DNA of 64,000 bases, taken from assembly GCA_038257155.1 (NCBI GenBank), contig JBBSJP010000015.1, positions 31,542-95,541 on the forward strand, read 5' to 3'. This DNA comes from Lysobacterales bacterium. GTDB lineage: Bacteria; Pseudomonadota; Gammaproteobacteria; Xanthomonadales; Xanthomonadaceae. Shown piece after piece: positions 1 through 64,000 of this stretch. The notes beneath the pieces are model-generated. The model had not been told where the DNA came from, made no database searches, and saw only the letters and a list, made by a program, of their open reading frames with translations. How positions within the stretch are numbered: the stretch's first letter is position 1; each line of letters opens with the position of its first letter. A program made the translations under genes and the position numbers.

Positions 1-783
1 GTCTCCGTCGCCGTAGGTGCGGGTGATGTCCGAAGCATAGCCATCGATGCTGGCGCCGGCATCGATCAGGAACGAGCAGGAATGCGCCGGCGCGATCTGA
101 TCCTGGTACTGGTAGTGAAGGACGGCGCCGTGCGAGTTGAGTGCAACGATGCTGCTGTAGGGCAGGTCGACATCGCGCTGTGCCGTTGCCGCCAGATAGG
201 ATCGATGGATGGCCGCTTCCGAAGCACCTTCGCGAAATGCTGCTTCGGCCGCAATATGCCCGCGCACGGCGCACGCCGAGGCCAGGCGCATGCGCTCGAT
301 CTCGTAAGGCGTCTTGTAGCTGCGAAACCAGTGCAGGTGATCAATCACCGCGGTCGCGTTGTTCGGGGCAATTCCCGAGATGCCGGAATCGGCCTCCCCA
401 AGGATGGCGGCGCGCGTGGCTGCAGGCAGGTGCTTGGTTGCCTCGCAGGGTGAGCGGATCACCCGGATGTCGAAGTGCTGTACCCAATCGCCTTGCGGAT
501 CGGCAGGCGGCAGATGCCAGAAATCCTCGGGTTGGTGGTAGATCAGCACAGGGCGCTTGCCGGGCGTATAGGACAGCCAGCAGTCCGGATGATGAGTCAG
601 CGGCAGCCATTGCTTGAAGAGCGGATTCGGCGCAAACGAATAAGGGCGGTCATCGAGAAAGTGAAATTTCTCGACGCCGGCGGCAATCAGCAAGTGATCT
701 GCCTGACCTGCCTCGAGTGCTGCGTCGGCGCGACGCATCATTTCGCCAAGGTGGTTCGCGTAGGAAGACATGCTGGTGCTCAT
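1..783 (-). CDS. pepQ: Xaa-Pro dipeptidase (M24B), 5' portion; gene continues beyond window start
   Basis: Minus-strand ATG at 783-781. The N-terminus MSTSMSSYANHLGEMMRRADAALEAGQADHLLIAAGVEKFHFLDDRPYSFAPNPLFKQWLPLT parallels E. coli PepQ. The open frame runs to position 1 and ends in the YASDITRT M24B motif. It is missing from the ORF track only because it is truncated by the window edge. Confidence 0.85.
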   Translation of the reverse strand, partial: MSTSMSSYANHLGEMMRRADAALEAGQADHLLIAAGVEKFHFLDDRPYSFAPNPLFKQWLPLTHHPDCWLSYTPGKRPVLIYHQPEDFWHLPPADPQGDWVQHFDIRVIRSPCEATKHLPAATRAAILGEADSGISGIAPNNATAVIDHLHWFRSYKTPYEIERMRLASACAVRGHIAAEAAFREGASEAAIHRSYLAATAQRDVDLPYSSIVALNSHGAVLHYQYQDQIAPAHSCSFLIDAGASIDGYASDITRTYGDGD

Positions 784-922
784 TGGTCAGGCCGAACCCG
801 GTGCGCAGATTGGTAGGCGAAGGTGAAGATCAACAGGACTTGGCCGGGTGACCCATCCTGTGGCGGAATCCAGGGACCACTCGCCGATGGCCACCCAGCA
901 GCCGCGGTGCCCGACGCCTTGA

Positions 923-1978
923 TCAGCACGGCCCTGGTTCTCCGATGGCAGGACCCAGGCGGACTGGATCGCGATGCAGTTCGATACGCGTGTCCATTGC
1001 AGCGGTGATCAGCAGTTCGTTCTCTTCAGTCAACATCAGTGCGCACCGAATGCCAAGGCGACGGGTCATGCTCTCGAACAGTGCGGGGCCTCCGATGAAG
1101 ATCGCGGTTGAGGCGATATCGGCCAGCACGGCGTCGTGATGCAGCACTGCGACGGCGGCCGTGCCGCGGGTCGGGTACCCGGTCCGGACATCGAGAATGT
1201 GTGGCCAGCGCGCCCCGTCGGGTGCTTCGCGAAACTTGTTGTAGTTTCCGGACGAGAACAAGGACTCGCCATCCGAAAGTTCGACCGTGCCAAGCATGCC
1301 GCCGTAAGGGTCGCGCACGCCGACGCTCCAGGGTCGATTGCCTGCATTGCCCATGGCATGGATGTCGCCGCCCATGGTCAGCAGTACATTCTGCACCTGC
1401 TGCTTCAGCATGATGTCGCGGACCCGTTCGACCGCGACGCCCTCGGCCATGCCGCCAAAGTCCAGCTTCACCCGCCGATTGCGGCTGAACACGGTGCCGT
1501 CTTCCACGTGCACATCCGCCAGGCTGGGCGCGGCTTCCCGCCATTCGGCGATGGCCTGCGAAGAGGGTGCCGGCTGAGTGACAGGAAAGGTGCTGGTGTG
1601 AAAGCCCCACAGCGAAATCAAGCCGCCGGCCGCCGGGTCAAACAGGTAGTCGGTGTCCGGCACCACGCGCTTGGCACGTGCGATGAGGTCCTGGATCGAG
1701 GCGGGGGCAGGGGCAGCCGACCCGATCGCGATGGCGTCGTTCACGGCAGAAAGCGGTCCTGGTTCCCAAGGGTGCCACTCGCGGTGCAGTTGGGTCAGCA
1801 GTTGGGATGATTCTGCCAGTGCAGCGTCCACCCGTTCGTCTGGCTCGTTCGCGAAGCGCAACTCGGCCACGCCACCAAAAACCAGCAGCGTTTCGCTGCG
1901 ATGAACTGGCTCGGGAGTGCAAGCCGCAGCCAGCAGAACCAGGAAAAGCCCGATTGCCGCGGCCTTGCGACTGCGCAT
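923..1978 (-). CDS. apbE: FAD:protein FMN transferase (ApbE family lipoprotein)
   Basis: 351-aa ORF. Lipoprotein-like N-terminus (LLAAACTP). ApbE-like core with the DPYGGMLGTVEL and SGNY motifs. Confidence 0.8.
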   Translation of the reverse strand: MRSRKAAAIGLFLVLLAAACTPEPVHRSETLLVFGGVAELRFANEPDERVDAALAESSQLLTQLHREWHPWEPGPLSAVNDAIAIGSAAPAPASIQDLIARAKRVVPDTDYLFDPAAGGLISLWGFHTSTFPVTQPAPSSQAIAEWREAAPSLADVHVEDGTVFSRNRRVKLDFGGMAEGVAVERVRDIMLKQQVQNVLLTMGGDIHAMGNAGNRPWSVGVRDPYGGMLGTVELSDGESLFSSGNYNKFREAPDGARWPHILDVRTGYPTRGTAAVAVLHHDAVLADIASTAIFIGGPALFESMTRRLGIRCALMLTEENELLITAAMDTRIELHRDPVRLGPAIGEPGPC

Positions 1979-2358
1979 CAGACGTAGTTGCTGTCTGGCT
2001 GGTCTATCCAGGCGCGTAGCGCAGCGACGTCCTCATTGGCGATGTCGATGAAACGGAACCCGGACCATACCTGTCCTGGCATGTTCGCCTCATCCGACCA
2101 CAGGTGGTGGGCGCCGACCAGCAGATCACGTCCTGTGCCTCTGCCAGGCAGATGGAAGCGAAGCTGGAAGAGCGCGTCATCGAACAGCGCCTCGCCGCCG
2201 ATCATCAGCATTCCCGATTCGGAGATATTGCCGATCCGACCCATCACCTTGTCGGTCATGGTGTCGATAACCTCGATGACATCATTGGCCTGCTTGCGCT
2301 TGGCGCGACGATATTCCGTCATGGCGACGTCCTCAGGTGCTCGACGTGGAGGATTCAC
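1978..2358 (-). CDS. PilZ domain protein (c-di-GMP binding)
   Basis: 126 aa. RxxxR motif (YRRAKRK) followed by a D/NxSxxG motif (NISESG). Confidence 0.65.
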   Translation of the reverse strand: MNPPRRAPEDVAMTEYRRAKRKQANDVIEVIDTMTDKVMGRIGNISESGMLMIGGEALFDDALFQLRFHLPGRGTGRDLLVGAHHLWSDEANMPGQVWSGFRFIDIANEDVAALRAWIDQPDSNYV

Positions 2359-4903
2359 CGCGACCGGAGAAGGTCTTCAGTGCCCCGAGGATCGCGCTCC
2401 AGGCGCGGTCGATCATGCTGTCGCTGCTCGTCTCGATGACCCGCACATTGCCGCGCTTCAGCTCGCGTGCCAGCCAAACAAGGGGATACTCGCCGATCCG
2501 CTGGCCACGGTGGTTGACGAACAGGGTGTGGCCGGTGGTGGGGCTGAACCAGGACATGCGGCGGCGGGACTTGTCGCCTTGCTGGTTGATGGTGAATTCG
2601 AACCAGGTGCCATAGGGCAGATGCTTGATGCGCTCGAGCGCCGATTGTTCTTCGGCATCAAGCGGTATCAGCTTGTCACCCTTCGAATCCTGCGACTCAA
2701 CATTCTGGCCAAGGCGGGTGCGGCTCTTCAGGCGCATGGCCAGTTCGGTGCGCGAGGCCGGATCGGACTCGTCCTCATCCAGTGACGATGCCAGAAGTCG
2801 CATGGCGACCGATTGGGCATCCTCGCTGTGGTAGCCCACCTGGGTGAGTGACTGTTCAATCTCTGCCCGCAGCGACTGGACTTCCGCTGGACCAATCAGC
2901 GACTTGCCGGTGGTACGCAGGCTGACGGCGGACTCGATCAGTCGCTCCACGATTTGCAGCTGGTGGCGAAAGGCATCGGAATCCTCGCCCTGGCGCAGCA
3001 TGGTCAGGGAAAGCACGTCAGACCAGGCCTGCGCGAGCAGCGAATGCAGGAACTTCGGGATGCGCTTGCCGCGCAGTTTCTCGTCAATCGCTTCAGCGGC
3101 GCGAATCCGCGCTATCTCCAGTTTTTCCTTGCCGCGCGCGGCGTCGACGTGTCGCCTTTCAGCGACTTCGGCCTTGCGGGCCTGCAACTGCATGTGCTGG
3201 CTCAGATCGCCGAGCATCGACTCGAACAGGGCGTTGTCGCCGCTGAACTCGCTGGCCACCCGGTCAACCAGCATGCGCATCTTGTCGATCAGGTCGCGAT
3301 CGGCCTGCTCGTCGCTGACCCAGTAAGCGCCGGTCTCGGCGATGGCATTCAGCATCTGGCGTGCCGGATGCTGGCGCTGGGTGAAGAATCCCTTGTCATC
3401 CAATGCCACGCGCAGCAGGGGAACCTGCAGCTTGGTGAGCAAGGCCGCTGCCGGGCTGTTGGGGCGCACATCGCGCAGGATGTGATCGAACAGCATGCCG
3501 ACCAGGTCAATGGAATCGGCGTCCTTCTCCGCCAGCGCGGGGGCCTTGCCATCCGGTGCAAGCTGGCGCAGCTGGGCCAACAGGTCATGCTTGAGATGAG
3601 CAACGCTGCGCGTAACCGGTTTGCCTTCCAGCATGACCGGGGCAGGTGAGCGCTGCTGCAGCATCCCCAGAACGCTCTGCAAGTCCTCGGTGCGCGGAGT
3701 GAAGCTGTTGGCTTTCGGGGCCGCGGGCGCGCTGCCCCCTAGCTTGCCGAGCAGAGAGCGCCGTCCGGCGAGCAGCTGCCGGAGCACATCGAACATTTCC
3801 TGATCCTGTGGATCTCCCGCCGGCGCGACTTCCGGACGTTGACCGGGCCAGCCAGTCAAGGGTGCCGCGGGCCCGCCGCTGGGTCGCGGCGCGTGCTGGT
3901 CGCCCCCAGCATTGGCCGGAGGCTGTCTAGCGGCAGCAGCAGCTGTTTCGCTACGCGGTGCGGGCGGCTGCTTTGACGCCGGAACCGCCGGATCGACAGT
4001 AGCCGGCGCCCGGCGCTCGGCGCGCGCGGCGGCCTTGTTGGGTTCGGCCGCAAAGTTCGTGGGCTGGGCGCTCGGCTTGCTGCGCACTGGCACGAAGGTC
4101 AGGTGCGGTAGCACCTTCTCCTTGATGAGATAGTTGTTGACCATCTCGAAAAACGGCGAAAGGAACTGCAGCACCAGCCGGTCGAACTGCCGAAACAGCA
4201 GCTGTCGATGTTCACTGTTGAGGTCGAAGCAATGCGTCGCTTCCCGCAGTACGCGGCATAGCGCAGTGGGTCCGATCGGCAGGTGCTCGGCATCGAATGC
4301 GGGCCTGCCGGCGATGACGCCGAAGCGCTGCCCAAGCAGGAAAAGGGTCAGGCTGTTGCGCATTTCAGTGCGAGCGGCCACTTCATTCAGGACGATGTCC
4401 TCGTCCATGGCGACGTTCTCGACCAGCGAAAGCTCGGAATAGTTCAGACTGGAAAAGGCCTGCGCCTTGGGTGTCACCGGGTCGTGCAGGCGGGCCAGGG
4501 CTGCTTCCAGCTCCATGACGAAGCGCGGCACGAAGTCGGCACGCTTCATCCGTACTTCGCTCAGCGCCTCAAGGCACTGCTTCTGCACCTCATTGCTGCG
4601 GGCCTGTTCGGCGAGCTTGAAAAGGTGCTGCTCGGTCTCGTTGAGCATGGATCCGAGCCCGCGCTCCATCTCGTCCGACGCGTACTGGAGGACGCCTTCG
4701 AGAATGCTGCGCACGCGTCTTGGAAATCCGCGCTGGGCCAGCGTCGGCGGATGGGCATCCGCCTTCGGCCGGGGCGCTGCAGCCTTGCCGGTCATTTCAA
4801 TCAGCTCCCCCTGGGGTGCGGACCCCGATTCTATGCGAGCCGGCCCGCCCTTGCTAGGAGAAACCGGCGCAGCACCAAGGGTGCCTGCGCCGGACAGTTC
4901 CAT
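2333..4903 (-). CDS. Large cytoplasmic protein, DUF1631-like (tentative family call); start ambiguous (4903 or internal M at ~4795)
   Basis: 856-aa uninterrupted ORF co-oriented with the PilZ gene, which it overlaps by 26 nt. Pro/Ala-rich low-complexity centre flanked by helical regions. No recognisable catalytic motif. Confidence 0.55.
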   Translation of the reverse strand: MELSGAGTLGAAPVSPSKGGPARIESGSAPQGELIEMTGKAAAPRPKADAHPPTLAQRGFPRRVRSILEGVLQYASDEMERGLGSMLNETEQHLFKLAEQARSNEVQKQCLEALSEVRMKRADFVPRFVMELEAALARLHDPVTPKAQAFSSLNYSELSLVENVAMDEDIVLNEVAARTEMRNSLTLFLLGQRFGVIAGRPAFDAEHLPIGPTALCRVLREATHCFDLNSEHRQLLFRQFDRLVLQFLSPFFEMVNNYLIKEKVLPHLTFVPVRSKPSAQPTNFAAEPNKAAARAERRAPATVDPAVPASKQPPAPRSETAAAAARQPPANAGGDQHAPRPSGGPAAPLTGWPGQRPEVAPAGDPQDQEMFDVLRQLLAGRRSLLGKLGGSAPAAPKANSFTPRTEDLQSVLGMLQQRSPAPVMLEGKPVTRSVAHLKHDLLAQLRQLAPDGKAPALAEKDADSIDLVGMLFDHILRDVRPNSPAAALLTKLQVPLLRVALDDKGFFTQRQHPARQMLNAIAETGAYWVSDEQADRDLIDKMRMLVDRVASEFSGDNALFESMLGDLSQHMQLQARKAEVAERRHVDAARGKEKLEIARIRAAEAIDEKLRGKRIPKFLHSLLAQAWSDVLSLTMLRQGEDSDAFRHQLQIVERLIESAVSLRTTGKSLIGPAEVQSLRAEIEQSLTQVGYHSEDAQSVAMRLLASSLDEDESDPASRTELAMRLKSRTRLGQNVESQDSKGDKLIPLDAEEQSALERIKHLPYGTWFEFTINQQGDKSRRRMSWFSPTTGHTLFVNHRGQRIGEYPLVWLARELKRGNVRVIETSSDSMIDRAWSAILGALKTFSGRGESSTSST

Positions 4904-4986
4904 CTCGGCGGGGTTCCGCAGCGCACCGATGTGCAGCTCGGCAGCCTGCCTCGCAGCCTCGGCAGGTGCGCGATCTGCGCGGTGAC

Positions 4987-6783
4987 TCAGCGTTGCCAGC
5001 GAAGATTGAGCAGAAGACTGGCGCCAGGTGTGGCAAACCCCTCGACCAGAACGAAGTCGCGATCCAGCAGGTTGTCGAGGCGGGCATCAAGGGTCAAACC
5101 GGGGCGCAGGTTGAGGCCCGCATTCACCGCGAACGTGGCGTAGCCAGGCAGTGTTCCGGCAAAGTCGGCTATGCCCGAGGCCGCATGCACCTCCAGGCCC
5201 ATTTTCCAGCGCCCAAGGCTGCGCTCGGCACGAAGATTGGCCTTGCGCTGGGCGCGTCGCAGCAGGCGCTGGTCCGTGCTGCGGTCGCGAGGATCCTGCC
5301 AGGTTGCATTCCCGACCAGGTGCCAGCCGCCGATTTCGGTGGTGGCGCCCAGTTCGATGCCGTCTATCTGCACGCGGGCGATGTTGATCGCCTGAAAGTC
5401 GGTGCCGGCAAAGCTGATGAGATCACGAATGCCGGTGCGGAACGCACGCAATTCGACCCGCAGGGCAGAGTCGGAAAACAGACCCAAAGCAAACTCGAAG
5501 TTCTCGGAGCGCTCTGCACCCAGATCCGGGTTTCCCGCAAACAAGCCCCCAAAGCCGGGAGAGTACAGCTCGTTGAAGTTGGGTGCGCGGAAACCCTCAC
5601 CAAAGCCGGCGCGTAGCTCCAGGCTGCGCGAAAGCCGCCAGCCCCAAGCGGCCTGTGCCGTGGTAGCGCTGCCGAAAACGCTGTTGTCATCATGTCGCGC
5701 GGCCAGTTCCAGACTGTGGGAATCGAAACTGCCGCGCCAGCTCGCAAACGCAGCACGATTGCTGCGCTCGCCACGATAGCGTGGGGATCCGTCGAGGGTA
5801 TTCAGCAAGCCGCCCTTCTCCTCGACCCAGGCAAGCCCCAGCAGCAGGGCATGCTGTTCGGAAAGATCCAGGTCGAACTGCCAGTCGAGTTGCTGCCTGC
5901 GACTGTCGAAGCGGTTGAAGAAGGCCTCCGTTTCCAGTTGTTCGCGCGCGGCGCCGAAGCTGAGACGGTGAGTCAACGATTCGCCCAGGGGGCCTGCCAG
6001 CGAAACCTCACCATTGCTGTTCTGCGCGGTCGACACGCCTTGATCGAACTCCGCCCGATCATCGGTATGCAGTGCGCGCAGGGCCAGCAGCTGTTCGGCC
6101 AGCGGCAGGCTCGCGCTGAGCTGCAGGTTGCGCGCCAGGAATCCGTCACGATCCGGATCGAAACTGAAATTGCTGGGCGTGGTGGAATTGAAGCCGCGCG
6201 ACTCGGTGTAGCCGGCGCGCAAACCGATGCTGCCGCGCGTGCTGGTTGTTCCGATCCCTGCATCCAGGCCATGGGTATCGTGGCTGCCGACCCGCAGGCC
6301 GGCTTCGGCTCCCGTTGCCGGGCGGGTGAAGATCTGGATCACGCCACCGATGGCATCCGATCCGTACAGCGCTGCGCGAGGCCCGCGTACGATCTCGATG
6401 CGCTCGATCTGGCTGAGCGGCAGGTGTTCCCAGGCGTATCCGCCGACATTGACCGAGGCCACTCTTACGCCGTCGATCAGGACCAGCAGATGATTGGAAT
6501 TGCTGCCGCGCAGAAACACACTGGTCTGCTGGCCAAATCCGCCACCGCGCACCACGTCGACGCCGGTCTCGCGACGCAGCAGTTCCAGCAGATCGAGTGC
6601 ACCTGCTGACTCGATATCGGCACGCGTGATCACACCGACCGCTGCCAGCGAATCGGCCACCGGCATCGAGGTCCTCTGCGCGGTCACGACGACTTCAGGC
6701 TGTCTTGCCGGCTCTTCGGCCAATGCAGCACCAGACAGTCCGGCAAGCGCCAGACCGACACACTTCAAGCAACGATTCATCCA
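4987..6783 (-). CDS. btuB: TonB-dependent outer-membrane receptor, BtuB-like (cobalamin)
   Basis: Signal peptide MNRCLKCVGLALAGLSGAALA at the internal start. Plug-domain motifs (VVVTAQR, FLRGSNSNHLLVLIDGVR, IERIEIVRGPRAALYGSDAIGGVIQIF). C-terminal barrel. A cobalamin riboswitch lies immediately upstream. Confidence 0.8.
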   Translation of the reverse strand, partial: WMNRCLKCVGLALAGLSGAALAEEPARQPEVVVTAQRTSMPVADSLAAVGVITRADIESAGALDLLELLRRETGVDVVRGGGFGQQTSVFLRGSNSNHLLVLIDGVRVASVNVGGYAWEHLPLSQIERIEIVRGPRAALYGSDAIGGVIQIFTRPATGAEAGLRVGSHDTHGLDAGIGTTSTRGSIGLRAGYTESRGFNSTTPSNFSFDPDRDGFLARNLQLSASLPLAEQLLALRALHTDDRAEFDQGVSTAQNSNGEVSLAGPLGESLTHRLSFGAAREQLETEAFFNRFDSRRQQLDWQFDLDLSEQHALLLGLAWVEEKGGLLNTLDGSPRYRGERSNRAAFASWRGSFDSHSLELAARHDDNSVFGSATTAQAAWGWRLSRSLELRAGFGEGFRAPNFNELYSPGFGGLFAGNPDLGAERSENFEFALGLFSDSALRVELRAFRTGIRDLISFAGTDFQAINIARVQIDGIELGATTEIGGWHLVGNATWQDPRDRSTDQRLLRRAQRKANLRAERSLGRWKMGLEVHAASGIADFAGTLPGYATFAVNAGLNLRPGLTLDARLDNLLDRDFVLVEGFATPGASLLLNLRWQR

Positions 6784-6939
6784 CACACTCCTTGCACAAC
6801 GCACACCCGCGAATTGCGCGTTGCGGAGCAGGATCAAGGAACGAAGGCAGTCGCCCGCGCACGGGCGACGACTCCGTGCCGTCGCCCACCGCAACGCGCG
6901 CCGTGCGCGGCGCACCGACCTGTGGTCGACACGCGGCGC

Positions 6940-7115
6940 GCCCTGGACCGGTCTCCGGACTTGCAGGGCAGGCAGGCACTGGGCCTGGCTGGTGTCCGCC
7001 GTCTTCCCGGGAGCATTCCCAGTGACGTTTGGCGGACTACGCCTGCTTACCGTTGCGGGGGCAGTGCCGGACTCTCACCGGCTTCCCGAGCACCCGGGGC
7101 GGCGTGGAGTCTAGG
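6940..7115 (-). promoter_or_regulatory. Cobalamin (B12) riboswitch in 5' leader of the TonB receptor gene
   Basis: Minus-strand sequence reads ...GGGAAGCCGGTGAGAGTCCGGCACUGCCCCCGCAACGGUAAG...GUCACUGGGAA...AGCCAGGCCCAGUGCCUGCC. This matches the conserved cobalamin-riboswitch core (GGUGAGAGUCC, CUGCCCCCGCAACGGUAAG) and a B12-box-like element. Confidence 0.75.
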
Positions 7116-7137
7116 CGAAATCCATTGCACCTGTCAC

Positions 7138-7686
7138 TCAGAAATTCGGCTTGTCTTCCGCCGAATCGAAGCGCTGCACCGCCTCCATCACCAGGCGCCG
7201 GGCTTCCTCGGCATTGCCCCAGCCGTCGAGTTTCACCCACTTGCCGTCTTCGAGATCCTTGTAGTGCTCGAAGAAGTGGCCAATGCGCTGCAGCCAGTGC
7301 GGCGAAACCTGTTCGATATCGGCGATGTGCGAATAGCCTGCGAAAACCGAATCGATCGGTACCGCGAGCAGCTTCTCGTCGCTGCCCGCTTCGTCGCTCA
7401 TTCGCAGCACGCCCACGGGGCGGCAGCGGATCACGGCACCGGGAATCAGCGGCAGGGGCAACACCACCATGACATCGGCCGGATCGCCATCGCCGCACAG
7501 CGTATGCGGGATGTAGCCATAGTTGCAGGGGTAACGCATCGGGGTCGACAGGATGCGGTCGACGAAGATCGCGCCGGTGGCCTTGTCGACCTCGTACTTG
7601 ACCGGTTCGGCGTCCTTTGGAATTTCGATGACGACATTGATTTCGAACGGCAGGCGAGCACCGCTGGCTACGAGATCGAGGCCCAT
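7138..7686 (-). CDS. ppa: Inorganic pyrophosphatase
   Basis: 182 aa with near-complete family-I PPase signature (EIPKDAEPVKYEVDK, DGDPADVMVV, LDGWGNAEEA). Confidence 0.9.
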   Translation of the reverse strand: MGLDLVASGARLPFEINVVIEIPKDAEPVKYEVDKATGAIFVDRILSTPMRYPCNYGYIPHTLCGDGDPADVMVVLPLPLIPGAVIRCRPVGVLRMSDEAGSDEKLLAVPIDSVFAGYSHIADIEQVSPHWLQRIGHFFEHYKDLEDGKWVKLDGWGNAEEARRLVMEAVQRFDSAEDKPNF

Positions 7687-7753
7687 TCAGAGGCTCCAGG
7701 AGTCAGGGAGGCCGCTCAGAATACGCTGCATTGCCGCGCTGCAGCAAAGCACC

Positions 7754-8050
7754 TCAGTCGCCCAGGCCGTGCTGTTTGAGCTTTTTCCGCAACGTGGCCC
7801 GATTGATGCCGAGCGCCTGTGCAGCACGGCTCTGGTTGCCCTCGCAGTGGGCCAGCACCTCGGCGAACAAGGGCGCCTCGACTTCGCGCAACACGATGGC
7901 GTAGAGATCTTCCGGATCCTGCCCGTCCAACTTGGAAAGGTAGCGGCGCACCGCCATGCTGACGCATTCGCGCAATGGCGCCTGCGAGACCTGGACATTG
8001 GCAGCACTGTGTACGCCATCGGTACGCGGTGCCGCGGATTGGTTGAGCAC
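7754..8050 (-). CDS. fis: DNA-binding protein Fis
   Basis: 98 aa. C-terminal [28 protein letters not shown] typical of Fis. Located downstream of prmA as in the conserved prmA-(dusB)-fis neighbourhood. Confidence 0.85.
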
Positions 8051-8197
8051 GGGCTACTCCGGGGAGCTTTCAGCCACGCTGTCGGGCACATGCCTGAAAG
8101 CGCTGCTGGGAATTCGCGGGTCGGTCAGTGTACCGCCGAGATTGCGTGCTGTCCTGAATTGGACGAGAAATATTCCGCGACGAGCAGCACAAACGTT

Positions 8198-8911
8198 TCA
8201 GCGAAACTCGAAGGCAAAAGCGATCGCCTCCTTGCCCGGGTCCTGCAATTCCAGTGTTGCCGCCACCGACTGCCCAGGATCCAGCATGCTTTGCTGTGGT
8301 GGCACGCCCATGTATTCGGCTGGGCGAAAGCGCCGCAACGCCAGTGGCCGACCTTCGATGTCGGACAAGGCCAGTTCCAGCAAGGGCCAGGGCTGCGGCG
8401 ATGCTGCATCATTGCGAAAGCTTGCGCTGACCAGGAGGGCGTCGGGCACCGACGGATGCGGTCTGACATCGCGTGCCAGCAGCCGCAGACTGGTGACTTC
8501 AGTGGTCTGGTCGATCGGCAGTCCCAATCGTCCGGCGACTGCCTCGACTGCAGGACGCCAGGCCGGCAGACGAACCAGACGATCGCGCTCAGCCAGGCCC
8601 ATCTGGATCAGCAGCAGGAACAGCAGCGCCGCATTGGCGGCCCACATCGGCCAGCGTCGCGGCTTGCGTTGACGCGCCTGAGTGAAGCTCGGCTGCTCGA
8701 CCGCGAACAGGTCGCCCTGTTCGACTGGCGCGCCGCTGTCGGGCAGATGCGCCGGCCGAACGGACTGGCCACTTTGCGATCGCTCGCTCAGGTGTTCCAA
8801 CGCATCGAAGTCGCGGGCGCACACGACGCAGTGCAATCGCCCACGCGCTTGCGCCAGCTGAGATGGCGTGGGCTGGTAGACGGTGCGGCAATGGGTGCAC
8901 ATCGTGAACAT
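8198..8911 (-). CDS. Zinc-ribbon (MJ0042-type) / DUF3426-like membrane protein
   Basis: N-terminal CxxC...CxxC (MCTHCRTVYQP...LHCVVCARDF), one TM segment, C-terminal periplasmic domain. Occupies the position between prmA and fis. Confidence 0.6.
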   Translation of the reverse strand: MFTMCTHCRTVYQPTPSQLAQARGRLHCVVCARDFDALEHLSERSQSGQSVRPAHLPDSGAPVEQGDLFAVEQPSFTQARQRKPRRWPMWAANAALLFLLLIQMGLAERDRLVRLPAWRPAVEAVAGRLGLPIDQTTEVTSLRLLARDVRPHPSVPDALLVSASFRNDAASPQPWPLLELALSDIEGRPLALRRFRPAEYMGVPPQQSMLDPGQSVAATLELQDPGKEAIAFAFEFR

Positions 8912-9057
8912 GGCGGACAGTGTAACCGCGGCCTGGGGCAGGGCGCGGCATCACGCCGCAGTGCATCCGACAACAGCAGCGCGTTCGCGATGTGCGTTCC
9001 CTTGAACGTGACGCGGTGTGGTCGGCAATCCTTCCAGGTACCGGGCCCGCGGAATCC

Positions 9058-9966
9058 TCAGCTGCGGCGCACGCCGTCGATGCGGATCCAGTCTTCGCGA
9101 CGCGCGACCGAAAGCGCGTCGAACCAGGGTGCGTAGCGTGTCAGCAGCGCATCTTCCTGCCCCGCCAGAATGCCGGACAGCGCAATGCGTCCGCCAGGCG
9201 CAACCCGGCTCGCGAGGGTTTCTGCCAGAGCGTCCAATGCCGTAGCCAGGATGTTGGCGACCACCACCGGATACATTGCGGGCGGCTCCTGCTCGGGAAG
9301 ATGCACGCTCAAGCGGGTGCCGACACCGTTGCGCTCGGCGTTGTCGGCCGTGGCGATCAGTGCTTGCGGATCATTGTCAACGCCGACCGCGCGTTCGGCC
9401 CCCAACAGCAGCGCTGCCAGCGCCAGGATCCCTGATCCGCAGCCGAAGTCGAGCACCGCTTTGCCTTCCAGTTCGAGGCCATCCAGCCAGTCCAGGCACA
9501 AGGCCGTGGTTGGATGCGTGCCGGAACCAAAGGCCAGGCCAGGATCGAGTCGAACCACCACCGCGTCCGCAGTCCGCGCGGCATCGGGCAGTTCGCGGTT
9601 CCAGGGCAGGATCCAGGTGCGCCGCCCGAACTGCAGGGGTTCGTACTGATCCATCCAGGCGCGTTCCCAGTCCTGATCCTCGACCACCTCGAACTGCACG
9701 CCGGACAGATCCAGTCCCGGATCGAAAGACTCCAGCGCATGTAGCAGCGTCTGCTCGTCCGTACCGGCGGGAAACAACGCGTTCAGCACCATGTCCTGCC
9801 ACAGCGGCTGCTCTCCGACGCCCGGCTCGAAAATCGCCTGCTCGTCGGGCGCCTCGGCGTGCGCATCGGTCAGTGTGACCGCCAGCGCGCCGACGTCTTC
9901 CAGCGCCTGTTCAAGACGCGGTTGCTGTGATTCTGTGCAGGTCAAGGATAGTTGCAGAAAGGGCAT
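9058..9966 (-). CDS. prmA: Ribosomal protein L11 methyltransferase
   Basis: SAM-binding motif [20 protein letters not shown] plus GVDNDPQAL. Start chosen at internal ATG 9966 (MPFLQL...), giving a typical ~303 aa length; the ORF track extends further upstream. Confidence 0.85.
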
Positions 9967-10311
9967 TGCTGGATTTGACTGATTCGTGGGTCGGCGCGCG
10001 ATCTCAGGGAGGCTCGTGCAGCGCAATTGTGCGGTGATTACGCATAGCTGCAAGCCTGCTCGGGCAGGTGCTGGCAAGGTGTCGGTTCGATCTTGCTGCC
10101 GAGGATAACGGACTGTCATGCGTAAGGTGCATTCGGATCGGTTCAAAGGGCGATCGGTGCCTTGCAACCAGGCGGTGCCAGGTTGTCGATACGGTCAGCA
10201 GTTCTTGATCCGATCTGGCGGGGGTTCCGGGGTCCGGTGCGGGGTCCCGGGCGAGCTCAGGCCAGCCGGTGACCGACCCCGCCCCGAACCGAACCGTTAC
10301 AGCCAGCGCGC

Positions 10312-11898
10312 TTACTCGAAACCTGCGCGGAACACCCCCGCCGGATCACCCAGCGCTGTGATGGTGCCGGCACTGAACGCGCCCTCGCCCATGGCCTTGA
10401 TGCCGGTTTCCAGGACAGGCGGGACAACGCCGTCCTCCAGTTGAACCAATGCCGGCTTCAGGGCGCCTGTGACACCATCGATGCTGGCTTCTTCCGCAGA
10501 CACGAGCGTTCCCGGCAGCAGTTGGGCAAAGAAGGCTTCGCGTGTCAGCAGTTTCCCGGCAGCGTCCCGAAAAGCCGCCATCGAGGTGTCGATGGTGCGG
10601 CCCAGCACCTCGAGGGTGGGGTTGGCGATGGCGGTCACCGGGCCCTGTAGTCGCAGGTCGGCCACGTCTGGCGTTCCACGCTCGCGCAGCCGGGTCAGGA
10701 ACAGCATGCCGTTGGCATCAATGAAGGCTCGCAGTTCGACCTGCACCTCCGCAAGCGGACCATCGGGCAGTAACCCATCCTCATCGCGAACCTGTGGGGC
10801 CGCGACGAAATGCAAACCCAGAAGTTCGACCGAGGCGTCACCAGTGAAGGCGCCCGCATCGGCCGGTGCGATCAAACGCACCTGGGCCTGCAAAAAGCGT
10901 ATTTCGGTGGCAGTCAGCACGCCGGCATTGGCATCGAATTGACCATGCGCTTCGATCCGCACGCCCTCGTCCAGATCGTCCGGCGTGCCGCCGCGGAAGT
11001 CAGTCTGCGGGGTCGCATTGATGGTCACACCGGCTAGTTCGAAGGACAGCGGATCAGGCATCGGGTCCGCCAGGGCGGAGATGATTCCCTCAATTGAAGC
11101 ATCGCCTTCGGCAGGCTCGAACTCGTCGAACGCAGCGTCTTCACAGCTCGCCGAAACCACACCCTGCAGCGTGGCACCCGCGGCGAAGGCAGGATCAGGC
11201 ACCGCTTCTATCTCCACGAAGTGCCCCGGCTGAAGTGGACCACTGCAGTTGGCGGCTGTCACCCCCGAAATGTCCACCGCCTGCGCACCGATCGTCAGCG
11301 AATTGGCCGTTGCCGTCGTGATCGCGCCGGTTAGCTTCCAGTCCTGACCAGGATCGTCCATTCGGGCGATTCGGGTCGCTACCACCGTTCCGGCGATGAG
11401 GTCGGGAAAACCGCTGACTTCGACCTGATCGCCGATCGCGAGCGCTTCCAGTCCTGGCAAGCCATCGAACACCGTATCCCCGGTCACTAGCAGGGTCTGA
11501 GTTAGCACACTGGGTGGATCGATGCCGGTCATCGGGCCGCGCAGCAGGGTTTCGATGCGGATCATGTCCGCCACTCGAATACCGGCTGCATCCGGTGGCG
11601 AAGATGCCTCGACGTAGGCGCGATGGCCGCGTGCCAGTCGCAGCGCCTCGAGCGGAGCCAGCGTGTCGTTGTCGAGCAGGACAAGGGTGTCATCCGTTAC
11701 TCGGTACACGCCGGAGGCATTGATCCGAACCAGATCCTCGGGGCGTGCGTGAACACTCCCGGCGGCAAGTGCCAACGTCAATGCGAGCGCACCTGAATGC
11801 AGAAGAAGTAACCGATGGGACGGAAGGGTCATGCGAGACTCCAGTGAATACGGACGAGCGGAACGGTGGCTGGCCGTCAGGTTGTTGGGTGCGTTCAA
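10312..11898 (-). CDS. Secreted hypothetical protein (DUF5666-like repeats, tentative)
   Basis: Signal peptide MTLPSHRLLLLHSGALALTLALAAGSVHA (M23). The ATG at 11898 overlaps the upstream gene's stop by 4 nt (ATGA). Repetitive beta-rich sequence. Confidence 0.55.
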   Translation of the reverse strand: MNAPNNLTASHRSARPYSLESRMTLPSHRLLLLHSGALALTLALAAGSVHARPEDLVRINASGVYRVTDDTLVLLDNDTLAPLEALRLARGHRAYVEASSPPDAAGIRVADMIRIETLLRGPMTGIDPPSVLTQTLLVTGDTVFDGLPGLEALAIGDQVEVSGFPDLIAGTVVATRIARMDDPGQDWKLTGAITTATANSLTIGAQAVDISGVTAANCSGPLQPGHFVEIEAVPDPAFAAGATLQGVVSASCEDAAFDEFEPAEGDASIEGIISALADPMPDPLSFELAGVTINATPQTDFRGGTPDDLDEGVRIEAHGQFDANAGVLTATEIRFLQAQVRLIAPADAGAFTGDASVELLGLHFVAAPQVRDEDGLLPDGPLAEVQVELRAFIDANGMLFLTRLRERGTPDVADLRLQGPVTAIANPTLEVLGRTIDTSMAAFRDAAGKLLTREAFFAQLLPGTLVSAEEASIDGVTGALKPALVQLEDGVVPPVLETGIKAMGEGAFSAGTITALGDPAGVFRAGFE

Positions 11899-13451
11899 AG
11901 CGTTCCGCGCAGATAGACATTTGCGCCGCGAACCACTTCGATGAGCTTGCCCCGCGGATCGAAGTCAAGTAGGAGACTCCCGTCTCGTTCGGGGAAGCGG
12001 AAGCGCAACTCGCCTTCTTCGCCCGCGACCTGCACGGTGCCGCGGGTGACGCCGCCGACACGAAGCTCATAGCTGCCGTCATCAAGGTCTTCGACTTCGA
12101 CCTCGAATTCCTGCTCATTGCCGAAGGACTCGTACTGGGCTTTGCCCGAGGCATCGGCATCCATTCCGGTGGCCTGCAAGACGGTGCTGACAGAACTGCC
12201 GGCAGGAGGCGGAGGCGGTGTGCTACCCGAGTCATCACCGTCGCTAATGGAGGGCGTCAGGGGAAACACGCCGCTGATTGAAGTTCCATTCGGACCGAAT
12301 ACTGCAAGCACCTGCCCACGGGGATCGAAGTCGAGCAGCAACTTGCCCGGCTCGACCGGATTACGGAACTCGAGCTCGCCCTCAGTGCCGTCGGGGAAGG
12401 ACTGCACGGTCAACATGCCGCGTGTCACGCCTCCGACCTGGACCTGGTAGTCGCCGACCGGAACGTCCTCCAGCTCAAGCGAAAACTCGACCCGGTCGCT
12501 GCGTTGCTCGAGTTCGGCGTGCAACTCGGGGCCGTCGTTACCGGACGGCTCCACCACCAGTTCGTAGTACCCGCTACCGGTCGGAACGCCGCCACTGGGT
12601 GGTGGAGTGGGCGCGGGTGCATCGCTGCTGGTCACGCTGCCCCGGAACCATTCGCTGGCCCCGGAGGAAACCGAGAGCAGGCGTCCGCGCGGATCGAAAT
12701 CAAGCAGTTGCTTGCCCGGCTCCGCTGGGCTTCGGAACTCGAGCTCGCCGCGCGTTGAGGCCGCCGTGGACGTGACCATGATCGTGCCCTTGAACTCGCC
12801 ATCCACGCGGAAGTCGTAGTTTCCTGCCGGAACATCCTCAAGTTCGATGCTGAACTCGGTGCGATCCGGGCGCTGCTCGAACTTGACCTTGGCTGTGCCT
12901 CCAGCAGGCGCGCCTACCGGATCCAGGAAGCGCACCAGCTCCACTGCGCTGCCATCGCTGGGCCGATCATCCGAAAGGCCACCCGTGCAGTGCCCGTTGA
13001 AAAGCTGGGTCAGCCGCGTCAGTGGCATGATTCCGCTTGCGGAGCCCGCCGCGAACGGCGTGAAGTTGAGCTGTCCGTTGGTGCAGCTGGAGAAACTGAG
13101 CTGCAGTACCCCCCACGGCTCCACCACCACATTGGACGGCTGGAAATTGCCATCGAAGCTGCCGCCGCGGGTGCGGTAAGCCGTCACCGTAACGCTGTCG
13201 CCCACAACCGGGCCCGAGCCGTGCAGCCACAGCTGGGTGCCGTCCGGTTCGTAGGTGAACCAGTACATCACGGCTGTCTTGCCTGCAGCCGAGTCCACGA
13301 CTTCAAGTCCAAGCCCATGCCCGGAACGGCTTGGTTCATACCAGGCTGCGGTGAACTCGCGGGTAATGGCGACCGCATCGGCAGTAGGAAGCAGCGATGC
13401 CTGGCCAAGCACAACGGCGAGGGCGATGGCGAGGGGACGGATGGAACGCAT
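11895..13451 (-). CDS. Secreted protein with three internal ~105-aa tandem repeats
   Basis: Signal peptide MRSIRPLAIALAVVLGQASLLPTADA. Three repeats share the pattern [E/Q]..R.DR.EFS[I/L]ELEDVP.G.Y...V.G...G...V.......GELEFR.P.EPGK.LLDFDPRG, separated by Pro/Ser/Gly linkers. Confidence 0.7.
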   Translation of the reverse strand: MRSIRPLAIALAVVLGQASLLPTADAVAITREFTAAWYEPSRSGHGLGLEVVDSAAGKTAVMYWFTYEPDGTQLWLHGSGPVVGDSVTVTAYRTRGGSFDGNFQPSNVVVEPWGVLQLSFSSCTNGQLNFTPFAAGSASGIMPLTRLTQLFNGHCTGGLSDDRPSDGSAVELVRFLDPVGAPAGGTAKVKFEQRPDRTEFSIELEDVPAGNYDFRVDGEFKGTIMVTSTAASTRGELEFRSPAEPGKQLLDFDPRGRLLSVSSGASEWFRGSVTSSDAPAPTPPPSGGVPTGSGYYELVVEPSGNDGPELHAELEQRSDRVEFSLELEDVPVGDYQVQVGGVTRGMLTVQSFPDGTEGELEFRNPVEPGKLLLDFDPRGQVLAVFGPNGTSISGVFPLTPSISDGDDSGSTPPPPPAGSSVSTVLQATGMDADASGKAQYESFGNEQEFEVEVEDLDDGSYELRVGGVTRGTVQVAGEEGELRFRFPERDGSLLLDFDPRGKLIEVVRGANVYLRGTL

Positions 13452-13756
13452 GGGAAAGCTCCGGAAATCTGCGCGTCGAACGTCGACGCAACCGTGAAGT
13501 CAGTGTCATCAAATGGGGAGTAGGCAGGAATGGGTAAAAACCCCTGCCCCATCAGGGCGGCTTTGCCCAGCGCTAAAATGGAACAGATGGTCGATCCGAA
13601 GGCCGAAACGGGCGGCCGCGCGGTGTCGCCTGGGGGGAAAACCTCAGCTGGGCGGGTATTTCCGCCTAGCGCGCCACGGAATGTGGGCGAACCACTCGAC
13701 GCGCGCGCGACAGGGCTCTAAGGTTGAGAAGTATTTCTTCCTGGTTGGCACTTGTC

Positions 13757-14608
13757 ATGCGCGCGTCCCGAACCTGCCTGCTTGGCGCATTCCTCGCCGG
13801 ATCGATGATCGGCCCAGCGGCCTTTGCTGCGAGCACGATCAACGTGACCATCGTGGGTGACGTTGCGACGGCGGCTATCGAGGTGGACGACGGTGTAGAC
13901 AGCTATTCGGCCACACTCCGCCTGAGCTTCCAGCAGCCGCAGAACCTGACTGCCGCCTGCCTTGGCATAGACGCGGAACTGCTTGATGCGGGCGCGATTG
14001 CGGCCCTGGATGCGCGCTTGCCCGATCCGGCAGGTCAGCAGATCGATCCTGACTTTCCTGTTCGCATCGTTGTCGAACCGCCCCCAGGTTGTGGCTTGAG
14101 CTTCGTCAACGAGGTTTCCTTCGAACTGCACACCACAGAACTGAACTACACACCCTTCTCCCCATACCGACTGGTGAAGGCACCGATTGGAGGCGCCTTC
14201 GCTGACATTACGGCCGCGGTAGAGTCCGGCAGCATCCGTGCGCGGGGCAGCGGAGGCGCGTTCTCAGAGTTCGCCATGGTGCAGGATCTATCACAGGATC
14301 ACGCGCTGGATGCCGAGGGCCTGTTTGATGAGCTTTCCAACGAACTCGACGACCCGGACATAGCCCTAACCGCGCGCAGCACGCTGGAAGCTGATCTTGC
14401 GGTGGCCCGCGGCGCTTTTGATTCCAATCAGATCGCCGATGCGAGAACCGCCCTGGCCGGCTTCGAATCCGACTTGCGCGCGCTGGCAGGCGTGGGGGTG
14501 GACAACGATTACGATGCCGGCACCGCGCTTCCCAGTGAAGTGGGTGAGTTGCTCGGAATCAGTGGCGCCCTGGGCTTCCGGCTGGGGCGGCTGGACGGCG
14601 TTCCATGA
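13757..14608 (+). CDS. Secreted hypothetical protein, first gene of the FHA/kinase operon
   Basis: ATG 13757 with signal peptide MRASRTCLLGAFLAGSMIGPAAFAAS. Stop overlaps the next start (ATGA at 14605-14608). Confidence 0.6.
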   Translation: MRASRTCLLGAFLAGSMIGPAAFAASTINVTIVGDVATAAIEVDDGVDSYSATLRLSFQQPQNLTAACLGIDAELLDAGAIAALDARLPDPAGQQIDPDFPVRIVVEPPPGCGLSFVNEVSFELHTTELNYTPFSPYRLVKAPIGGAFADITAAVESGSIRARGSGGAFSEFAMVQDLSQDHALDAEGLFDELSNELDDPDIALTARSTLEADLAVARGAFDSNQIADARTALAGFESDLRALAGVGVDNDYDAGTALPSEVGELLGISGALGFRLGRLDGVP

Positions 14609-15492
14609 AGCAACCGGCCGCTCGGCTGGTCATCCATCTGCGCGGAGAGGCCAGCCAGAGTCACCTGCTTGACGATGATTGCCGGCATCACTTGGGACGC
14701 GACGCCGGGGTCGACATCAGCATCCCGCACCCATCCGTGTCACGTCGGCACGCCGCCCTTGAGCGACGCGATGGCCTCTGGTACCTGCTGGACCTGGGAT
14801 CCAAGAACGGCACCTTAATCGACGGCCGCCCGGTCCAAGAGACGCCCCTGGATGCGCCGACCTGGTTTTCAGTGGGCGACGTGTTCTGTGAATTCCAGCC
14901 ACTCAGCGCAACCGCACTGACCCGTATTCGCGAAACCGCCGCCACCCGACGGCATTCGTCGGCAGCCTGGCACGCTCGCGTCAATGTGCGACGCGGCATC
15001 GAGACCCTGCTTGCGGATGTCCTTGAGGGCGCCATCGACATCGCACAATGCCGTAGAGGCGTACTTCTGACTGGCATCAAGTCGGGCTCGCTCGACGTGG
15101 CTGCGGCTTTTTCACCGCCCGGAGAGGATCCTGCAGCCGCGCCGGAATGGAGCCGGACTGCCGTGGAGCGGGTCCTGCGTGAACGACGCCCTGTCTACCT
15201 GTCGAGTCAATCCGATCGCGCCTGGCTCAAGAACGCAGCTTCGGTCGTGGGGCAGGGGCTACGCTCACTGGCCTGCCTTCCGCTACTTTGCAGCGGGCGC
15301 CTGCTGGGCGTGCTCTATGTCGACACCGATGAATCGGCCAAAGTGTTCGATCAGCTGGATGTCGAACTGCTCGATGCGTTCGCCGAACGGGCCGCGTCCG
15401 CATTGGCACTGGCCGATATTGAACACACACTGCGCGCTATCGAGGCCGATGCCCTGATCGTCGCGCCGACGCCCAAGGGAATGCAGACGTGA
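14605..15492 (+). CDS. FHA domain - GAF domain protein
   Basis: N-terminal FHA signature (GRDAGVDISIPHPSVSRRHAALERRDGLWYLLDLGSKNGTLIDGRPV). C-terminal GAF-like fold (LACLPLLCSGRLLGVLYVDTDE). 4-nt overlaps on both sides. Confidence 0.75.
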   Translation: MKQPAARLVIHLRGEASQSHLLDDDCRHHLGRDAGVDISIPHPSVSRRHAALERRDGLWYLLDLGSKNGTLIDGRPVQETPLDAPTWFSVGDVFCEFQPLSATALTRIRETAATRRHSSAAWHARVNVRRGIETLLADVLEGAIDIAQCRRGVLLTGIKSGSLDVAAAFSPPGEDPAAAPEWSRTAVERVLRERRPVYLSSQSDRAWLKNAASVVGQGLRSLACLPLLCSGRLLGVLYVDTDESAKVFDQLDVELLDAFAERAASALALADIEHTLRAIEADALIVAPTPKGMQT

Positions 15493-18400
15493 CCGCGCCG
15501 GGTGCCCGTACGGTGATCCTGCCGGCAGGCGCCACGGTTACGGGGCTGTTGGCCGTGTCCCAGCTGCTGCCTGGGGACCGCGTGGCGCAGCGTTACGTGA
15601 TTCGCCGCATGCTTGGCATGGGCGGCATGGGTGTGGTCTACCTGGCGCAGGACGAACAGCTGAACATCGAGGTGGCCCTTAAGCTGCTGCGTCCGGAACT
15701 GGCCTCACGCCCCGACGCGTTCGAGCGTTTTCGCAACGAGGTGCTGCTGGCGCGGCAGGTATCGAGCCCGCACGTGGTCCGCATCCATGACCTCGTCCAG
15801 CACGAGGGCGCCTGGTTGCTGAGCATGGACTATGTTCCAGGCAGGCCGCTCGACCGCATCATCGATACCGAGGCGCCGCTCGCGCCGGACCGCGCACTGA
15901 ACCTGGTGCGACAGATCGCGCTGGGCCTGGCCGCCGCGCACCACCGCGGCGTGATTCATCGCGATCTCAAGCCCGCGAATGTCATGGTTTCCGACGATGA
16001 CGACGTGCAGATCACGGACTTCGGTGTGGCGCGCTCACTTGGTGCAACCGGACTCACCATGAGCGGCATGGTGGTCGGAACGCCCGAGTACCTGTCACCC
16101 GAGCAGGCCCGGGCCGACCCGGTTGATGGACGCAGTGATCTTTATGCCTTGGGACTTATCCTGCACGAGCTGTTGAGTGGACGATTGCCTTACGCGGGCG
16201 GCACACCGGCTGAAATGCTGGCTCAGCGCATCGTGCGCAGCCCGCCATCGGTCGCGCGAAGCCGTAGCGATCTGCCGCCGTTCGCGGTCACGCTCTGTGA
16301 CCGGTTGCTCGACGTGCGGCCTTCACGGCGCCTGCCCAGCGCCGAGGCTGTCGCGCGCGCGATCGAATCGCGCCACCTGCCATCGGCAGCTCTCCCGCCG
16401 CCAAGGCAATTGGCTCTGGTTGCCGGGTTGGCGATCGCGGCAACTGCGACGATCTGGTTTTCATCAGGACCCGTCTCGCGGATCGCCGTCCCGGCCGGGC
16501 CAGTTGCCGTCGCACCGGCGGCTTTGGCGGTACTGCCAGGCGATGCACCAGTCAGCGATGAGGATGCCGACCTGCAGCTAGGCTTGGTGCGTGCCCTCGC
16601 CGCGCGACTTTCACAAGGCGGCCTGGACACACTCGATTCCGCCCGCATTGAACGTAGCCTGCGTGAACTGGACATCGACCGCCACCAGATCGAGCGTCAA
16701 TGGCCGCGACTGATTCCGGCGCTCAATCTGCGCCAGTTTCTGAGCCTGGATATTGATCGCACTCCGGTCGGCCTGCAGGTCCAGTTGGCGATACGGGACG
16801 GAACCTCTCTGGAAACCCTGTGGCGCGATAGCGTGACGCTGGACGCGGCGCGCGATTCGGACGCAGATCTGGCACCGATAGGTCCGCTGCTGCGGCGCCT
16901 CGAGCAGTTCCTTCAAGCTGCACGACCTTTGAGGGATCTGCCCGATACCGCATCGATCCAACGGCTGGGAAGAATCTCGCCCTGGGATGGCGCAGCTTCG
17001 CTGCCGGCAGCGTCGCTGGGAGCGACCGCGTCCATCGACGAAGGGTGGTTTACGTTGAGTGTGCTGGAACGGGACGGACGCAATGCCGAGGCGCAGTCGC
17101 ATGGGCGCGAATGGATTCGCAGGCTGCAAGGGCAAGAGTCCGAACCTGCACTGCGCCTGCGTGCGCTGGCCGAGTACCTGACCGGTGCGCCGGAGGCCTC
17201 GCTCGAATTGATAGATGCATTGCCCGCCCGGGACACCGCCGTTAGCGAGCTGCGCGCACGGGCACTCATTGCACTGGGCCGATATGAGGACGCGGGGGAG
17301 GTGCTGCAGGCCCTGGTTAATCGCGACCCGCGCAATGTGGACGCCTGGTTCCAGCTGGGCAAGGCGCAATTGCAAATGGGACACGCGCAGACTGCGGTGG
17401 ACGATGCCTTGACTCGCGCGCTGGTGGTTGCCAACCGTCAGCGCGACCGACGCATGCAGGCCGACATCACCAATGCACTTGGTATCGGCTACAGACAATT
17501 GGGTCAGCTGGAGGCCTCCATTGAGCAGTTCGAACGAGCCGCCAGCCTGCGTGGGTCGCTGGATGATCCACGTGGACAAGGAGTCAGCCTGCGAAACCTC
17601 GCAGCGGCGCGCTCAATCGTCGGCGACTTCGACGGCGCAGACCAGGCCCTGTCGCAGGCGCGCAAGTTGCTGGAACCGATCGGCGATCCAGCAGTCTTGG
17701 CCGATCTGATAAATGACGTGGGCATGGTGGCAGAGGAACGCGGTGATTTCCGAGCGGCGCTGGACGCCTATCGCGAGGCTCTGGGATTCCGGCAGATGAC
17801 GGGGGACTCGGTATGGGTTGCCGCGAGTCTGCTCAACGTGGGCTTCGCGTACTACTTCGTGGGCGAGTTCGACAACGCACAGGTATTCCTTCAACAGGCC
17901 GAGCAAACCTACGCCACCATCGACGACCAAGCCGGTGCCATACGTGCCCATCAGGGGCTGGGTCTTGCCGAACTCGCGCGCGGCAATTTCGCGCGTTCCC
18001 GCGCGCTGGTGGAACAATCCCTGCTCGATGCGGAAACACTACAGATGCGCGAGGAGCAGAGCACTGCACTTGCCGCGCTGGCCGAACTTGACCGCCTCGA
18101 GGGTGACTACGGGTCGGCCTTGCGCCGCGCCCAGGCCGCCGCCAGTCTTTTCGAGTCGCGCGGAGACGCCCGCGGCCTTACTGAAATGCACTTGTTGCAG
18201 GCCGAGGTAGGTCTTGACATTGGCGACTGGGATGCGGCCGATGCCGCTCTGCAAACGGCACTGCAGGAGGGCATCCCGAATGCGGAGCAGCGTGCCATTG
18301 CGCTTACCCTGTCCGGCAGACTGTCACTGGTGCGCGGGGACCCGAAACAGGCGGCGGCGCTAGCGGCCGAAGCCTTGGACATAGCGGGCGGTGCTGGTGC

Positions 18401-18812
18401 TGCAGCGGCCAAGGTCAAGGCACGCCTTGTCTCGGCACGTGCGCAACTGGCTTTGGGCCAATCTTCCTCGGTCGGCGAAACGCTGCGTGATACGACCGCT
18501 GAACTTGAGCGCTTCGCCAGCCTGCCCTTGCGTCTTGCGGTGCTCGAGACGCGCCTCGCGACCACTCAGGGGGACGTCAATGCTTACCGGGACGCACGGA
18601 CCCTGTTGGCCATGCTGCCCGCTTTTGGTGCGGAATGGCGCCTAGCGGCCACCGCCGCCCGGAGTGGGCTGCCTGAAGCCGAGCGGCGCGAAGCGGGCCA
18701 GCGTGCGCGCCTAGCGTTGCAGCGCGTTGCGGCGGGCCTGGAACCACCACGCCGGGAGCGGTTTTTGGCGTGGGCCGAACCACAGATTCCTGTCGGAGAA
18801 GCGACCCCATGA
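15489..18812 (+). CDS. Hanks-type Ser/Thr protein kinase with TM segment and C-terminal TPR array
   Basis: GTG start overlapping the upstream stop. Kinase motifs LGMGGMGVVY, VALKLL, IHRDLKPANVM, TDFGVAR, GTPEYLSPEQ. Hydrophobic segment LALVAGLAIAATATIWF, then ~650 aa of TPR-like repeats. Confidence 0.85.
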   Translation: MTAPGARTVILPAGATVTGLLAVSQLLPGDRVAQRYVIRRMLGMGGMGVVYLAQDEQLNIEVALKLLRPELASRPDAFERFRNEVLLARQVSSPHVVRIHDLVQHEGAWLLSMDYVPGRPLDRIIDTEAPLAPDRALNLVRQIALGLAAAHHRGVIHRDLKPANVMVSDDDDVQITDFGVARSLGATGLTMSGMVVGTPEYLSPEQARADPVDGRSDLYALGLILHELLSGRLPYAGGTPAEMLAQRIVRSPPSVARSRSDLPPFAVTLCDRLLDVRPSRRLPSAEAVARAIESRHLPSAALPPPRQLALVAGLAIAATATIWFSSGPVSRIAVPAGPVAVAPAALAVLPGDAPVSDEDADLQLGLVRALAARLSQGGLDTLDSARIERSLRELDIDRHQIERQWPRLIPALNLRQFLSLDIDRTPVGLQVQLAIRDGTSLETLWRDSVTLDAARDSDADLAPIGPLLRRLEQFLQAARPLRDLPDTASIQRLGRISPWDGAASLPAASLGATASIDEGWFTLSVLERDGRNAEAQSHGREWIRRLQGQESEPALRLRALAEYLTGAPEASLELIDALPARDTAVSELRARALIALGRYEDAGEVLQALVNRDPRNVDAWFQLGKAQLQMGHAQTAVDDALTRALVVANRQRDRRMQADITNALGIGYRQLGQLEASIEQFERAASLRGSLDDPRGQGVSLRNLAAARSIVGDFDGADQALSQARKLLEPIGDPAVLADLINDVGMVAEERGDFRAALDAYREALGFRQMTGDSVWVAASLLNVGFAYYFVGEFDNAQVFLQQAEQTYATIDDQAGAIRAHQGLGLAELARGNFARSRALVEQSLLDAETLQMREEQSTALAALAELDRLEGDYGSALRRAQAAASLFESRGDARGLTEMHLLQAEVGLDIGDWDAADAALQTALQEGIPNAEQRAIALTLSGRLSLVRGDPKQAAALAAEALDIAGGAGAAAAKVKARLVSARAQLALGQSSSVGETLRDTTAELERFASLPLRLAVLETRLATTQGDVNAYRDARTLLAMLPAFGAEWRLAATAARSGLPEAERREAGQRARLALQRVAAGLEPPRRERFLAWAEPQIPVGEATP

Positions 18813-19588
18813 ATTCGTCGTCGCCTGCAGAACACACGCCAGCGAATGCCCTTCAGCGTCAGCTCGAGCAGTTGCGCGCGGACCAGGAGCGCTTGTTCCG
18901 GGAGCTGCAGAGCGGCGAATCGCGCCTGCGGCGAATCGCGCGCTCTGTGTCACGAATCGAAGAGGACGAGCGACGCCGCATTGCGCGTGATCTGCATGAT
19001 GGCGTCGGGCAAAACCTGTCGGCCCTGCGGCATCGTATCGAGGCGATACGTCCGCGACTCGATGCCGCTGATGGCATAAAGCTGCTGGACGAGGCACTCG
19101 AGATTTGCGGCCAGACCCTGGCCGACACGCGCCATCTGGCCCGGCTGCTGCGCCCACAGATCCTCGATGACCTCGGGCTTGAAGCGGCCTTGCGCTGGCT
19201 TGCCGCGAGCTGTGCCTCGGCGATCGGCTGCGAAATCGAAGTCGAAGCGAGCCTGGACGAAGCCGAACTTGACCCCGAGCTCAGTGCGTTGGCCTTCCGG
19301 ATCGTGCAGGAGTCGCTGACCAATGTGGTCCGGCACTCGCAGGCTAGCCACGTGACGATCCGCGTCGCCAGCCGCGGCGGGCAGCTCGCCGTCGTGGTGG
19401 TGGACGATGGTATTGGGTTCGACGTAAAAGCGTCCCAGGCCGCCGGCAGCCAGGCCCGCAGCGCTGGTCTCGCCGGCATGCAGGAGCGCGTGGGCCTGTT
19501 CGGCGGGCGCCTCAACCTGATCTCCGGTTCCGGCGCTGGAACCCAGGTGCGGGCGCATATTCCACTGTCCCTGCGAGCCGACACGTGA
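18809..19588 (+). CDS. Cytoplasmic sensor histidine kinase (HisKA_3 + HATPase_c, no TM or sensor domain)
   Basis: ATG 18809 overlaps the kinase stop (ATGA). H-box RRRIARDLHDGVGQNLSAL, G-boxes VVVVDDGIGF and GLAGMQERV. Confidence 0.8.
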   Translation: MNSSSPAEHTPANALQRQLEQLRADQERLFRELQSGESRLRRIARSVSRIEEDERRRIARDLHDGVGQNLSALRHRIEAIRPRLDAADGIKLLDEALEICGQTLADTRHLARLLRPQILDDLGLEAALRWLAASCASAIGCEIEVEASLDEAELDPELSALAFRIVQESLTNVVRHSQASHVTIRVASRGGQLAVVVVDDGIGFDVKASQAAGSQARSAGLAGMQERVGLFGGRLNLISGSGAGTQVRAHIPLSLRADT

Positions 19589-20229
19589 AGCGCATTCGCG
19601 TCATCGTCGCTGACGATCACACCATCCTGCGTGAAGGTGTCGTGGCCCTGCTTGAACGCAGCGGCGACATTGATGTCATCGCGCAAGCCAGCGACGGACT
19701 TGAGGCCGTCGAAGCCTCGCTCCGTCTGACACCCGATGTGATCGTCGTGGACATCGCCATGCCCGGGCTGTCTGGCCTAGAGGTGGTGCGACGATTGTCT
19801 GGTGATGGCTCCCGCATCCGTGCCCTGGTCCTCACCATGCATGCCGAGTCCGAATATGTGGTGCATGCGGTGCGTGCTGGTGCCTCAGGTTTCCTGCTCA
19901 AGGACAGTCCCGCGAGCGAGATGGTTGCCGCGGTGCGCACGCTTGCGGCGGGACGCGCCCATTTCGGCGGGCATGCCGCAGCGGTGCTGGCCCAGCAGAT
20001 GCTAGTTCCCAAGGCAGCGCTCGATGATCCCTACCGTGATATGACTGCCCGCGAGCGCGAAGTATTCCACCTCGTGGTCGAAGGTCTTACCAGCAAGGAA
20101 ATCGCCCACAAGCTCGACACCAGGCTCAAGACCGCCGAGAACCACCGCGCGCGGGTGCTGGACAAGGCGGGTGTGCGCAATAGCGCGGAACTGGTGCGCT
20201 ACGCAGTGCGGCACGGACTGTTCGACTAA
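19585..20229 (+). CDS. NarL/LuxR-family response regulator
   Basis: GTG start overlapping the HK stop. Receiver motifs (VADDH, DVIVVDIAMPGLSG) and C-terminal LuxR HTH (REREVFHLVVEGLTSKEIAHKLDTRLKTAENHRARVLDKAGV). Confidence 0.85.
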   Translation: MKRIRVIVADDHTILREGVVALLERSGDIDVIAQASDGLEAVEASLRLTPDVIVVDIAMPGLSGLEVVRRLSGDGSRIRALVLTMHAESEYVVHAVRAGASGFLLKDSPASEMVAAVRTLAAGRAHFGGHAAAVLAQQMLVPKAALDDPYRDMTAREREVFHLVVEGLTSKEIAHKLDTRLKTAENHRARVLDKAGVRNSAELVRYAVRHGLFD

Positions 20230-20243
20230 GGAACGAGATCGTT

Positions 20244-21509
20244 TTAGGGCAGGTTCGCGGGGCAGCCACTCGATGAGGGTTCAAGGCCGTCGGCAAACAC
20301 TTCCTCGGCCGGACGAAAGGCCAGCGCCAGGCCGACACGGTTCGTGAGGGGCGCGCTGGCCAGGCTCAGATCGCCCGCCTGCGCCAGTGCAAATCCGAAG
20401 GCGCCTGACGGTCTGCTGCGCCGGGTCGCCAGCACGCGGCCACTCCATGCCGACAGGCCGACTGGCTCGAACCACTCCGCCGTGCCACAGGCTTCACTGC
20501 CATCATCACCGGCAAACGGTGCCGCGGCCAGGATGCCGTTCGCGCTGAGCGAGACCGCCCATCCGAACCGACCGCCGGCTCGCGGCTGCGTCGAGGCAAG
20601 CGACGCAGCGGGCAGCCACGCGACTCCATCATGTTCGAATACGTCGACTCGACCTGTGCGCATGAGGTTGCCGGGAACACCGATGATGGCGCGTGTGCCC
20701 AGCAAAGCGAGCTGGCTGCCGAACCGGTCGCCGTCTGCCGCGGCTGTTGGCAGCAACATGCCCTGCGACTGCCAGCTCAATCCGTCGAAGTCGAAAGCGA
20801 CTACGGCACCGCGCGCGTAGGCTGCACCCGCACCGTCGGGATCGTACGTGGGCAGGCTGACCAAGGCTCGGTTGCCGCTCTGGGCGACACTGAAACCGAA
20901 GCGCTGTTGCGGAGCCGGAACTGGCGACTGCAGTCGCTCGCGGAATACCCAGGTGCCGGCCTCGCGCGCGAACGCGTACACCGCACCGCTGTTCTCAGCC
21001 ACTGCAGGGGCGCCCACCAGCAAACGATCGCCGGACAGGGCCAGGCTCCAGCCGAAGCGGGCATTGCTCTCGCCATCGGGCACGACAAGTCGTTGCGCAT
21101 GGGTCCATGTGCCCACCTGCAATTCAAACAGGTCGACATGGCCATCGTCGCGTTCCGGGCTGCCAACGGCGAGACGGCTGCCATCGAGAGACAAGGCGGC
21201 ACCAAACGCTTGTCGATCGCGTGGCTTCACGGCTTGGAGGCGCTGCACGGGGGCACAGCCTCCGGCGTCGCAATTGAATGCGTGCACTGCACCCGCTGCG
21301 CTGTCCTCGCCCGGCGCTCCAAGAAAAACCCAATTGCCGCCAGCGACGAGGGCATGGCCACGGTCAGCAAGCGCCTCGGAGTCCGAAATCGGTGCATTCA
21401 ACACATCGATTTCGTAACTTGCCACGGGCAGTGTGAACGCCAGCAGCGCGAACCCGGCAACAAGGCCCAGAGGCTCGATCCGAGTGTGCTTGAAAAGGCT
21501 GCAATCCAT
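20244..21509 (-). CDS. Secreted FG-GAP repeat (integrin-alpha-like beta-propeller) protein
   Basis: Signal peptide. Repeated FG..GAP-like units (RFGWSLALSGDRLLVGAP, RFGFSVAQSGNRALVSLP, RFGSQLALLGTRAIIGVP, RFGWAVSLSANGILAAAP). Convergent with the operon end. Confidence 0.75.
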   Translation of the reverse strand: MDCSLFKHTRIEPLGLVAGFALLAFTLPVASYEIDVLNAPISDSEALADRGHALVAGGNWVFLGAPGEDSAAGAVHAFNCDAGGCAPVQRLQAVKPRDRQAFGAALSLDGSRLAVGSPERDDGHVDLFELQVGTWTHAQRLVVPDGESNARFGWSLALSGDRLLVGAPAVAENSGAVYAFAREAGTWVFRERLQSPVPAPQQRFGFSVAQSGNRALVSLPTYDPDGAGAAYARGAVVAFDFDGLSWQSQGMLLPTAAADGDRFGSQLALLGTRAIIGVPGNLMRTGRVDVFEHDGVAWLPAASLASTQPRAGGRFGWAVSLSANGILAAAPFAGDDGSEACGTAEWFEPVGLSAWSGRVLATRRSRPSGAFGFALAQAGDLSLASAPLTNRVGLALAFRPAEEVFADGLEPSSSGCPANLP

Positions 21510-21909
21510 TGACGCAGTGTGCGTCGAAGCACCGCTGGACTGTCAAGCCGCGACTGAGGGAAAACACCCAGGTAAGACACAGCGGTTCAGGCAGCAGGCA
21601 GATTGATCAGGCTGACGAAGCCTCAGCTTCCTCCCAAGGTCCTCGACGGTTGCCGCCCCGCTGCCTAGCCGTGCCTGAACCTGTTTCGGCGTGAAGCAGG
21701 CTATGCGAATAGCCTCCAATCGCCGTGGGGCGAAACAGGCTGCATGCCGAAAGCGACCCGAAGACAAGAGAGCGGAACTTCCGAGGTACAAGAAAATGAC
21801 TTGTTAGCGCCGCACGCGACAGCTGCTGCTGTTGCCCATGACGCTCTGGTCGCCGCTGCCACGCCCGCAGGCGCAGTGTCATCGAAGCGAGATAACCTCA
21901 GCGCCTCTC

Positions 21910-23283
21910 TCACCCCAAATCAATCGCCTTTTCCTTGTGCTCCTTCAGCCGCTTCTCCAGGTAATGGATGTTCATCCCACCCTGTTGAAAACCGACATCC
22001 GACAGGATGCGCTGCTGCAGCGGGATGTTGGTCTTGATGCCATCGACCACCATCTCTGACAGAGCCACCCGCATGCGGGCGATGGCTTGGGCGCGGTCGG
22101 CGCCGTGCACGATCAGCTTGCCGATCATCGAGTCGTAGTTGGACGGCACCCGATAGCCCTCGTAGATGTGGCTGTCGACTCGAACGCCGGGGCCACCTGG
22201 GGCGTGGAAATGCTTGATCAGGCCGGGGCAGGGCAGAAAACTGTCCGGGTCTTCGGCGTTGATTCGGCATTCGATGGCGTGGCCGCGCAGCACGATATCC
22301 TGCTGGCGAATCGACAGTGGCCGGCCGGCGGCGATCATCAGCTGCTCGCGTACCAGGTCGACGCCGGTGATCATTTCGGTCACCGGATGCTCGACCTGGA
22401 TGCGGGTGTTCATTTCGATGAAATAGAAGCGGCCCTCCTCGAACAGGAATTCGAAGGTGCCCGCGCCGCGGTAGCCGATGCGGATGCAGGCCTCGACGCA
22501 GACCTTGCCGATCTCGGCGCGCTGCGCTTCGGTGATGCCGGGTGCCGGTGCCTCTTCAACCACCTTCTGGTGACGGCGCTGCATCGAGCAGTCGCGCTCG
22601 CCGAGATGTATTGCATTGCCCTGGCCATCGGCCAGTACCTGGATCTCCACGTGCCGTGGGTTCTCCAGGAATTTCTCCATGTACACCATGTCGTTGCCAA
22701 ACGCGGCCTTGGCTTCCGACTTGGTGGTCGCCACGGCGTTGGGCAGATGCGCTTCTGTGTGCACCACCCGCATGCCGCGTCCACCGCCACCGCCGGCGGC
22801 CTTGACGATGACCGGATAGCCGATTTCGCGCGCGATGCGCACGTTCTCTGCCGGATCATCGCCCAGCGGTCCGCCCGAACCCGGCACGCAGGGCACGCCA
22901 GCCGCCTTCATTGCACGAATGGCCTCGACCTTGTCGCCCATCAGGCGGATGGTGTCGGCCTTTGGCCCGATGAAGATGAAGCCGCTCTGCTCGACGCGCT
23001 CGGCGAAGTCGGCGTTTTCAGAGAGAAAGCCATAGCCCGGATGAATGGCCTGGGCATCGGTGACCTCGGCTGCGGCAATGATTGCCGGGATGTCGAGGTA
23101 GCTGCGGTTGGATGGCGGCGGGCCGATGCAGACCGATTCATCGGCCATCGCGACGTGCTTCAGGTTGCGATCGACGGTGGAATGCACCGCGACGGTCTGG
23201 ATGCCCAGCGCATGGCAGGCCCGCAGGATGCGCAGCGCGATCTCGCCACGATTGGCGATGACTACCTTGTCGAGAGTGTTCAT
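21910..23283 (-). CDS. accC: Acetyl-CoA carboxylase biotin carboxylase subunit
   Basis: Start at internal ATG ([23 protein letters not shown]...). ATP-grasp motifs. ~457 aa. Confidence 0.92.
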
Positions 23284-23564
23284 GCGGCGCTCCGGTACCA
23301 CACGCGCACGACTTGAACGCGTTGGGCAGTAAGTTCGAACATCCCGATGTTGTAGCGGACGTCATCGTGCGCGCTGGTGGAAGACTGCTCAGCCGCGGAC
23401 TGAGGCAGGATCAGGGTCTCGATGCTGAGCACGTCGACCTGCTCGCGCGCGATCCAGGCATTGGTTGCTTCAAGCACGGTATCCATGGTCTGCCGGCCAC
23501 CGATGGCCAGGCCGAGGACTTTCTGCTTCCAGTCGGGGGCGAAGTCGCGAAAACGGATTTTCAT
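23280..23564 (-). CDS. Small hypothetical ORF wedged between accB and accC (ATG 23564; alternative GTG 23576 overlapping accB stop)
   Basis: 94-aa [26 protein letters not shown]... filling an unusual 289-bp accB-accC gap. No recognised family. Coding status is uncertain. Confidence 0.35.
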
Positions 23565-23572
23565 TCCCCGTG

Positions 23573-24064
23573 TCACCCGATGACGAAAAGTGGCTCGTCG
23601 AACTCGACCGGCTGGCCGTTCTCGACCAGCACGGCGAGCACGGTGCCGGACACGTCCGCCTCGATCGGGTTGAACATCTTCATCGCTTCGATGATGCCCA
23701 TGGTGTCGCCGGCCTTTACCGACTGGCCGACCTTGACGAAGGCCGGGGCTTCGGGATTCGGCGAACCATAAAAGGTGCCGACCATCGGCGAGCGCATGGT
23801 GTGGCCGTCCGGTTGGGCAGGCACGGATCGGCCGCCGGTGGCAGCCTCGGTCGGCGAGACCATGCCCTGCACAGCACGTGGCGCCTCGAGCATTGGTGCA
23901 TGCATTGGCGCATGCATCGGCATCGAGGCATGCGAGTAGTGCATCGTGCCGCCGGTGGGCACGCGGGACAGGCGCACGGATTCTTCGCCTTCCTTGATCT
24001 CGATCTCGGAGAGGTTGGACTCTTCCAGCAGGTCGATCAGTTTCTTGATTTTTCGCAGGTCCAT
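23573..24064 (-). CDS. accB: Biotin carboxyl carrier protein
   Basis: Start [29 protein letters not shown]. Pro/Ala linker. Biotinyl motif [20 protein letters not shown]. Confidence 0.9.
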
Positions 24065-24082
24065 GGGGGCCTCTGGGTCTAG

Positions 24083-24240
24083 GGTCAGCGGCTGCGCCGC
24101 TTTTGGTAAGTGAGAGGTGAGGAAGTCAGTCGCCCGCTGCGCGGGCTGTAAGTTTTGGTCAGTCGGCGGCTGCGCCGCCTGTAAGAAGTGAGAAGTCAGC
24201 GACGCGACGCTTCGACTGACAGCCCGCGCAGCGGGCGACT
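24083..24240. repeat. GC-rich composite palindromic element (REP-like) between aroQ and accB
   Basis: 22-bp inverted repeat (AGTCGCCCGCTGCGCGGGCTGT at ~24128-24149 and its complement at ~24219-24240), each arm itself palindromic. Also direct repeats GGTCAG(T)CGGCTGCGCCGC...GTAAG.AGTGAGA. Confidence 0.6.
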
Positions 24241-24698
24241 TACTTTCTCTCCTCCTGACTCCCTGGAAGCCGCCGCAAGGCGGCATCCAGGGCAAGGCGG
24301 TAGCTTTCGGCTCCGAAGCCACAAATAACGCCAACCGCCAGGTCGCTCAAATAGCTGTGATGACGAAAGGGCTCGCGTGCGTGTGGGTTGGACACGTGGA
24401 TCTCGATGAACGGGATGGCCACCGCCGCCAGCGCGTCACGCAGCGCCACGGAGGTATGGGTGAAGGCGGCGGGATTGATCAGGATGAAGGCGGTACCATC
24501 GGTCCGTGCCGCCTGGACGCGCTCTACCAGCACGTGTTCGGCATTGGACTGCAGCGCATCCACGCGATGGCCAAGTGCAGCGGCCGACGCGCCGAGCTCC
24601 GCGTCTATCTCGGCCAGCGTGGTGCGGCCATAGACCTCCGGCTCGCGCTGTCCGAGCAGGTTCAGGTTGGGACCATGCAACAGCAGAATCTGCGCCAC
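24240..24698 (-). CDS. aroQ: 3-dehydroquinate dehydratase, type II
   Basis: GTG start ([24 protein letters not shown]). The type II DHQase core extends to ...[34 protein letters not shown]. aroQ-accB-accC order is conserved. Confidence 0.85.
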
Positions 24699-24904
24699 CC
24701 GCGTTCTCCCGAGGAAGGCGCGCAAGTCTGCGTGAAGGCCGCGTTGATGTCCAGTTTGCCGAAGATCGTCGCCGTTTCGGCGGATGTGCGGAAGTTGGCC
24801 CCAGTACCCATCGCCCTGACGGCACCACCCGATGGCGCGGAGGGTCCATCCACAAACGCAAAGCGCCAGGCATGCCTGGCGCTTTGGAGGCAAAGTAACG
24901 GGGC

Positions 24905-25081
24905 TTACTTCTTCGGAGTAACGGCTTCCTTGAGGTCGCCGTAGGCAGACTGCACCTTGCCAGTGACCTGCTCAACCTTGCCATTGCGCTCCATCGATTT
25001 GTTGCCGACGGCGCGTCCCACGGCTTCCTTGACCTTGCCCTTGTTCTCCTTGATCCGGCCCTTGATGTTGTCCTTGTTCAT
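24905..25081 (-). CDS. csbD: CsbD-family stress protein
   Basis: 58-aa product from internal ATG. Full product: [58 protein letters not shown]. Confidence 0.75.
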
Positions 25082-25260
25082 GTCACGCTCCTGCTGCAGC
25101 CCTGCGACGAATGCCCGGCGATTGCTACGGACCGTTCCTGCCGCGAACTGAACCGCCAAAACCGGACGCCAGTCCGGATCTTGTGTGCCATGGCGTTCGA
25201 TCGTCTGTTCGGAACCGCACGTCGCAAACCGCACCCGCAGGCACGCCGGACGGCAGGGCT

Positions 25261-25806
25261 TCAGTCATCCACCCACGTCGCCAGTTCGTCCGCTGTGAAT
25301 TCACCGAGTTTTTGCGCTGCGATGCGGCCCTGCGCGTCGATCAGCACCGAGTAGGGCAACACGCCGCGCGCATTGCCGAGGCGAGTGGAGAGGTCGACCA
25401 GGCCGACTTCCGCGATCGCGATCTGATAGGCGACAGGATGTTGAGCAAGGAAGGTTCGCACCGACCCGGCATCCTCCAGTGCGATACCGATGACATCAAT
25501 GCCCTGGTCGGCGTATTGCGTAGCGAAGACGTCGAGCATGGGCATTTCCTTGATGCAAGGAGGGCACCAGGAAGCCCAGAAGTTGATCAGCACGCGACGG
25601 CCGTTGCGTGGAAGCACCGAGACGGTCCGTCCCTCCGGGTCGAGCAGCTCAATGGCCGGGGCGGCATCGCCGATGCCCAGCACCTCGGTGCCGGGCGGCA
25701 ATGGCACTGCGGGTGGCAGGCGGCGGTCCTGCCCCAGCCACAGACCCAGGCCCGCAGCCAGCACGGCGACGAGAACAATCAGGACGGTCTGGCGCAGTGG
25801 CATCAA
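25261..25806 (-). CDS. TlpA-family periplasmic thiol:disulfide oxidoreductase
   Basis: N-terminal TM anchor. Thioredoxin motif WASWCPPC. Overlaps the dsbD stop by 4 nt. Confidence 0.85.
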   Translation of the reverse strand: MMPLRQTVLIVLVAVLAAGLGLWLGQDRRLPPAVPLPPGTEVLGIGDAAPAIELLDPEGRTVSVLPRNGRRVLINFWASWCPPCIKEMPMLDVFATQYADQGIDVIGIALEDAGSVRTFLAQHPVAYQIAIAEVGLVDLSTRLGNARGVLPYSVLIDAQGRIAAQKLGEFTADELATWVDD

Positions 25807-27986
25807 CGCGCTGCCCCGAGTGCCTCCAACACCACCGATTCGCTCAGCACCAGCGGCAGTACCAGCGGCTCACCACCACCGGCGGGGTACATCACATAGA
25901 GCGGAACACCCACCGCACCGTGCTCCTGCAGGAATGCCGTGATTGCTGGATCGACATTGGTCCAGTCGCCTTTCATGTAGACCGTTGCGGTGCTGGCAAG
26001 ACCGTCGCGGAACGCGTCGCCTGCCAGCACCCGGCGCTCGTTGGCCTTGCAGGTGACGCACCAGTCGGCGGTCATGTTGACGAACACGGCGCGGCCCTCG
26101 CTGCGCAGCGCCTGCAGGCGATCAGCCGAGTACGCCACACTGCCTTCGGTAACCGTGGCGCTGGGTGTTTCGAGGCGGGTCACCGCCCATAGCGGCAGCA
26201 GGGCCAACAGCAGCAGCGCAACGCCAAGCGCGCGCGACAGCGGACGCGACTGATGGCGCAGGCGCTCCAGCCACCACAGCGCGGCCGCCAGCAGCACCAC
26301 GCCGATCAGCAGCAGGGCAACCGCGTCGACGCCGCGCTGCTTGCCCAGCACCCAGGCCAGCCACACGGCCGTCAGGTACATCGGGAAGGCCATGGCCTGT
26401 TTGAAGCCATCCATCCAGGCGCCGGGGCGCGGCAGCATGCGGGCAAAGGCCGGCACGAAGCCGATCAGCAGGAAGGGCAGGGCCAGGCCGAGGCCCAGCG
26501 CCAGAAACACTGCCAGGGCCAGCGCGGTCGGCGCGGCGAAGGCGAAGGCCAGGGCGGTGCCCATGAAGGGAGCGGTGCAGGGGCTTGCAACCACGACGGC
26601 GAGCACGCCGGTGAAGAAATCGCCAGCCGGGCCGGATTTCTGGGTGAGGTTCTGGCCGAGTCCGGCGACGCCGGCGCCGAGTGTGAATACCCCCGACAGG
26701 GACAGGCCGATTGCCAGCATCACATAGGCCAGCGCCGCAACAAAGATTGGCTGCTGCAGCTGGAAGCCCCAGCCGAGTGCCTCGCCGGCGGCACGCAGAC
26801 CAATCACGGCAAGTCCCACGGCCGCGAATGTCGTCAGCACGCCGGCGGTGTACCAGAGCGCGTGCGAGCGAGCCTTCTCGCGGCTTTCGCCACTCGATGC
26901 CAGTCCCAGTGCCTTGAGCGACAGGATCGGCAGCACGCATGGCATCAGGTTCAGCACCAGCCCGCCGATCAATGCGCCACCCAGCGCGGCAAGCAAGGCC
27001 AGGAAGCCCAAGCTGGACTTGCCAGCATCCATGGGCGAAGTCGGTGGTGTCTCGGGCAGCGCGGTCGCCTCGCCAGCCGGCAGATCTACCGCAACCACGC
27101 GGGTCATCGGGGGATAGCAGACGCCATCCGTCTGGCAGCCCTGGAATGTTGCTTCCAGCATGACGCGCTGGGCGCCACCGTCACGGCGGCCAATCGACAT
27201 CGGCAGTTCAACCTGGTCGAAGTAGACCAACACCTCGCCGAAGTGTTCATCGGCATGGGGCGTGGCTTGCGGCCAGCGCGGTGCGCCCAGCCCTACGCCC
27301 TCACCCTCGATGATGCGGAAGCTGCTGCGGTCCTGATAAAGGTAATAGCCGGGCGCTGGGGTGAAGCGCAGCAGCAGTTCGCTGCTCGACACGGCAATGG
27401 CGTCGAAGGCGAAAGCCTCGTCCTCTGGCAGCGGCAGCGAATCTGTCACCAATGGCCCCGTGCCACCGAGCTGCAGGCCGCTGGACTGCTGCCCCAGCGT
27501 CAGTCCCAGCGGGTTGGACGTCGCGGCTGGTGCAGGCAGTGCCGTGGCAGCAGGCAGCGCCACGCTGATCGTCTGCTTGTGCGGCGGATAGCAAACGCCG
27601 ACATCGGCGCAGCCCTGATAGCGCAGGGTGAAGCTCGCCTCGCGCGCGCCAAGGACCGGGCTGCCGGCAAGCACGGCTTCGACGCTGTCGCGGTAAGTTT
27701 CCACGTCGCCGAAGAATTCGTCGGTGTAGGCCTCTCCCGGCGGCAGCTGCAGCGGGTCGGCCTTGAACTTGCCGTCGGCGCTCTCGGCGCCCATTCGATG
27801 CCGGTAAAGGTAGTAGCCCTCGGCAATCCTGAAATGAAAGACGATGCGCTGGTCCGACTCGGCACGAGCAGTCAGCGCGAAGGCCTGATCGATTGGCAAC
27901 AGGTCATCCGGGTCGACCGCGTGGCTGGGCGAAGCAGCCAGCAAGGCGGTGCAGAACAGCAGGAAGCGCAACAGGGAAGCGGGCAT
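25803..27986 (-). CDS. dsbD: Thiol:disulfide interchange protein DsbD with duplicated N-terminal alpha domain (start 27986, or 28055 overlapping cutA)
   Basis: Two alpha-domain signatures (YQGCADVGVCYPP and FQGCQTDGVCYPP). Central 8-TM beta domain with conserved Cys (NLMPCVLP, SPCTAP). C-terminal thioredoxin-like gamma domain (DWCVTCK). Confidence 0.85.
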   Translation of the reverse strand: MPASLLRFLLFCTALLAASPSHAVDPDDLLPIDQAFALTARAESDQRIVFHFRIAEGYYLYRHRMGAESADGKFKADPLQLPPGEAYTDEFFGDVETYRDSVEAVLAGSPVLGAREASFTLRYQGCADVGVCYPPHKQTISVALPAATALPAPAATSNPLGLTLGQQSSGLQLGGTGPLVTDSLPLPEDEAFAFDAIAVSSSELLLRFTPAPGYYLYQDRSSFRIIEGEGVGLGAPRWPQATPHADEHFGEVLVYFDQVELPMSIGRRDGGAQRVMLEATFQGCQTDGVCYPPMTRVVAVDLPAGEATALPETPPTSPMDAGKSSLGFLALLAALGGALIGGLVLNLMPCVLPILSLKALGLASSGESREKARSHALWYTAGVLTTFAAVGLAVIGLRAAGEALGWGFQLQQPIFVAALAYVMLAIGLSLSGVFTLGAGVAGLGQNLTQKSGPAGDFFTGVLAVVVASPCTAPFMGTALAFAFAAPTALALAVFLALGLGLALPFLLIGFVPAFARMLPRPGAWMDGFKQAMAFPMYLTAVWLAWVLGKQRGVDAVALLLIGVVLLAAALWWLERLRHQSRPLSRALGVALLLLALLPLWAVTRLETPSATVTEGSVAYSADRLQALRSEGRAVFVNMTADWCVTCKANERRVLAGDAFRDGLASTATVYMKGDWTNVDPAITAFLQEHGAVGVPLYVMYPAGGGEPLVLPLVLSESVVLEALGAAR

Positions 27987-28051
27987 GGAAGGGGCGGACG
28001 CAGTACGGAATGGGGTAGAGACAGCAAAGGTGGCAAAGGGTTCGCGCCTGA

Positions 28052-28377
28052 TCATCGGTTTTCCGGTGAGGTCTCGGTTTGAATCCAGGACAGATAGGCT
28101 GGTAGGCCATCGGAGATGTCCACGGCGATGATCTCCGGCACATCAAAGCGGTGCAGCGCCTCAATTCGATCGCGCAGGGCGGCAAAGCGCTGCGCAGTCG
28201 TCTTGATCATCAGCAGGACCTCCGCGGCCTCCTCGATCCGGCCTTGCCAGCGGTACACCGAACGGACCTGCGGCAGCTGGTTCACGCATGCCGCAAGCCG
28301 CTGTTCGACGAGGTCTCGCGCGATGCTGCTGGCGGAGTCTGCATCGGGGCAGCTACAGAACACGATGAGTTCGGACA
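28052..28377 (-). CDS. cutA: Divalent-cation tolerance protein CutA
   Basis: 108 aa, MSELIVFCSCPDADSASSIARDLVEQRLAACVNQLPQVRSVYRWQGRIEEAAEVLLMIKTTAQRF... Lies at the 3' end of a long spurious antisense ORF. cutA-dsbD order is conserved. Confidence 0.8.
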
Positions 28378-28486
28378 TGGTCGCGAGCGAATGGATCGTC
28401 AGAAGGAGGTATTGAAGCCAGCCATGGTACGCGGAACCTGCCGGGCGCTTCTGGCACCATGCAGGCAGTCCACAGACTGCACGCCA

Positions 28487-30997
28487 ATGGAACGTGACCC
28501 AATGGATTCCGCCCTCGCCCTGCTCGCCCTGCCGGCGGATGAGCGCGAAGCGCAACTGGCCGCGCTGCAGCGCGAGGCACCGGAGCGCGCTGCAGAGCTT
28601 CAAGCGCTGATCGATACGCTCAACGCGGCGACGTCTGCGGGTGACAGCCCTTCCATTGCCGCGGCATTCGGCGCACCCGAACGCATCGCGCGCTATCGGA
28701 TATTGGATACGCTGGGCGAAGGCGGCATGGGCACGGTCTACCGGGCGCGGCAGGATCAGCCGGAACGAGACGTCGCGCTCAAGCTGATTCGCGCCGCATC
28801 GGACGACCACGAAGCCCTGACCCGCTTTCGGCTGGAGGCTGAAGCCCTGGCACAGCTCGAGCACCCCGGAATCGCGCGCATCCATGAAGCCGGCACCGCG
28901 CAGATCGGCGCCCGTGAATTGCCTTGGCTGGCGATGGAGTACGTACGTGGCCCCGATCTGCTGGGCTACGCGGCGCAGCACAAGCTCGATCTGAAGGCCC
29001 GGCTCGAGCTGCTGATTGGCCTCGCTCGCGCCGTGCATCACGCACACAGCCGTGGCGTGATCCACCGTGACCTGAAGCCGCAGAACATCCTGGTCGATCC
29101 GCTCGGCCAGCCGAAGGTGCTGGATTTTGGCGTTGCCCGCATCCAGACCAATGCCGCGACCATGACCCGTATCGGTCAGGTCGTCGGCACGCTGGGCTAC
29201 ATGAGCCCGGAGCAATTGAGCGGCAACGCGGCGCAGGCCGACGCGCGCAGCGATGTCTACGCGCTGGGCGTGATCGCCTACCAGCTGCTGAGCGGACGCA
29301 TGCCCTATCCCGACCTGGCGCGCAGTTCGCTGATCGATGCCCTCGACCAGATCCGCCGCAGCGACCCTGAAGCCTTGGGCAAGGTGGATGCCAGCCTGCG
29401 CGGCGATATCGAAACCGTGGTGATGAAGGCGCTTGCTTCCGACCCGGCCAAGCGCTACGACTCGGCCGCCGGCCTGGCGGCGGATATCGAGCGCGTCCTG
29501 CTGCATCGACCGGTGGAAGCCCGGCCACCAACCCCGATGTATCTGCTTGGCCGCTTTGCGCGTCGCCATCGCGTGCTGGTATCGGCCGTCACCCTGGTGG
29601 CAGTGGCGCTGCTGGTCAGCGTGGTGGTCAGTCTGAATTTCGCCTTGTCCGAAGCGGCCGCGCGGCAGGAAGCGGAAGAGCGCCGCCAGCAGGCAGAAGC
29701 GGTATCCGCATTCCTCAGTGGCATGTTCGAGCAGGCCACGCCCGAGAAGGCCTTGGGCCGCGAGTTGGGAGTGCGCGAAGTGTTGGACGAAGCGGCGCGA
29801 GCGGTGAAATCGGGCAGCACGCCAGCGCGGGTGCGGGCAGGCGTGCACCGCGCGCTGGGTGAAAGTTACTACGGCCTGGGCCGCTACCAGGAAGCGGTTG
29901 AGCAGTTGCAGGCTGCTGTCGACGCGCTGCAGGAACTGGCCACGGTCGATGCGGATGAACTCTGGTTGGCGCAGCGTGATTTGAGCAGAACCCTGATTGA
30001 CGCTGGCCAACTGGATGAGGCCGAGGCTTTGCTGGACCAACTGGATTCCCCGGACTGGGCCGCGCCACGGCAGGCCATGCTGCTGGTCAGTCGCGCTCGC
30101 CTGGCGGAGGATCGCGGCGAGCAGACGCTTGCGATAGCGCGCTATCGCGAAGTGCTGACAACGGCTGATCCTGCAACACAGTCCGACCTGATTGCTTCCG
30201 CCCGACTCAATCTCGCCAATTTGTTGAGCGCATCCGGCGCGACCGACGAGGCCGCCGCGCTGCTGCAGTCGCTGTTGCAACAACGGATGGGTGAATTGGG
30301 CGCTGACCACCCGCGCACCCTGTCGGTGCAACATGGTCTGGCACATCTGTTCGATCGCACTGGCAAACGCGACAAGGCCGAGGTGCTCTATGTTGACACC
30401 CTGAGCCGACGCCGCGTCGTGTTGGGCGACCGGCATGGTCAGACCCTGGCCACACTGCAGAGCTATGCTGCCCTGCTCAGCCAGACCGGGCGTGCCGCCG
30501 AGGCCGAGCCGCTGATGCGCGAGGCGGCCGCGGCAATGCGCGAGATTTTCGGAACCCGCGCCGCCGACACGCAGGCGACCCTGGGCGGCCTCGCCAACGT
30601 CTATGAGGAACTGGGCCGGATGGACGACGCCGAGCTGCTGTATCGCGAGATCATCGAAGCGCAGGAAGGTGCCGGCGAGCGTGGAGGGCACGTGGCCATT
30701 GCCCGCAACAACCTCGCCATGTTGCTGATGCAGACGGACCGGCTGGAGGCAGCCTGCGAAGGCTTTGCGCAAGCGGTTGACGAAGCTGATTCCAGTGCTG
30801 GCCCAGACCATCCAATGAGCGCCATCCTGCTTGGCAACCTTGGTGAATGCCTGTCGCGCCAGCGCAAGACGGTCGCCGCACGTGATGCCCTGCAACGGGC
30901 GCACAGCGTGCTGGCGGAACGCCTGGGCGAGGACCACGAACGTACGCGCAAGGTCGAGCGTTTGCTGAGCGAGCTGAGTGCCGCTGGAGGTGGGTAA
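28487..30997 (+). CDS. Hanks-type Ser/Thr protein kinase with TM segment and C-terminal TPR array (paralog 2)
   Basis: Start MERDPMDSAL. Kinase motifs LGEGGMGTVYRA, VALKLI, IHRDLKPQNILV, LDFGVAR, GTLGYMSPEQ. TM segment VLVSAVTLVAVALLVSVVVSL. TPR-rich tail. Confidence 0.85.
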   Translation: MERDPMDSALALLALPADEREAQLAALQREAPERAAELQALIDTLNAATSAGDSPSIAAAFGAPERIARYRILDTLGEGGMGTVYRARQDQPERDVALKLIRAASDDHEALTRFRLEAEALAQLEHPGIARIHEAGTAQIGARELPWLAMEYVRGPDLLGYAAQHKLDLKARLELLIGLARAVHHAHSRGVIHRDLKPQNILVDPLGQPKVLDFGVARIQTNAATMTRIGQVVGTLGYMSPEQLSGNAAQADARSDVYALGVIAYQLLSGRMPYPDLARSSLIDALDQIRRSDPEALGKVDASLRGDIETVVMKALASDPAKRYDSAAGLAADIERVLLHRPVEARPPTPMYLLGRFARRHRVLVSAVTLVAVALLVSVVVSLNFALSEAAARQEAEERRQQAEAVSAFLSGMFEQATPEKALGRELGVREVLDEAARAVKSGSTPARVRAGVHRALGESYYGLGRYQEAVEQLQAAVDALQELATVDADELWLAQRDLSRTLIDAGQLDEAEALLDQLDSPDWAAPRQAMLLVSRARLAEDRGEQTLAIARYREVLTTADPATQSDLIASARLNLANLLSASGATDEAAALLQSLLQQRMGELGADHPRTLSVQHGLAHLFDRTGKRDKAEVLYVDTLSRRRVVLGDRHGQTLATLQSYAALLSQTGRAAEAEPLMREAAAAMREIFGTRAADTQATLGGLANVYEELGRMDDAELLYREIIEAQEGAGERGGHVAIARNNLAMLLMQTDRLEAACEGFAQAVDEADSSAGPDHPMSAILLGNLGECLSRQRKTVAARDALQRAHSVLAERLGEDHERTRKVERLLSELSAAGGG

Positions 30998-31121
30998 TCA
31001 GCGCCGTACTGGAAGCTTCAGCATGCCGGCATGAACTGCGTCTCTGCGCGTACCTGCGTCCGCCCCACGGGTGCAGCAACCTGCCATCGTTTGCCATGGC
31101 ACCAATGAGAGGGGCGACATA

Positions 31122-32252
31122 ATGATCGAGACGAGCATGCCTGCGGATCGGATCCTGCCGCCAGACTGGTTGCCCGCGGCGCTGGTCAGCAGCTGGAATT
31201 TTCTCGCCACATATCCCGTGGCACTGGCCTTGATCGTGTTGTTGATCGGCATCGGCATGGCCGTACTCGGTCGCGTCTTCGTGCTGTACTGGGGTGGCAA
31301 GCTCGCCCGTCGCGCGAACGCGGACCTCGGCCCGCGGCTGCTGCGGATCTGCGCCAACGTAGCGGCCTTGCTGCTGGCCTACTTCGCCATGGTGGTCGCG
31401 ATCCGGATCCTCGGCCTGCCGGAGGGTGTCGAGCGTAATCTGATTCGCGTCCTGCTGAGCCTGTTGATCCTGCGACTGATCGTATCTGCGATGCGCGCCA
31501 GCCACATTGGGCTGGAAATTCTGGGACGCATACGCGACCGATTCAACATCGTCGAGGAGCGCACCATTCCGCTCTTCGATCTGGTCAGCACCCTGCTGAT
31601 CATCGGAGCCGCGGCCTACACCCTGCTGATGGTGTGGAACATCGACCCCACTGCCTGGCTGGCTTCGGCCGGCGTGGTCGGCATCGCGGTGGGTTTTGCC
31701 GCGCGCGACACCCTGGCCAATCTGTTCGCCGGCTTCTTCATCATTGCCGACTCGCCCTACAAGCTCGGCGATTACATCGTGCTCGATTCGGGCGACCGCG
31801 GCGAAGTGACCAAGGTCGGCATTCGCTCCACCCGCTTGCTGACCCGCGACGACGTCGAAATCACGGTGCCGAACGCGGAAATGGCCAATGCCAAGATCTT
31901 CAACGAGTCCGGTGGACGCTGGGTCAAGTTTCGCATCCGGATCAAGGTCGGCGTGGCCTACGGTTCAGACGTAGACGAGGTCGTCGCGCTGCTGGAGCGC
32001 ATCGCTAGTGAGCACGACAACATCTGTCGCGAGCCCGAGCCGCGCGTGCGCATGCGCGGATTTGGCGATTCCAGCCTGGACTTCGAACTGCTGTGCTGGG
32101 TCAATCACCCATCCGAACGCGGCCTGGTGACGCACGAGCTTTACATGCACATCTACAAGGAACTGGGTCGCGCCGGCATCCGAATCCCGTTCCCGCAGCG
32201 CGATGTGTGGATGCGCGATGCCGGTCCCGGAGTGGCGCTGGAACGAGACTGA
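31122..32252 (+). CDS. Small-conductance mechanosensitive channel (MscS family)
   Basis: ATG 31122 with upstream GAGAGGGG RBS. Three TM segments. MscS core (GFAARDTLANLFAGFFIIADSPYKLGDYIVL...GEVTKVGIRSTRLLTRDDVEITVPN). Confidence 0.85.
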   Translation: MIETSMPADRILPPDWLPAALVSSWNFLATYPVALALIVLLIGIGMAVLGRVFVLYWGGKLARRANADLGPRLLRICANVAALLLAYFAMVVAIRILGLPEGVERNLIRVLLSLLILRLIVSAMRASHIGLEILGRIRDRFNIVEERTIPLFDLVSTLLIIGAAAYTLLMVWNIDPTAWLASAGVVGIAVGFAARDTLANLFAGFFIIADSPYKLGDYIVLDSGDRGEVTKVGIRSTRLLTRDDVEITVPNAEMANAKIFNESGGRWVKFRIRIKVGVAYGSDVDEVVALLERIASEHDNICREPEPRVRMRGFGDSSLDFELLCWVNHPSERGLVTHELYMHIYKELGRAGIRIPFPQRDVWMRDAGPGVALERD

Positions 32253-32324
32253 ATTCGATTACGGATCGGTGGGCGGGCTGTCCTCACTGCGTCGCGATGT
32301 TCTGATGCCCAAGCAGCCAGGGGT

Positions 32325-35234
32325 TCATTCGAACCCGTCACGCAGGATGTCCTGCGGACCCATCAGCGAGGAAAAGTCGACGGCTACGCGGGTGATGTTG
32401 CCCTGCTGGTCGCGCACTTCGGCCTCGAGCTGTGCTTCTGCAAATCGCGGCAGTGGCTCGGACAAGGCCAAGGTCCAAACGCCTGGCGCGGTTTCCTGCA
32501 ACAGGTCGGCCAGTTCGCTGCCGGGTGCCCGGCCTTCAACTTCGAAGTCGGCGCGCAGCGAGAGCGAGCCGTCTTCGAGGCCGCTGTTGGCATCGGCCGC
32601 GCCGACCCGGATCTCACGCACATGCGTGCGGTTCAGTCCGGGGCGCGGCATGGAAACGGTGAGGGCGGGTCGCAAGTCGTCGAGCAACCAGCCGAACGCG
32701 GCATTGCCGGTGTCGATCGGTGCACCGAGGTCGATCCAGCGCACGAAAAGCAGCTTTTCGTCTTCACTCAGCGGCAGTGCCGGTGGCGGCGGCATCGGGC
32801 TGCCGCTGTAGTCAAGGTCGGCGCTGTTCGGATCGGCACCGAGCGGCAGGGTCGTCGCATCGCCGGGCACGGACTCGGTCGGGTGGTCGGCATTGCTCCA
32901 GCCGTCCAGACGTTCACCGTAGAGCTTCCAGATCAGCAAGGATCGACGGCTCTGGAAGGCGCGCACGTAGCGACTCGTGTTGCTTTGCCGCCAGCTACCG
33001 TTGCTGATAACCGGGGCATGGCCGAAGCGTGCGTCCTGATCGGCGGCGAGCCGGTAATAGTCGCCGGGCAGACCATCGACCTCCGTCAGGTCATTGAGAT
33101 CGAGATTGCCGGCTGCATTCGGACTCTGGTGGCAGCCTGCGCAATGCGTCTGCAGGATGGGTCGGATGTCGCGCAGGAACTCGACGTCGACATGGGAGAC
33201 CGGCTCAATGAGCAGCGCCGGCGCATCGTCCACCCGGGTCAGCAGCGGTGTCAGCTCGGACAGGTCGAAGACCGGATAGTCCGCAGCGGCAGCCGCAGTG
33301 CCTTCGAAAGCCAGCGGCTGCTGGCTGTGCGCGTGGCAGCCGCCGCAATCCACGCGCATTTCGCCGGGCCGAACCTGATGCCAGGTCTGCGCCATGTTCA
33401 GCAGCATGCCGCGGCGGTCGAGGGTTTGGAAGGTAAAGGGCGTATCGGCCGGAATCTTTGCCAGGAAACTGGTGTCCGGGTTGCCTTCGCCATCCAGCAG
33501 CGGGCCGCCGCCCTGCGCAGTCTTGCGCAAGGGGATTTCACCCAGCACGCGCAGGCGTTCGTTGGCATGGTTGTAGAACTGGCGGCCCTCATTGGGCCCG
33601 TAGCTGCGATGCGTGTTGGGCTCCATGGCGAGCAGGCGCACCGCCCAGATATCGGCATTGGAATAGGAGCCGGCATCGGAACCTTGCACGAACCAGTTGC
33701 TCGATTGGCCATTTTCGCTGGTATTGAAGGCGTCCAGCCCGTCGAAGGTGTTGGCCCAGCTGGTCACATGGCCGGGAAAACTCTCACGCTTGTAAAAGCT
33801 CGACGCACCGACCAGTCCGAAGGGCGTTCCGGCCGGCAGCTCGGCGTGCAGGCTGCCGTCATTGGGCAGCCAGGGCAATGCATCCGGTTCGGCCACGCCA
33901 TGGATGGCCGAATACGGCACCACGGCACGCGGCCAGGCCTCGTTGAAGCCGGGATCGTTCTTGATCAGCACCAGCTCTTGTGGGCTGTTGACGGTCTCAC
34001 CGTCGGCAATCAGGTACAGACCGGCGTCGTAGTAGGGCAGGGTGGTTGGACGGTTCAGGTCGTTGGCCGGTCCGGGAGTCCATACCACCAGCAGGTCGTT
34101 GCCCGGCGCAGCGGAAGGATGGGTGAACTTGCCGACCCGTACGCCGCCCGCACCGACTGGCGCCGCCTCGTCGTCACCATGGGTGAAGGGGGTGATCGAG
34201 CGCATGTCGCGCGGCTGGAACGGCATGGTGAAGTCATAGCGAAAGCCAGCACCAACGGTGCGGGCGATCGGCGGTGCGTCGGAGGCGAAAGCATCATGGA
34301 ACGGCGGTGGGCCCGGCGGCGGTGAAGGCGGCAGCCGATAGAGCGCGCCGAAGCCGTTGTTGTTCAAGTTGTAGTAGTCGACCACGACGATGTCGCCATC
34401 GCCAAGCTGGGTCATGAAGTGGAACGACTGCGGCTCGCGGAAGGCGCTGATCAAGGGATTCCAGTTGCGCCCGTCCGGCCAGATCGTCCAGATGCCCCAC
34501 AGGCGTCGGTCGCGCAGACCCTGGCTCTCGTGCGTGCTGAACATCAGCCGTCCATCGCGCAGCACGGTCGGATGCAGGGCGCTGGAGATGCTCATCGGCG
34601 CGATCGGCGTCAGGTTGCCGCCGTCCTCGTCCATCACGAAGATTTGCAGCGTGGGGTGCGTGAAGCCCTTGGGCGGCACGAAAGCGTTGCGGTTGCTGGT
34701 AAACGCGATCCTGCCGTCCGGCAGGGGCATCGGCCCAAGGTTGAGGATGCCGTAGCCAAGCCGGTTGTAGCCGGCGGGCGGGTCGAGCGGATTGGACTCG
34801 TCCCAGTTTCCCGCCCCGGTATTGGGGGTGAACTCACCATGGGTGAGGCGCTCGACACTGCGCGTGGCCAGATGGATGCGGTAGATGTCGGCCCCGGCAT
34901 AGGGAAGATCGCGCTGCGAGTTGATCGCCTCGGGCCGCATGTCGGGGAAATAACTGTAGTAGACCCACTGCGCGTCGAATGACAGCACCGGATCAGTCAC
35001 GCTGCCATTGCCACCGGCGACCAGCACTTCCTCGCTGCCGTCCGGGTGCAGCAGCATCAGATCCGCACCGGGATCGATACGTGCTGGATGGAATACTTCA
35101 GGCCATGTCGTGTTGATCTGGTCGCCGTAGCGAGGCTGGCGAACGTAGACAATGTCGTAGGGGAGCGCAGCCTGCACGGCGCTGCTGGCGAGCGCAGCAA
35201 GCAGAACGGCCAGGCGCAGCGAGAATGAACTCAT
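32325..35234 (-). CDS. Large secreted beta-propeller-like protein with two CXXCH c-type heme-binding motifs
   Basis: Start MSSFSLRLAVLLAALASSAVQA (signal peptide). ~969 aa. Two CXXCH motifs (DCGGCHAHS and THCAGCHQSP). Confidence 0.7.
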   Translation of the reverse strand: MSSFSLRLAVLLAALASSAVQAALPYDIVYVRQPRYGDQINTTWPEVFHPARIDPGADLMLLHPDGSEEVLVAGGNGSVTDPVLSFDAQWVYYSYFPDMRPEAINSQRDLPYAGADIYRIHLATRSVERLTHGEFTPNTGAGNWDESNPLDPPAGYNRLGYGILNLGPMPLPDGRIAFTSNRNAFVPPKGFTHPTLQIFVMDEDGGNLTPIAPMSISSALHPTVLRDGRLMFSTHESQGLRDRRLWGIWTIWPDGRNWNPLISAFREPQSFHFMTQLGDGDIVVVDYYNLNNNGFGALYRLPPSPPPGPPPFHDAFASDAPPIARTVGAGFRYDFTMPFQPRDMRSITPFTHGDDEAAPVGAGGVRVGKFTHPSAAPGNDLLVVWTPGPANDLNRPTTLPYYDAGLYLIADGETVNSPQELVLIKNDPGFNEAWPRAVVPYSAIHGVAEPDALPWLPNDGSLHAELPAGTPFGLVGASSFYKRESFPGHVTSWANTFDGLDAFNTSENGQSSNWFVQGSDAGSYSNADIWAVRLLAMEPNTHRSYGPNEGRQFYNHANERLRVLGEIPLRKTAQGGGPLLDGEGNPDTSFLAKIPADTPFTFQTLDRRGMLLNMAQTWHQVRPGEMRVDCGGCHAHSQQPLAFEGTAAAAADYPVFDLSELTPLLTRVDDAPALLIEPVSHVDVEFLRDIRPILQTHCAGCHQSPNAAGNLDLNDLTEVDGLPGDYYRLAADQDARFGHAPVISNGSWRQSNTSRYVRAFQSRRSLLIWKLYGERLDGWSNADHPTESVPGDATTLPLGADPNSADLDYSGSPMPPPPALPLSEDEKLLFVRWIDLGAPIDTGNAAFGWLLDDLRPALTVSMPRPGLNRTHVREIRVGAADANSGLEDGSLSLRADFEVEGRAPGSELADLLQETAPGVWTLALSEPLPRFAEAQLEAEVRDQQGNITRVAVDFSSLMGPQDILRDGFE

Positions 35235-35476
35235 GCGGATTCCTACCGGTTGAGCGGCGGACTGCTGCCGCCATGGCCCCTGATTGACCCCGCCGATCAT
35301 AGTCCTGTCCCGCTGCCGGGTGGAGGCGAGGCAGTCCAGTCCACGCAGCGTCGGAACTTGCCGACCCTCGACTCGGGCACGAGCGACCAGCGGCGCGCCA
35401 AGGTGAACCGAAGACCGGAACCAAGCCCGTTGCGGTGCGTTTGTCTGCGTCCCCGATCTACTTTCGGATCGACGGA

Positions 35477-35646
35477 CCCTAGGAGCCTGCGCGGCGGAAG
35501 CAATCGAGGCGAAAGCGAGACTGCGCGAGAGCGGAGTTTCGACGATTCGCCGGCCTGTAGTGGTTCTACAGGCCAAGAATCGGCGGAATTCCGGGCCGCG
35601 CAGGCGCGGTTGCAGCCCGGTTGTCTTCTGCCGCGCAGGCTCCTAG
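35477..35646. other. Structured GC-rich element in the 5' leader of the beta-propeller gene (long-range inverted repeat plus internal hairpin)
   Basis: CCTAGGAGCCTGCGCGGCGG (35477-35496) is complementary to CCGCGCAGGCTCCTAGG (35630-35646). Internal hairpin GCCTGTAGTGGTTCTACAGGC at ~35552-35574. Confidence 0.4.
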
Positions 35647-36824
35647 GTCCCTGCAGGCTTGGCCGCCAGCCACTGCAGCACGCTTGGGGGCAGGCTCGAC
35701 TCCTGCTGGCTTCCGCTGCCATCCACTTTTTCTGTAGACCCGCTGCGCGCTGCCAGCAGGCGCGTGGCGCGCAGGCCCAATTCATGTCGACTGGGGTCGG
35801 AGCCGCGCATCACGAAAATCAGCGCGCCCTGCGCAAGGGGCCTGATGGCGTATGCGTCGAGCAATTCTGCCTCGGCGCTCGTCGCCTGAACTGACGCCGT
35901 CGCCACCTCGCTCTGTGCATCCCAGGCTGGCGCCAGCAAGCCATCCTCGGCCAGTCCCTCAGCCTGCCCCACCGCACGCATCAGGTACGTGGCGACCCCG
36001 ACGCGCTCGGCATACGCCAGCGGCGCAAGGCTTAAAGCGGGCGCTGCGCGATAACGCACCTCGACGAACCACGCATCCGGGTCAGCGAGATCGACATCGC
36101 GGTGAACTGCCCAGCCAAGGGTTTCGTCGTCCAGGCTCACTTCGCGCAGACGAGCCACGATCAGCAAGGAACTCTTGGTGGCGAAACGGAATTCGCCCGG
36201 CAGCGCCAGGGTCGCGCCGCCGGAACCCAGCTCGATCTTGCCAAGACGGTAGGAAAGCCGGCTGGCAACCACATCCAGACTGGGAGCTTCAGGCTCGCGT
36301 TCTACCACGGGCACGCTGCGTTCGGGTTCGCGCGACGAGGTGCCGGGTGCGGAGGGCGCCGGCATGGCGCGACGAGCTGGTGGCGCAGTACTCACCCGAG
36401 GGGTTACGGGCACCTGCGGATCAGCACCCTCGGAATCGTCATACCCGGCGTCGTCGTATTCTTCCTCGTCGTAGTCTTCGTACTGCTGACCCTCGCGCGC
36501 CGCCATGATCTTGTCGGCCATTTCGGGATTGTCGCGGCGGATGCGTTCGATGTCGGCTTCAGTCATGTAGGGCGCCTGATCGAGAATGAACTGCTCGACC
36601 GCCTGATTGCCGCTGTGGAACGCCAGCGCGCCGACGATCACTGCCAGGACAAAGGGCAGGCGGATGTCGGAGGCAGGGTCGCCCCAGTGCTTGATTACCG
36701 CAATCAGCGCCGCGGGCCAGAAAAGGAACACCAGGATGGCCAGGCCGCCGCTGGCGCGCGCGGTCTTGACCGTCATCCACAGGATCAGGCCAAACAGGAT
36801 CAGCCACCAGAACGTTGCGGACAT
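35643..36824 (-). CDS. Hypothetical membrane protein (3 N-terminal TM helices, acidic linker, C-terminal globular domain)
   Basis: ATG 36824 preceded by an AGGAGT RBS. MSATFWWLILFGLILW... TM segments. DE-rich linker QYEDYDEEEYDDAGYDDSEG. Confidence 0.6.
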   Translation of the reverse strand: MSATFWWLILFGLILWMTVKTARASGGLAILVFLFWPAALIAVIKHWGDPASDIRLPFVLAVIVGALAFHSGNQAVEQFILDQAPYMTEADIERIRRDNPEMADKIMAAREGQQYEDYDEEEYDDAGYDDSEGADPQVPVTPRVSTAPPARRAMPAPSAPGTSSREPERSVPVVEREPEAPSLDVVASRLSYRLGKIELGSGGATLALPGEFRFATKSSLLIVARLREVSLDDETLGWAVHRDVDLADPDAWFVEVRYRAAPALSLAPLAYAERVGVATYLMRAVGQAEGLAEDGLLAPAWDAQSEVATASVQATSAEAELLDAYAIRPLAQGALIFVMRGSDPSRHELGLRATRLLAARSGSTEKVDGSGSQQESSLPPSVLQWLAAKPAGT

Positions 36825-36828
36825 GCCA

Positions 36829-37176
36829 TTACTCCTGGCTGATGTGCTGGATCTGCGACGGGCCAAGGCGCAGCCGCGCGTAGCCGCTCGGCAGGATCAC
36901 CCGCAGGGTGAGCGAGCGCGCATCGGCACGTTCCACACGGCCGCGTCGCGAGCGGCCATCCGACATGACCACCCGCACGTCTTGGCCCTGCATGGTGGAC
37001 AGTTGCGCAAACTCGACGCGTCGCGATGTGCCATTGCCGGGCGCGCGCGTGGCAAGGCGTTTGTTGTCGGCGACGTAGCGCGAGATCCAGCGCTCGTCCT
37101 CTTCAACGCTGGCCTTGCTTTCGGCCGGGCTCAACAGGGCTGCTGCGACAAACAAGGCCGCAATGAGTCGATACAT
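36829..37176 (-). CDS. Small secreted hypothetical protein
   Basis: Internal ATG gives MYRLIAALFVAAALLSPAESKA signal peptide. 115 aa. Directly upstream of and co-oriented with the membrane protein gene. Confidence 0.5.
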   Translation of the reverse strand: MYRLIAALFVAAALLSPAESKASVEEDERWISRYVADNKRLATRAPGNGTSRRVEFAQLSTMQGQDVRVVMSDGRSRRGRVERADARSLTLRVILPSGYARLRLGPSQIQHISQE

Positions 37177-37339
37177 GAGTTGGTTACCGTCCTGTGGGCC
37201 CATGGCTGATTGCCGGCCGGCGTGCTGCCGTATGCGGGCGCGCCCCACGCGCCGCGGCGCGGATAATGACGGTGTCTTCAGGCCTGCGCAAGTTTTCGGC
37301 CAGTTTTGCGCGGCCTGAGAGGCATGGCCAATCGCCCTG

Positions 37340-40300
37340 CTACTTCGCCGCCGGCTTGCGCGGCGCGGGCGTCCCGCCGGCCTTGTCGCGTAGTCCGCTG
37401 ATCAGCAGGTCGAGGCGCGTGGCGATGGTGGTGAGCAGCTTCTGCTGCTCGCCGCGGCCCTCGTTGCGCGCGCGGATTTCGTCAACCAGCGGGCGGAAGC
37501 CAACCTCCAGGGCTGAGCGCAGGCCGCCCAGCCACATTGCACTTTCAGTTGCGGTATCGCGCGAGAAGGTGCGCGCCAGGGCCTGCTCGCTCGCGATGCG
37601 CTGCAGCAGGTCGATCAGGGCGGGCCAATGTTCGCTGTTTGCGGCGACGTCGTCGGCGCTGGCGGGCTCGGCGCCGCGCTGGGTGCTGGCATCGGCCAGC
37701 TCGCGCAGGGCCTGGGCAAGCAGGTCGAGGCGCGCGACGACATGCTGGCCGGTTTCGGCCTGCGCGCCCTGCGCCGCACCGAGGGACGACAGGCCTCGCA
37801 CGCCCTCGACCAGGTCATGCAACTGCCCGACCACACGCACGCCGACGTCGCTGTCGGCGCCGCCCATCGATTTGTTGCGGCGGTAGTCGCGCAGGATCTG
37901 CTCCCAACGCGCCTTTTCCACATCGGTCTGGCGGCCGAGCAGTTCGGCCAGCTTGAGCAGGTTCTCTTCGGCGCCGGCGGTGAGCAACTGGGCCTCGCCC
38001 TGGTAGTGGTCGCGCAGCACCTGCTCGATGTCGGCATCGTTCATCGCCGGCGAGAGCTTCTCGGCCAGCTTGTTCATGTTGCGGTAGCTGCCCTGCAGGC
38101 GGAACGGCGGCTCGGTGCGGTAGTCGTCGTCCTGCGCCGCCGAGGCGATGTACTGCTGGTTGACCCGGAACACCGTGTCGCGCACCTGCATCAATCGCCG
38201 CAGCACGGCCTCGATCTCGCCGATCTCGGCGGCGCTGTAGGTGTGTGCCAGTTCGTTGGCGGAAAACGCCTTGCCCTCGGCCTTGGCGATCAGCTTGTAG
38301 ACATCGCTCATCTGGCGCGTGGCCAGCGGCGCCAGGATCGGATTGGAGGTGAGGCAGATCTCCACGTAGCTCATCGCGAAGGCCTCCTGCATGCCGCCCA
38401 GCACGTCGCCCAGGTTGTAGACGTCGGCGCGGTTGGCCAGCATGTCGGGAATCTTGAAGACCTCGCCGGACTCGGTGTAGGGGTTGCCCGCCATCACCAC
38501 GCAGAACTTCTTGCCGCGCAGGTCGAAGGTGCGGGTCTTGCCCTGCCAGACGCCCTCGATGCGGCGGGTGCCGTCGCACAGCGAGATGAATTTCTGCAGG
38601 AATTCCGGATGGGTGTGCTGGATGTCGTCGACATACAGCATGGTGTTGTTGCCCATCGCCAGCGCGAGATTGAGTTTTTCCAGCTCGCGCGCGGCGGTGG
38701 CATCGGGCGCCTGTGCCGGGTCGAGCGAATGCACCGCATGGCCCAGGGCCGGGCCATTGATCTTCATGAAGTTCAGGCCCATGCGATGCGCCACGTACTC
38801 CATCAACGTGGTCTTGCCGTAGCCGGGCGGCGAGATCAGCAGCAGCAGGCCCATCAGGTCGCTGCGCTTGCCTTCGCCGACCGTGCCCATCTGCTTGGCA
38901 AGGTTGTCGCCGATGATCGGCAGGTAGACCTCGCTGATCAGCCGGTTGCGCACGAAGGCGGTCAGCGGCTTTGGCTTGAATTCGCCCAGGCGCATCGATT
39001 CGCGCTCGCGCTCCAGGCGCGCGTGGCGCTGCGCGTGGTACTGCTTGAGGCCCGGCAGGAAGGCGTGGCGGTGATGCTCGAAGCGCGCCTCGAAGTCGTC
39101 CAGCGCTAGCGCCAGGCGGCCGTCCTGGATGCGCGCATGCACACCGAGCAGGCCGGCGACTTCGGTGCGCAGGTCGGCCTGCGCAATTCGATTCGGCAGG
39201 CTCTCGCCGAGCAGCAGCAAGGCGGCGGCCTCGTTGCGGTAGTCGCGCAGCGCGCCGAGCTCAGTATCGCCAAGCAGGGCGTCGAGCCAGCCCAGCAGCA
39301 GGTTCCAGCGCGCGTCCAGGCGACCATCTAGGCGCTTCAGGGTGTCCTGCAGTTCGTGCCAGGCATGCGCGGTTTCCAGGCGCTCGCGCAAGGCCTTGGC
39401 AAGCTGGGCGGCGTATTTGCTGAAGTGGAACTGCACATGCTCGGCAGCCAGTTCGTGCTGCAGATAGTCGGCTGCGCGCTTGAGGTGCACGCCGTCCAGC
39501 GGCAGTCCGCGCTCAAGGGCAAAAGCTTCCAAGGCCTGCGCGAGTTCATTGCGCAGCGCCAGACCGCCACCGCCATGACCGAACAGCTCGCGCATGCGGC
39601 GCGCGGCGCGTGCGCGTTCGGGCCAGGTCGCGGACTGCTTGTGCGAGTTGATCAGCTCGGACCAGCCGAGCAGGGCGAGGGCGCGGTCATCGGGTGCATA
39701 GCGCAATGAACCGGCCTGCGCACGCAGCGGCAGCAGCGCAGACAGGATCAGGCTGGCGTCGTGGTCGTGGATGCCCTTCTCGTAGCCCTCGCGATAGCGC
39801 GCGGAAGCGAAATCGCGCAGGCGCTGCTGCAGGCCATCGGGCTGCAGCGCGAGGCGTTCCAGCTCGCTCATGCTCCAGCCATCGCTGCCGGCTTCGGCCG
39901 CCTCCAGCACGCAGCCCGCAAGGTACTCGCCGCGATACAGCGTGGCCGATTCGGATTCCAGATCGACCGCCCAGTAATCGCGTGCCGCGTCCAGTTCCGG
40001 ATCGTGCAGGGCCTGCAGGTAATCGGTGCCGGTGAGGTGCAGGTAGAGCCCGTCCTCACGCGGCATCAGGGTGAGGTCGAGCTCCTGGCGATTGACGCTG
40101 AAGCGGTGCCGACCGAAGCGCAGGGTTTCGCCGCCGGCGTCGAACAGTTCACTGCGGTCGCGCAGCGCGCGCAGGGCCTGGTCACGCGCCGCCTTGAGGC
40201 GCGATTCGACATCGTCGGCTTTGACGTTGTCCTTCAGGCCGCGCAGGCGCTCGGCCAGATCGCGCAGCTTGAGCACCAGCGGATCGCCGGCGAAGAAGGC

Positions 40301-42736
40301 GTTGAGCTGGTCCTGGTCGGTGAGTCGCTCGCTGCGCCGCGGCAGGCCTTCCAGGATGCGGATGGCGGCATCGTGCACGCCCTGCGCCTTGCGCTGGCGT
40401 TCGTCGAGCAGCGCCTGGCGCTGGCCCTCGAAGGCTTCCAGCACTTCCTCGCGCTTGGCCAGGATGTCGCCGAGGAACTGCTCGTGCTCGCCGAACTGGC
40501 TTTCCAGTTCTTCCAGTTGCACCAGCACGCGCGCCAGTTGTTCCTCGCAGGCTTCCGGCTCGCGTGCCTGCGACAGGGCGCTGGCGACACTCTGGCCAAA
40601 CAGCTGGAACTGCGCGCCGAACTGCGCCACGGCCTCCGATGAGCCGAGTGATTTGCGTCGTTGCTCGGCGCGCGCGCGGGCCTGGTTGAGGCGGGCATAC
40701 AGTGCCGAGATCGCCTCGACCACGCGGGTGCGTTCGGCCGCGTCTTCGACCGGCAGGCTGCCCATCAGGTTCGACAGCATGTCGAGATCGGAGCCCAGGT
40801 CAGCCAGGCCCTTGAGCGGCTCGCGCAGCTGACCACCGCTGCTGGCGGCCTGCGCCTTCGTATCCAGCGCAGTCAAACGGTCGCCGAGCGGTGTCAGCGC
40901 GGCGGGACTGGCGACGAAGCTGCCAGTGGCCTGGCCGGTGCGCTGCTGCGCCTCGAGCAACTCGGCCTCCATCGCGTCGATGGCGGCCACGTCGATGTAG
41001 CGGAAGTCGCGGATCGTCAGCAGGCGGCCGCGCAACGCGGCGATGCCGTTCAGCGCGTCGACGTAATCCTGCACCTTGTCCCAGCGCTCGGGCTGCAGCG
41101 ACTTCAGCAGTGCAGCCTGCTGCGTGCGCGCTTCAGTCAGGGCCTGCTCGGACTGACGCCGGATGCTGACGACTTTCTCGTACTCGTCGAGCACCTGTTC
41201 GCTGGTCGCGGCGATCTCGCGCACCAGGCTGGCGGCGCCCTGGCAGTTGCTGTCGTCGACCCAGTGGTGCAGGTCGAACAGGCGACGGGTCTCGGCCACC
41301 AGGCGCTCGAAGCGCTGCGCCGAGATGTCGGTCGATTCGATTTCGCGCGCCACGCCGAGCAGGTCGGACAGGCCGCGTACCAGTTCGGCATTGCCGATCT
41401 TGCCCATGAAGCTGGTGCGCGGCGGCTGGCGCGCGGCGAACTCTTCGGTGGTGAAGGGCGTTTGCCAGATCTGCATCGGATGCACGCGCGTGGCTTCGGC
41501 GCTCTCGGCGCTGAACACCACCATGCGGCCGTCCTCCATCATGGCGTAGCCATGCGCGAAGATCGGCGTCTGCAGGCGACGCTGGATCAGGTTGTAGGTG
41601 AACAGCGCGAAGCGGCCTTCCTCGGGCTCGTAGAACACGTACAGCACGTCTTCGCCATTCGGCGAACGCAGCACGCGCTTGAAACCCATGCCGTCCATCG
41701 AGCGTTCGAAGCGGCGGTACTCGCCGTTCTGCAGCACATAACCGCCGGGGAACACGATGCCGTGGTCTTCCGGCAACTGGATGCAGGCCGCGCCGATGGC
41801 ATCAATGCGCAACACGCTTTGCGTGATGCGGTTGTAGACCAGGTAGCGCCAGACCTCTTCGCGATAGGGCAGCACCCGCAGCAGGATGAGGCTGCCGACC
41901 TGGGCGAACTCGACGATCGCGTCGTCGAGCGACTGGGTCTTGTCGGCAACTGGCTCGCGGTACACGCCGAGGCCGTCTTCGGTGTTGTTCTCGACCTTGA
42001 CGGTGAGGTCGCCGGCAACGGTCTCGACGAACACGGTGTCGAGGATGTTCAGATGCGGGTGGCGGCCGTGCACCGCGTGCTCGCGCGTGCAGCGTGTCCA
42101 CTCGAAGTCATAGGCCGGCGGCGGCGCGATGTCGCGTTCGCCGCGGTTGTCGATGTAGCGGATCTGGCTGCCGTCGGACGAGACGTTCCAGCGAAACACG
42201 CGCACATCGGTCAGGCGCTCGCCGATCTGGAAGCTGGCCAGCAGCTTGCCCTGCCGCACCACCAGCTGCAGCAGGCGGGTGTGCTTGTAATAGGCGTACA
42301 GCTCGCGGAAATCGTTGCGGAAATCGGGCGCATCGAGAAAGCTGCCCGCGACCGGCACTGGCTCGCCTTCGAAGCCCTCGCCCTCCTCTTTCAGGCGATA
42401 GAGCGAGAACACATCCTCGACAACGGTTTCCTTCTTCAGCCCGATGAAGACGTTGTAGCCGAACAGCAGCAGATGCCCGACCTGCACGATATCGCGCGCC
42501 GCACAGTTGTTCTCGGTGCGCACCCGCAGCCGCCCGGCGACAGCCATCTCGCTGCTGCCGAACTCGGCCAGGCGCTGGGTGTTGAGCGCATCGACCACAC
42601 CCGCAAGCCGCGAGCCCTGTTCAACCAGGCGCTTGTGCAGCACTTCGTAAGCGCCACCTTCGGTGACGGCGCGGTCGACATTGCTGGTATCGGGGGTGGG
42701 GTTGGTCATGGGGCGAGTTTCAAACGTGTGAGACAT
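37340..42736 (-). CDS. Giant (1798 aa) protein with a single central AAA+-like P-loop ATPase module and extensive helical regions
   Basis: Uninterrupted 5.4-kb ORF. Walker A LISPPGYGKTTLMEYV, Walker B-like MLYVDDIQH, sensor-like VVMAGNP. Long helical Glu/Arg/Leu-rich stretches. No signal peptide. Confidence 0.85.
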   Translation of the reverse strand: MSHTFETRPMTNPTPDTSNVDRAVTEGGAYEVLHKRLVEQGSRLAGVVDALNTQRLAEFGSSEMAVAGRLRVRTENNCAARDIVQVGHLLLFGYNVFIGLKKETVVEDVFSLYRLKEEGEGFEGEPVPVAGSFLDAPDFRNDFRELYAYYKHTRLLQLVVRQGKLLASFQIGERLTDVRVFRWNVSSDGSQIRYIDNRGERDIAPPPAYDFEWTRCTREHAVHGRHPHLNILDTVFVETVAGDLTVKVENNTEDGLGVYREPVADKTQSLDDAIVEFAQVGSLILLRVLPYREEVWRYLVYNRITQSVLRIDAIGAACIQLPEDHGIVFPGGYVLQNGEYRRFERSMDGMGFKRVLRSPNGEDVLYVFYEPEEGRFALFTYNLIQRRLQTPIFAHGYAMMEDGRMVVFSAESAEATRVHPMQIWQTPFTTEEFAARQPPRTSFMGKIGNAELVRGLSDLLGVAREIESTDISAQRFERLVAETRRLFDLHHWVDDSNCQGAASLVREIAATSEQVLDEYEKVVSIRRQSEQALTEARTQQAALLKSLQPERWDKVQDYVDALNGIAALRGRLLTIRDFRYIDVAAIDAMEAELLEAQQRTGQATGSFVASPAALTPLGDRLTALDTKAQAASSGGQLREPLKGLADLGSDLDMLSNLMGSLPVEDAAERTRVVEAISALYARLNQARARAEQRRKSLGSSEAVAQFGAQFQLFGQSVASALSQAREPEACEEQLARVLVQLEELESQFGEHEQFLGDILAKREEVLEAFEGQRQALLDERQRKAQGVHDAAIRILEGLPRRSERLTDQDQLNAFFAGDPLVLKLRDLAERLRGLKDNVKADDVESRLKAARDQALRALRDRSELFDAGGETLRFGRHRFSVNRQELDLTLMPREDGLYLHLTGTDYLQALHDPELDAARDYWAVDLESESATLYRGEYLAGCVLEAAEAGSDGWSMSELERLALQPDGLQQRLRDFASARYREGYEKGIHDHDASLILSALLPLRAQAGSLRYAPDDRALALLGWSELINSHKQSATWPERARAARRMRELFGHGGGGLALRNELAQALEAFALERGLPLDGVHLKRAADYLQHELAAEHVQFHFSKYAAQLAKALRERLETAHAWHELQDTLKRLDGRLDARWNLLLGWLDALLGDTELGALRDYRNEAAALLLLGESLPNRIAQADLRTEVAGLLGVHARIQDGRLALALDDFEARFEHHRHAFLPGLKQYHAQRHARLERERESMRLGEFKPKPLTAFVRNRLISEVYLPIIGDNLAKQMGTVGEGKRSDLMGLLLLISPPGYGKTTLMEYVAHRMGLNFMKINGPALGHAVHSLDPAQAPDATAARELEKLNLALAMGNNTMLYVDDIQHTHPEFLQKFISLCDGTRRIEGVWQGKTRTFDLRGKKFCVVMAGNPYTESGEVFKIPDMLANRADVYNLGDVLGGMQEAFAMSYVEICLTSNPILAPLATRQMSDVYKLIAKAEGKAFSANELAHTYSAAEIGEIEAVLRRLMQVRDTVFRVNQQYIASAAQDDDYRTEPPFRLQGSYRNMNKLAEKLSPAMNDADIEQVLRDHYQGEAQLLTAGAEENLLKLAELLGRQTDVEKARWEQILRDYRRNKSMGGADSDVGVRVVGQLHDLVEGVRGLSSLGAAQGAQAETGQHVVARLDLLAQALRELADASTQRGAEPASADDVAANSEHWPALIDLLQRIASEQALARTFSRDTATESAMWLGGLRSALEVGFRPLVDEIRARNEGRGEQQKLLTTIATRLDLLISGLRDKAGGTPAPRKPAAK

Positions 42737-42748
42737 TCAAGCCCCTCT

Positions 42749-42840
42749 CCCGCCGGGAGAGGGGTTGGGGAGAGGGGCAAACGGAGCCCGAAGCTTTGGG
42801 CAAGTCCAGCCCCTCACCCCCGCCCCTCTCCCGTGGGGAG
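42749..42840. repeat. Pair of GC-rich hairpins sharing the stem CCCCTCTCC...GGAGAGGGG (REP-like)
   Basis: CCCCTCTCCCGCCGGGAGAGGGG at 42749-42771 and CCCCTCTCCCGTGGGGAGAGGGG at ~42818-42840, immediately after the giant gene's start. Confidence 0.65.
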
Positions 42841-42880
42841 AGGGGAGCGAAGCGGAACGGCCCAGCACCACTCCAGTTTC

Positions 42881-43051
42881 CCGTTCGTGGTGAGGAGCGA
42901 TCGAGGCATCCGCGCAGCGGATGACCGAGAGCGCGTCTCGAACCACATGCTGGATGGTTCGAGACGCCACCTCGTTCGGCCGCCAACGCGGCTGCGAGGC
43001 GCTGCGCGCCTTCGCGCTGCGCGCGCCTCGATGGCTCCTCACCACGAACGG
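42881..43051. repeat. Nested inverted-repeat element (MITE/REP-like) between flotillin and giant ATPase genes
   Basis: 26-bp terminal IR CCGTTCGTGGTGAGGAGCGATCGAGG (42881-42906) versus its complement at 43026-43051 (25/26 match). Inner palindrome GCGTCTCGAACCA...TGGTTCGAGACGC at ~42932-42969. Confidence 0.65.
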
Positions 43052-43105
43052 TTTATGGGGGAGGCTCATGGCAGCAGTTCAAGCAATCAAGAACCCAGCG
43101 CTCGC

Positions 43106-45064
43106 CTATTCCTCCCCACCCTTCTTCGGCACCTTGCGCTTGCCCTCATCCCCATCGCTCTTGCCCAGATACTTCGCCAACAAGTCCTGCACGATTGGAC
43201 TTTTGCCGGCAATGCCTTCGATCGCCTTGCCCACCGACAGCGACCTGGCAAAGGAATTGAAGAAGTCGCCCTCGCCGCCAACGATGTCGATCTTGGCCTT
43301 GGACAGCGCCGCCGACAGCACTTCGGCCTGTTCGCGTGCGATGTCCTTGCTGGCATCGATCGAGGCAATCGCCTGCTCGAAGTTCTTTTCGAGCTGCATG
43401 CGGAATTCCTCGTGGGTGCGGGCACCGTCGTCGAGCTTGGATAGCGCATCAAACTTCTCGGTGAGGCCCTTGGCCTCGGCCTGGAACTTCTGCAGCAGCA
43501 CATCGGCCTCGGCCGTGCCCTGCTTGCGCCAGGCCTCGGCCTTGGCTTCGGTGACGCGAGCCTGGGAAAGGCCCTTCTCCTGTTCGCCGCGCGCTTCAGC
43601 CATCAGTTGCTCTTCGAGCGACTTTGCTTTGGCCAGTCCCTCGCGTTCGGTCGCCGCGGCGCCAACCTCGCGCACCCGCGCATCGGCCAGGCCCGGCGCG
43701 GCGCGCTCGGCCTCGGTGCCTTCGGCCATCTTCTTCTTGCCCTCGGACTGCTTGCCTGCGGCTTCCAACTCGGCTTGCGCCAAGGTGGTGATCTCGATCG
43801 CCTTGTGCTTGGCCTTTTCCTCGTCGGCCTCGGCCTGCTTGACCTGGCGCACCAGTTCTTCTTCGGCCATCGCCTGGGCATTGAGGATCGCGACCTGCTT
43901 GGCGCGATCGGCAAAGGAAACTTCGCGAACTTCCTTGATGCGCTCCTCTTCCTGCGCCACGGATTTCTCCACCACGATGCGCTCGCGGATCACCCCGGCG
44001 ATGATCTGGCGCTGTTCTTCCAGGGCTTTTTCCTTTTCGATGCGCTGCAGCTCGACTTCACGTTCCCGGGCCACCTGCTCCAGGGCCTTGGCGCGGGCCA
44101 CCTTCTCGACTTCGATCACCACCGCGCGCTGACGGTTCTGCTGCGCCACTTCCACTTCGCGTTGGCGGTTCTCTTCGCGGATCTCGATGGTTTCCTGGGT
44201 CTGGATGCGGGCCTGCTCGGAACGCAGGCGCTCTTCCTCCTGAACCTTCTTGGTTTCGGCCTGTTCGCGCGCCTGGATGGTTTCGATCTCGCGCTTCTGG
44301 CGCGCCTCGGCGTCGGCCTGCTGGCGCTCCAGCGCCAGGGTCGCCTCGCGCGTCTCGACGTTCTTCTTCTTCATCGCCAGCTCTTCGTTGCGCTCGAGCT
44401 CGTTGGTGATGACGTTCTGCGCGGCGGTCAGCTCGGTGATCTTGCGGATGCCCTCGGCATCGAGGATGTTGTTGGGATCGAGCGAGGACTTCGGCGTCTG
44501 CTCCAGGTAGTCGATCGCCACGTCTTCCAGCACGTAGCCGTTCAGATCGTTGCCGATCACTTCCACGATGCGGTCGCGGAATTCCTGGCGGTTCTCGAAC
44601 AGCTTGACGAAGTCGATCTTCTTGCCGACCGTCTTCAGCGCCTCGGAGAACTTGGCATTGAACAGTTCGTTCACCGCGCCCTTTTCCGAGGCGCGATCCA
44701 CGCCGATCGCCTTGGCCACTTTCAGCACGTCCTGCTGGGTCTCATTGACGCGCAGGTAGAACGCCACCGTGATGTCGGCGCGCATATTGTCCTGGCAGAT
44801 CAGCCCATCCTTGCCGCGCCGGTCGACCTCCAGCGTGATCAGGGAGATCTTCATGAACTCCTTCTTGTAGACCACCGGGTACACCAGGGCGCCGGTGAAG
44901 TGCACCTTGGGAGTGGAAGACAGGTCGTTGACGATCAGCGCGGTGCCCTGCGGGACCTTGATGTAGAAGGCCTTGAACAGGGCGAACAGGCCCACGATCA
45001 CGACGACAACAACGCCAAGTCCGATCAGGAACGGCATCAGGAAGGCAAGATCCATGGCAAACAC
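43106..45064 (-). CDS. Flotillin-like SPFH/band-7 protein (YqiK-like) with extended coiled coil
   Basis: N-terminal TM hairpin (LAFLMPFLIGLGVVVVVIVGLFALF). SPFH domain (YIKVPQGTALIVNDLSSTPKVHFTGALVYPVVYKKEFMKISL...). ~350 aa EA/EQ/K-rich coiled coil. Confidence 0.85.
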   Translation of the reverse strand: MFAMDLAFLMPFLIGLGVVVVVIVGLFALFKAFYIKVPQGTALIVNDLSSTPKVHFTGALVYPVVYKKEFMKISLITLEVDRRGKDGLICQDNMRADITVAFYLRVNETQQDVLKVAKAIGVDRASEKGAVNELFNAKFSEALKTVGKKIDFVKLFENRQEFRDRIVEVIGNDLNGYVLEDVAIDYLEQTPKSSLDPNNILDAEGIRKITELTAAQNVITNELERNEELAMKKKNVETREATLALERQQADAEARQKREIETIQAREQAETKKVQEEERLRSEQARIQTQETIEIREENRQREVEVAQQNRQRAVVIEVEKVARAKALEQVAREREVELQRIEKEKALEEQRQIIAGVIRERIVVEKSVAQEEERIKEVREVSFADRAKQVAILNAQAMAEEELVRQVKQAEADEEKAKHKAIEITTLAQAELEAAGKQSEGKKKMAEGTEAERAAPGLADARVREVGAAATEREGLAKAKSLEEQLMAEARGEQEKGLSQARVTEAKAEAWRKQGTAEADVLLQKFQAEAKGLTEKFDALSKLDDGARTHEEFRMQLEKNFEQAIASIDASKDIAREQAEVLSAALSKAKIDIVGGEGDFFNSFARSLSVGKAIEGIAGKSPIVQDLLAKYLGKSDGDEGKRKVPKKGGEE

Positions 45065-45133
45065 TCCGAGGCGATGGACGAACAGTGGCGGCGGCGCCCT
45101 GCGGCGATGCCGTGAAGCAGGAAGTGAAACGGG

Positions 45134-45760
45134 TCAGGCGGCGTGCTTGGCGATCACGCGGTAGGCATTCTGCAGCGTCAGGTATTCCACTAGTACCACT
45201 TCGTCACCGCGTGAGAATTGGCCAGGGTCAGCGCGGACCTGCAGGACCAGTCCTGCACCGCCGTCCTCCAGATTCGCGGTTCCCTGCGAATCGGTGACAT
45301 GAGGGCTGCGCACGATGGCGATCTTGCCGAGCAGGGATTCGCTGTCGGTGGGCTTGAGCTTGGCAAATAACGGTGACAGCGGGCGCAGTGCCAGGCCGGT
45401 GATCGGCATGGCAACAACAACAGCGCCCAACAGCAGGCCGGAACCGAGGGCATAGCGCATCACTCCGGTGCCCAGGTGCTGCAGCAGGAACAGGTCGACG
45501 AAGTAGGTGAGCAGCCAGCCAAAAAATATGAAGCCGGTAGCGATCAAGGTCACCGGCACCCCATCCAGGCCCCATTTCATCAGCAGGCCGGCAACACCGC
45601 CAACATCCAGATCCATACCGTCCGGCATGGGCGCGAAATTCAGGATCTCCAGATCGATCAGGCCGATCATGGCCATCATCCAATAGATCACCGCCACCGC
45701 CAGCAGAACGCTGAAAACCACGGTGGGAAATGAAAGCGCGATTTGCAGGAACTCGTCCAT
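45134..45760 (-). CDS. YqiJ/NfeD-like inner-membrane protein (flotillin partner)
   Basis: Start MDEFLQIALSFPTVVFSVLLAVAVIYW. Multiple TM helices then a C-terminal OB-like segment (GKIAIVRSPHVTDSQGTANLEDGGAGLVLQVRADP...GDEVVLVEY). 69 bp upstream of the flotillin gene. Confidence 0.7.
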   Translation of the reverse strand: MDEFLQIALSFPTVVFSVLLAVAVIYWMMAMIGLIDLEILNFAPMPDGMDLDVGGVAGLLMKWGLDGVPVTLIATGFIFFGWLLTYFVDLFLLQHLGTGVMRYALGSGLLLGAVVVAMPITGLALRPLSPLFAKLKPTDSESLLGKIAIVRSPHVTDSQGTANLEDGGAGLVLQVRADPGQFSRGDEVVLVEYLTLQNAYRVIAKHAA

Positions 45761-45918
45761 GGTTCGAAGGCCCCCCGACGGCGTCTTTACGTTCCGAGAC
45801 AGCTGGAAGGATAGGCAATAGCGGCGCCGCGCGCCATGTCCCGGAGGGCAGGCTTGGTTTTCGGCTCGCCTGCCCCAAGAGATTTCGGTTACCCGTGGCT
45901 GAAACTGACTACCCATCC

Positions 45919-46169
45919 TCCGTTCGCACTGAGCGTAGCTGGCCGCAGGCCGGCGAAGTCGAAGTGCCTACCGCGTGTCCTTCGACTTCGGCCCCGCGGG
46001 CCTACGCTCAGGACGAACGGGTGTGGTTGGGCGGATGGGTGGTGCTGTCTGAGTCAATCTCTCCATGCCGTTCGCACTGAGCTTGGCTGGCCGCAGGCCG
46101 GCGAAGTCGAAGTGCCTGCCACGGGTCCTTCGACTTCGACCCCGCGGGCCTACGCTCAGGACGAACGGG
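45919..46169. repeat. Two tandem ~100-bp hairpin-forming repeat units (REP/MITE-like)
   Basis: Unit 1 at 45919-46022 and unit 2 at 46068-46169. Each has terminal IR CCGTTCGCACTGAGC(G/T)T.G...CTACGCTCAGGACGAACGG and inner IR GAAGTCGAAGTGCC...CTTCGACTTC. Confidence 0.8.
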
Positions 46170-46242
46170 CTGGCGAACAGGTGACGCCCCGCCGTTGTCT
46201 CGATACCATCGACCAAACCTCAACAAAGCCCTCGATAGCCCC

Positions 46243-46491
46243 ATGTCAGAAAGCCGCGACTACCTCGAGATGTCCTTCAAGTCGATCGAGTATTTCGCCA
46301 AGGACGGACGCCTGCATGCGCACGAGCTGGAGCAGCTCTACGCGCTGGCAATGCGCGATGGCAAGCTCGATGCCAATGAGGTGCGGGTGCTGAAGTCGGT
46401 GATCGATCGCATCCGCCCGGAGGAACTCGACGACGCGATGAAGGTGACGCTCGGTGAGATTACGCGCCGGCTCGGCAAGCCGGGCGGCTGA
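46243..46491 (+). CDS. Small hypothetical protein (possibly TerB-like helical)
   Basis: ATG 46243, 82 aa, MSESRDYLEMSFKSIEYFAKDGRLHAHELEQLYALAMRDGKLDANEVRVLKSVIDRI... Confidence 0.45.
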   Translation: MSESRDYLEMSFKSIEYFAKDGRLHAHELEQLYALAMRDGKLDANEVRVLKSVIDRIRPEELDDAMKVTLGEITRRLGKPGG

Positions 46492-46528
46492 GCCCGCCCA
46501 ACAAGGGCGCGCTGCCACCGACGGTGGC

Positions 46529-47134
46529 GTGCGCGTTTGGCCATGCCTTGCGACCAGCCTGCTCGCTGCCGCGCTGGTACTCGGCAGTGGATGCCAGGAA
46601 GTCCAGGCGCCGATCACCCTGGTCTCCGGCACGGCGCTGAGCACGCCGCGCGAGATTCCGGACTTCACGCTCGACGCCGGTGCGCCACAGCCGCTGACCC
46701 GCGCCGCGTTCGTCGGTCACTGGACCCTGCTGTCGATCGGCTTTACCCATTGCCCGGATGTGTGTCCGCAGACGCTGTCGCAACTCGCGGCCGTGCTTGC
46801 CCGGCTGGACGGCGCCGGTCCGTCCCTGCAAACGGTCTTCGTCAGCGTCGATCCGCAGCGCGACGCGAGCCCGCAGTTGGGCGAGTACGTTGCCTATTTC
46901 AATCCCCGTTTTATCGCCGCCACCGGCGCCAAAGCGGAGCTGGACCGGCTCTGCGAGAGCCTCGGTTTCGCCTACGTGCAGGTGCCAGATCGCGATGGCC
47001 GTTACAGCGTCGACCACTCCACCGCGGTGGCATTGATCGACCCGCAGGCGCGCGTCGCCGGTTATTTCACCCAGCCCTTGCAGATTCAGGCGATGGTTGA
47101 CGATCTGCGCGCGTTGCCGCGCGCCGCGCGGTGA
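46529..47134 (+). CDS. SCO1/SenC-family copper chaperone lipoprotein
   Basis: GTG start. Lipobox LAAALVLGSGC. Thioredoxin-like CxxxC (FTHCPDVCP). Conserved His (DHSTAVALIDPQ). Confidence 0.8.
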   Translation: MRVWPCLATSLLAAALVLGSGCQEVQAPITLVSGTALSTPREIPDFTLDAGAPQPLTRAAFVGHWTLLSIGFTHCPDVCPQTLSQLAAVLARLDGAGPSLQTVFVSVDPQRDASPQLGEYVAYFNPRFIAATGAKAELDRLCESLGFAYVQVPDRDGRYSVDHSTAVALIDPQARVAGYFTQPLQIQAMVDDLRALPRAAR

Positions 47135-47196
47135 CCGTCCGCGCTTCTGCTTGGGAGGCACTGATCAGAGTTGCTCTAAAGCATGAGCTTCACTGA

Positions 47197-48900
47197 TCAG
47201 AAGCGCGATGCAGTGAGCGCAACGTCGGAATCGCCCCATGCCTGCGCGAAGCGTCGCTCCACGTCCGCCGCTTCGGCTTCGCGACCCTGCGCTTGCAAGG
47301 CCAGCGCCAGACCTTTGAGCGACCAGCCATTCTCAGGATTGCGTCGCAGTTCGGCGAGGTATTCGCGTTCTGCGTCACTGGCCTGTTTGGCATCGAGCAA
47401 CACCGCGCCGAGGATCTGTCGAACCGGCTGATGCCAGCCCGGCGGTTCGTCATAGGGAATCGCCTCCTCGAGCACCACTGCCTCGCGCAGCATGCTGATC
47501 GATGCCTCGAAGTCGTTCTGCGCGGCGGCAAGCTCGGCCGCCACGACGCGTTCTGCCACGCCGACGGCAAGGCTCAAGGGGTAGCGATCAAAGGCCATCA
47601 TCGACTTCAGCGCAGGGTCACTGGACAAGGTGATCAGGCTCTCGTGATGGCTGCTGGCTTCATCCGGGCGCCCCGTACGCAGTGCCGCTATGGCCTGCGC
47701 GTAGTGCCACATCGCATTCATCAGTGGCAGGTCTGCGGCCGGTTGCGGCGTACCGGCGACCTCCTGCCAGCGGCCGAATCGCACGCGGGCAAACATCGGT
47801 GTCATGGCGAAGTTCTGCATCGCCTCAAGCCCGGGGGCTCGCATCAGTTCCGGATTGCTGGTGCGCTCGGCGGTTGCCTCGGCAGCTGCCAGCGCGGTGG
47901 CGCTGTCGCCGATCATGCTGGACGCGAACCACAGGAAGTGGTGGTTGTGTGGCACATAGCCGAGCGGATAGACGCCGGGAGCAGGCCGGCAGGCGGCGAG
48001 GTAGGCATCGTCGGCCTTGATCGCATCGCGATTCACTGCCGCGGCATCGCGCCAGCGACCGACGCGCGCATAGATATGCGCCGGCATGTGCACCAGGTGA
48101 CCGGAGCCGGGAAACAGGCCGCGCAAGGTATCGGCCGCGGCGACGCCGCGCTCGGGCTCGGCCGAGGCTTCGACCGCGTGCACGTAGAGATGCAGGGCCC
48201 CGGCATGCTTTGGCGCGCTGCGCATCACCGATTCCAGGATCGCGACGATCTGCGCGGTCTCGCCCTTGGGCGATCCGTCCGCGTTCCAGAAGTCCCAGGG
48301 CTGCAGATTCATCAGCGACTCGGCGTGCAGGGTCGCCGCGTCGACGTCTTCCGGGAAACGCCGCGACATATCGCCCATCGCCGCGGCATAGGCCTGGTCG
48401 AGTGGTTTGCGGTCGGTTGGCGGATCGGCGGCATAGCGCGTCGCCAGCGCGGCGATATAGGCCTGTTCGCGCTCGCTGGCCTTGGGCGCCAGGGCCTGCG
48501 CCTTCTGCACGCGTTCGAGCGCGGCGCCATTGCGCGCCGGATCCATCGCCGCGTTGACATGCGGGCCGAGCACCAGGGCCGCGCCCCACCAGCACATCGC
48601 GCAGTCCGGATCGAGTTCCGCCGCCTTCAGGAAGGAGCGCTCCGCCGCGTCGTGGTTGAAGCCGTAAGTCAGCATCAGGCCCTGATCGAACCAGCGCTGG
48701 GCCTGCGCCTGGCTGGTGCTGATCGGCATGCGGTAATCGCCCAGCCCATCCAGCAGGGTGGCGCCGGGTGGCGCCAGGTCCGGCAGCGCGGCAGGTGCTG
48801 GTTTGGCGACGGTATTCTCGGGCGGCTTGGCCCGGTCGCAGGATGTGCTCGCCAGGACAGCGGCAGCGAGCAGGATCGACACGGTGGCGATGCGGTTCAT
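47197..48900 (-). CDS. Secreted TPR-repeat lipoprotein
   Basis: Start MNRIATVSILLAAAVLASTSC (lipobox). ~567 aa of TPR-like helical repeats. Confidence 0.7.
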   Translation of the reverse strand: MNRIATVSILLAAAVLASTSCDRAKPPENTVAKPAPAALPDLAPPGATLLDGLGDYRMPISTSQAQAQRWFDQGLMLTYGFNHDAAERSFLKAAELDPDCAMCWWGAALVLGPHVNAAMDPARNGAALERVQKAQALAPKASEREQAYIAALATRYAADPPTDRKPLDQAYAAAMGDMSRRFPEDVDAATLHAESLMNLQPWDFWNADGSPKGETAQIVAILESVMRSAPKHAGALHLYVHAVEASAEPERGVAAADTLRGLFPGSGHLVHMPAHIYARVGRWRDAAAVNRDAIKADDAYLAACRPAPGVYPLGYVPHNHHFLWFASSMIGDSATALAAAEATAERTSNPELMRAPGLEAMQNFAMTPMFARVRFGRWQEVAGTPQPAADLPLMNAMWHYAQAIAALRTGRPDEASSHHESLITLSSDPALKSMMAFDRYPLSLAVGVAERVVAAELAAAQNDFEASISMLREAVVLEEAIPYDEPPGWHQPVRQILGAVLLDAKQASDAEREYLAELRRNPENGWSLKGLALALQAQGREAEAADVERRFAQAWGDSDVALTASRF

Positions 48901-49048
48901 TGCGCTCTCCTTCGGCCTGGATGTGGCTTCCTGATACGCCCGGAAACGGCGCCTGTCAACCGCGCGGCGGGCGGTTCGACCCGCGTCGCGGGCGAGACGC
49001 AGCGAGGCACGCGACTGTTGGCCGGCGCGTGTCGTTTCCGAGCCCGGA

Positions 49049-49984
49049 TCAGGCTTCCCGCAGTCGCGGATCCAGCGCCGCGCGCAGCGCATCAATCAGC
49101 GCATTGATCAGCACGATGGCAATGCCGATCGCCAGCACCACGCCCAGCACCAGGGTGTAATCACGATTCAGTGCACCCTGCACGAAACTGCGGCCGATGC
49201 CGGGAATGCCGAAGATCTGCTCGACCACGGCCGAGCCGGTGACAACATTGATCAGGGCCGGCGACAGCCAGGCGACGATCGGCAGCAGGGCTGGCTTCAG
49301 CGCATGCGCCAGCAGAACGCGTGCCGCCGAAAGCCCGCGTGCCCGCGCGGCGCGGATGTAATCCTGCCCCAGCACGTCCAGCAGGCTGGCGCGGGTAAGC
49401 CTCGCGCAGGCCGCAAGATTCGGCAGCGACAAGGCGATCACCGGCAGAACGAATTCGCGCCAGCCGCCCCAACCGCCTGCGGGCAGCCAGCCCAGTGCCA
49501 GCGCGAACAACAGGATCAGCAGCGGCGCCGCAACGAACTTCGGCACCGCCAAGCCAAGCCCAGCCAGCAGCATCAGGCCGCGATCCCACAGCCGGCCTTC
49601 GTGCAGCGCAGCCCACACGCCCAGCGGAATGCCGATCAGCAGCGACAGCAGCAGTGCGAGGCCGCCAAGCACTGCGGATACCTTCAGGCCTGACCAGACC
49701 AGCTCCGACACGCGATAGTCGGGATACTGGAACGATGGCCCCAGGTCGCCGTGCGCCACATCGGCGAGATAGCCAAAGTACTGCGCAGCGAGTGGCTGAT
49801 CCAGGCGGTAATGCGTTTCCAGCGAGGCGATGACTTCCGGCGGCGCCGCCTTCTCACTGTCGAAGGGACCGCCCGGTGCGGCGCGCAGCAGGAAGAAACA
49901 CAAGGTGACCAGCAGCAGCACGGTGACAAAGGCTTCCAGCACGCGTGCCGCGAAACGGCGAGCCGGCGATGCCAGCGCATTCAT
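49049..49984 (-). CDS. ABC transporter permease (OppB/DppB-type)
   Basis: Start MNALASPARRFAARVLEAFVTVLLLV. BPD_transp_1 core (EAA-like IRAARARGLSAARVLLAHALKPALLPI). 311 aa. Confidence 0.8.
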   Translation of the reverse strand: MNALASPARRFAARVLEAFVTVLLLVTLCFFLLRAAPGGPFDSEKAAPPEVIASLETHYRLDQPLAAQYFGYLADVAHGDLGPSFQYPDYRVSELVWSGLKVSAVLGGLALLLSLLIGIPLGVWAALHEGRLWDRGLMLLAGLGLAVPKFVAAPLLILLFALALGWLPAGGWGGWREFVLPVIALSLPNLAACARLTRASLLDVLGQDYIRAARARGLSAARVLLAHALKPALLPIVAWLSPALINVVTGSAVVEQIFGIPGIGRSFVQGALNRDYTLVLGVVLAIGIAIVLINALIDALRAALDPRLREA

Positions 49985-51609
49985 GGCGCCTCCCCGGTTT
50001 TCCAGCGCAGCCAGCGGCTGGGATGGCGATCGAGCAGGTTGGGCTCGAAGCCCTCCAGGCGTGGATCCACCAGATGCTTCGAGGTATAGATGTAGAGCGG
50101 CAGGATGGCGTGCGCCGCAAGCAGGCGCGCCTCGGCCTGTTGCAGCAGCGCATCGCGCTGCGCGGCGTCGGACTCGGCGGTCGCCTGCTGCAACAAGGCA
50201 TCGAAGTGTGGGTCGCGCAGCCCGCTCCAGTTCTGCGGGCTGCGGCTGTCGAACAGCGACAAGAAATTCATCGGGTCGTCGTAGTCGGCGATCCAGCCGC
50301 CGCGGAACACTTCGGTCACCACGCGTTGCGCGCGGTTTTGCACGAACACCTTCCACTCTTCATTGCGCAGGCGGGTTTGCACGCCCAGGGTCTGGCGCCA
50401 CATCGCCGCAACCGCCAGCGCCATGCGGCGGTGCGATGTCGAGGTGTTGTAGCGCAGCTCCAGCTGCAGAGGCCGCCCCGTTCCATGCCCGGCCTCGGCA
50501 TAGCGCCGTCGCGCCAGGGCTTCGCGTTCGGCCTGGCTCCAGTCGGCCCAGGGCAGGCGCGCCGGTTGATAGTCGCCGATGCCGGGTGGTACCAGCGCAT
50601 AGGCCGCAGTTTCGCCCATGCCGGTGACGTGCTGCACCAGGATTGCGCGGTCCACCGCCAGCGAGAGTGCTTCGCGCAGCGCCGCGGCCTTGCTGTCGCA
50701 CGGCAAGGCGTTTGACGGAGTTGCTGAAAAAGGGCAGCGGCCTTCACCCGCCAGCGGACCGCGCTGCAGATTGAAGCCGAAGTAGAAGCTGCCGGTGTAG
50801 GGCGACAGGCGCAACGCATCGCCGAAGCGCTCGCGCAGCGAGGCGAGACGCCCGGGCGGCACGGCCTCGCTGATGTGCAGGTCGCGGGCCATGAAGCGCT
50901 TGAGCTCGCTCGATGGATCTTCGGTAACGTGGAAGCGCACCGCGCTAATCGCGGGTGCCTCGCGAAAATGCGGATTGATCTGCAGGGTGAGGTGCGCCTG
51001 CAGGGTCCAGTCGCGCAGCATGTAGGCGCCATTGCTGACAAGATTGCCAGGCCGCGTGTGCTGGCCGCCGTGCTCGGCCAGGCCCGGCAGGTACACCGGC
51101 ATGGCCGGCGGCAGGCGCAGCAGTGACAGCAGCGGGGCAGGGCGAATCAGTTCGATCTCGATGGTGCGCTCATCAAGCGCGCGCACGGCCAGGCTTTCAG
51201 GCAGGGCTTCGCCGCGTCGAATCGCCGCTGCGCCAGCAATGGGCTCAAACCAGGCCGCCCCGGGTGAGGCGGTGGAAGGCGTCAGCGCACGCTGAAAACT
51301 GGCCACGATCTGCCCGGCATCCAGCGGCTCGCCATTCGACCAGCGCAGGTTCTCGCGCAGGGTAAAACGCCAGCGCAGGCCGTCGGCCGAGCTCTGCCAG
51401 GACTCCGCCATGCCCGGAATCGCCCGCCCCTGCGCATCATCCGCCACCAGCCCTTCGTACAAATCGCGCAGGATATTGCTGCACGCCACTTCGCTGCAGC
51501 GGTGTGCATCGAGAGTCGACGGATCAGGGCCGTTGCCACGCTGCAGGATGGTTTCGGCGTCGGCAGTAGCGCCGCCAACCGCCAGCAGCGCAGCCAGCAC
51601 GCTTGGCAT
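49981..51609 (-). CDS. ABC transporter substrate-binding protein, family 5 (oligopeptide/dipeptide-like)
   Basis: Start MPSVLAALLAVGGATADA (signal peptide). ~543 aa typical SBP_bac_5 length. 4-nt overlap with the permease. Confidence 0.8.
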   Translation of the reverse strand: MPSVLAALLAVGGATADAETILQRGNGPDPSTLDAHRCSEVACSNILRDLYEGLVADDAQGRAIPGMAESWQSSADGLRWRFTLRENLRWSNGEPLDAGQIVASFQRALTPSTASPGAAWFEPIAGAAAIRRGEALPESLAVRALDERTIEIELIRPAPLLSLLRLPPAMPVYLPGLAEHGGQHTRPGNLVSNGAYMLRDWTLQAHLTLQINPHFREAPAISAVRFHVTEDPSSELKRFMARDLHISEAVPPGRLASLRERFGDALRLSPYTGSFYFGFNLQRGPLAGEGRCPFSATPSNALPCDSKAAALREALSLAVDRAILVQHVTGMGETAAYALVPPGIGDYQPARLPWADWSQAEREALARRRYAEAGHGTGRPLQLELRYNTSTSHRRMALAVAAMWRQTLGVQTRLRNEEWKVFVQNRAQRVVTEVFRGGWIADYDDPMNFLSLFDSRSPQNWSGLRDPHFDALLQQATAESDAAQRDALLQQAEARLLAAHAILPLYIYTSKHLVDPRLEGFEPNLLDRHPSRWLRWKTGEAP

Positions 51610-51927
51610 GGCGAGGGAGCGGGTCACGCCCTCATCGTAGTGCGGCGGTCGGCGATTGGCGAGCCGTGGAGATGCGTCGCGTACGCGTCGAGCCTGGTCA
51701 CTCCCTGCTGGAGTGCACCCTTGGTGCGACCACAGCGATGCAACGCCCCAACGCCACCACTCCCAAATAATGCCGTTTATCACACCCGGTGATTGAGTGC
51801 GGTTCGCGCGGTTGGATGGCTGATCGATACTGGCCCTGGATTCCGAGTGATTGGATGGGGGCAGGCCTTTCTGGCCTGGCTTCAGGGTCGGATTTGGCTC
51901 GCCACCAGCGCCAGGAGCACGCGACGC

Positions 51928-52893
51928 ATGAACGAAAGCACGCACGATGGACAGGTTGTCGAGGCCGGGCGCACGCTTGCACAGGCGGTGATCCAGGATC
52001 GAATGGAGGTGCTCAAGCGGGGGGCCTCACCCGGCGTAACAATGGCGGCACCTGGCGGGGCAGTCACGCTGGAAGCTCGGTCCGTCGGACCCGCAGGCCG
52101 CATCGCCATGGCCGCGGCTCGTCCCCGCGGATACCTGATTGCGGAAGGCGACAGCTGGTTCGACTACCCGCGGTCCGACGTGCTGGATGTACTGGAAGAC
52201 GACCACGGTTATCGCGTGGAACGTTTGGCACACGGCGGGGACACAGTTGAAGACATGGCATTCAACGAGTCGCAGATCGGCGCACTGGCAAAGCGCTTCG
52301 AGCGACTTCTTCAGGACCGCAGGCCGGTCGATGCGGTACTTCTGTCGGGCGGCGGCAACGACATCGCCGGCAACGAGTTCAGCATGTTGTTGGAGCACGC
52401 CAGTTCGGGCAAGGCAGCCATCAACGCGGTAATCGCCGAGCAGGTGATCTATGGGCGCATCCGGGACGCCTTCCTTCGGATCATCGGTACTGTGAACGCG
52501 ATCTCCGAAGCCTACCTGGATCGTCATGTGCCCATCATCCTCCACGGCTATGGCTATCCCGTGGCCGACGGTCGCGGGTTCCTGGGAGGCGCCTGGTTTC
52601 TGCCCGGTCCATGGCTTGGCCCAGGCTTCGAACGCAAGGGGATTAGCGATTCGATTGTCCGCCGCCAGGTTATGCGAAGCCTGATGGACGACTTCAACGC
52701 AATGCTCTCTGCTCTGACGAGCGTGCCCGATCTCGATGGCGTGGTGAGTTACGTCGACCTTCGCGATCTGCTGTCCGACGACCTGGCGAACTATCGTGAC
52801 GATTGGGCGAACGAATTGCACCCGACGCAGTCAGGTTTTCGTCGAGTGGCGGCAAGCATCGCAGCCGAAGTTGAACGACGCACCGAAAGCTGA
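51928..52893 (+). CDS. SGNH/GDSL-family hydrolase without signal peptide
   Basis: ATG 51928. GDSx block LIAEGDSWFDYP, GGGND block (VLLSGGGNDIAGNEF), C-terminal DxxH-like block (WANELHPT). 321 aa. Confidence 0.7.
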   Translation: MNESTHDGQVVEAGRTLAQAVIQDRMEVLKRGASPGVTMAAPGGAVTLEARSVGPAGRIAMAAARPRGYLIAEGDSWFDYPRSDVLDVLEDDHGYRVERLAHGGDTVEDMAFNESQIGALAKRFERLLQDRRPVDAVLLSGGGNDIAGNEFSMLLEHASSGKAAINAVIAEQVIYGRIRDAFLRIIGTVNAISEAYLDRHVPIILHGYGYPVADGRGFLGGAWFLPGPWLGPGFERKGISDSIVRRQVMRSLMDDFNAMLSALTSVPDLDGVVSYVDLRDLLSDDLANYRDDWANELHPTQSGFRRVAASIAAEVERRTES

Positions 52894-52969
52894 TCGCCGC
52901 TGCGTCCTGACGAAAGCCTTGCAGTTCTTTCGTCCAGTTCCATCACCCAGACGCTGACTGGACACTGCG

Positions 52970-55318
52970 ATGAAGAAGCGAGCCACTCCGAAAGACAAGC
53001 CCGCAAAACCGGTCGTTGCGAAATCGACCGCTGGCAAGGTTTCTGGCAAGGCAGCACCGGCCAAGAAGACAGCGGGAAGGATTGCGCCCAAGCCGTTCAG
53101 CGGCGTCAAGGGCTTGCAGAAGCAGGCGATAGTCGAGGCGTTGGCGAGCCAATTGCTCAAAGCCTCCAAAGCCATAGTCCAGACCTTGGCGGTCGCGGGT
53201 CGAAAGAGCGACGTGCGTTCGTTGGTGGTCGGGCCGCTCGACATGGCGAGGTTTGGCAAGGACGCGCGACTGGTCCTGAACCTGGATTACCGAATCCTGC
53301 CGTCGGGCAAAGTGAGCCTTGAGGATTCCGAGTCTCTGCGTCCGTCGGTACAGGTGCTTGAGGGAGACGATTGGAGCGACCTTCCCGCCCAGGTGACGTC
53401 ATATCTTGCTGACACTGCGGCCTCGTCTCCGGTGTTCGCGATGTCCGATGTCGATTCTGGCGTTGAGGCCGAGTCCGACGATACCCGCGAATCCATGCCC
53501 TTGCCCGCGGTGGCAAAGCTTTGTACCCGTATCGGTACCAGTGCGCCGGCCACGATCGAGCAACTGGTAACCTCCGATGTGGCGGTGGCCGCGTCGATGG
53601 ATCCGCGCCTTCAGCTGGTGATGCTCAATCGTCGCAGCGGCAAGCACTCCGCCGCGACGTCCTCGACCGGCGAGGGCGAAGTTGCTGTGATCGCGAAAGT
53701 CACGGATGCAGATGCTTGGATCGAAACGGATGATGTATTCACGGGTGCCGATCTTGGCCCGGCACCCGACGGCGCACACATAGTGACCGCACGGATTCCG
53801 ATCCGGCGGATCGCGGAGATTCGGCGCCTGCCCTTCGTCCAGAGTTTGAAAGCCTCGTATCCCGTTCGCGGGCAGCTGAGAGCGACCCTCAGCGCCATGG
53901 ACGCGTCGTCGCGGGCACTCGGGCCGCGCGATCCTGACGGCGGCGCTGGGGTTGTCATCGGGATAGTGGACTTCGGCGGTGATTTCGCGCACCGCAACTT
54001 CCGTCATGTCGATGGTACAACGCGGCTGCTGGCCTTGTGGGATCAGAGCGGTGAGTCCAACGCCGACAGCCCCTTCGGCTACGGTCGCGTCTTCTGGCCA
54101 GACCAGATCGACGCGGCACTGTCCACGCCACATCCTCACTCGGCCTTGGGATATCGCCCGGAAGCCCTGGCGCATGGCACGCACGTGATGGACATTGCGG
54201 GCGGCAACGGAGAGGGAACGGGATTGCCAGGCCTTGCGCCAAAGGCTGACCTCATCTTCGTGGAAGCGGCTGCGTCCGATGTGGAATGGGAGGGACCGGA
54301 TGGTGTCGGCCAACACTTCGGCGATTCGGTGCAGATACTGGAAGCGGTACGCTGGATCTTCGATCAGGCGGGTGACCGGCCCTGCGTGGTCAACCTCAGC
54401 CTGGGCACGAACGGTGGCCCGCACGACGGAACCTCCCTGGTAGAAATCGGGCTGGACGCGATGTTGGGCGAGGCACCCAATCGAGCCATCGTGGTCTCTG
54501 CGGGCAACGCCCAGGAGGACGGCGTGCATGCGATGGACACGATTCCTGCCGAGGGTCAGTACGACCTGCACTGGCGAGTCGATCTGCCAGGCGAATGCGA
54601 ACTCGAGCTGTGGTACCCGGGCGCGGAGCGATTGACTGCCAGCCTGATCGCCCCGAATGGACAGGAGTTGCTGCAGGTCGCGCCGGGCGATTCCCGATCC
54701 TTGACCACGCCGGGTGGCAAACCGGCGGTTTTCGCTGCCAACCGTTTGCATGATCCCAACAACGGCGACAACCTCATCGGGATCTGGCTCTCCGGAGGTT
54801 TGCCTGCGGGGCAATGGACACTCAGGCTGACGTCTTCTTCAACGCGGACTGTCGCGTTCCATGCATGGATCGAGCGCAATGACGAGGCGCAGGCGAGCTT
54901 CGTCAATCCAACGGTCTCGCACCTGCTGGGCTCGATTTCGACTGGCCGGAACACCCTCGTGGTTGGATCTTTCGATGCGCACAAGAAGGCCTTGCCGATC
55001 TCGCGTTTTTCCGGCTCAGGGCCCACCCGCGATGGGCGAGAGAAGCCGGAGCTCTCCGCGCCCGGCCACAATGTGTCGGCAGCCCGCTCGCGAACCCGTA
55101 CTGGCCTCACCCGAATGTCAGGCACCAGCATGGCAGCGCCGGCCGTTTCCGGACTGGCAGCTCTGGTGCTTGCGAAAGCCGCGCGAGTGGGACAATCGCT
55201 CTCGGCGGCTGAGCTTGGAAGGCAGGTGCTCGCCAACCTCGCGAAGCACCCGCAGGTGGCTGCCAACGCCTGGCACCCACAGTTTGGTGCCGGCCTTGCC
55301 TCCGGCGACGCCGTCTGA
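52970..55318 (+). CDS. S8 subtilisin-family serine peptidase with Lys/Ala/Pro-rich N-terminal tail; no signal peptide
   Basis: Catalytic triad regions VVIGIVDFGGD (Asp), ALAHGTHVMDIAGG (His), SGTSMAAPAVSGLAALV (Ser). N-terminus MKKRATPKDKPAKPVVAKSTAGKVSGKAAPAKKTAGRIAPKP. Confidence 0.85.
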   Translation: MKKRATPKDKPAKPVVAKSTAGKVSGKAAPAKKTAGRIAPKPFSGVKGLQKQAIVEALASQLLKASKAIVQTLAVAGRKSDVRSLVVGPLDMARFGKDARLVLNLDYRILPSGKVSLEDSESLRPSVQVLEGDDWSDLPAQVTSYLADTAASSPVFAMSDVDSGVEAESDDTRESMPLPAVAKLCTRIGTSAPATIEQLVTSDVAVAASMDPRLQLVMLNRRSGKHSAATSSTGEGEVAVIAKVTDADAWIETDDVFTGADLGPAPDGAHIVTARIPIRRIAEIRRLPFVQSLKASYPVRGQLRATLSAMDASSRALGPRDPDGGAGVVIGIVDFGGDFAHRNFRHVDGTTRLLALWDQSGESNADSPFGYGRVFWPDQIDAALSTPHPHSALGYRPEALAHGTHVMDIAGGNGEGTGLPGLAPKADLIFVEAAASDVEWEGPDGVGQHFGDSVQILEAVRWIFDQAGDRPCVVNLSLGTNGGPHDGTSLVEIGLDAMLGEAPNRAIVVSAGNAQEDGVHAMDTIPAEGQYDLHWRVDLPGECELELWYPGAERLTASLIAPNGQELLQVAPGDSRSLTTPGGKPAVFAANRLHDPNNGDNLIGIWLSGGLPAGQWTLRLTSSSTRTVAFHAWIERNDEAQASFVNPTVSHLLGSISTGRNTLVVGSFDAHKKALPISRFSGSGPTRDGREKPELSAPGHNVSAARSRTRTGLTRMSGTSMAAPAVSGLAALVLAKAARVGQSLSAAELGRQVLANLAKHPQVAANAWHPQFGAGLASGDAV

Positions 55319-55392
55319 GACTGAATCCTTGCTGGCCGCGGAAATTGCACCTGCGTTCGGGGGCGCGTAACGTGGTGCCTGAGGTGACCTGC

Positions 55393-55653
55393 ATGCCCAT
55401 TGATCTTGCCCAACTGATCCTGAGTGATAGTGATACGGAGTCCTCGCCGAGGCTTGGCAGCGGGCGTTTTCATGCCGTGCTGCGACTCCATCACGGCGAG
55501 TCCGTGCCCGAATATGTGCACGTTCGCAGCAAGATTGCCGAAGAATTGTTAACCATCGATTTTTCCGCAGAGGATCTGGATCGCATCACGAATGATCCAC
55601 GGGTGATTTCGGTCGCCCTGGCCAAGCCACTGCAGGCGTTCTCCGAAGGCTGA
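55393..55653 (+). CDS. Small protein resembling a subtilisin propeptide / I9 inhibitor, encoded separately
   Basis: ATG 55393. 86 aa ending ...EELLTIDFSAEDLDRITNDPRVISVALAKPLQ, an I9-like beta-alpha-beta pattern. 74 bp downstream of the S8 gene. Confidence 0.45.
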   Translation: MPIDLAQLILSDSDTESSPRLGSGRFHAVLRLHHGESVPEYVHVRSKIAEELLTIDFSAEDLDRITNDPRVISVALAKPLQAFSEG

Positions 55654-55904
55654 GATTGCTGTTTCACTTCCCGATCCAGGCGGAGGGCATTTCCAGGCGG
55701 TGCCCCGGGTAACCGCTTGCCAGCGGCTCGGCGGAAATCAAACCGAGGCACGCAGACGCCGACCAGACCTGATGCGGCAACTGCTCCTGATGTTCGCGCT
55801 GGGCCTGAGTCGGGCGTTCGCGGGTTCTGGCTCGCGAAGCGATAAACGGAGAAGATGGACGGAGACAGGGCATCCGCCATGTCGATCTTGTTGTGCTGAT
55901 CGAA

Positions 55905-56768
55905 TCAAGGCGGGTCAGCCACCACAGTGTACGGCCGGTCGGGACTGGGCCAGTCTTCCTCACGGTAGCGCAGTGCTTCGAGCGCCTCATGCGCTGCGTT
56001 CAACTCGTTTTCCAACCCGCAGATACGCTCGACCGCGGCACTCACGGATGCGGCTGCTTCCAGCGCCTTGTCGAGAAGAATTTGCACGTCCGTTGATTGC
56101 ACGGCATCAACGCGAAATTCGGCATCGCCGTGGCGCAGGCCCGTCAGGCTCCGCACCAACATCGCGACGTCGCGTCCGCAGTTCCAGAAACCGCCGTCCA
56201 CGCGTCCGATCGTGTCGATATCCACCAGTGTGCCCGGCCAGTCCGGAATCAGGTGGGCCAGGAATTCGAGGCGGTGGACCAGAAACAGGGAGCGGACATC
56301 GCCCTCGCTCTTGAGCAGTGTTCTGGCGATTTCATCGAGGAGAGAGCGGATCGTCAAGGAAGCGAAGCTGACCTCGTTGGAAGCCAAGGCCAGCTTGATC
56401 AGCGCGTTGCGGGACGCCAACAGTCGCTCGATCTCCTGCCGCTGTTCCGACCATCGTTTGGCCGTCAGCGCGATGGCGGCGCGACCCGCCGCGTCTGGCT
56501 GACGCCACTTGGCCAAGCCTGACCCTTCCGGTTCGACAAGCGCCGCCATTCGCGCGTCGATTCGATCGCGACGGGACTCAAGCGCTTCCATCGCCTCTTC
56601 GTCGCCTTCTGCGGCTTGGCGAGCCTCCTTCTCCAGATGCATCAGGTGGTAGTGAACTTCATGAAGTCCGGCGTCCTGATCGCTGCCAGGTGAGCAGGCA
56701 AGCAAGGCGAGACACAGCAGGCAGGTCACGAGGCGACGGACGCCAGGCACTGACACTTCCAACTTCAT
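55905..56768 (-). CDS. Hypothetical lipoprotein (paralog A)
   Basis: Lipobox LLCLALLACS. Helical protein. Confidence 0.6.
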   Translation of the reverse strand: MKLEVSVPGVRRLVTCLLCLALLACSPGSDQDAGLHEVHYHLMHLEKEARQAAEGDEEAMEALESRRDRIDARMAALVEPEGSGLAKWRQPDAAGRAAIALTAKRWSEQRQEIERLLASRNALIKLALASNEVSFASLTIRSLLDEIARTLLKSEGDVRSLFLVHRLEFLAHLIPDWPGTLVDIDTIGRVDGGFWNCGRDVAMLVRSLTGLRHGDAEFRVDAVQSTDVQILLDKALEAAASVSAAVERICGLENELNAAHEALEALRYREEDWPSPDRPYTVVADPP

Positions 56769-57586
56769 GGCGTGGTGCTCCGTTCCGCATTCGAAGTTGA
56801 AGCAATGAGGCGCTCCACGCCAGCATCGACGGACTCGCGCGAGTCATGCATGGCGGGCATCCAGGGCGCCGAGTCCAGGATCGTGCCGATCAGGGGCACG
56901 ATCTGTCGGTGTTCGGCCAGCACCTCAGCCAGGGCGGCTCGCGACCTGGGTCCGCTGATCTGCCGCAGCCCGCGCTCTTCGTCGCCGCTTTCCAGTGCCG
57001 GCAGCAGCATGCCGAGGATGGTCCAGCTTCGCTCCAGTCCCCAGTGGTGGCCGTCGGTTCCACGGATCTCGCCGGTGCGAATGTCGACGAAGTAGGCGGT
57101 CAGCGACTTTGCCATTCTGGCGAGTTCCATGGCCGCGAAGATCTGCCGTGGTTCACCCTGCTCGTGCAGCAGTTGATTGACCAATTCATGCGACGAGTAT
57201 TCGAGCCGTTGCAGGGCTTTCGTCGCCGTATCGCAGGCAGCCGCGAGGGCGATCAGGTCGGACCTCCTGGCCAGCAGAGCGTCGACATGCAATCGAACAG
57301 CCTTCCATTGCAGCTCAAGGTCAGCAGGGCCCATGGCGGGGAATGACTTTGCCAACGCCCATTGCAGATCATCGGCATCGGGCGACCGCACCTGGCCAGC
57401 GAGCAACGACTCTATCCGCTCGCGCCGCAAGGGCAGCGCTCGCAGGGCTGCCTCATCGCCAAGGCTTGCGTCGTGCACTTCCTGCTTCAGACGCAACAAC
57501 TGGTAGCGCAGTTCGCCGATCTCGGGACTTCGGTCGGGGTGCGGTGCACAGCCTGTCAGCGACAAGCCAAGCAAAAACCAGAGCAT
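56765..57586 (-). CDS. Hypothetical lipoprotein (paralog B; start 57586 or 57670)
   Basis: Lipobox MLWFLLGLSLTGC. Shares architecture and motifs with the downstream paralog (LKQEVHDASLGDEAALRALPLRRERIESLLAGQV vs LEKEARQAAEGDEEAMEALESRRDRIDARMAALV). 4-nt overlap with it. Confidence 0.6.
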   Translation of the reverse strand: MLWFLLGLSLTGCAPHPDRSPEIGELRYQLLRLKQEVHDASLGDEAALRALPLRRERIESLLAGQVRSPDADDLQWALAKSFPAMGPADLELQWKAVRLHVDALLARRSDLIALAAACDTATKALQRLEYSSHELVNQLLHEQGEPRQIFAAMELARMAKSLTAYFVDIRTGEIRGTDGHHWGLERSWTILGMLLPALESGDEERGLRQISGPRSRAALAEVLAEHRQIVPLIGTILDSAPWMPAMHDSRESVDAGVERLIASTSNAERSTTP

Positions 57587-57810
57587 GTTGGCCAGATTGG
57601 CGCGCGCGAGCGTGTACAGGGGCGGCAGTTCGACGACTGGCGTACGCGAAAGTCCGTTCCTGTCAGTCATGCAATTCGTGCCTCCAATATCGCTTGGGCG
57701 GACCAGGGCGCTGGGCGCGCTACCGCACAGATGCGGCCCGCATGTCAGTCCATGATTTGTCGACGATGCCGCTGGTGGGTGCAGTGTCGCCGCCGTACCC
57801 GGAGACCGCA

Positions 57811-58116
57811 ATGCGCAAAGTTTTGCTCATTCCGCTGTTGATTCTCATCCCGCTTTCCGGAGTGCAGGCGCTGTCGAGCAGTGGCACCACGCCGGGCGCC
57901 AGCGTGCTGCATGGCGGGCTGGCTCGATGGAGCAGCGCTGAGGTGCAGGAGTGCGATATCCACGACCAGAACACCAATGCTGTCGCCATTCTCGGTGACC
58001 CAGCGCGACTTGCGAGCATCGGTGAGACAGCACCGCAACGGCCGTCTGCGGAAGTCGGTGTGCTCAAGTCCGAAGCCGAGCGCGTCGCAGCCCAGGACGT
58101 TTGCGACAACGAGTGA
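57811..58116 (+). CDS. Small secreted hypothetical protein
   Basis: ATG 57811. Signal peptide MRKVLLIPLLILIPLSGVQA. 101 aa. Confidence 0.5.
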   Translation: MRKVLLIPLLILIPLSGVQALSSSGTTPGASVLHGGLARWSSAEVQECDIHDQNTNAVAILGDPARLASIGETAPQRPSAEVGVLKSEAERVAAQDVCDNE

Positions 58117-58195
58117 GAGCACGGGGAGACATCCTCGAATCGGCTCACGACACCTTTTGCAGAACGCAATCAATTGAGTTTCCGGGAGACACACA

Positions 58196-58522
58196 GTGAA
58201 CAAACCACCCAAGAAGCGCGCCGACTTCAGTCGCGTAAGCTCAACCGTCAGCAGCACTGAGAAGACCAAGGCGGATTTTGGCAATGTCCGCGCCAGCGTG
58301 AACTCCACTGAGTTCACGACGGACCGCATAGAGACGCCCCATCGGACCTACACGGTTGTCAGCGGCGACTCGCTGTCACGCATCGCCTTGCAGGTGTACG
58401 GCAAGGCGAGCCGCTGGCCGGCGATTTTCGAGGCCAACCGCGATCAGCTAAGCGACCCTGACCGGATCCAGCCCGGACAGGTGCTGAAACTGCCTGACAT
58501 CGACGACCAGTCCGACGTCTGA
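58196..58522 (+). CDS. LysM peptidoglycan-binding domain protein
   Basis: C-terminal LysM (YTVVSGDSLSRIALQVYGKASRWPAIFEANRDQLSDPDRIQPGQVLKLP). GTG start. Confidence 0.7.
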   Translation: MNKPPKKRADFSRVSSTVSSTEKTKADFGNVRASVNSTEFTTDRIETPHRTYTVVSGDSLSRIALQVYGKASRWPAIFEANRDQLSDPDRIQPGQVLKLPDIDDQSDV

Positions 58523-58548
58523 TCACCCCACCTGCCGGAGATGCATCC

Positions 58549-59043
58549 ATGAATCGCACTGCCCTGTATCACGCAAGCGCCATCGCCCTGACCGCCACCC
58601 TCGCCTTGGCCGGTTGCGGCAAGAAGGACGCGGAGCCGTTGCCGACGCCGACCACCACTCGGCCTGCGACCACGCCTGCGCCGGCTCCTCCCGCTTTAGC
58701 GGCCACCGCAACTGTCACTGCGGTGAGCGTCGGCAACAGCGTGGGTCCAGATGGCTCGGTCTCGGCCGTCGGCACCACGTTCGCCACCACGGACACCATC
58801 ACGGCCTCGGTCAAGACGGAGACCTCAAATCCGAGTGCGAACGTGTCCGGATCACTGGGCGCGCGCTGGCTGTTCGAGGACGGCCAGGTCGTGAATCTCG
58901 AATCGAAGTCCTTCACCTTCACCGGCCCGGGCACGACGAACTTCCAGATCAGCAAGCCCGACGGCTGGCCGGTTGGGCGCTATTCGCTGGAAGTGTCCTT
59001 GAACGGCGCTGTCGTGAAGACCACCCAGTTCGATATCCGGTAA
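58549..59043 (+). CDS. Hypothetical lipoprotein with Thr/Pro/Ala-rich linker
   Basis: Lipobox LALAGCGKK. TPTTTRPATTPAPAPP linker. Beta-rich C-terminal domain. Confidence 0.65.
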   Translation: MNRTALYHASAIALTATLALAGCGKKDAEPLPTPTTTRPATTPAPAPPALAATATVTAVSVGNSVGPDGSVSAVGTTFATTDTITASVKTETSNPSANVSGSLGARWLFEDGQVVNLESKSFTFTGPGTTNFQISKPDGWPVGRYSLEVSLNGAVVKTTQFDIR

Positions 59044-59499
59044 GCCCGCACGAAACCCGGGGATGCGGCTGCCGTATGAACGGCTTGCGCCGGGGCGGTT
59101 GATCGCGCGTGCGAGCCACTGGCTCGCATAGCGCGAGGGGCCGTCGCGTGTTCATTGGCCGGCTGTCGTTGACGTCTGAATTCGGCGACATCCGCCGGAC
59201 GTCTGACGACGTGAACACTCTCAGCCTTTCAATCCAGCGCTCGGTTTGCCCCTTGCGACTCCACCGACGGAAAAAGGGGCTTCGAGCAGCAAGGCGGTTT
59301 CGTCGACCTGCAGCCGCTGTGGATTGCGGAAACTGGTTCGGGTGACTGCCTCAAACGGCAAGGGTTGATGCTTCTTCAAGCCGCCCTGAACACCAGGCGC
59401 CGCCTTGCAATTTCCTAACACTTTGAACACCAGGTCGCCCGTATCCTGCGGCGCCGGTGAGTCGTGTCCGCGACTTGCCACCAAGCACGATGACCCGGA

Positions 59500-60543
59500 A
59501 TGCCCAGAAAGCTGACGACCACCATGCGCCCGATGGCTCTTGTCCTGCTGTTGTCCTGTCTGCTGCCCGGGATCTTGGCCGCGGATACGCCGGGGCAATC
59601 ACTGCCCAGCGAACGCGAACCCTTGCAGACGACCGTACTGGATGAGGTGCTGGTCACCGGCGATCAGCCCGGGCCGGGGCTGTGGCGGATCAGCCGTGGC
59701 GAAAATACGATGTGGCTGTTGGGCAACCAGTCACCTCTGCCGCGCCGGATGCGCTGGCGCTCGGATGAGGTGCTGGCCTTGGTTGCTTCGTCGCAGCTCG
59801 TGTTGGCATCCCCCACGCTGACCTTCGGTAGCGACATCGGACGCATCCGGGGTCTGCTGCTGGTGCCGGCCTTGCTCGGCGCGCGCCGTAACCCGGACCA
59901 GGCCAGCCTCGCCGAGGTGCTGCCGGAGGAAACCTATCAACGCTGGAGCGCTCTCAAGCGGCGCTATCTGCCGCGCAATCGCGGCGTAGAGAAGTGGCGG
60001 CCGCTGTTCGCTGCGCAAAAACTGTACGAAGCCGCGGTGGAGGATTCCGGTCTGCGCTTTGACAATATCGTCTGGCCGCTGGTGGAGAAGGCCGCCAAGC
60101 GCGCGCGGGTCGAAGTCATCGTGCCCGCGGTGAGCGTGCGCATCGAAGCGCCACGCGCTGCGATCAAGGATTTCGCAAAGACCTCGCTGGATGACCTTGC
60201 CTGCCTGGAGCTGACCCTGGAGCGCCTCGAAACCGACCTCGAATCAATGCGCGATCGCGCCAATGCCTGGGCCGTTGGCGATGTGGCTTTGCTGCGCGAT
60301 CTGCCGTTCATCGACCAGGGGCCGGCCTGCATCGATGCGGTGCTGCAATCCAGTGTGCTGAGCGAGCGCGGTTTTGCCGATCTGCCGCAGCAGGCAAAGA
60401 CCGTCTGGCTGGAAGCCGCCGAGAAAGCTCTGGAGGAGAACTCGCAGACGTTTGCCGTGCTGCCGATGCGCCTGGTGCTGGGCGATGATGGATTTGTCGC
60501 TGCCTTGCGCGAGCGCGGGTACCACGTTGAAGCGCCGCTCTGA
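59500..60543 (+). CDS. gumN: TraB/GumN-family protein
   Basis: Signal peptide. ~347 aa with GumN-like layout (LWRISRGENTMWLLG..., conserved mid-region PLVEKAAKRARVEVIVPAVSVRIE). Confidence 0.65.
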   Translation: MPRKLTTTMRPMALVLLLSCLLPGILAADTPGQSLPSEREPLQTTVLDEVLVTGDQPGPGLWRISRGENTMWLLGNQSPLPRRMRWRSDEVLALVASSQLVLASPTLTFGSDIGRIRGLLLVPALLGARRNPDQASLAEVLPEETYQRWSALKRRYLPRNRGVEKWRPLFAAQKLYEAAVEDSGLRFDNIVWPLVEKAAKRARVEVIVPAVSVRIEAPRAAIKDFAKTSLDDLACLELTLERLETDLESMRDRANAWAVGDVALLRDLPFIDQGPACIDAVLQSSVLSERGFADLPQQAKTVWLEAAEKALEENSQTFAVLPMRLVLGDDGFVAALRERGYHVEAPL

Positions 60544-60567
60544 TCGCGGCAGGCCATTGGGTGCCGA

Positions 60568-60933
60568 TCAGCGCTTCAGCATGTCTCTCAGGCTTGCAAA
60601 CGGGTTGGATGTGGCAGGTGCGTCTTTCGCCGCCGAGCCCAGGCCACCCACTTCGATCTGACGCTGGTGCTCGTTGTCGTGGCAGTACACGCACAGCAGT
60701 TCCCAGTTGCTGCCGTCGCTTGGGTTGTCATCGTGGTTGTGATTGCGATGGTGCACGGTGAGTTCGCGCAGGTTGACGCGGGTGAATTCGCGCGCGCAGC
60801 GCCCGCAGATCCACGGGTAAAGCTTCAGGGCCTGCTCACGGTAGCCCTTGTCGCGCTCCGCCGCGGCGCGATGCGCTTTGGCCACGATCTGGTCGAGTTT
60901 GGCGGAATCCGGAGTCTTGGGTCGGCCGGTCAT
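60568..60933 (-). CDS. yajD: YajD-family HNH nuclease
   Basis: ALKLYPWICGRCAREFTRVNLRELTVHHRNHNHDDNPSDGSNWELLCVYCHDNEH closely parallels E. coli YajD. Confidence 0.85.
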   Translation of the reverse strand: MTGRPKTPDSAKLDQIVAKAHRAAAERDKGYREQALKLYPWICGRCAREFTRVNLRELTVHHRNHNHDDNPSDGSNWELLCVYCHDNEHQRQIEVGGLGSAAKDAPATSNPFASLRDMLKR

Positions 60934-61062
60934 GGGGTGTCCTGGATGTGTCAAATGGATGGCAACCGTCGTCGCGCCCGCAGGTGACAGCGTTCAGGTC
61001 GCCCGGGCAGGCGCCTGACGGGTAGTATTCGCGGCCACGCCCACTTCCGCAACGCGTAGCGC

Positions 61063-62106
61063 ATGTCCGTGCCTGTCGATACCGATACCGCCGGTTCAAC
61101 GGCTTTCCCCAGCGTGGAGACATCTGCCTGGCAGCTTTCGGTTGCGCCAATGATGGATTGGACCGACCGCCATTGCCGCATGTTTCATCGCGCACTGGCG
61201 CCGCGGGCGCGGCTTTACACCGAGATGGTGCATGCGCAGGCCGTGCTGCACGGCGATCGCGAGCGCCTGCTTGGCTTTGATCCGGTCGAACATCCGCTGG
61301 CGCTGCAGCTGGGTGGCAGCGAGCCGGTCGAACTGGCGCAGGCCGCGCGCATCGGTGCCGACTGGGGCTATGGCGAGATCAATCTCAATGTCGGCTGTCC
61401 CTCCGACCGGGTGCAGGCCGGGCGCTTCGGCGCCTGCCTGATGCGGGAATCGGGCCTGGTTGCCGATTGTGTGGCCGCGATGTGCGCCGCGGTGAGCATT
61501 CCGGTAACCGTGAAGTGTCGCCTGGGCGTGGATGAAGATGCCGACTACGACGTGCTGCGCGCGTTTGTCGATCCCGTGGCCGCCGCAGGCTGCGGCATCT
61601 TCGTGGTGCATGCGCGCAAGGCCTGGCTGCAGGGCCTGTCGCCTAAGGAAAACCGCGAGGTGCCGCCGCTTCGCTATGAGTGGGTGCATAGACTGAAGGC
61701 AGAGCGACCTGATCTGGTGGTGGTGATCAACGGAGGTCTGCTCAGCCTGGCGCAGGTGCAGGCGCAACTGGCGCATGTTGATGGCGTGATGCTGGGACGG
61801 CTGGCCTACCACGAGCCCTATGCGCTGCACTGCATCGCACACGCGCTTTACTCGTCAGGCGCTGAACCGCAGCCGCGCGCCGAGCTATTGCGATCGCTTG
61901 AACCCTATGTGCAGGCCATGCTGTCGCGCGGCGACGCGTTGAAACATTTCAGTCGCCATATCCTGGGCCTGTTTCATGGCGAGCCAGGCGGGCGGCGTTA
62001 TCGCCAGATCCTCAGCGAAGGCGCACATCGCGCCGGCGCAGGTTGGGAACTGATCGAACGCGCGCTGGCTGCGGTGGAGTCGGTCGCAGGGGAGCGCGCC
62101 GCATGA
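61063..62106 (+). CDS. dusA: tRNA-dihydrouridine(20/20a) synthase
   Basis: SVAPMMDWTDRHCRMFHRALAPRARLYTEMV, GYGEINLNVGCPSDRVQAGRFGACLM, and VTVKCRLGVD motifs of DusA. Confidence 0.9.
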   Translation: MSVPVDTDTAGSTAFPSVETSAWQLSVAPMMDWTDRHCRMFHRALAPRARLYTEMVHAQAVLHGDRERLLGFDPVEHPLALQLGGSEPVELAQAARIGADWGYGEINLNVGCPSDRVQAGRFGACLMRESGLVADCVAAMCAAVSIPVTVKCRLGVDEDADYDVLRAFVDPVAAAGCGIFVVHARKAWLQGLSPKENREVPPLRYEWVHRLKAERPDLVVVINGGLLSLAQVQAQLAHVDGVMLGRLAYHEPYALHCIAHALYSSGAEPQPRAELLRSLEPYVQAMLSRGDALKHFSRHILGLFHGEPGGRRYRQILSEGAHRAGAGWELIERALAAVESVAGERAA

Positions 62107-63017
62107 TCATCGACAGTGCGAGTGGCTGGCGCAGTTGTGCGCTGGCGAACAGCCTGCCTGGTGGTCGCGCCAGTACGCCCAAAGCGGTGTTCCTGGTGAC
62201 ACCCGAAGGCTTTTCCCTGGCTGAGCAATCGGCGCAGGACAACCGTTACATGGCGATGCAGCAGGGCGTTTCGAGCGAACGTGCGCTGGCCCAGCACCGC
62301 GCCCTGCAGCGCGCGTTGGCGTCTGAACGCCCTGCGCTGACTTTCCCCGGCGATCCTCAGACCCCCGATGCGGTGTTCCCCAACAACGCGTTCGCCACCG
62401 CGCCCGGACGCCTGGTGCTGGGGCACATGCGGCATCCGGTTCGTCAGCGCGAATCCGAGCGCCGCGACGTGCGCGACTTCTTCAGCGACGTGCTGGACTA
62501 CGTCACGCACGACCTGCGCGAGCAGCCAGGCATCTGCGAACTGACCGGCTCGCTGGTCATCGAGCGCGGTCGCGGTATTGGTTACTGCGGACTGTCCGAA
62601 CGTTGCGATGCGCTGGGTGCCGCCGCCATGTACGACGCCTTCGACCTGCGCGCCAGTTTCGTGTTCGAACTGGCCAAGGGCGAGTACCACACCAATGTTG
62701 TCATGAGCGTGCTGGCTGGGCGGGCCGTGGTGTTGTGTCCGGATGGATTCGCCGATGCGGCAGTGGTTGACGCCATCGCGGCCGATTTCGCGCCGCATGT
62801 GGTGATGCTGTCGGCCGCCGAGAAGCATGCCTTTGCCGGCAACTGCATTGCGATATCCGATTCGTCGGTCTGGATGAGCGAGGCGGCTGCTGATGGTCTG
62901 GAGCCTTCGAGTCGAGTTGCGTTCGAGCGCGCCGGATTCCAGATCCGCAGCGTGGCGCTGGATGAGATCGAGAAGGCCGGTGGTTCGCTCAGGTGTTGTG
63001 TGGGGGAGATCTACTGA
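62103..63017 (+). CDS. Amidinotransferase-superfamily protein (arginine deiminase/DDAH-related)
   Basis: ATG 62103 overlaps the dusA stop (ATGA). C-terminal catalytic Cys motif GGSLRCCVGEI. ~304 aa. Confidence 0.7.
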   Translation: MIIDSASGWRSCALANSLPGGRASTPKAVFLVTPEGFSLAEQSAQDNRYMAMQQGVSSERALAQHRALQRALASERPALTFPGDPQTPDAVFPNNAFATAPGRLVLGHMRHPVRQRESERRDVRDFFSDVLDYVTHDLREQPGICELTGSLVIERGRGIGYCGLSERCDALGAAAMYDAFDLRASFVFELAKGEYHTNVVMSVLAGRAVVLCPDGFADAAVVDAIAADFAPHVVMLSAAEKHAFAGNCIAISDSSVWMSEAAADGLEPSSRVAFERAGFQIRSVALDEIEKAGGSLRCCVGEIY

Positions 63018-63180
63018 TTCCGGGCACTGTGCCGATCTTTCGGCACTGCTGACTCGCCCAGAAGGGACAAAGCTCCTGCGGCGCTGCTGTTCTCCGCTGT
63101 CGGAGGGGCAGCCTGGGTTTGAAGTTGGAGGGCGGATCTTGATCCGCCAGTGCGGGGTGGTCGGTTTGCTGTTCCGACAT

Positions 63181-63790
63181 CAACCGCAACTGCAACTACA
63201 GCCGCAACTGCAACTGCAACCTCAGCATCAAGATCAAGATCAAGATCAAACGCTTTCGCGCCCCTACGGGGCCACGAGTCACTTTCTCTTGCTTGTCCAA
63301 GAGAAAGTAACCAAAGAGAAGGACACCCCAGTCTCGCGCCGCGCGGGTGAAGCTCGCGCGGTCCCCTGCGCTGCTCGCCATGACCGGGCCGGCGCGAACT
63401 CGGCCATCCATGGCCTCGGACATGCGCGCCTTTCCCCCGGCCCTGGCTCCGCTGCTCGGCACGAGCCGATGGGGACCCAAGAGCCAACAGCAGCAGCCAA
63501 AGCAACAGCCAAAGCAACAGCCAAAGCCAAAGCCACAGCCAAAGCCACAGCACAGCCACAGCGGGCTTTGTCCCGGATCCAACTGCGACGTGGCGAGCGC
63601 AGCGATGCCACGCACTTCAACAAAGCGAGTGAAGCCGCGGCATTGATCGAAGCATGCAATTGCTCTTTGCTCTTTGCTCTTTGCCGTTGGCTCTGAATCC
63701 CCGTTCATTTTCCGCCGAGTAGCGGAAGAATCTGGCGGGGAAAGGCGCGCATGTCCGAGGCCATGGATGGCCGAGTTCGCGCCGGCCGGC
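63181..63790. repeat. Cluster of microsatellites (hexamer, hexamer, nonamer, heptamer) partly enclosed by a 49-bp inverted repeat
   Basis: (CAACTG/CAGCCG)x7 at 63181-63222, (CAAGAT)x3.5 at 63226-63249, (CAGCCAAAG)-type units at 63486-63560, (CTCTTTG)x3 at 63663-63686. IR GGCCGGCGCGAACTCGGCCATCCATGGCCTCGGACATGCGCGCCTTTCC at ~63385-63433, with its complement at ~63739-63787. Confidence 0.8.
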
Positions 63791-64000
63791 GGATTCTGAG
63801 CAACGCAGGGCACCCCGCGCGCTCTTTGCGCGGGGCGGGAAATCCGGGGTGCCCTTCTCTTTATCTCTTGCCAACCCGCTACGCTGCGGGTCGAGAGCGC
63901 CGGCGTGCGTGCCCGTTTCTCTTGTGGTCTTTCGACCGTTACCCAGCAAGGCGCCGCACGCCGGTTGCTCACGTCTTCGCCCGAACAGTTGCCCGACTAT

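Follow-up and report, generated by a model that had tools for sequence, protein, structure and literature searches.

The inverted repeat near the end of this Lysobacterales DNA (64,000 nt, the whole of which is called the window here) consists of two copies of a repeat-borne, covarying RNA module that carries CsrA-type hairpins and is new to Rfam 15. Binding of the module by RsmA is putative and is suggested by the sequence and arrangement of its loops. The reading we favor, with about an even chance of being right, is that the two arms are RsmA/CsrA-binding RNA modules set in a nested palindromic mosaic.

The repeat-rich stretch comes after a gene for a DDAH/amidinotransferase-like protein (PF19420) that stops at 63017. 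The gene itself is preceded by dusA and by genes for a small HNH protein and a TraB/GumN protein. Homologues of the DDAH-like protein are encoded on an 83.6-kb metagenome contig, L068 (92 % identical), and on contigs L071-L073 (79 %), with the same upstream synteny in both cases. In these relatives, the next gene or genes past the DDAH-like gene and its spacer belong to a convergent Mla-type ABC operon. The spacer is at least 983 nt long in the window; that of L068 measures 439 nt and that of L071 about 198 nt. The region past 63017 is non-coding. Long ORFs span it, overlapping on both strands, as is expected in GC-rich DNA, and they have no Pfam matches. A tRNA/tmRNA search of the 64-kb window found none, and no csrA gene was seen in the sequence examined. 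Other palindromic mosaics are present in the window at 24084-24300 and 45920-46169. A 1.5-kb Logan contig that matches the locus ends 131 nt past the DDAH stop.

The window closes with a partial copy of the RNA sX15 (RF02234). The copy loses its 5' part at the end of the window and, at 54.8 bits (E = 1.4e-7), stays just under the gathering score of 55. In S. maltophilia K279a, 10 homologues of sX15 are present (PMC3300014). The element is absent beside the module in 20 other loci and is also absent from L068. The sX15 copy is a separate multi-copy element that adjoins the modules and lies outside their family, and its presence beside the right module may reflect a second insertion. The features of the locus are collected in Table 1.

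Table 1. Features of the repeat-rich locus, with positions counted from the first nucleotide of the window.
Feature	Position	Strand	Remarks
Flank hairpin F (GGGCGGATCTTGATCCGCC)	63130..63148	.	Outermost layer of the nested palindrome
CAACTG array	63181..63220	- (proposed; RNA reads CAGTTG)	TRF, 6.7 copies, 79 % matches
ATCAAG array	63227..63249	-	TRF, 3.8 copies, 100 %
3' module common to copies	63250..63311	-	Mini hairpin CGC-GAAA-GCG, GC hairpin, hairpin 1; inverted repeat
GC hairpin GCCCC-TAC-GGGGC	63260-63272	-	Part of 3' module
Hairpin 1 (GAGTCACTTTCTCTTG/CAAGAGAAAGTAAC)	63276-63311	-	Part of 3' module
Left A-type module	63313..63505	- (proposed RNA sense)	Inverted-repeat arm, covariation, MFE fold
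Left module, hairpin 2	63339-63361	-	Module boundary is AAAGAGAAGGACACCCC
Left module, enclosing helix PA	63377-63388 / 63436-63447	-	Inner helix PB inside
Left module, 24-nt core	63399-63422	-	Apical hairpin GGCC-AUGGAU-GGCC
Left module, internal-loop GGGGAAAGG	63429-63437 (as complement)	-	
AGCCAC/CAGCCAAAG-type array	63482..63562	-	TRF, 75 %; copy spacing 12/12/18/12
Central spacer between modules	63563..63659	.	
GCTTCGATCAATGCCGCGG motif in central spacer	63635-63653	-	Recurs centrally in L006, L010, L011 and L050
TTGCTCT (= CTCTTTG) array	63660..63684 (part: ..63685)	+	TRF, 3.6 copies, 100 %
Right A-type module	63686..63862	+ (proposed RNA sense)	Contains GTTGGCTC; inverted repeat, covariation, fold
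Right module, small hairpin	63712-63725	+	
Right module, PA	63727-63738 / 63786-63797	+	
Right module, internal-loop GGGGAAAGG	63737-63745	+	
Right module, core	63752-63775	+	GGCC-AUGGAU-GGCC
Right module, hairpin 2	63813-63835	+	
Right module, boundary GGGGTGCCCTTCTCTTT	63846-63862	+	
Outer hairpin ACCCGC-TACGCT-GCGGGT	63874..63891	.	Where hairpin 1 of the right module is expected
Partial sX15 (RF02234) copy	63885..64000	-	Rfam model match, cut by window end

A preliminary description of this DNA had reported a perfect inverted repeat of about 49 bp around the CAGCCAAAG array. The repeat exists and does bracket the array, but its longest perfect part is 51 bp (63387-63437 and 63737-63787, with 299 bp between), and this is merely the core of longer arms. 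An imperfect extension covers 104 nt at 83 %, joined by a 17-nt outer block at 94 %, and a gapped alignment extends each arm to about 190 nt (63313-63505 on the left, 63660-63862 on the right), reaching into the microsatellites. At the inward end, both arms run through a common ..GAGCCAAC and then enter an array (CAGCCAAAG on the left, CAAAGAG on the right), which places the inner microsatellites at homologous positions in two inverted copies of one unit. The right module is without a normal hairpin 1, of which a CTCTTG remnant alone is left. MFE folding of the window modules yields their helices as well. The spacer between the modules is possibly a divergent promoter region. That the arms would turn out to be conserved, covarying RNA structures with CsrA-type loops had not been anticipated.

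Within the window, a 31-mer from the 51-bp repeat occurs at just these two sites, with 0 chance matches expected. Beyond it, a search for further copies found the core of each arm in 66 other loci: the exact 24-mer at 22 loci in a species-representative genome collection, all of them MAGs, and a core 22-mer on 44 metagenome contigs. Carriers of the 24-mer are assigned to Lysobacterales, Rhodanobacteraceae, Dokdonella, Chiayiivirga and Lysobacteraceae, with three Sedimenticola and other Gammaproteobacteria. Overall, the module recurs in Gammaproteobacteria from soil and sediment. One Lysobacterales MAG has 5 module copies, several of them at contig ends. The exact-core carriers belong to uncultured or little-studied genera only. 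A search of a plasmid collection returned zero copies, and no paper containing the module was found in a literature search by core sequence. No known RNA family could be assigned to the arms from Rfam 15: in the window (61000-64000) they had no match at E<=1, the only matches being the sX15 neighbor and a spurious PreQ1-III, and nothing reached the gathering score in 20 other loci.

Together, the window and the other loci hold 70 module copies of two architectures, a long and a compact one. Every copy was found through an exact core match, and the invariance of the core is therefore by construction. The long type comprises 31 copies, including both window copies. Read on the strand that carries the GGA motifs, it starts with a CT-rich low-complexity leader, a small hairpin and the enclosing helix PA, followed by an internal loop with GGGGAAAGG or GGGAGCAAGG, the inner helix PB and the apical hairpin GGCC-AUGGAU-GGCC, and it ends with hairpin 2, GGGTGNCCTTCTCTTTGG, hairpin 1, the GC hairpin, the mini hairpin and a U-rich tract. 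Most long-type loci pair this A module with a divergent B-type module, in which 4-5 GGA-loop hairpins (AGGAU, ACGGAU, AGGAG, GAGGAA) follow one another within about 170 nt. The compact type (37-39 copies) has an outer stem of 22-32 bp, unique to each copy yet nearly perfectly paired. The base of this stem is a conserved GGGAC/GTCCC, and its top bears two neighboring hairpins. In GGA orientation, 22 of 31 compact units lie after a gene on the same strand, often 10-75 nt past its stop codon, and the gene downstream is on either strand.

Covariation gives the module family good support as an RNA structure, one that Rfam 15 does not contain. In the long type, 96.3 % of alignment cells are paired, against 77.3 % in shuffles, and 25 pairs have changed on both sides, against 15.4; none of 500 shuffles matched any of five pairing measures, and slid controls gave 32-45 % paired. 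Hairpin 1 occurs in 16 distinct versions that vary in sequence and keep their complementarity (191 Watson-Crick pairs and 1 G.U). Compensatory pairs number 28 of 41 in the compact type, where most positions of the outer stem show all four Watson-Crick pair types. Paralogues inside a single MAG also differ in a compensatory manner, which points to selection on each copy and not to a recent burst. Folding z-scores are -8.3 and -8.7 for the compact type and weak for the two window copies, at -1.1 and -1.7.

Covariation of this kind can arise from selection on a DNA palindrome or on an RNA, and the two were compared through the mismatches, all weighted alike, with G.U and A.C counted on the GGA strand. 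The 35 distinct outer stems of the compact type have 867 Watson-Crick pairs, 22 G.U and 2 A.C (binomial p = 3.6e-5). An excess of G.U over A.C on one strand would not be predicted for a DNA palindrome, and it indicates that the compact relatives are under RNA-level selection on the GGA strand. The long type leans the same way, but less clearly. Its four defined helices hold 8 G.U and 3 A.C, a difference that is not significant (p = 0.23), the enclosing helix PA contributing 6 and 1. A crude and noisy scan of all stems gave 21 versus 15, also not significant, and a first alignment of 14 sequences, with 5 of each, was uninformative on polarity. Hairpins 1 and 2 are nearly pure Watson-Crick, like DNA palindromes, and the two strands of the long type fold about equally well (-68.4 vs -64.5 kcal/mol).

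The loops of the modules resemble the sites bound by CsrA. The second hairpin of the compact type has as its loop AGGGAU (9 copies), AUGGAC (7), AUGGAU (5), AGGGAC, ACGGAU, AGGGAG, ACGGAC or AGGGAA, in which the A and the GGA are invariant and both N positions vary (A-N-GGA-N). This class of loop is also common around the cores. With the core hairpin left out, strict A(N)GGA(N) loops made up 93 of 807 short hairpins at most 450 nt from a core, against 42 of 4486 at least 1 kb away in the same loci (OR 13.8, p = 3e-46). Among hairpins whose stems have 6 bp or more, the proportions were 40/175 (23 %) near cores and 7/414 (1.7 %) far from them. In the SELEX consensus for CsrA, RUACARGGAUGU, the ACA and the GGA do not vary, and a hairpin loop holds the GGA (PMC4347634). 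Sites that match at least 10 of its 12 positions within 120 nt of a core number 27 on the GGA strand and 1 on the other strand, and five match 12/12, for example GUACAGGGAUGU. The density of consensus sites is 1.6/kb near cores and 0.039/kb in the background, a roughly 40-fold difference.

Each of the two window modules has one canonical, C-G-closed AUGGAU hexaloop, which agrees with the SELEX consensus at 8/12 positions. About 26 nt from the hexaloop, the internal loop holds a second GGA. CsrA binds dual sites that are 10-63 nt apart. Taken overall, the region shows no enrichment of GGA as such, and ANGGAN hairpins are not enriched window-wide (6, against 3.9 +/- 2.6 in shuffles). Covariance models of the Csr/Rsm RNAs had zero matches at E<=1 in 61000-64000; their best match elsewhere was RsmW on the partner module of locus L021 (24.1 bits, E = 4.4). 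A sigma-70 promoter scan of the locus found no consensus match, and no GacA/UvrY box (TGTAAG-N6-CTTACA, up to 3 mismatches allowed) was present near the region.

From these observations, we infer the transcription of the modules, its direction in the window and their binding by RsmA. The locus would comprise two inverted RNA modules of about 190 nt, the left read from the minus strand and the right from the plus strand, an arrangement that implies outward transcription from the center of about 100 nt. In each RNA, the nested helices would present the AUGGAU hexaloop and the internal-loop GGA in a geometry that fits an RsmA/CsrA dimer, and the modules would thereby act as RsmA-binding RNAs. They might titrate RsmA, as CsrB, RsmY, RsmZ and RsmU do, or alternatively tie the fate of neighboring transcripts to RsmA. 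The microsatellites would form U/C-rich 5' leaders on the RNA strand, (CUUUGGCUG)n and (CUCUUUG)n, and the minus-strand UUUGAUCUUGAUCUUGAUCUUG that follows hairpin 1, the GC hairpin and the mini hairpin would resemble a terminator.

The orthologous spacers of relatives show what the locus looks like when the modules are missing. The L068 spacer is a symmetric palindrome centered on a hairpin 1 that stands there without an A module. Its left half consists of F, a short ATCAAC-AGCAAC-AGCAAG-ATCAAACGC tract, the GC hairpin and hairpin 1, and its right half of the GC hairpin, three CTTGAT units and an inverted F, so that F is kept on both sides in opposite orientation. No A module, sX15 or GGCC-ANGGAN-GGCC hairpin is found in this spacer, and the L071 spacer has an F-like hairpin and a CAGCAA-type tract only. 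The window aligns to the L068 spacer over 63095 to 63311, with the loop of hairpin 1 inverted between the two. The block that follows, 63313-63862, bounded by AAAGAGAAGGRCACCCC...GGGGTGYCCTTCTCTTT, is missing from L068 and hence behaves as an indel. Its flanks, ..AGAAAGTAAC and ATCTCTTGCC.., have no common direct repeat that would represent a target-site duplication, and no second occurrence of the whole block was found elsewhere. The nested layers make the locus a palindrome of the form F( microsatellite( hairpin 1( A( centre )A ) ) ). Judging from these alignments, close relatives gain or lose the inner block, and the linkers change their length by slippage.

Such behavior is also that of a selfish repeat, and this is the main rival explanation, one that we regard as possible though on the doubtful side. 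The locus would be a palindromic repeat of the REP/BIME or MITE kind that acts at the DNA level, spreads and is lost through recombination or transposition at palindromes, and has window copies devoid of RNA function. Its hairpins would serve DNA processing, and the GGA loops would be incidental or serve some DNA-binding factor. Absence of the block from a relative whose flanking gene product is 92 % identical speaks for it, as do the nested palindromic layers of F, hairpin 1 and A with the inverted hairpin 1 loop, and the copy number, nesting and presence or absence of modules in close relatives, with copies at contig ends in one MAG. It also gains from the long type, in which G.U and A.C do not differ significantly and both strands fold alike, and from the second multi-copy element, sX15, that adjoins the block. 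A MITE had been suggested already; of that suggestion, the inverted-repeat ends and the absence of the block from L068 agree with it, but there is no target-site duplication and the whole block was not found elsewhere. Against a selfish repeat in general stand the 22 G.U versus 2 A.C of compact relatives that share the same core, the strand specificity of the A-N-GGA-N loops and CsrA SELEX matches (27 versus 1) and the compensatory changes between paralogues within one genome, as well as the unduplicated target site. We know of no DNA-binding factor that recognizes A-N-GGA-N loops.

An RsmA-binding module can also be set against a simpler role at the ends of transcripts. The locus could be a cassette for bidirectional termination and 3'-end protection between convergent operons, in which transcripts arriving from either side would be halted or stabilized by hairpin 1, the GC hairpins and the T-rich CTTGAT tracts, with the A modules as passengers. 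Its long GC-rich stems would block 3' exonucleases, as in REP-stabilized mRNAs. The spacer between the convergent genes of L068 fits this picture, being symmetric around hairpin 1 and carrying CTTGAT-rich tracts on each strand, and so does the frequent position of compact units 10-75 nt past a same-strand stop codon. The 3' part of the module does have a terminator-like series of hairpins followed by a U-rich tract, but the tract is interrupted and several nt away from the stems, and a terminator scan of the locus found no canonical terminator, only one weak site at chance level. A cassette also leaves the conserved apex, the loop consensus and the covariation of the A module unexplained. As a full account we find it unlikely, although a 3'-end role is compatible with either the RNA-module or the selfish-repeat reading.

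All four microsatellites that had first drawn attention to the locus were recovered by TRF. Their clustering is exceptional, since 6 of the 10 TRF rows scoring at least 45 in the 64-kb window sit in its last 820 bp, and the four arrays are crowded into about 500 bp. They are most likely slippage-prone low-complexity linkers. The CAGCCAAAG-type array reads (CUUUGGCUG)n on the minus strand and lies in the 5' leader of the left module, in a place where other copies have CT-rich low-complexity leaders; the CTCTTTG array of the right module is its 5' leader, at a position homologous to the left CAGCCAAAG array. The ATCAAG array is UUUGAUCUUGAUCUUGAUCUUG on the minus strand, a U-rich tract past the terminal hairpins, and in L068 and L002 the homologous place is taken by 1-3 CTTGAT units. 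The CAACTG array may be a portion of the left module's 3' trailer on the proposed RNA strand.

These arrays had also been proposed to form a slipped-strand phase-variation switch, in which the number of repeat units toggles a neighboring gene. A difference in repeat number, which had been named as a check, was found: the CAACNG/ATCAAG tract (63187-63240) is 54 nt, or nine hexamers, longer in the window than in L068, which supports slippage and, with the crowding of four arrays, speaks for a switch. A switch, however, has no obvious target, because the arrays lie between convergent 3' ends, outside any promoter spacer or reading frame. The downstream gene that had been asked after does exist in relatives, as the Mla-type operon, but it is convergent and the arrays lie beyond its 3' end, as they lie past that of the upstream gene. 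Moreover, the arrays are short (3.6-6.7 units), two of them are imperfect, and low-complexity linkers of this kind are common to the module family at many loci, all of which makes a phase switch very unlikely. The suggestion that a low-complexity protein-coding gene starts here and runs past the window can practically be dismissed: long ORFs traverse the region on both strands, but they overlap one another without a Pfam match, the stretch follows the stop at 63017, L068 lacks the block and has a 439-nt spacer between conserved genes, and the covariation is of the base-pairing type.

RsmA-binding RNA modules, if that is what the arms are, would have their closest known counterparts in the Csr/Rsm sRNAs (CsrB, CsrC, RsmB, RsmX, RsmY, RsmZ, RsmV and RsmW; Rfam clan CL00106). 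Like these, the modules are non-coding, have stem-loops with A(N)GGA loops, 4-5 of them in a row in the partner modules of other loci, and can occur as multiple paralogues per genome. Unlike them, they lack a model match, a GacA/UvrY box and a clear terminator, each window module has a single canonical hairpin, and the whole is a dispersed palindromic mosaic with variable presence and absence.

In Xanthomonas campestris, RsmU is an RsmA-binding RNA derived from the comEA 3' UTR, and its binding was shown experimentally (PMC7694677). It is a single locus reported from the genus Xanthomonas only, has a few GGA motifs and is unrelated in sequence to CsrB and RsmY/Z (PMC7694677). RsmU thereby demonstrates that this lineage has RsmA-binding RNAs whose sequence is unrelated (PMC7694677). 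Compared by description, the modules are like RsmU in coming from bacteria of the same order, in having GGA motifs and in lying downstream of a protein-coding gene, and they are unlike it in being multi-copy and in occurring in other genera.

Among repeats, REP/BIME elements of enterobacteria and SMAG elements of Stenotrophomonas are intergenic, palindromic, modular and multi-copy mosaics of hairpins and linkers that break assemblies and are often located between convergent or co-directional genes. The modules share with REP/BIME the dispersed intergenic palindromic units combined in mosaics, but they are larger than REP/BIME and SMAG units (about 100-190 nt), with a multi-helix fold and a conserved apex and loop motif. 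Inspection by eye showed no GTAG-type REP head in the modules. MITEs such as Correia/NEMIS and ERIC are non-coding, bounded by inverted repeats and present or absent between relatives, as is the non-coding block of about 550 bp described here. They differ in that the block has no target-site duplication and its arms are separate modules that elsewhere are single or have different partners. With sX15/asX7 (RF02234; PMC3300014), the modules have in common that they are a multi-copy non-coding element in Xanthomonadaceae. Their sequence and structure are different, and sX15 has no GGA hairpins.

The global RNA-binding regulator RsmA/CsrA governs virulence, motility and biofilm formation in Xanthomonas and related bacteria, along with their secretion systems. 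These bacteria have been reported to lack recognizable homologues of CsrB/CsrC and RsmY/RsmZ (PMC3300014, PMC7286519), and the sole known antagonist of RsmA in them is RsmU, which is unrelated to CsrB, RsmY and RsmZ (PMC7694677). Given the reported absence of CsrB/CsrC homologues, the module family offers testable candidates for such a function. A wider proposal, which we put forward tentatively and consider rather doubtful, is that the modules are an unrecognized, dispersed and mobile family of RsmA/CsrA-binding RNAs, the functional counterpart of CsrB/RsmY/RsmZ in Lysobacterales (Xanthomonadales) and some other Gammaproteobacteria, which would spread as divergent pairs by insertion into terminator palindromes. 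Whatever its function, the module family explains why assemblies break at such spacers. If the proposal is true, binding sites for a regulator would be borne by a repeat family that comes and goes among close relatives, and repeat gain, loss and slippage would alter both the capacity of the RsmA sponge and the set of transcripts bound in cis.

Past the gene for the DDAH-like protein, the spacer that carries the repeat mosaic is an assembly break point. The short-read contigs that carry this gene (L001, with 1549 nt, L069 and L070) all end 130-220 nt past its stop codon, which places their ends shortly before or within the mosaic.

The six-nucleotide loop of hairpin 1, in the shared 3' part outside the left A module, a candidate structured RNA, reads CTTGTC in the window, whereas it reads GACAAG (L068:11156-11161) in the relative whose DDAH-like protein is 92 % identical. 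This inversion was left either by a recombination event inside the palindrome or by a deletion that spared the second copy of hairpin 1. On the right side, a partial copy of sX15, an sRNA/repeat of the Xanthomonadaceae, begins where hairpin 1 of the right module is expected, which suggests that a second multi-copy element was inserted there. No sX15 was found in the orthologous L068 spacer or in 20 other module-carrying loci.

Features of the window
Feature	Position	Strand	Remarks
Cobalamin riboswitch (RF00174)	6929-7129	-	85.2 bits, full length
Second intergenic mosaic	24084-24300		
Inverted repeat, 40 nt, in second mosaic	24114-24153 / 24215-24254		
Long-hairpin repeat, direct copies	45920-46021 and 46068-46169		94 %; starts 148 nt apart, gap 46 nt
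Hairpin 1 loop	63292-63297		
Central-spacer motif GCTTCGATCAATGCCGCGG	63635-63653	-	same motif in centres of L006, L010, L011, L050
sX15 (RF02234), partial	63885-64000	-	54.8 bits vs gathering score 55; cut by window end

The compact type, which shares the module core, has one subfamily in metagenomes Ga0079224 and Ga0070729 (L027, L034, L038, L040, L041, L043, L044, L045 and L053). The arms are G/T-rich on the 5' side and C/A-rich on the 3' side, and outside the hypervariable outer stem the flanks are conserved (5' ..GGACTTTCCGG, 3' CCCGCACCAA..); the variable stem thus belongs to the repeat unit itself and does not come from the target. In locus L024, compact units stand at both ends of a 407-aa gene, at 4861 (+) and 6188 (-). 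Locus L065 carries two divergent compact units, 907 (-) and 1076 (+), with 150 nt between them, an arrangement like that of the window; an (AACAGAG)n microsatellite comes after them.

Elsewhere in the window, the second mosaic, possibly a modular system of a related kind, has three GC hairpins (GCGGCTGCGCCGC, GCCCGCTGCGCGGGC and GGCGGCTGCGCCGCC) joined by low-complexity, purine-rich linkers (AAGTGAGAGGTGAGGAAGTCAG). The long-hairpin repeat (CCGTTCGCACTGAGCGTAGC...GCCTACGCTCAGGACGAACGG) is about 100 nt in length.

B-type modules, the divergent partners of the A module, occur at L010:2010-2159 (+) and in L011, L012, L019, L021 and L023. Each carries four to five GGA-loop hairpins in succession (AGGAU, ACGGAU, AGGAG, GAGGAA), and AGGGGCCCC is conserved among them. 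Folding of the L010 module gave z=-5.1; a match of RsmW to the L021 module was non-significant (24 bits, E=4.4). Between divergent modules, the central spacer has a recurrent motif, GCTTCGA(A/T)-N8-10-GGTCGCGG/GCCGCGG, in the window and the four loci tabulated with it; this motif could be a promoter or operator.
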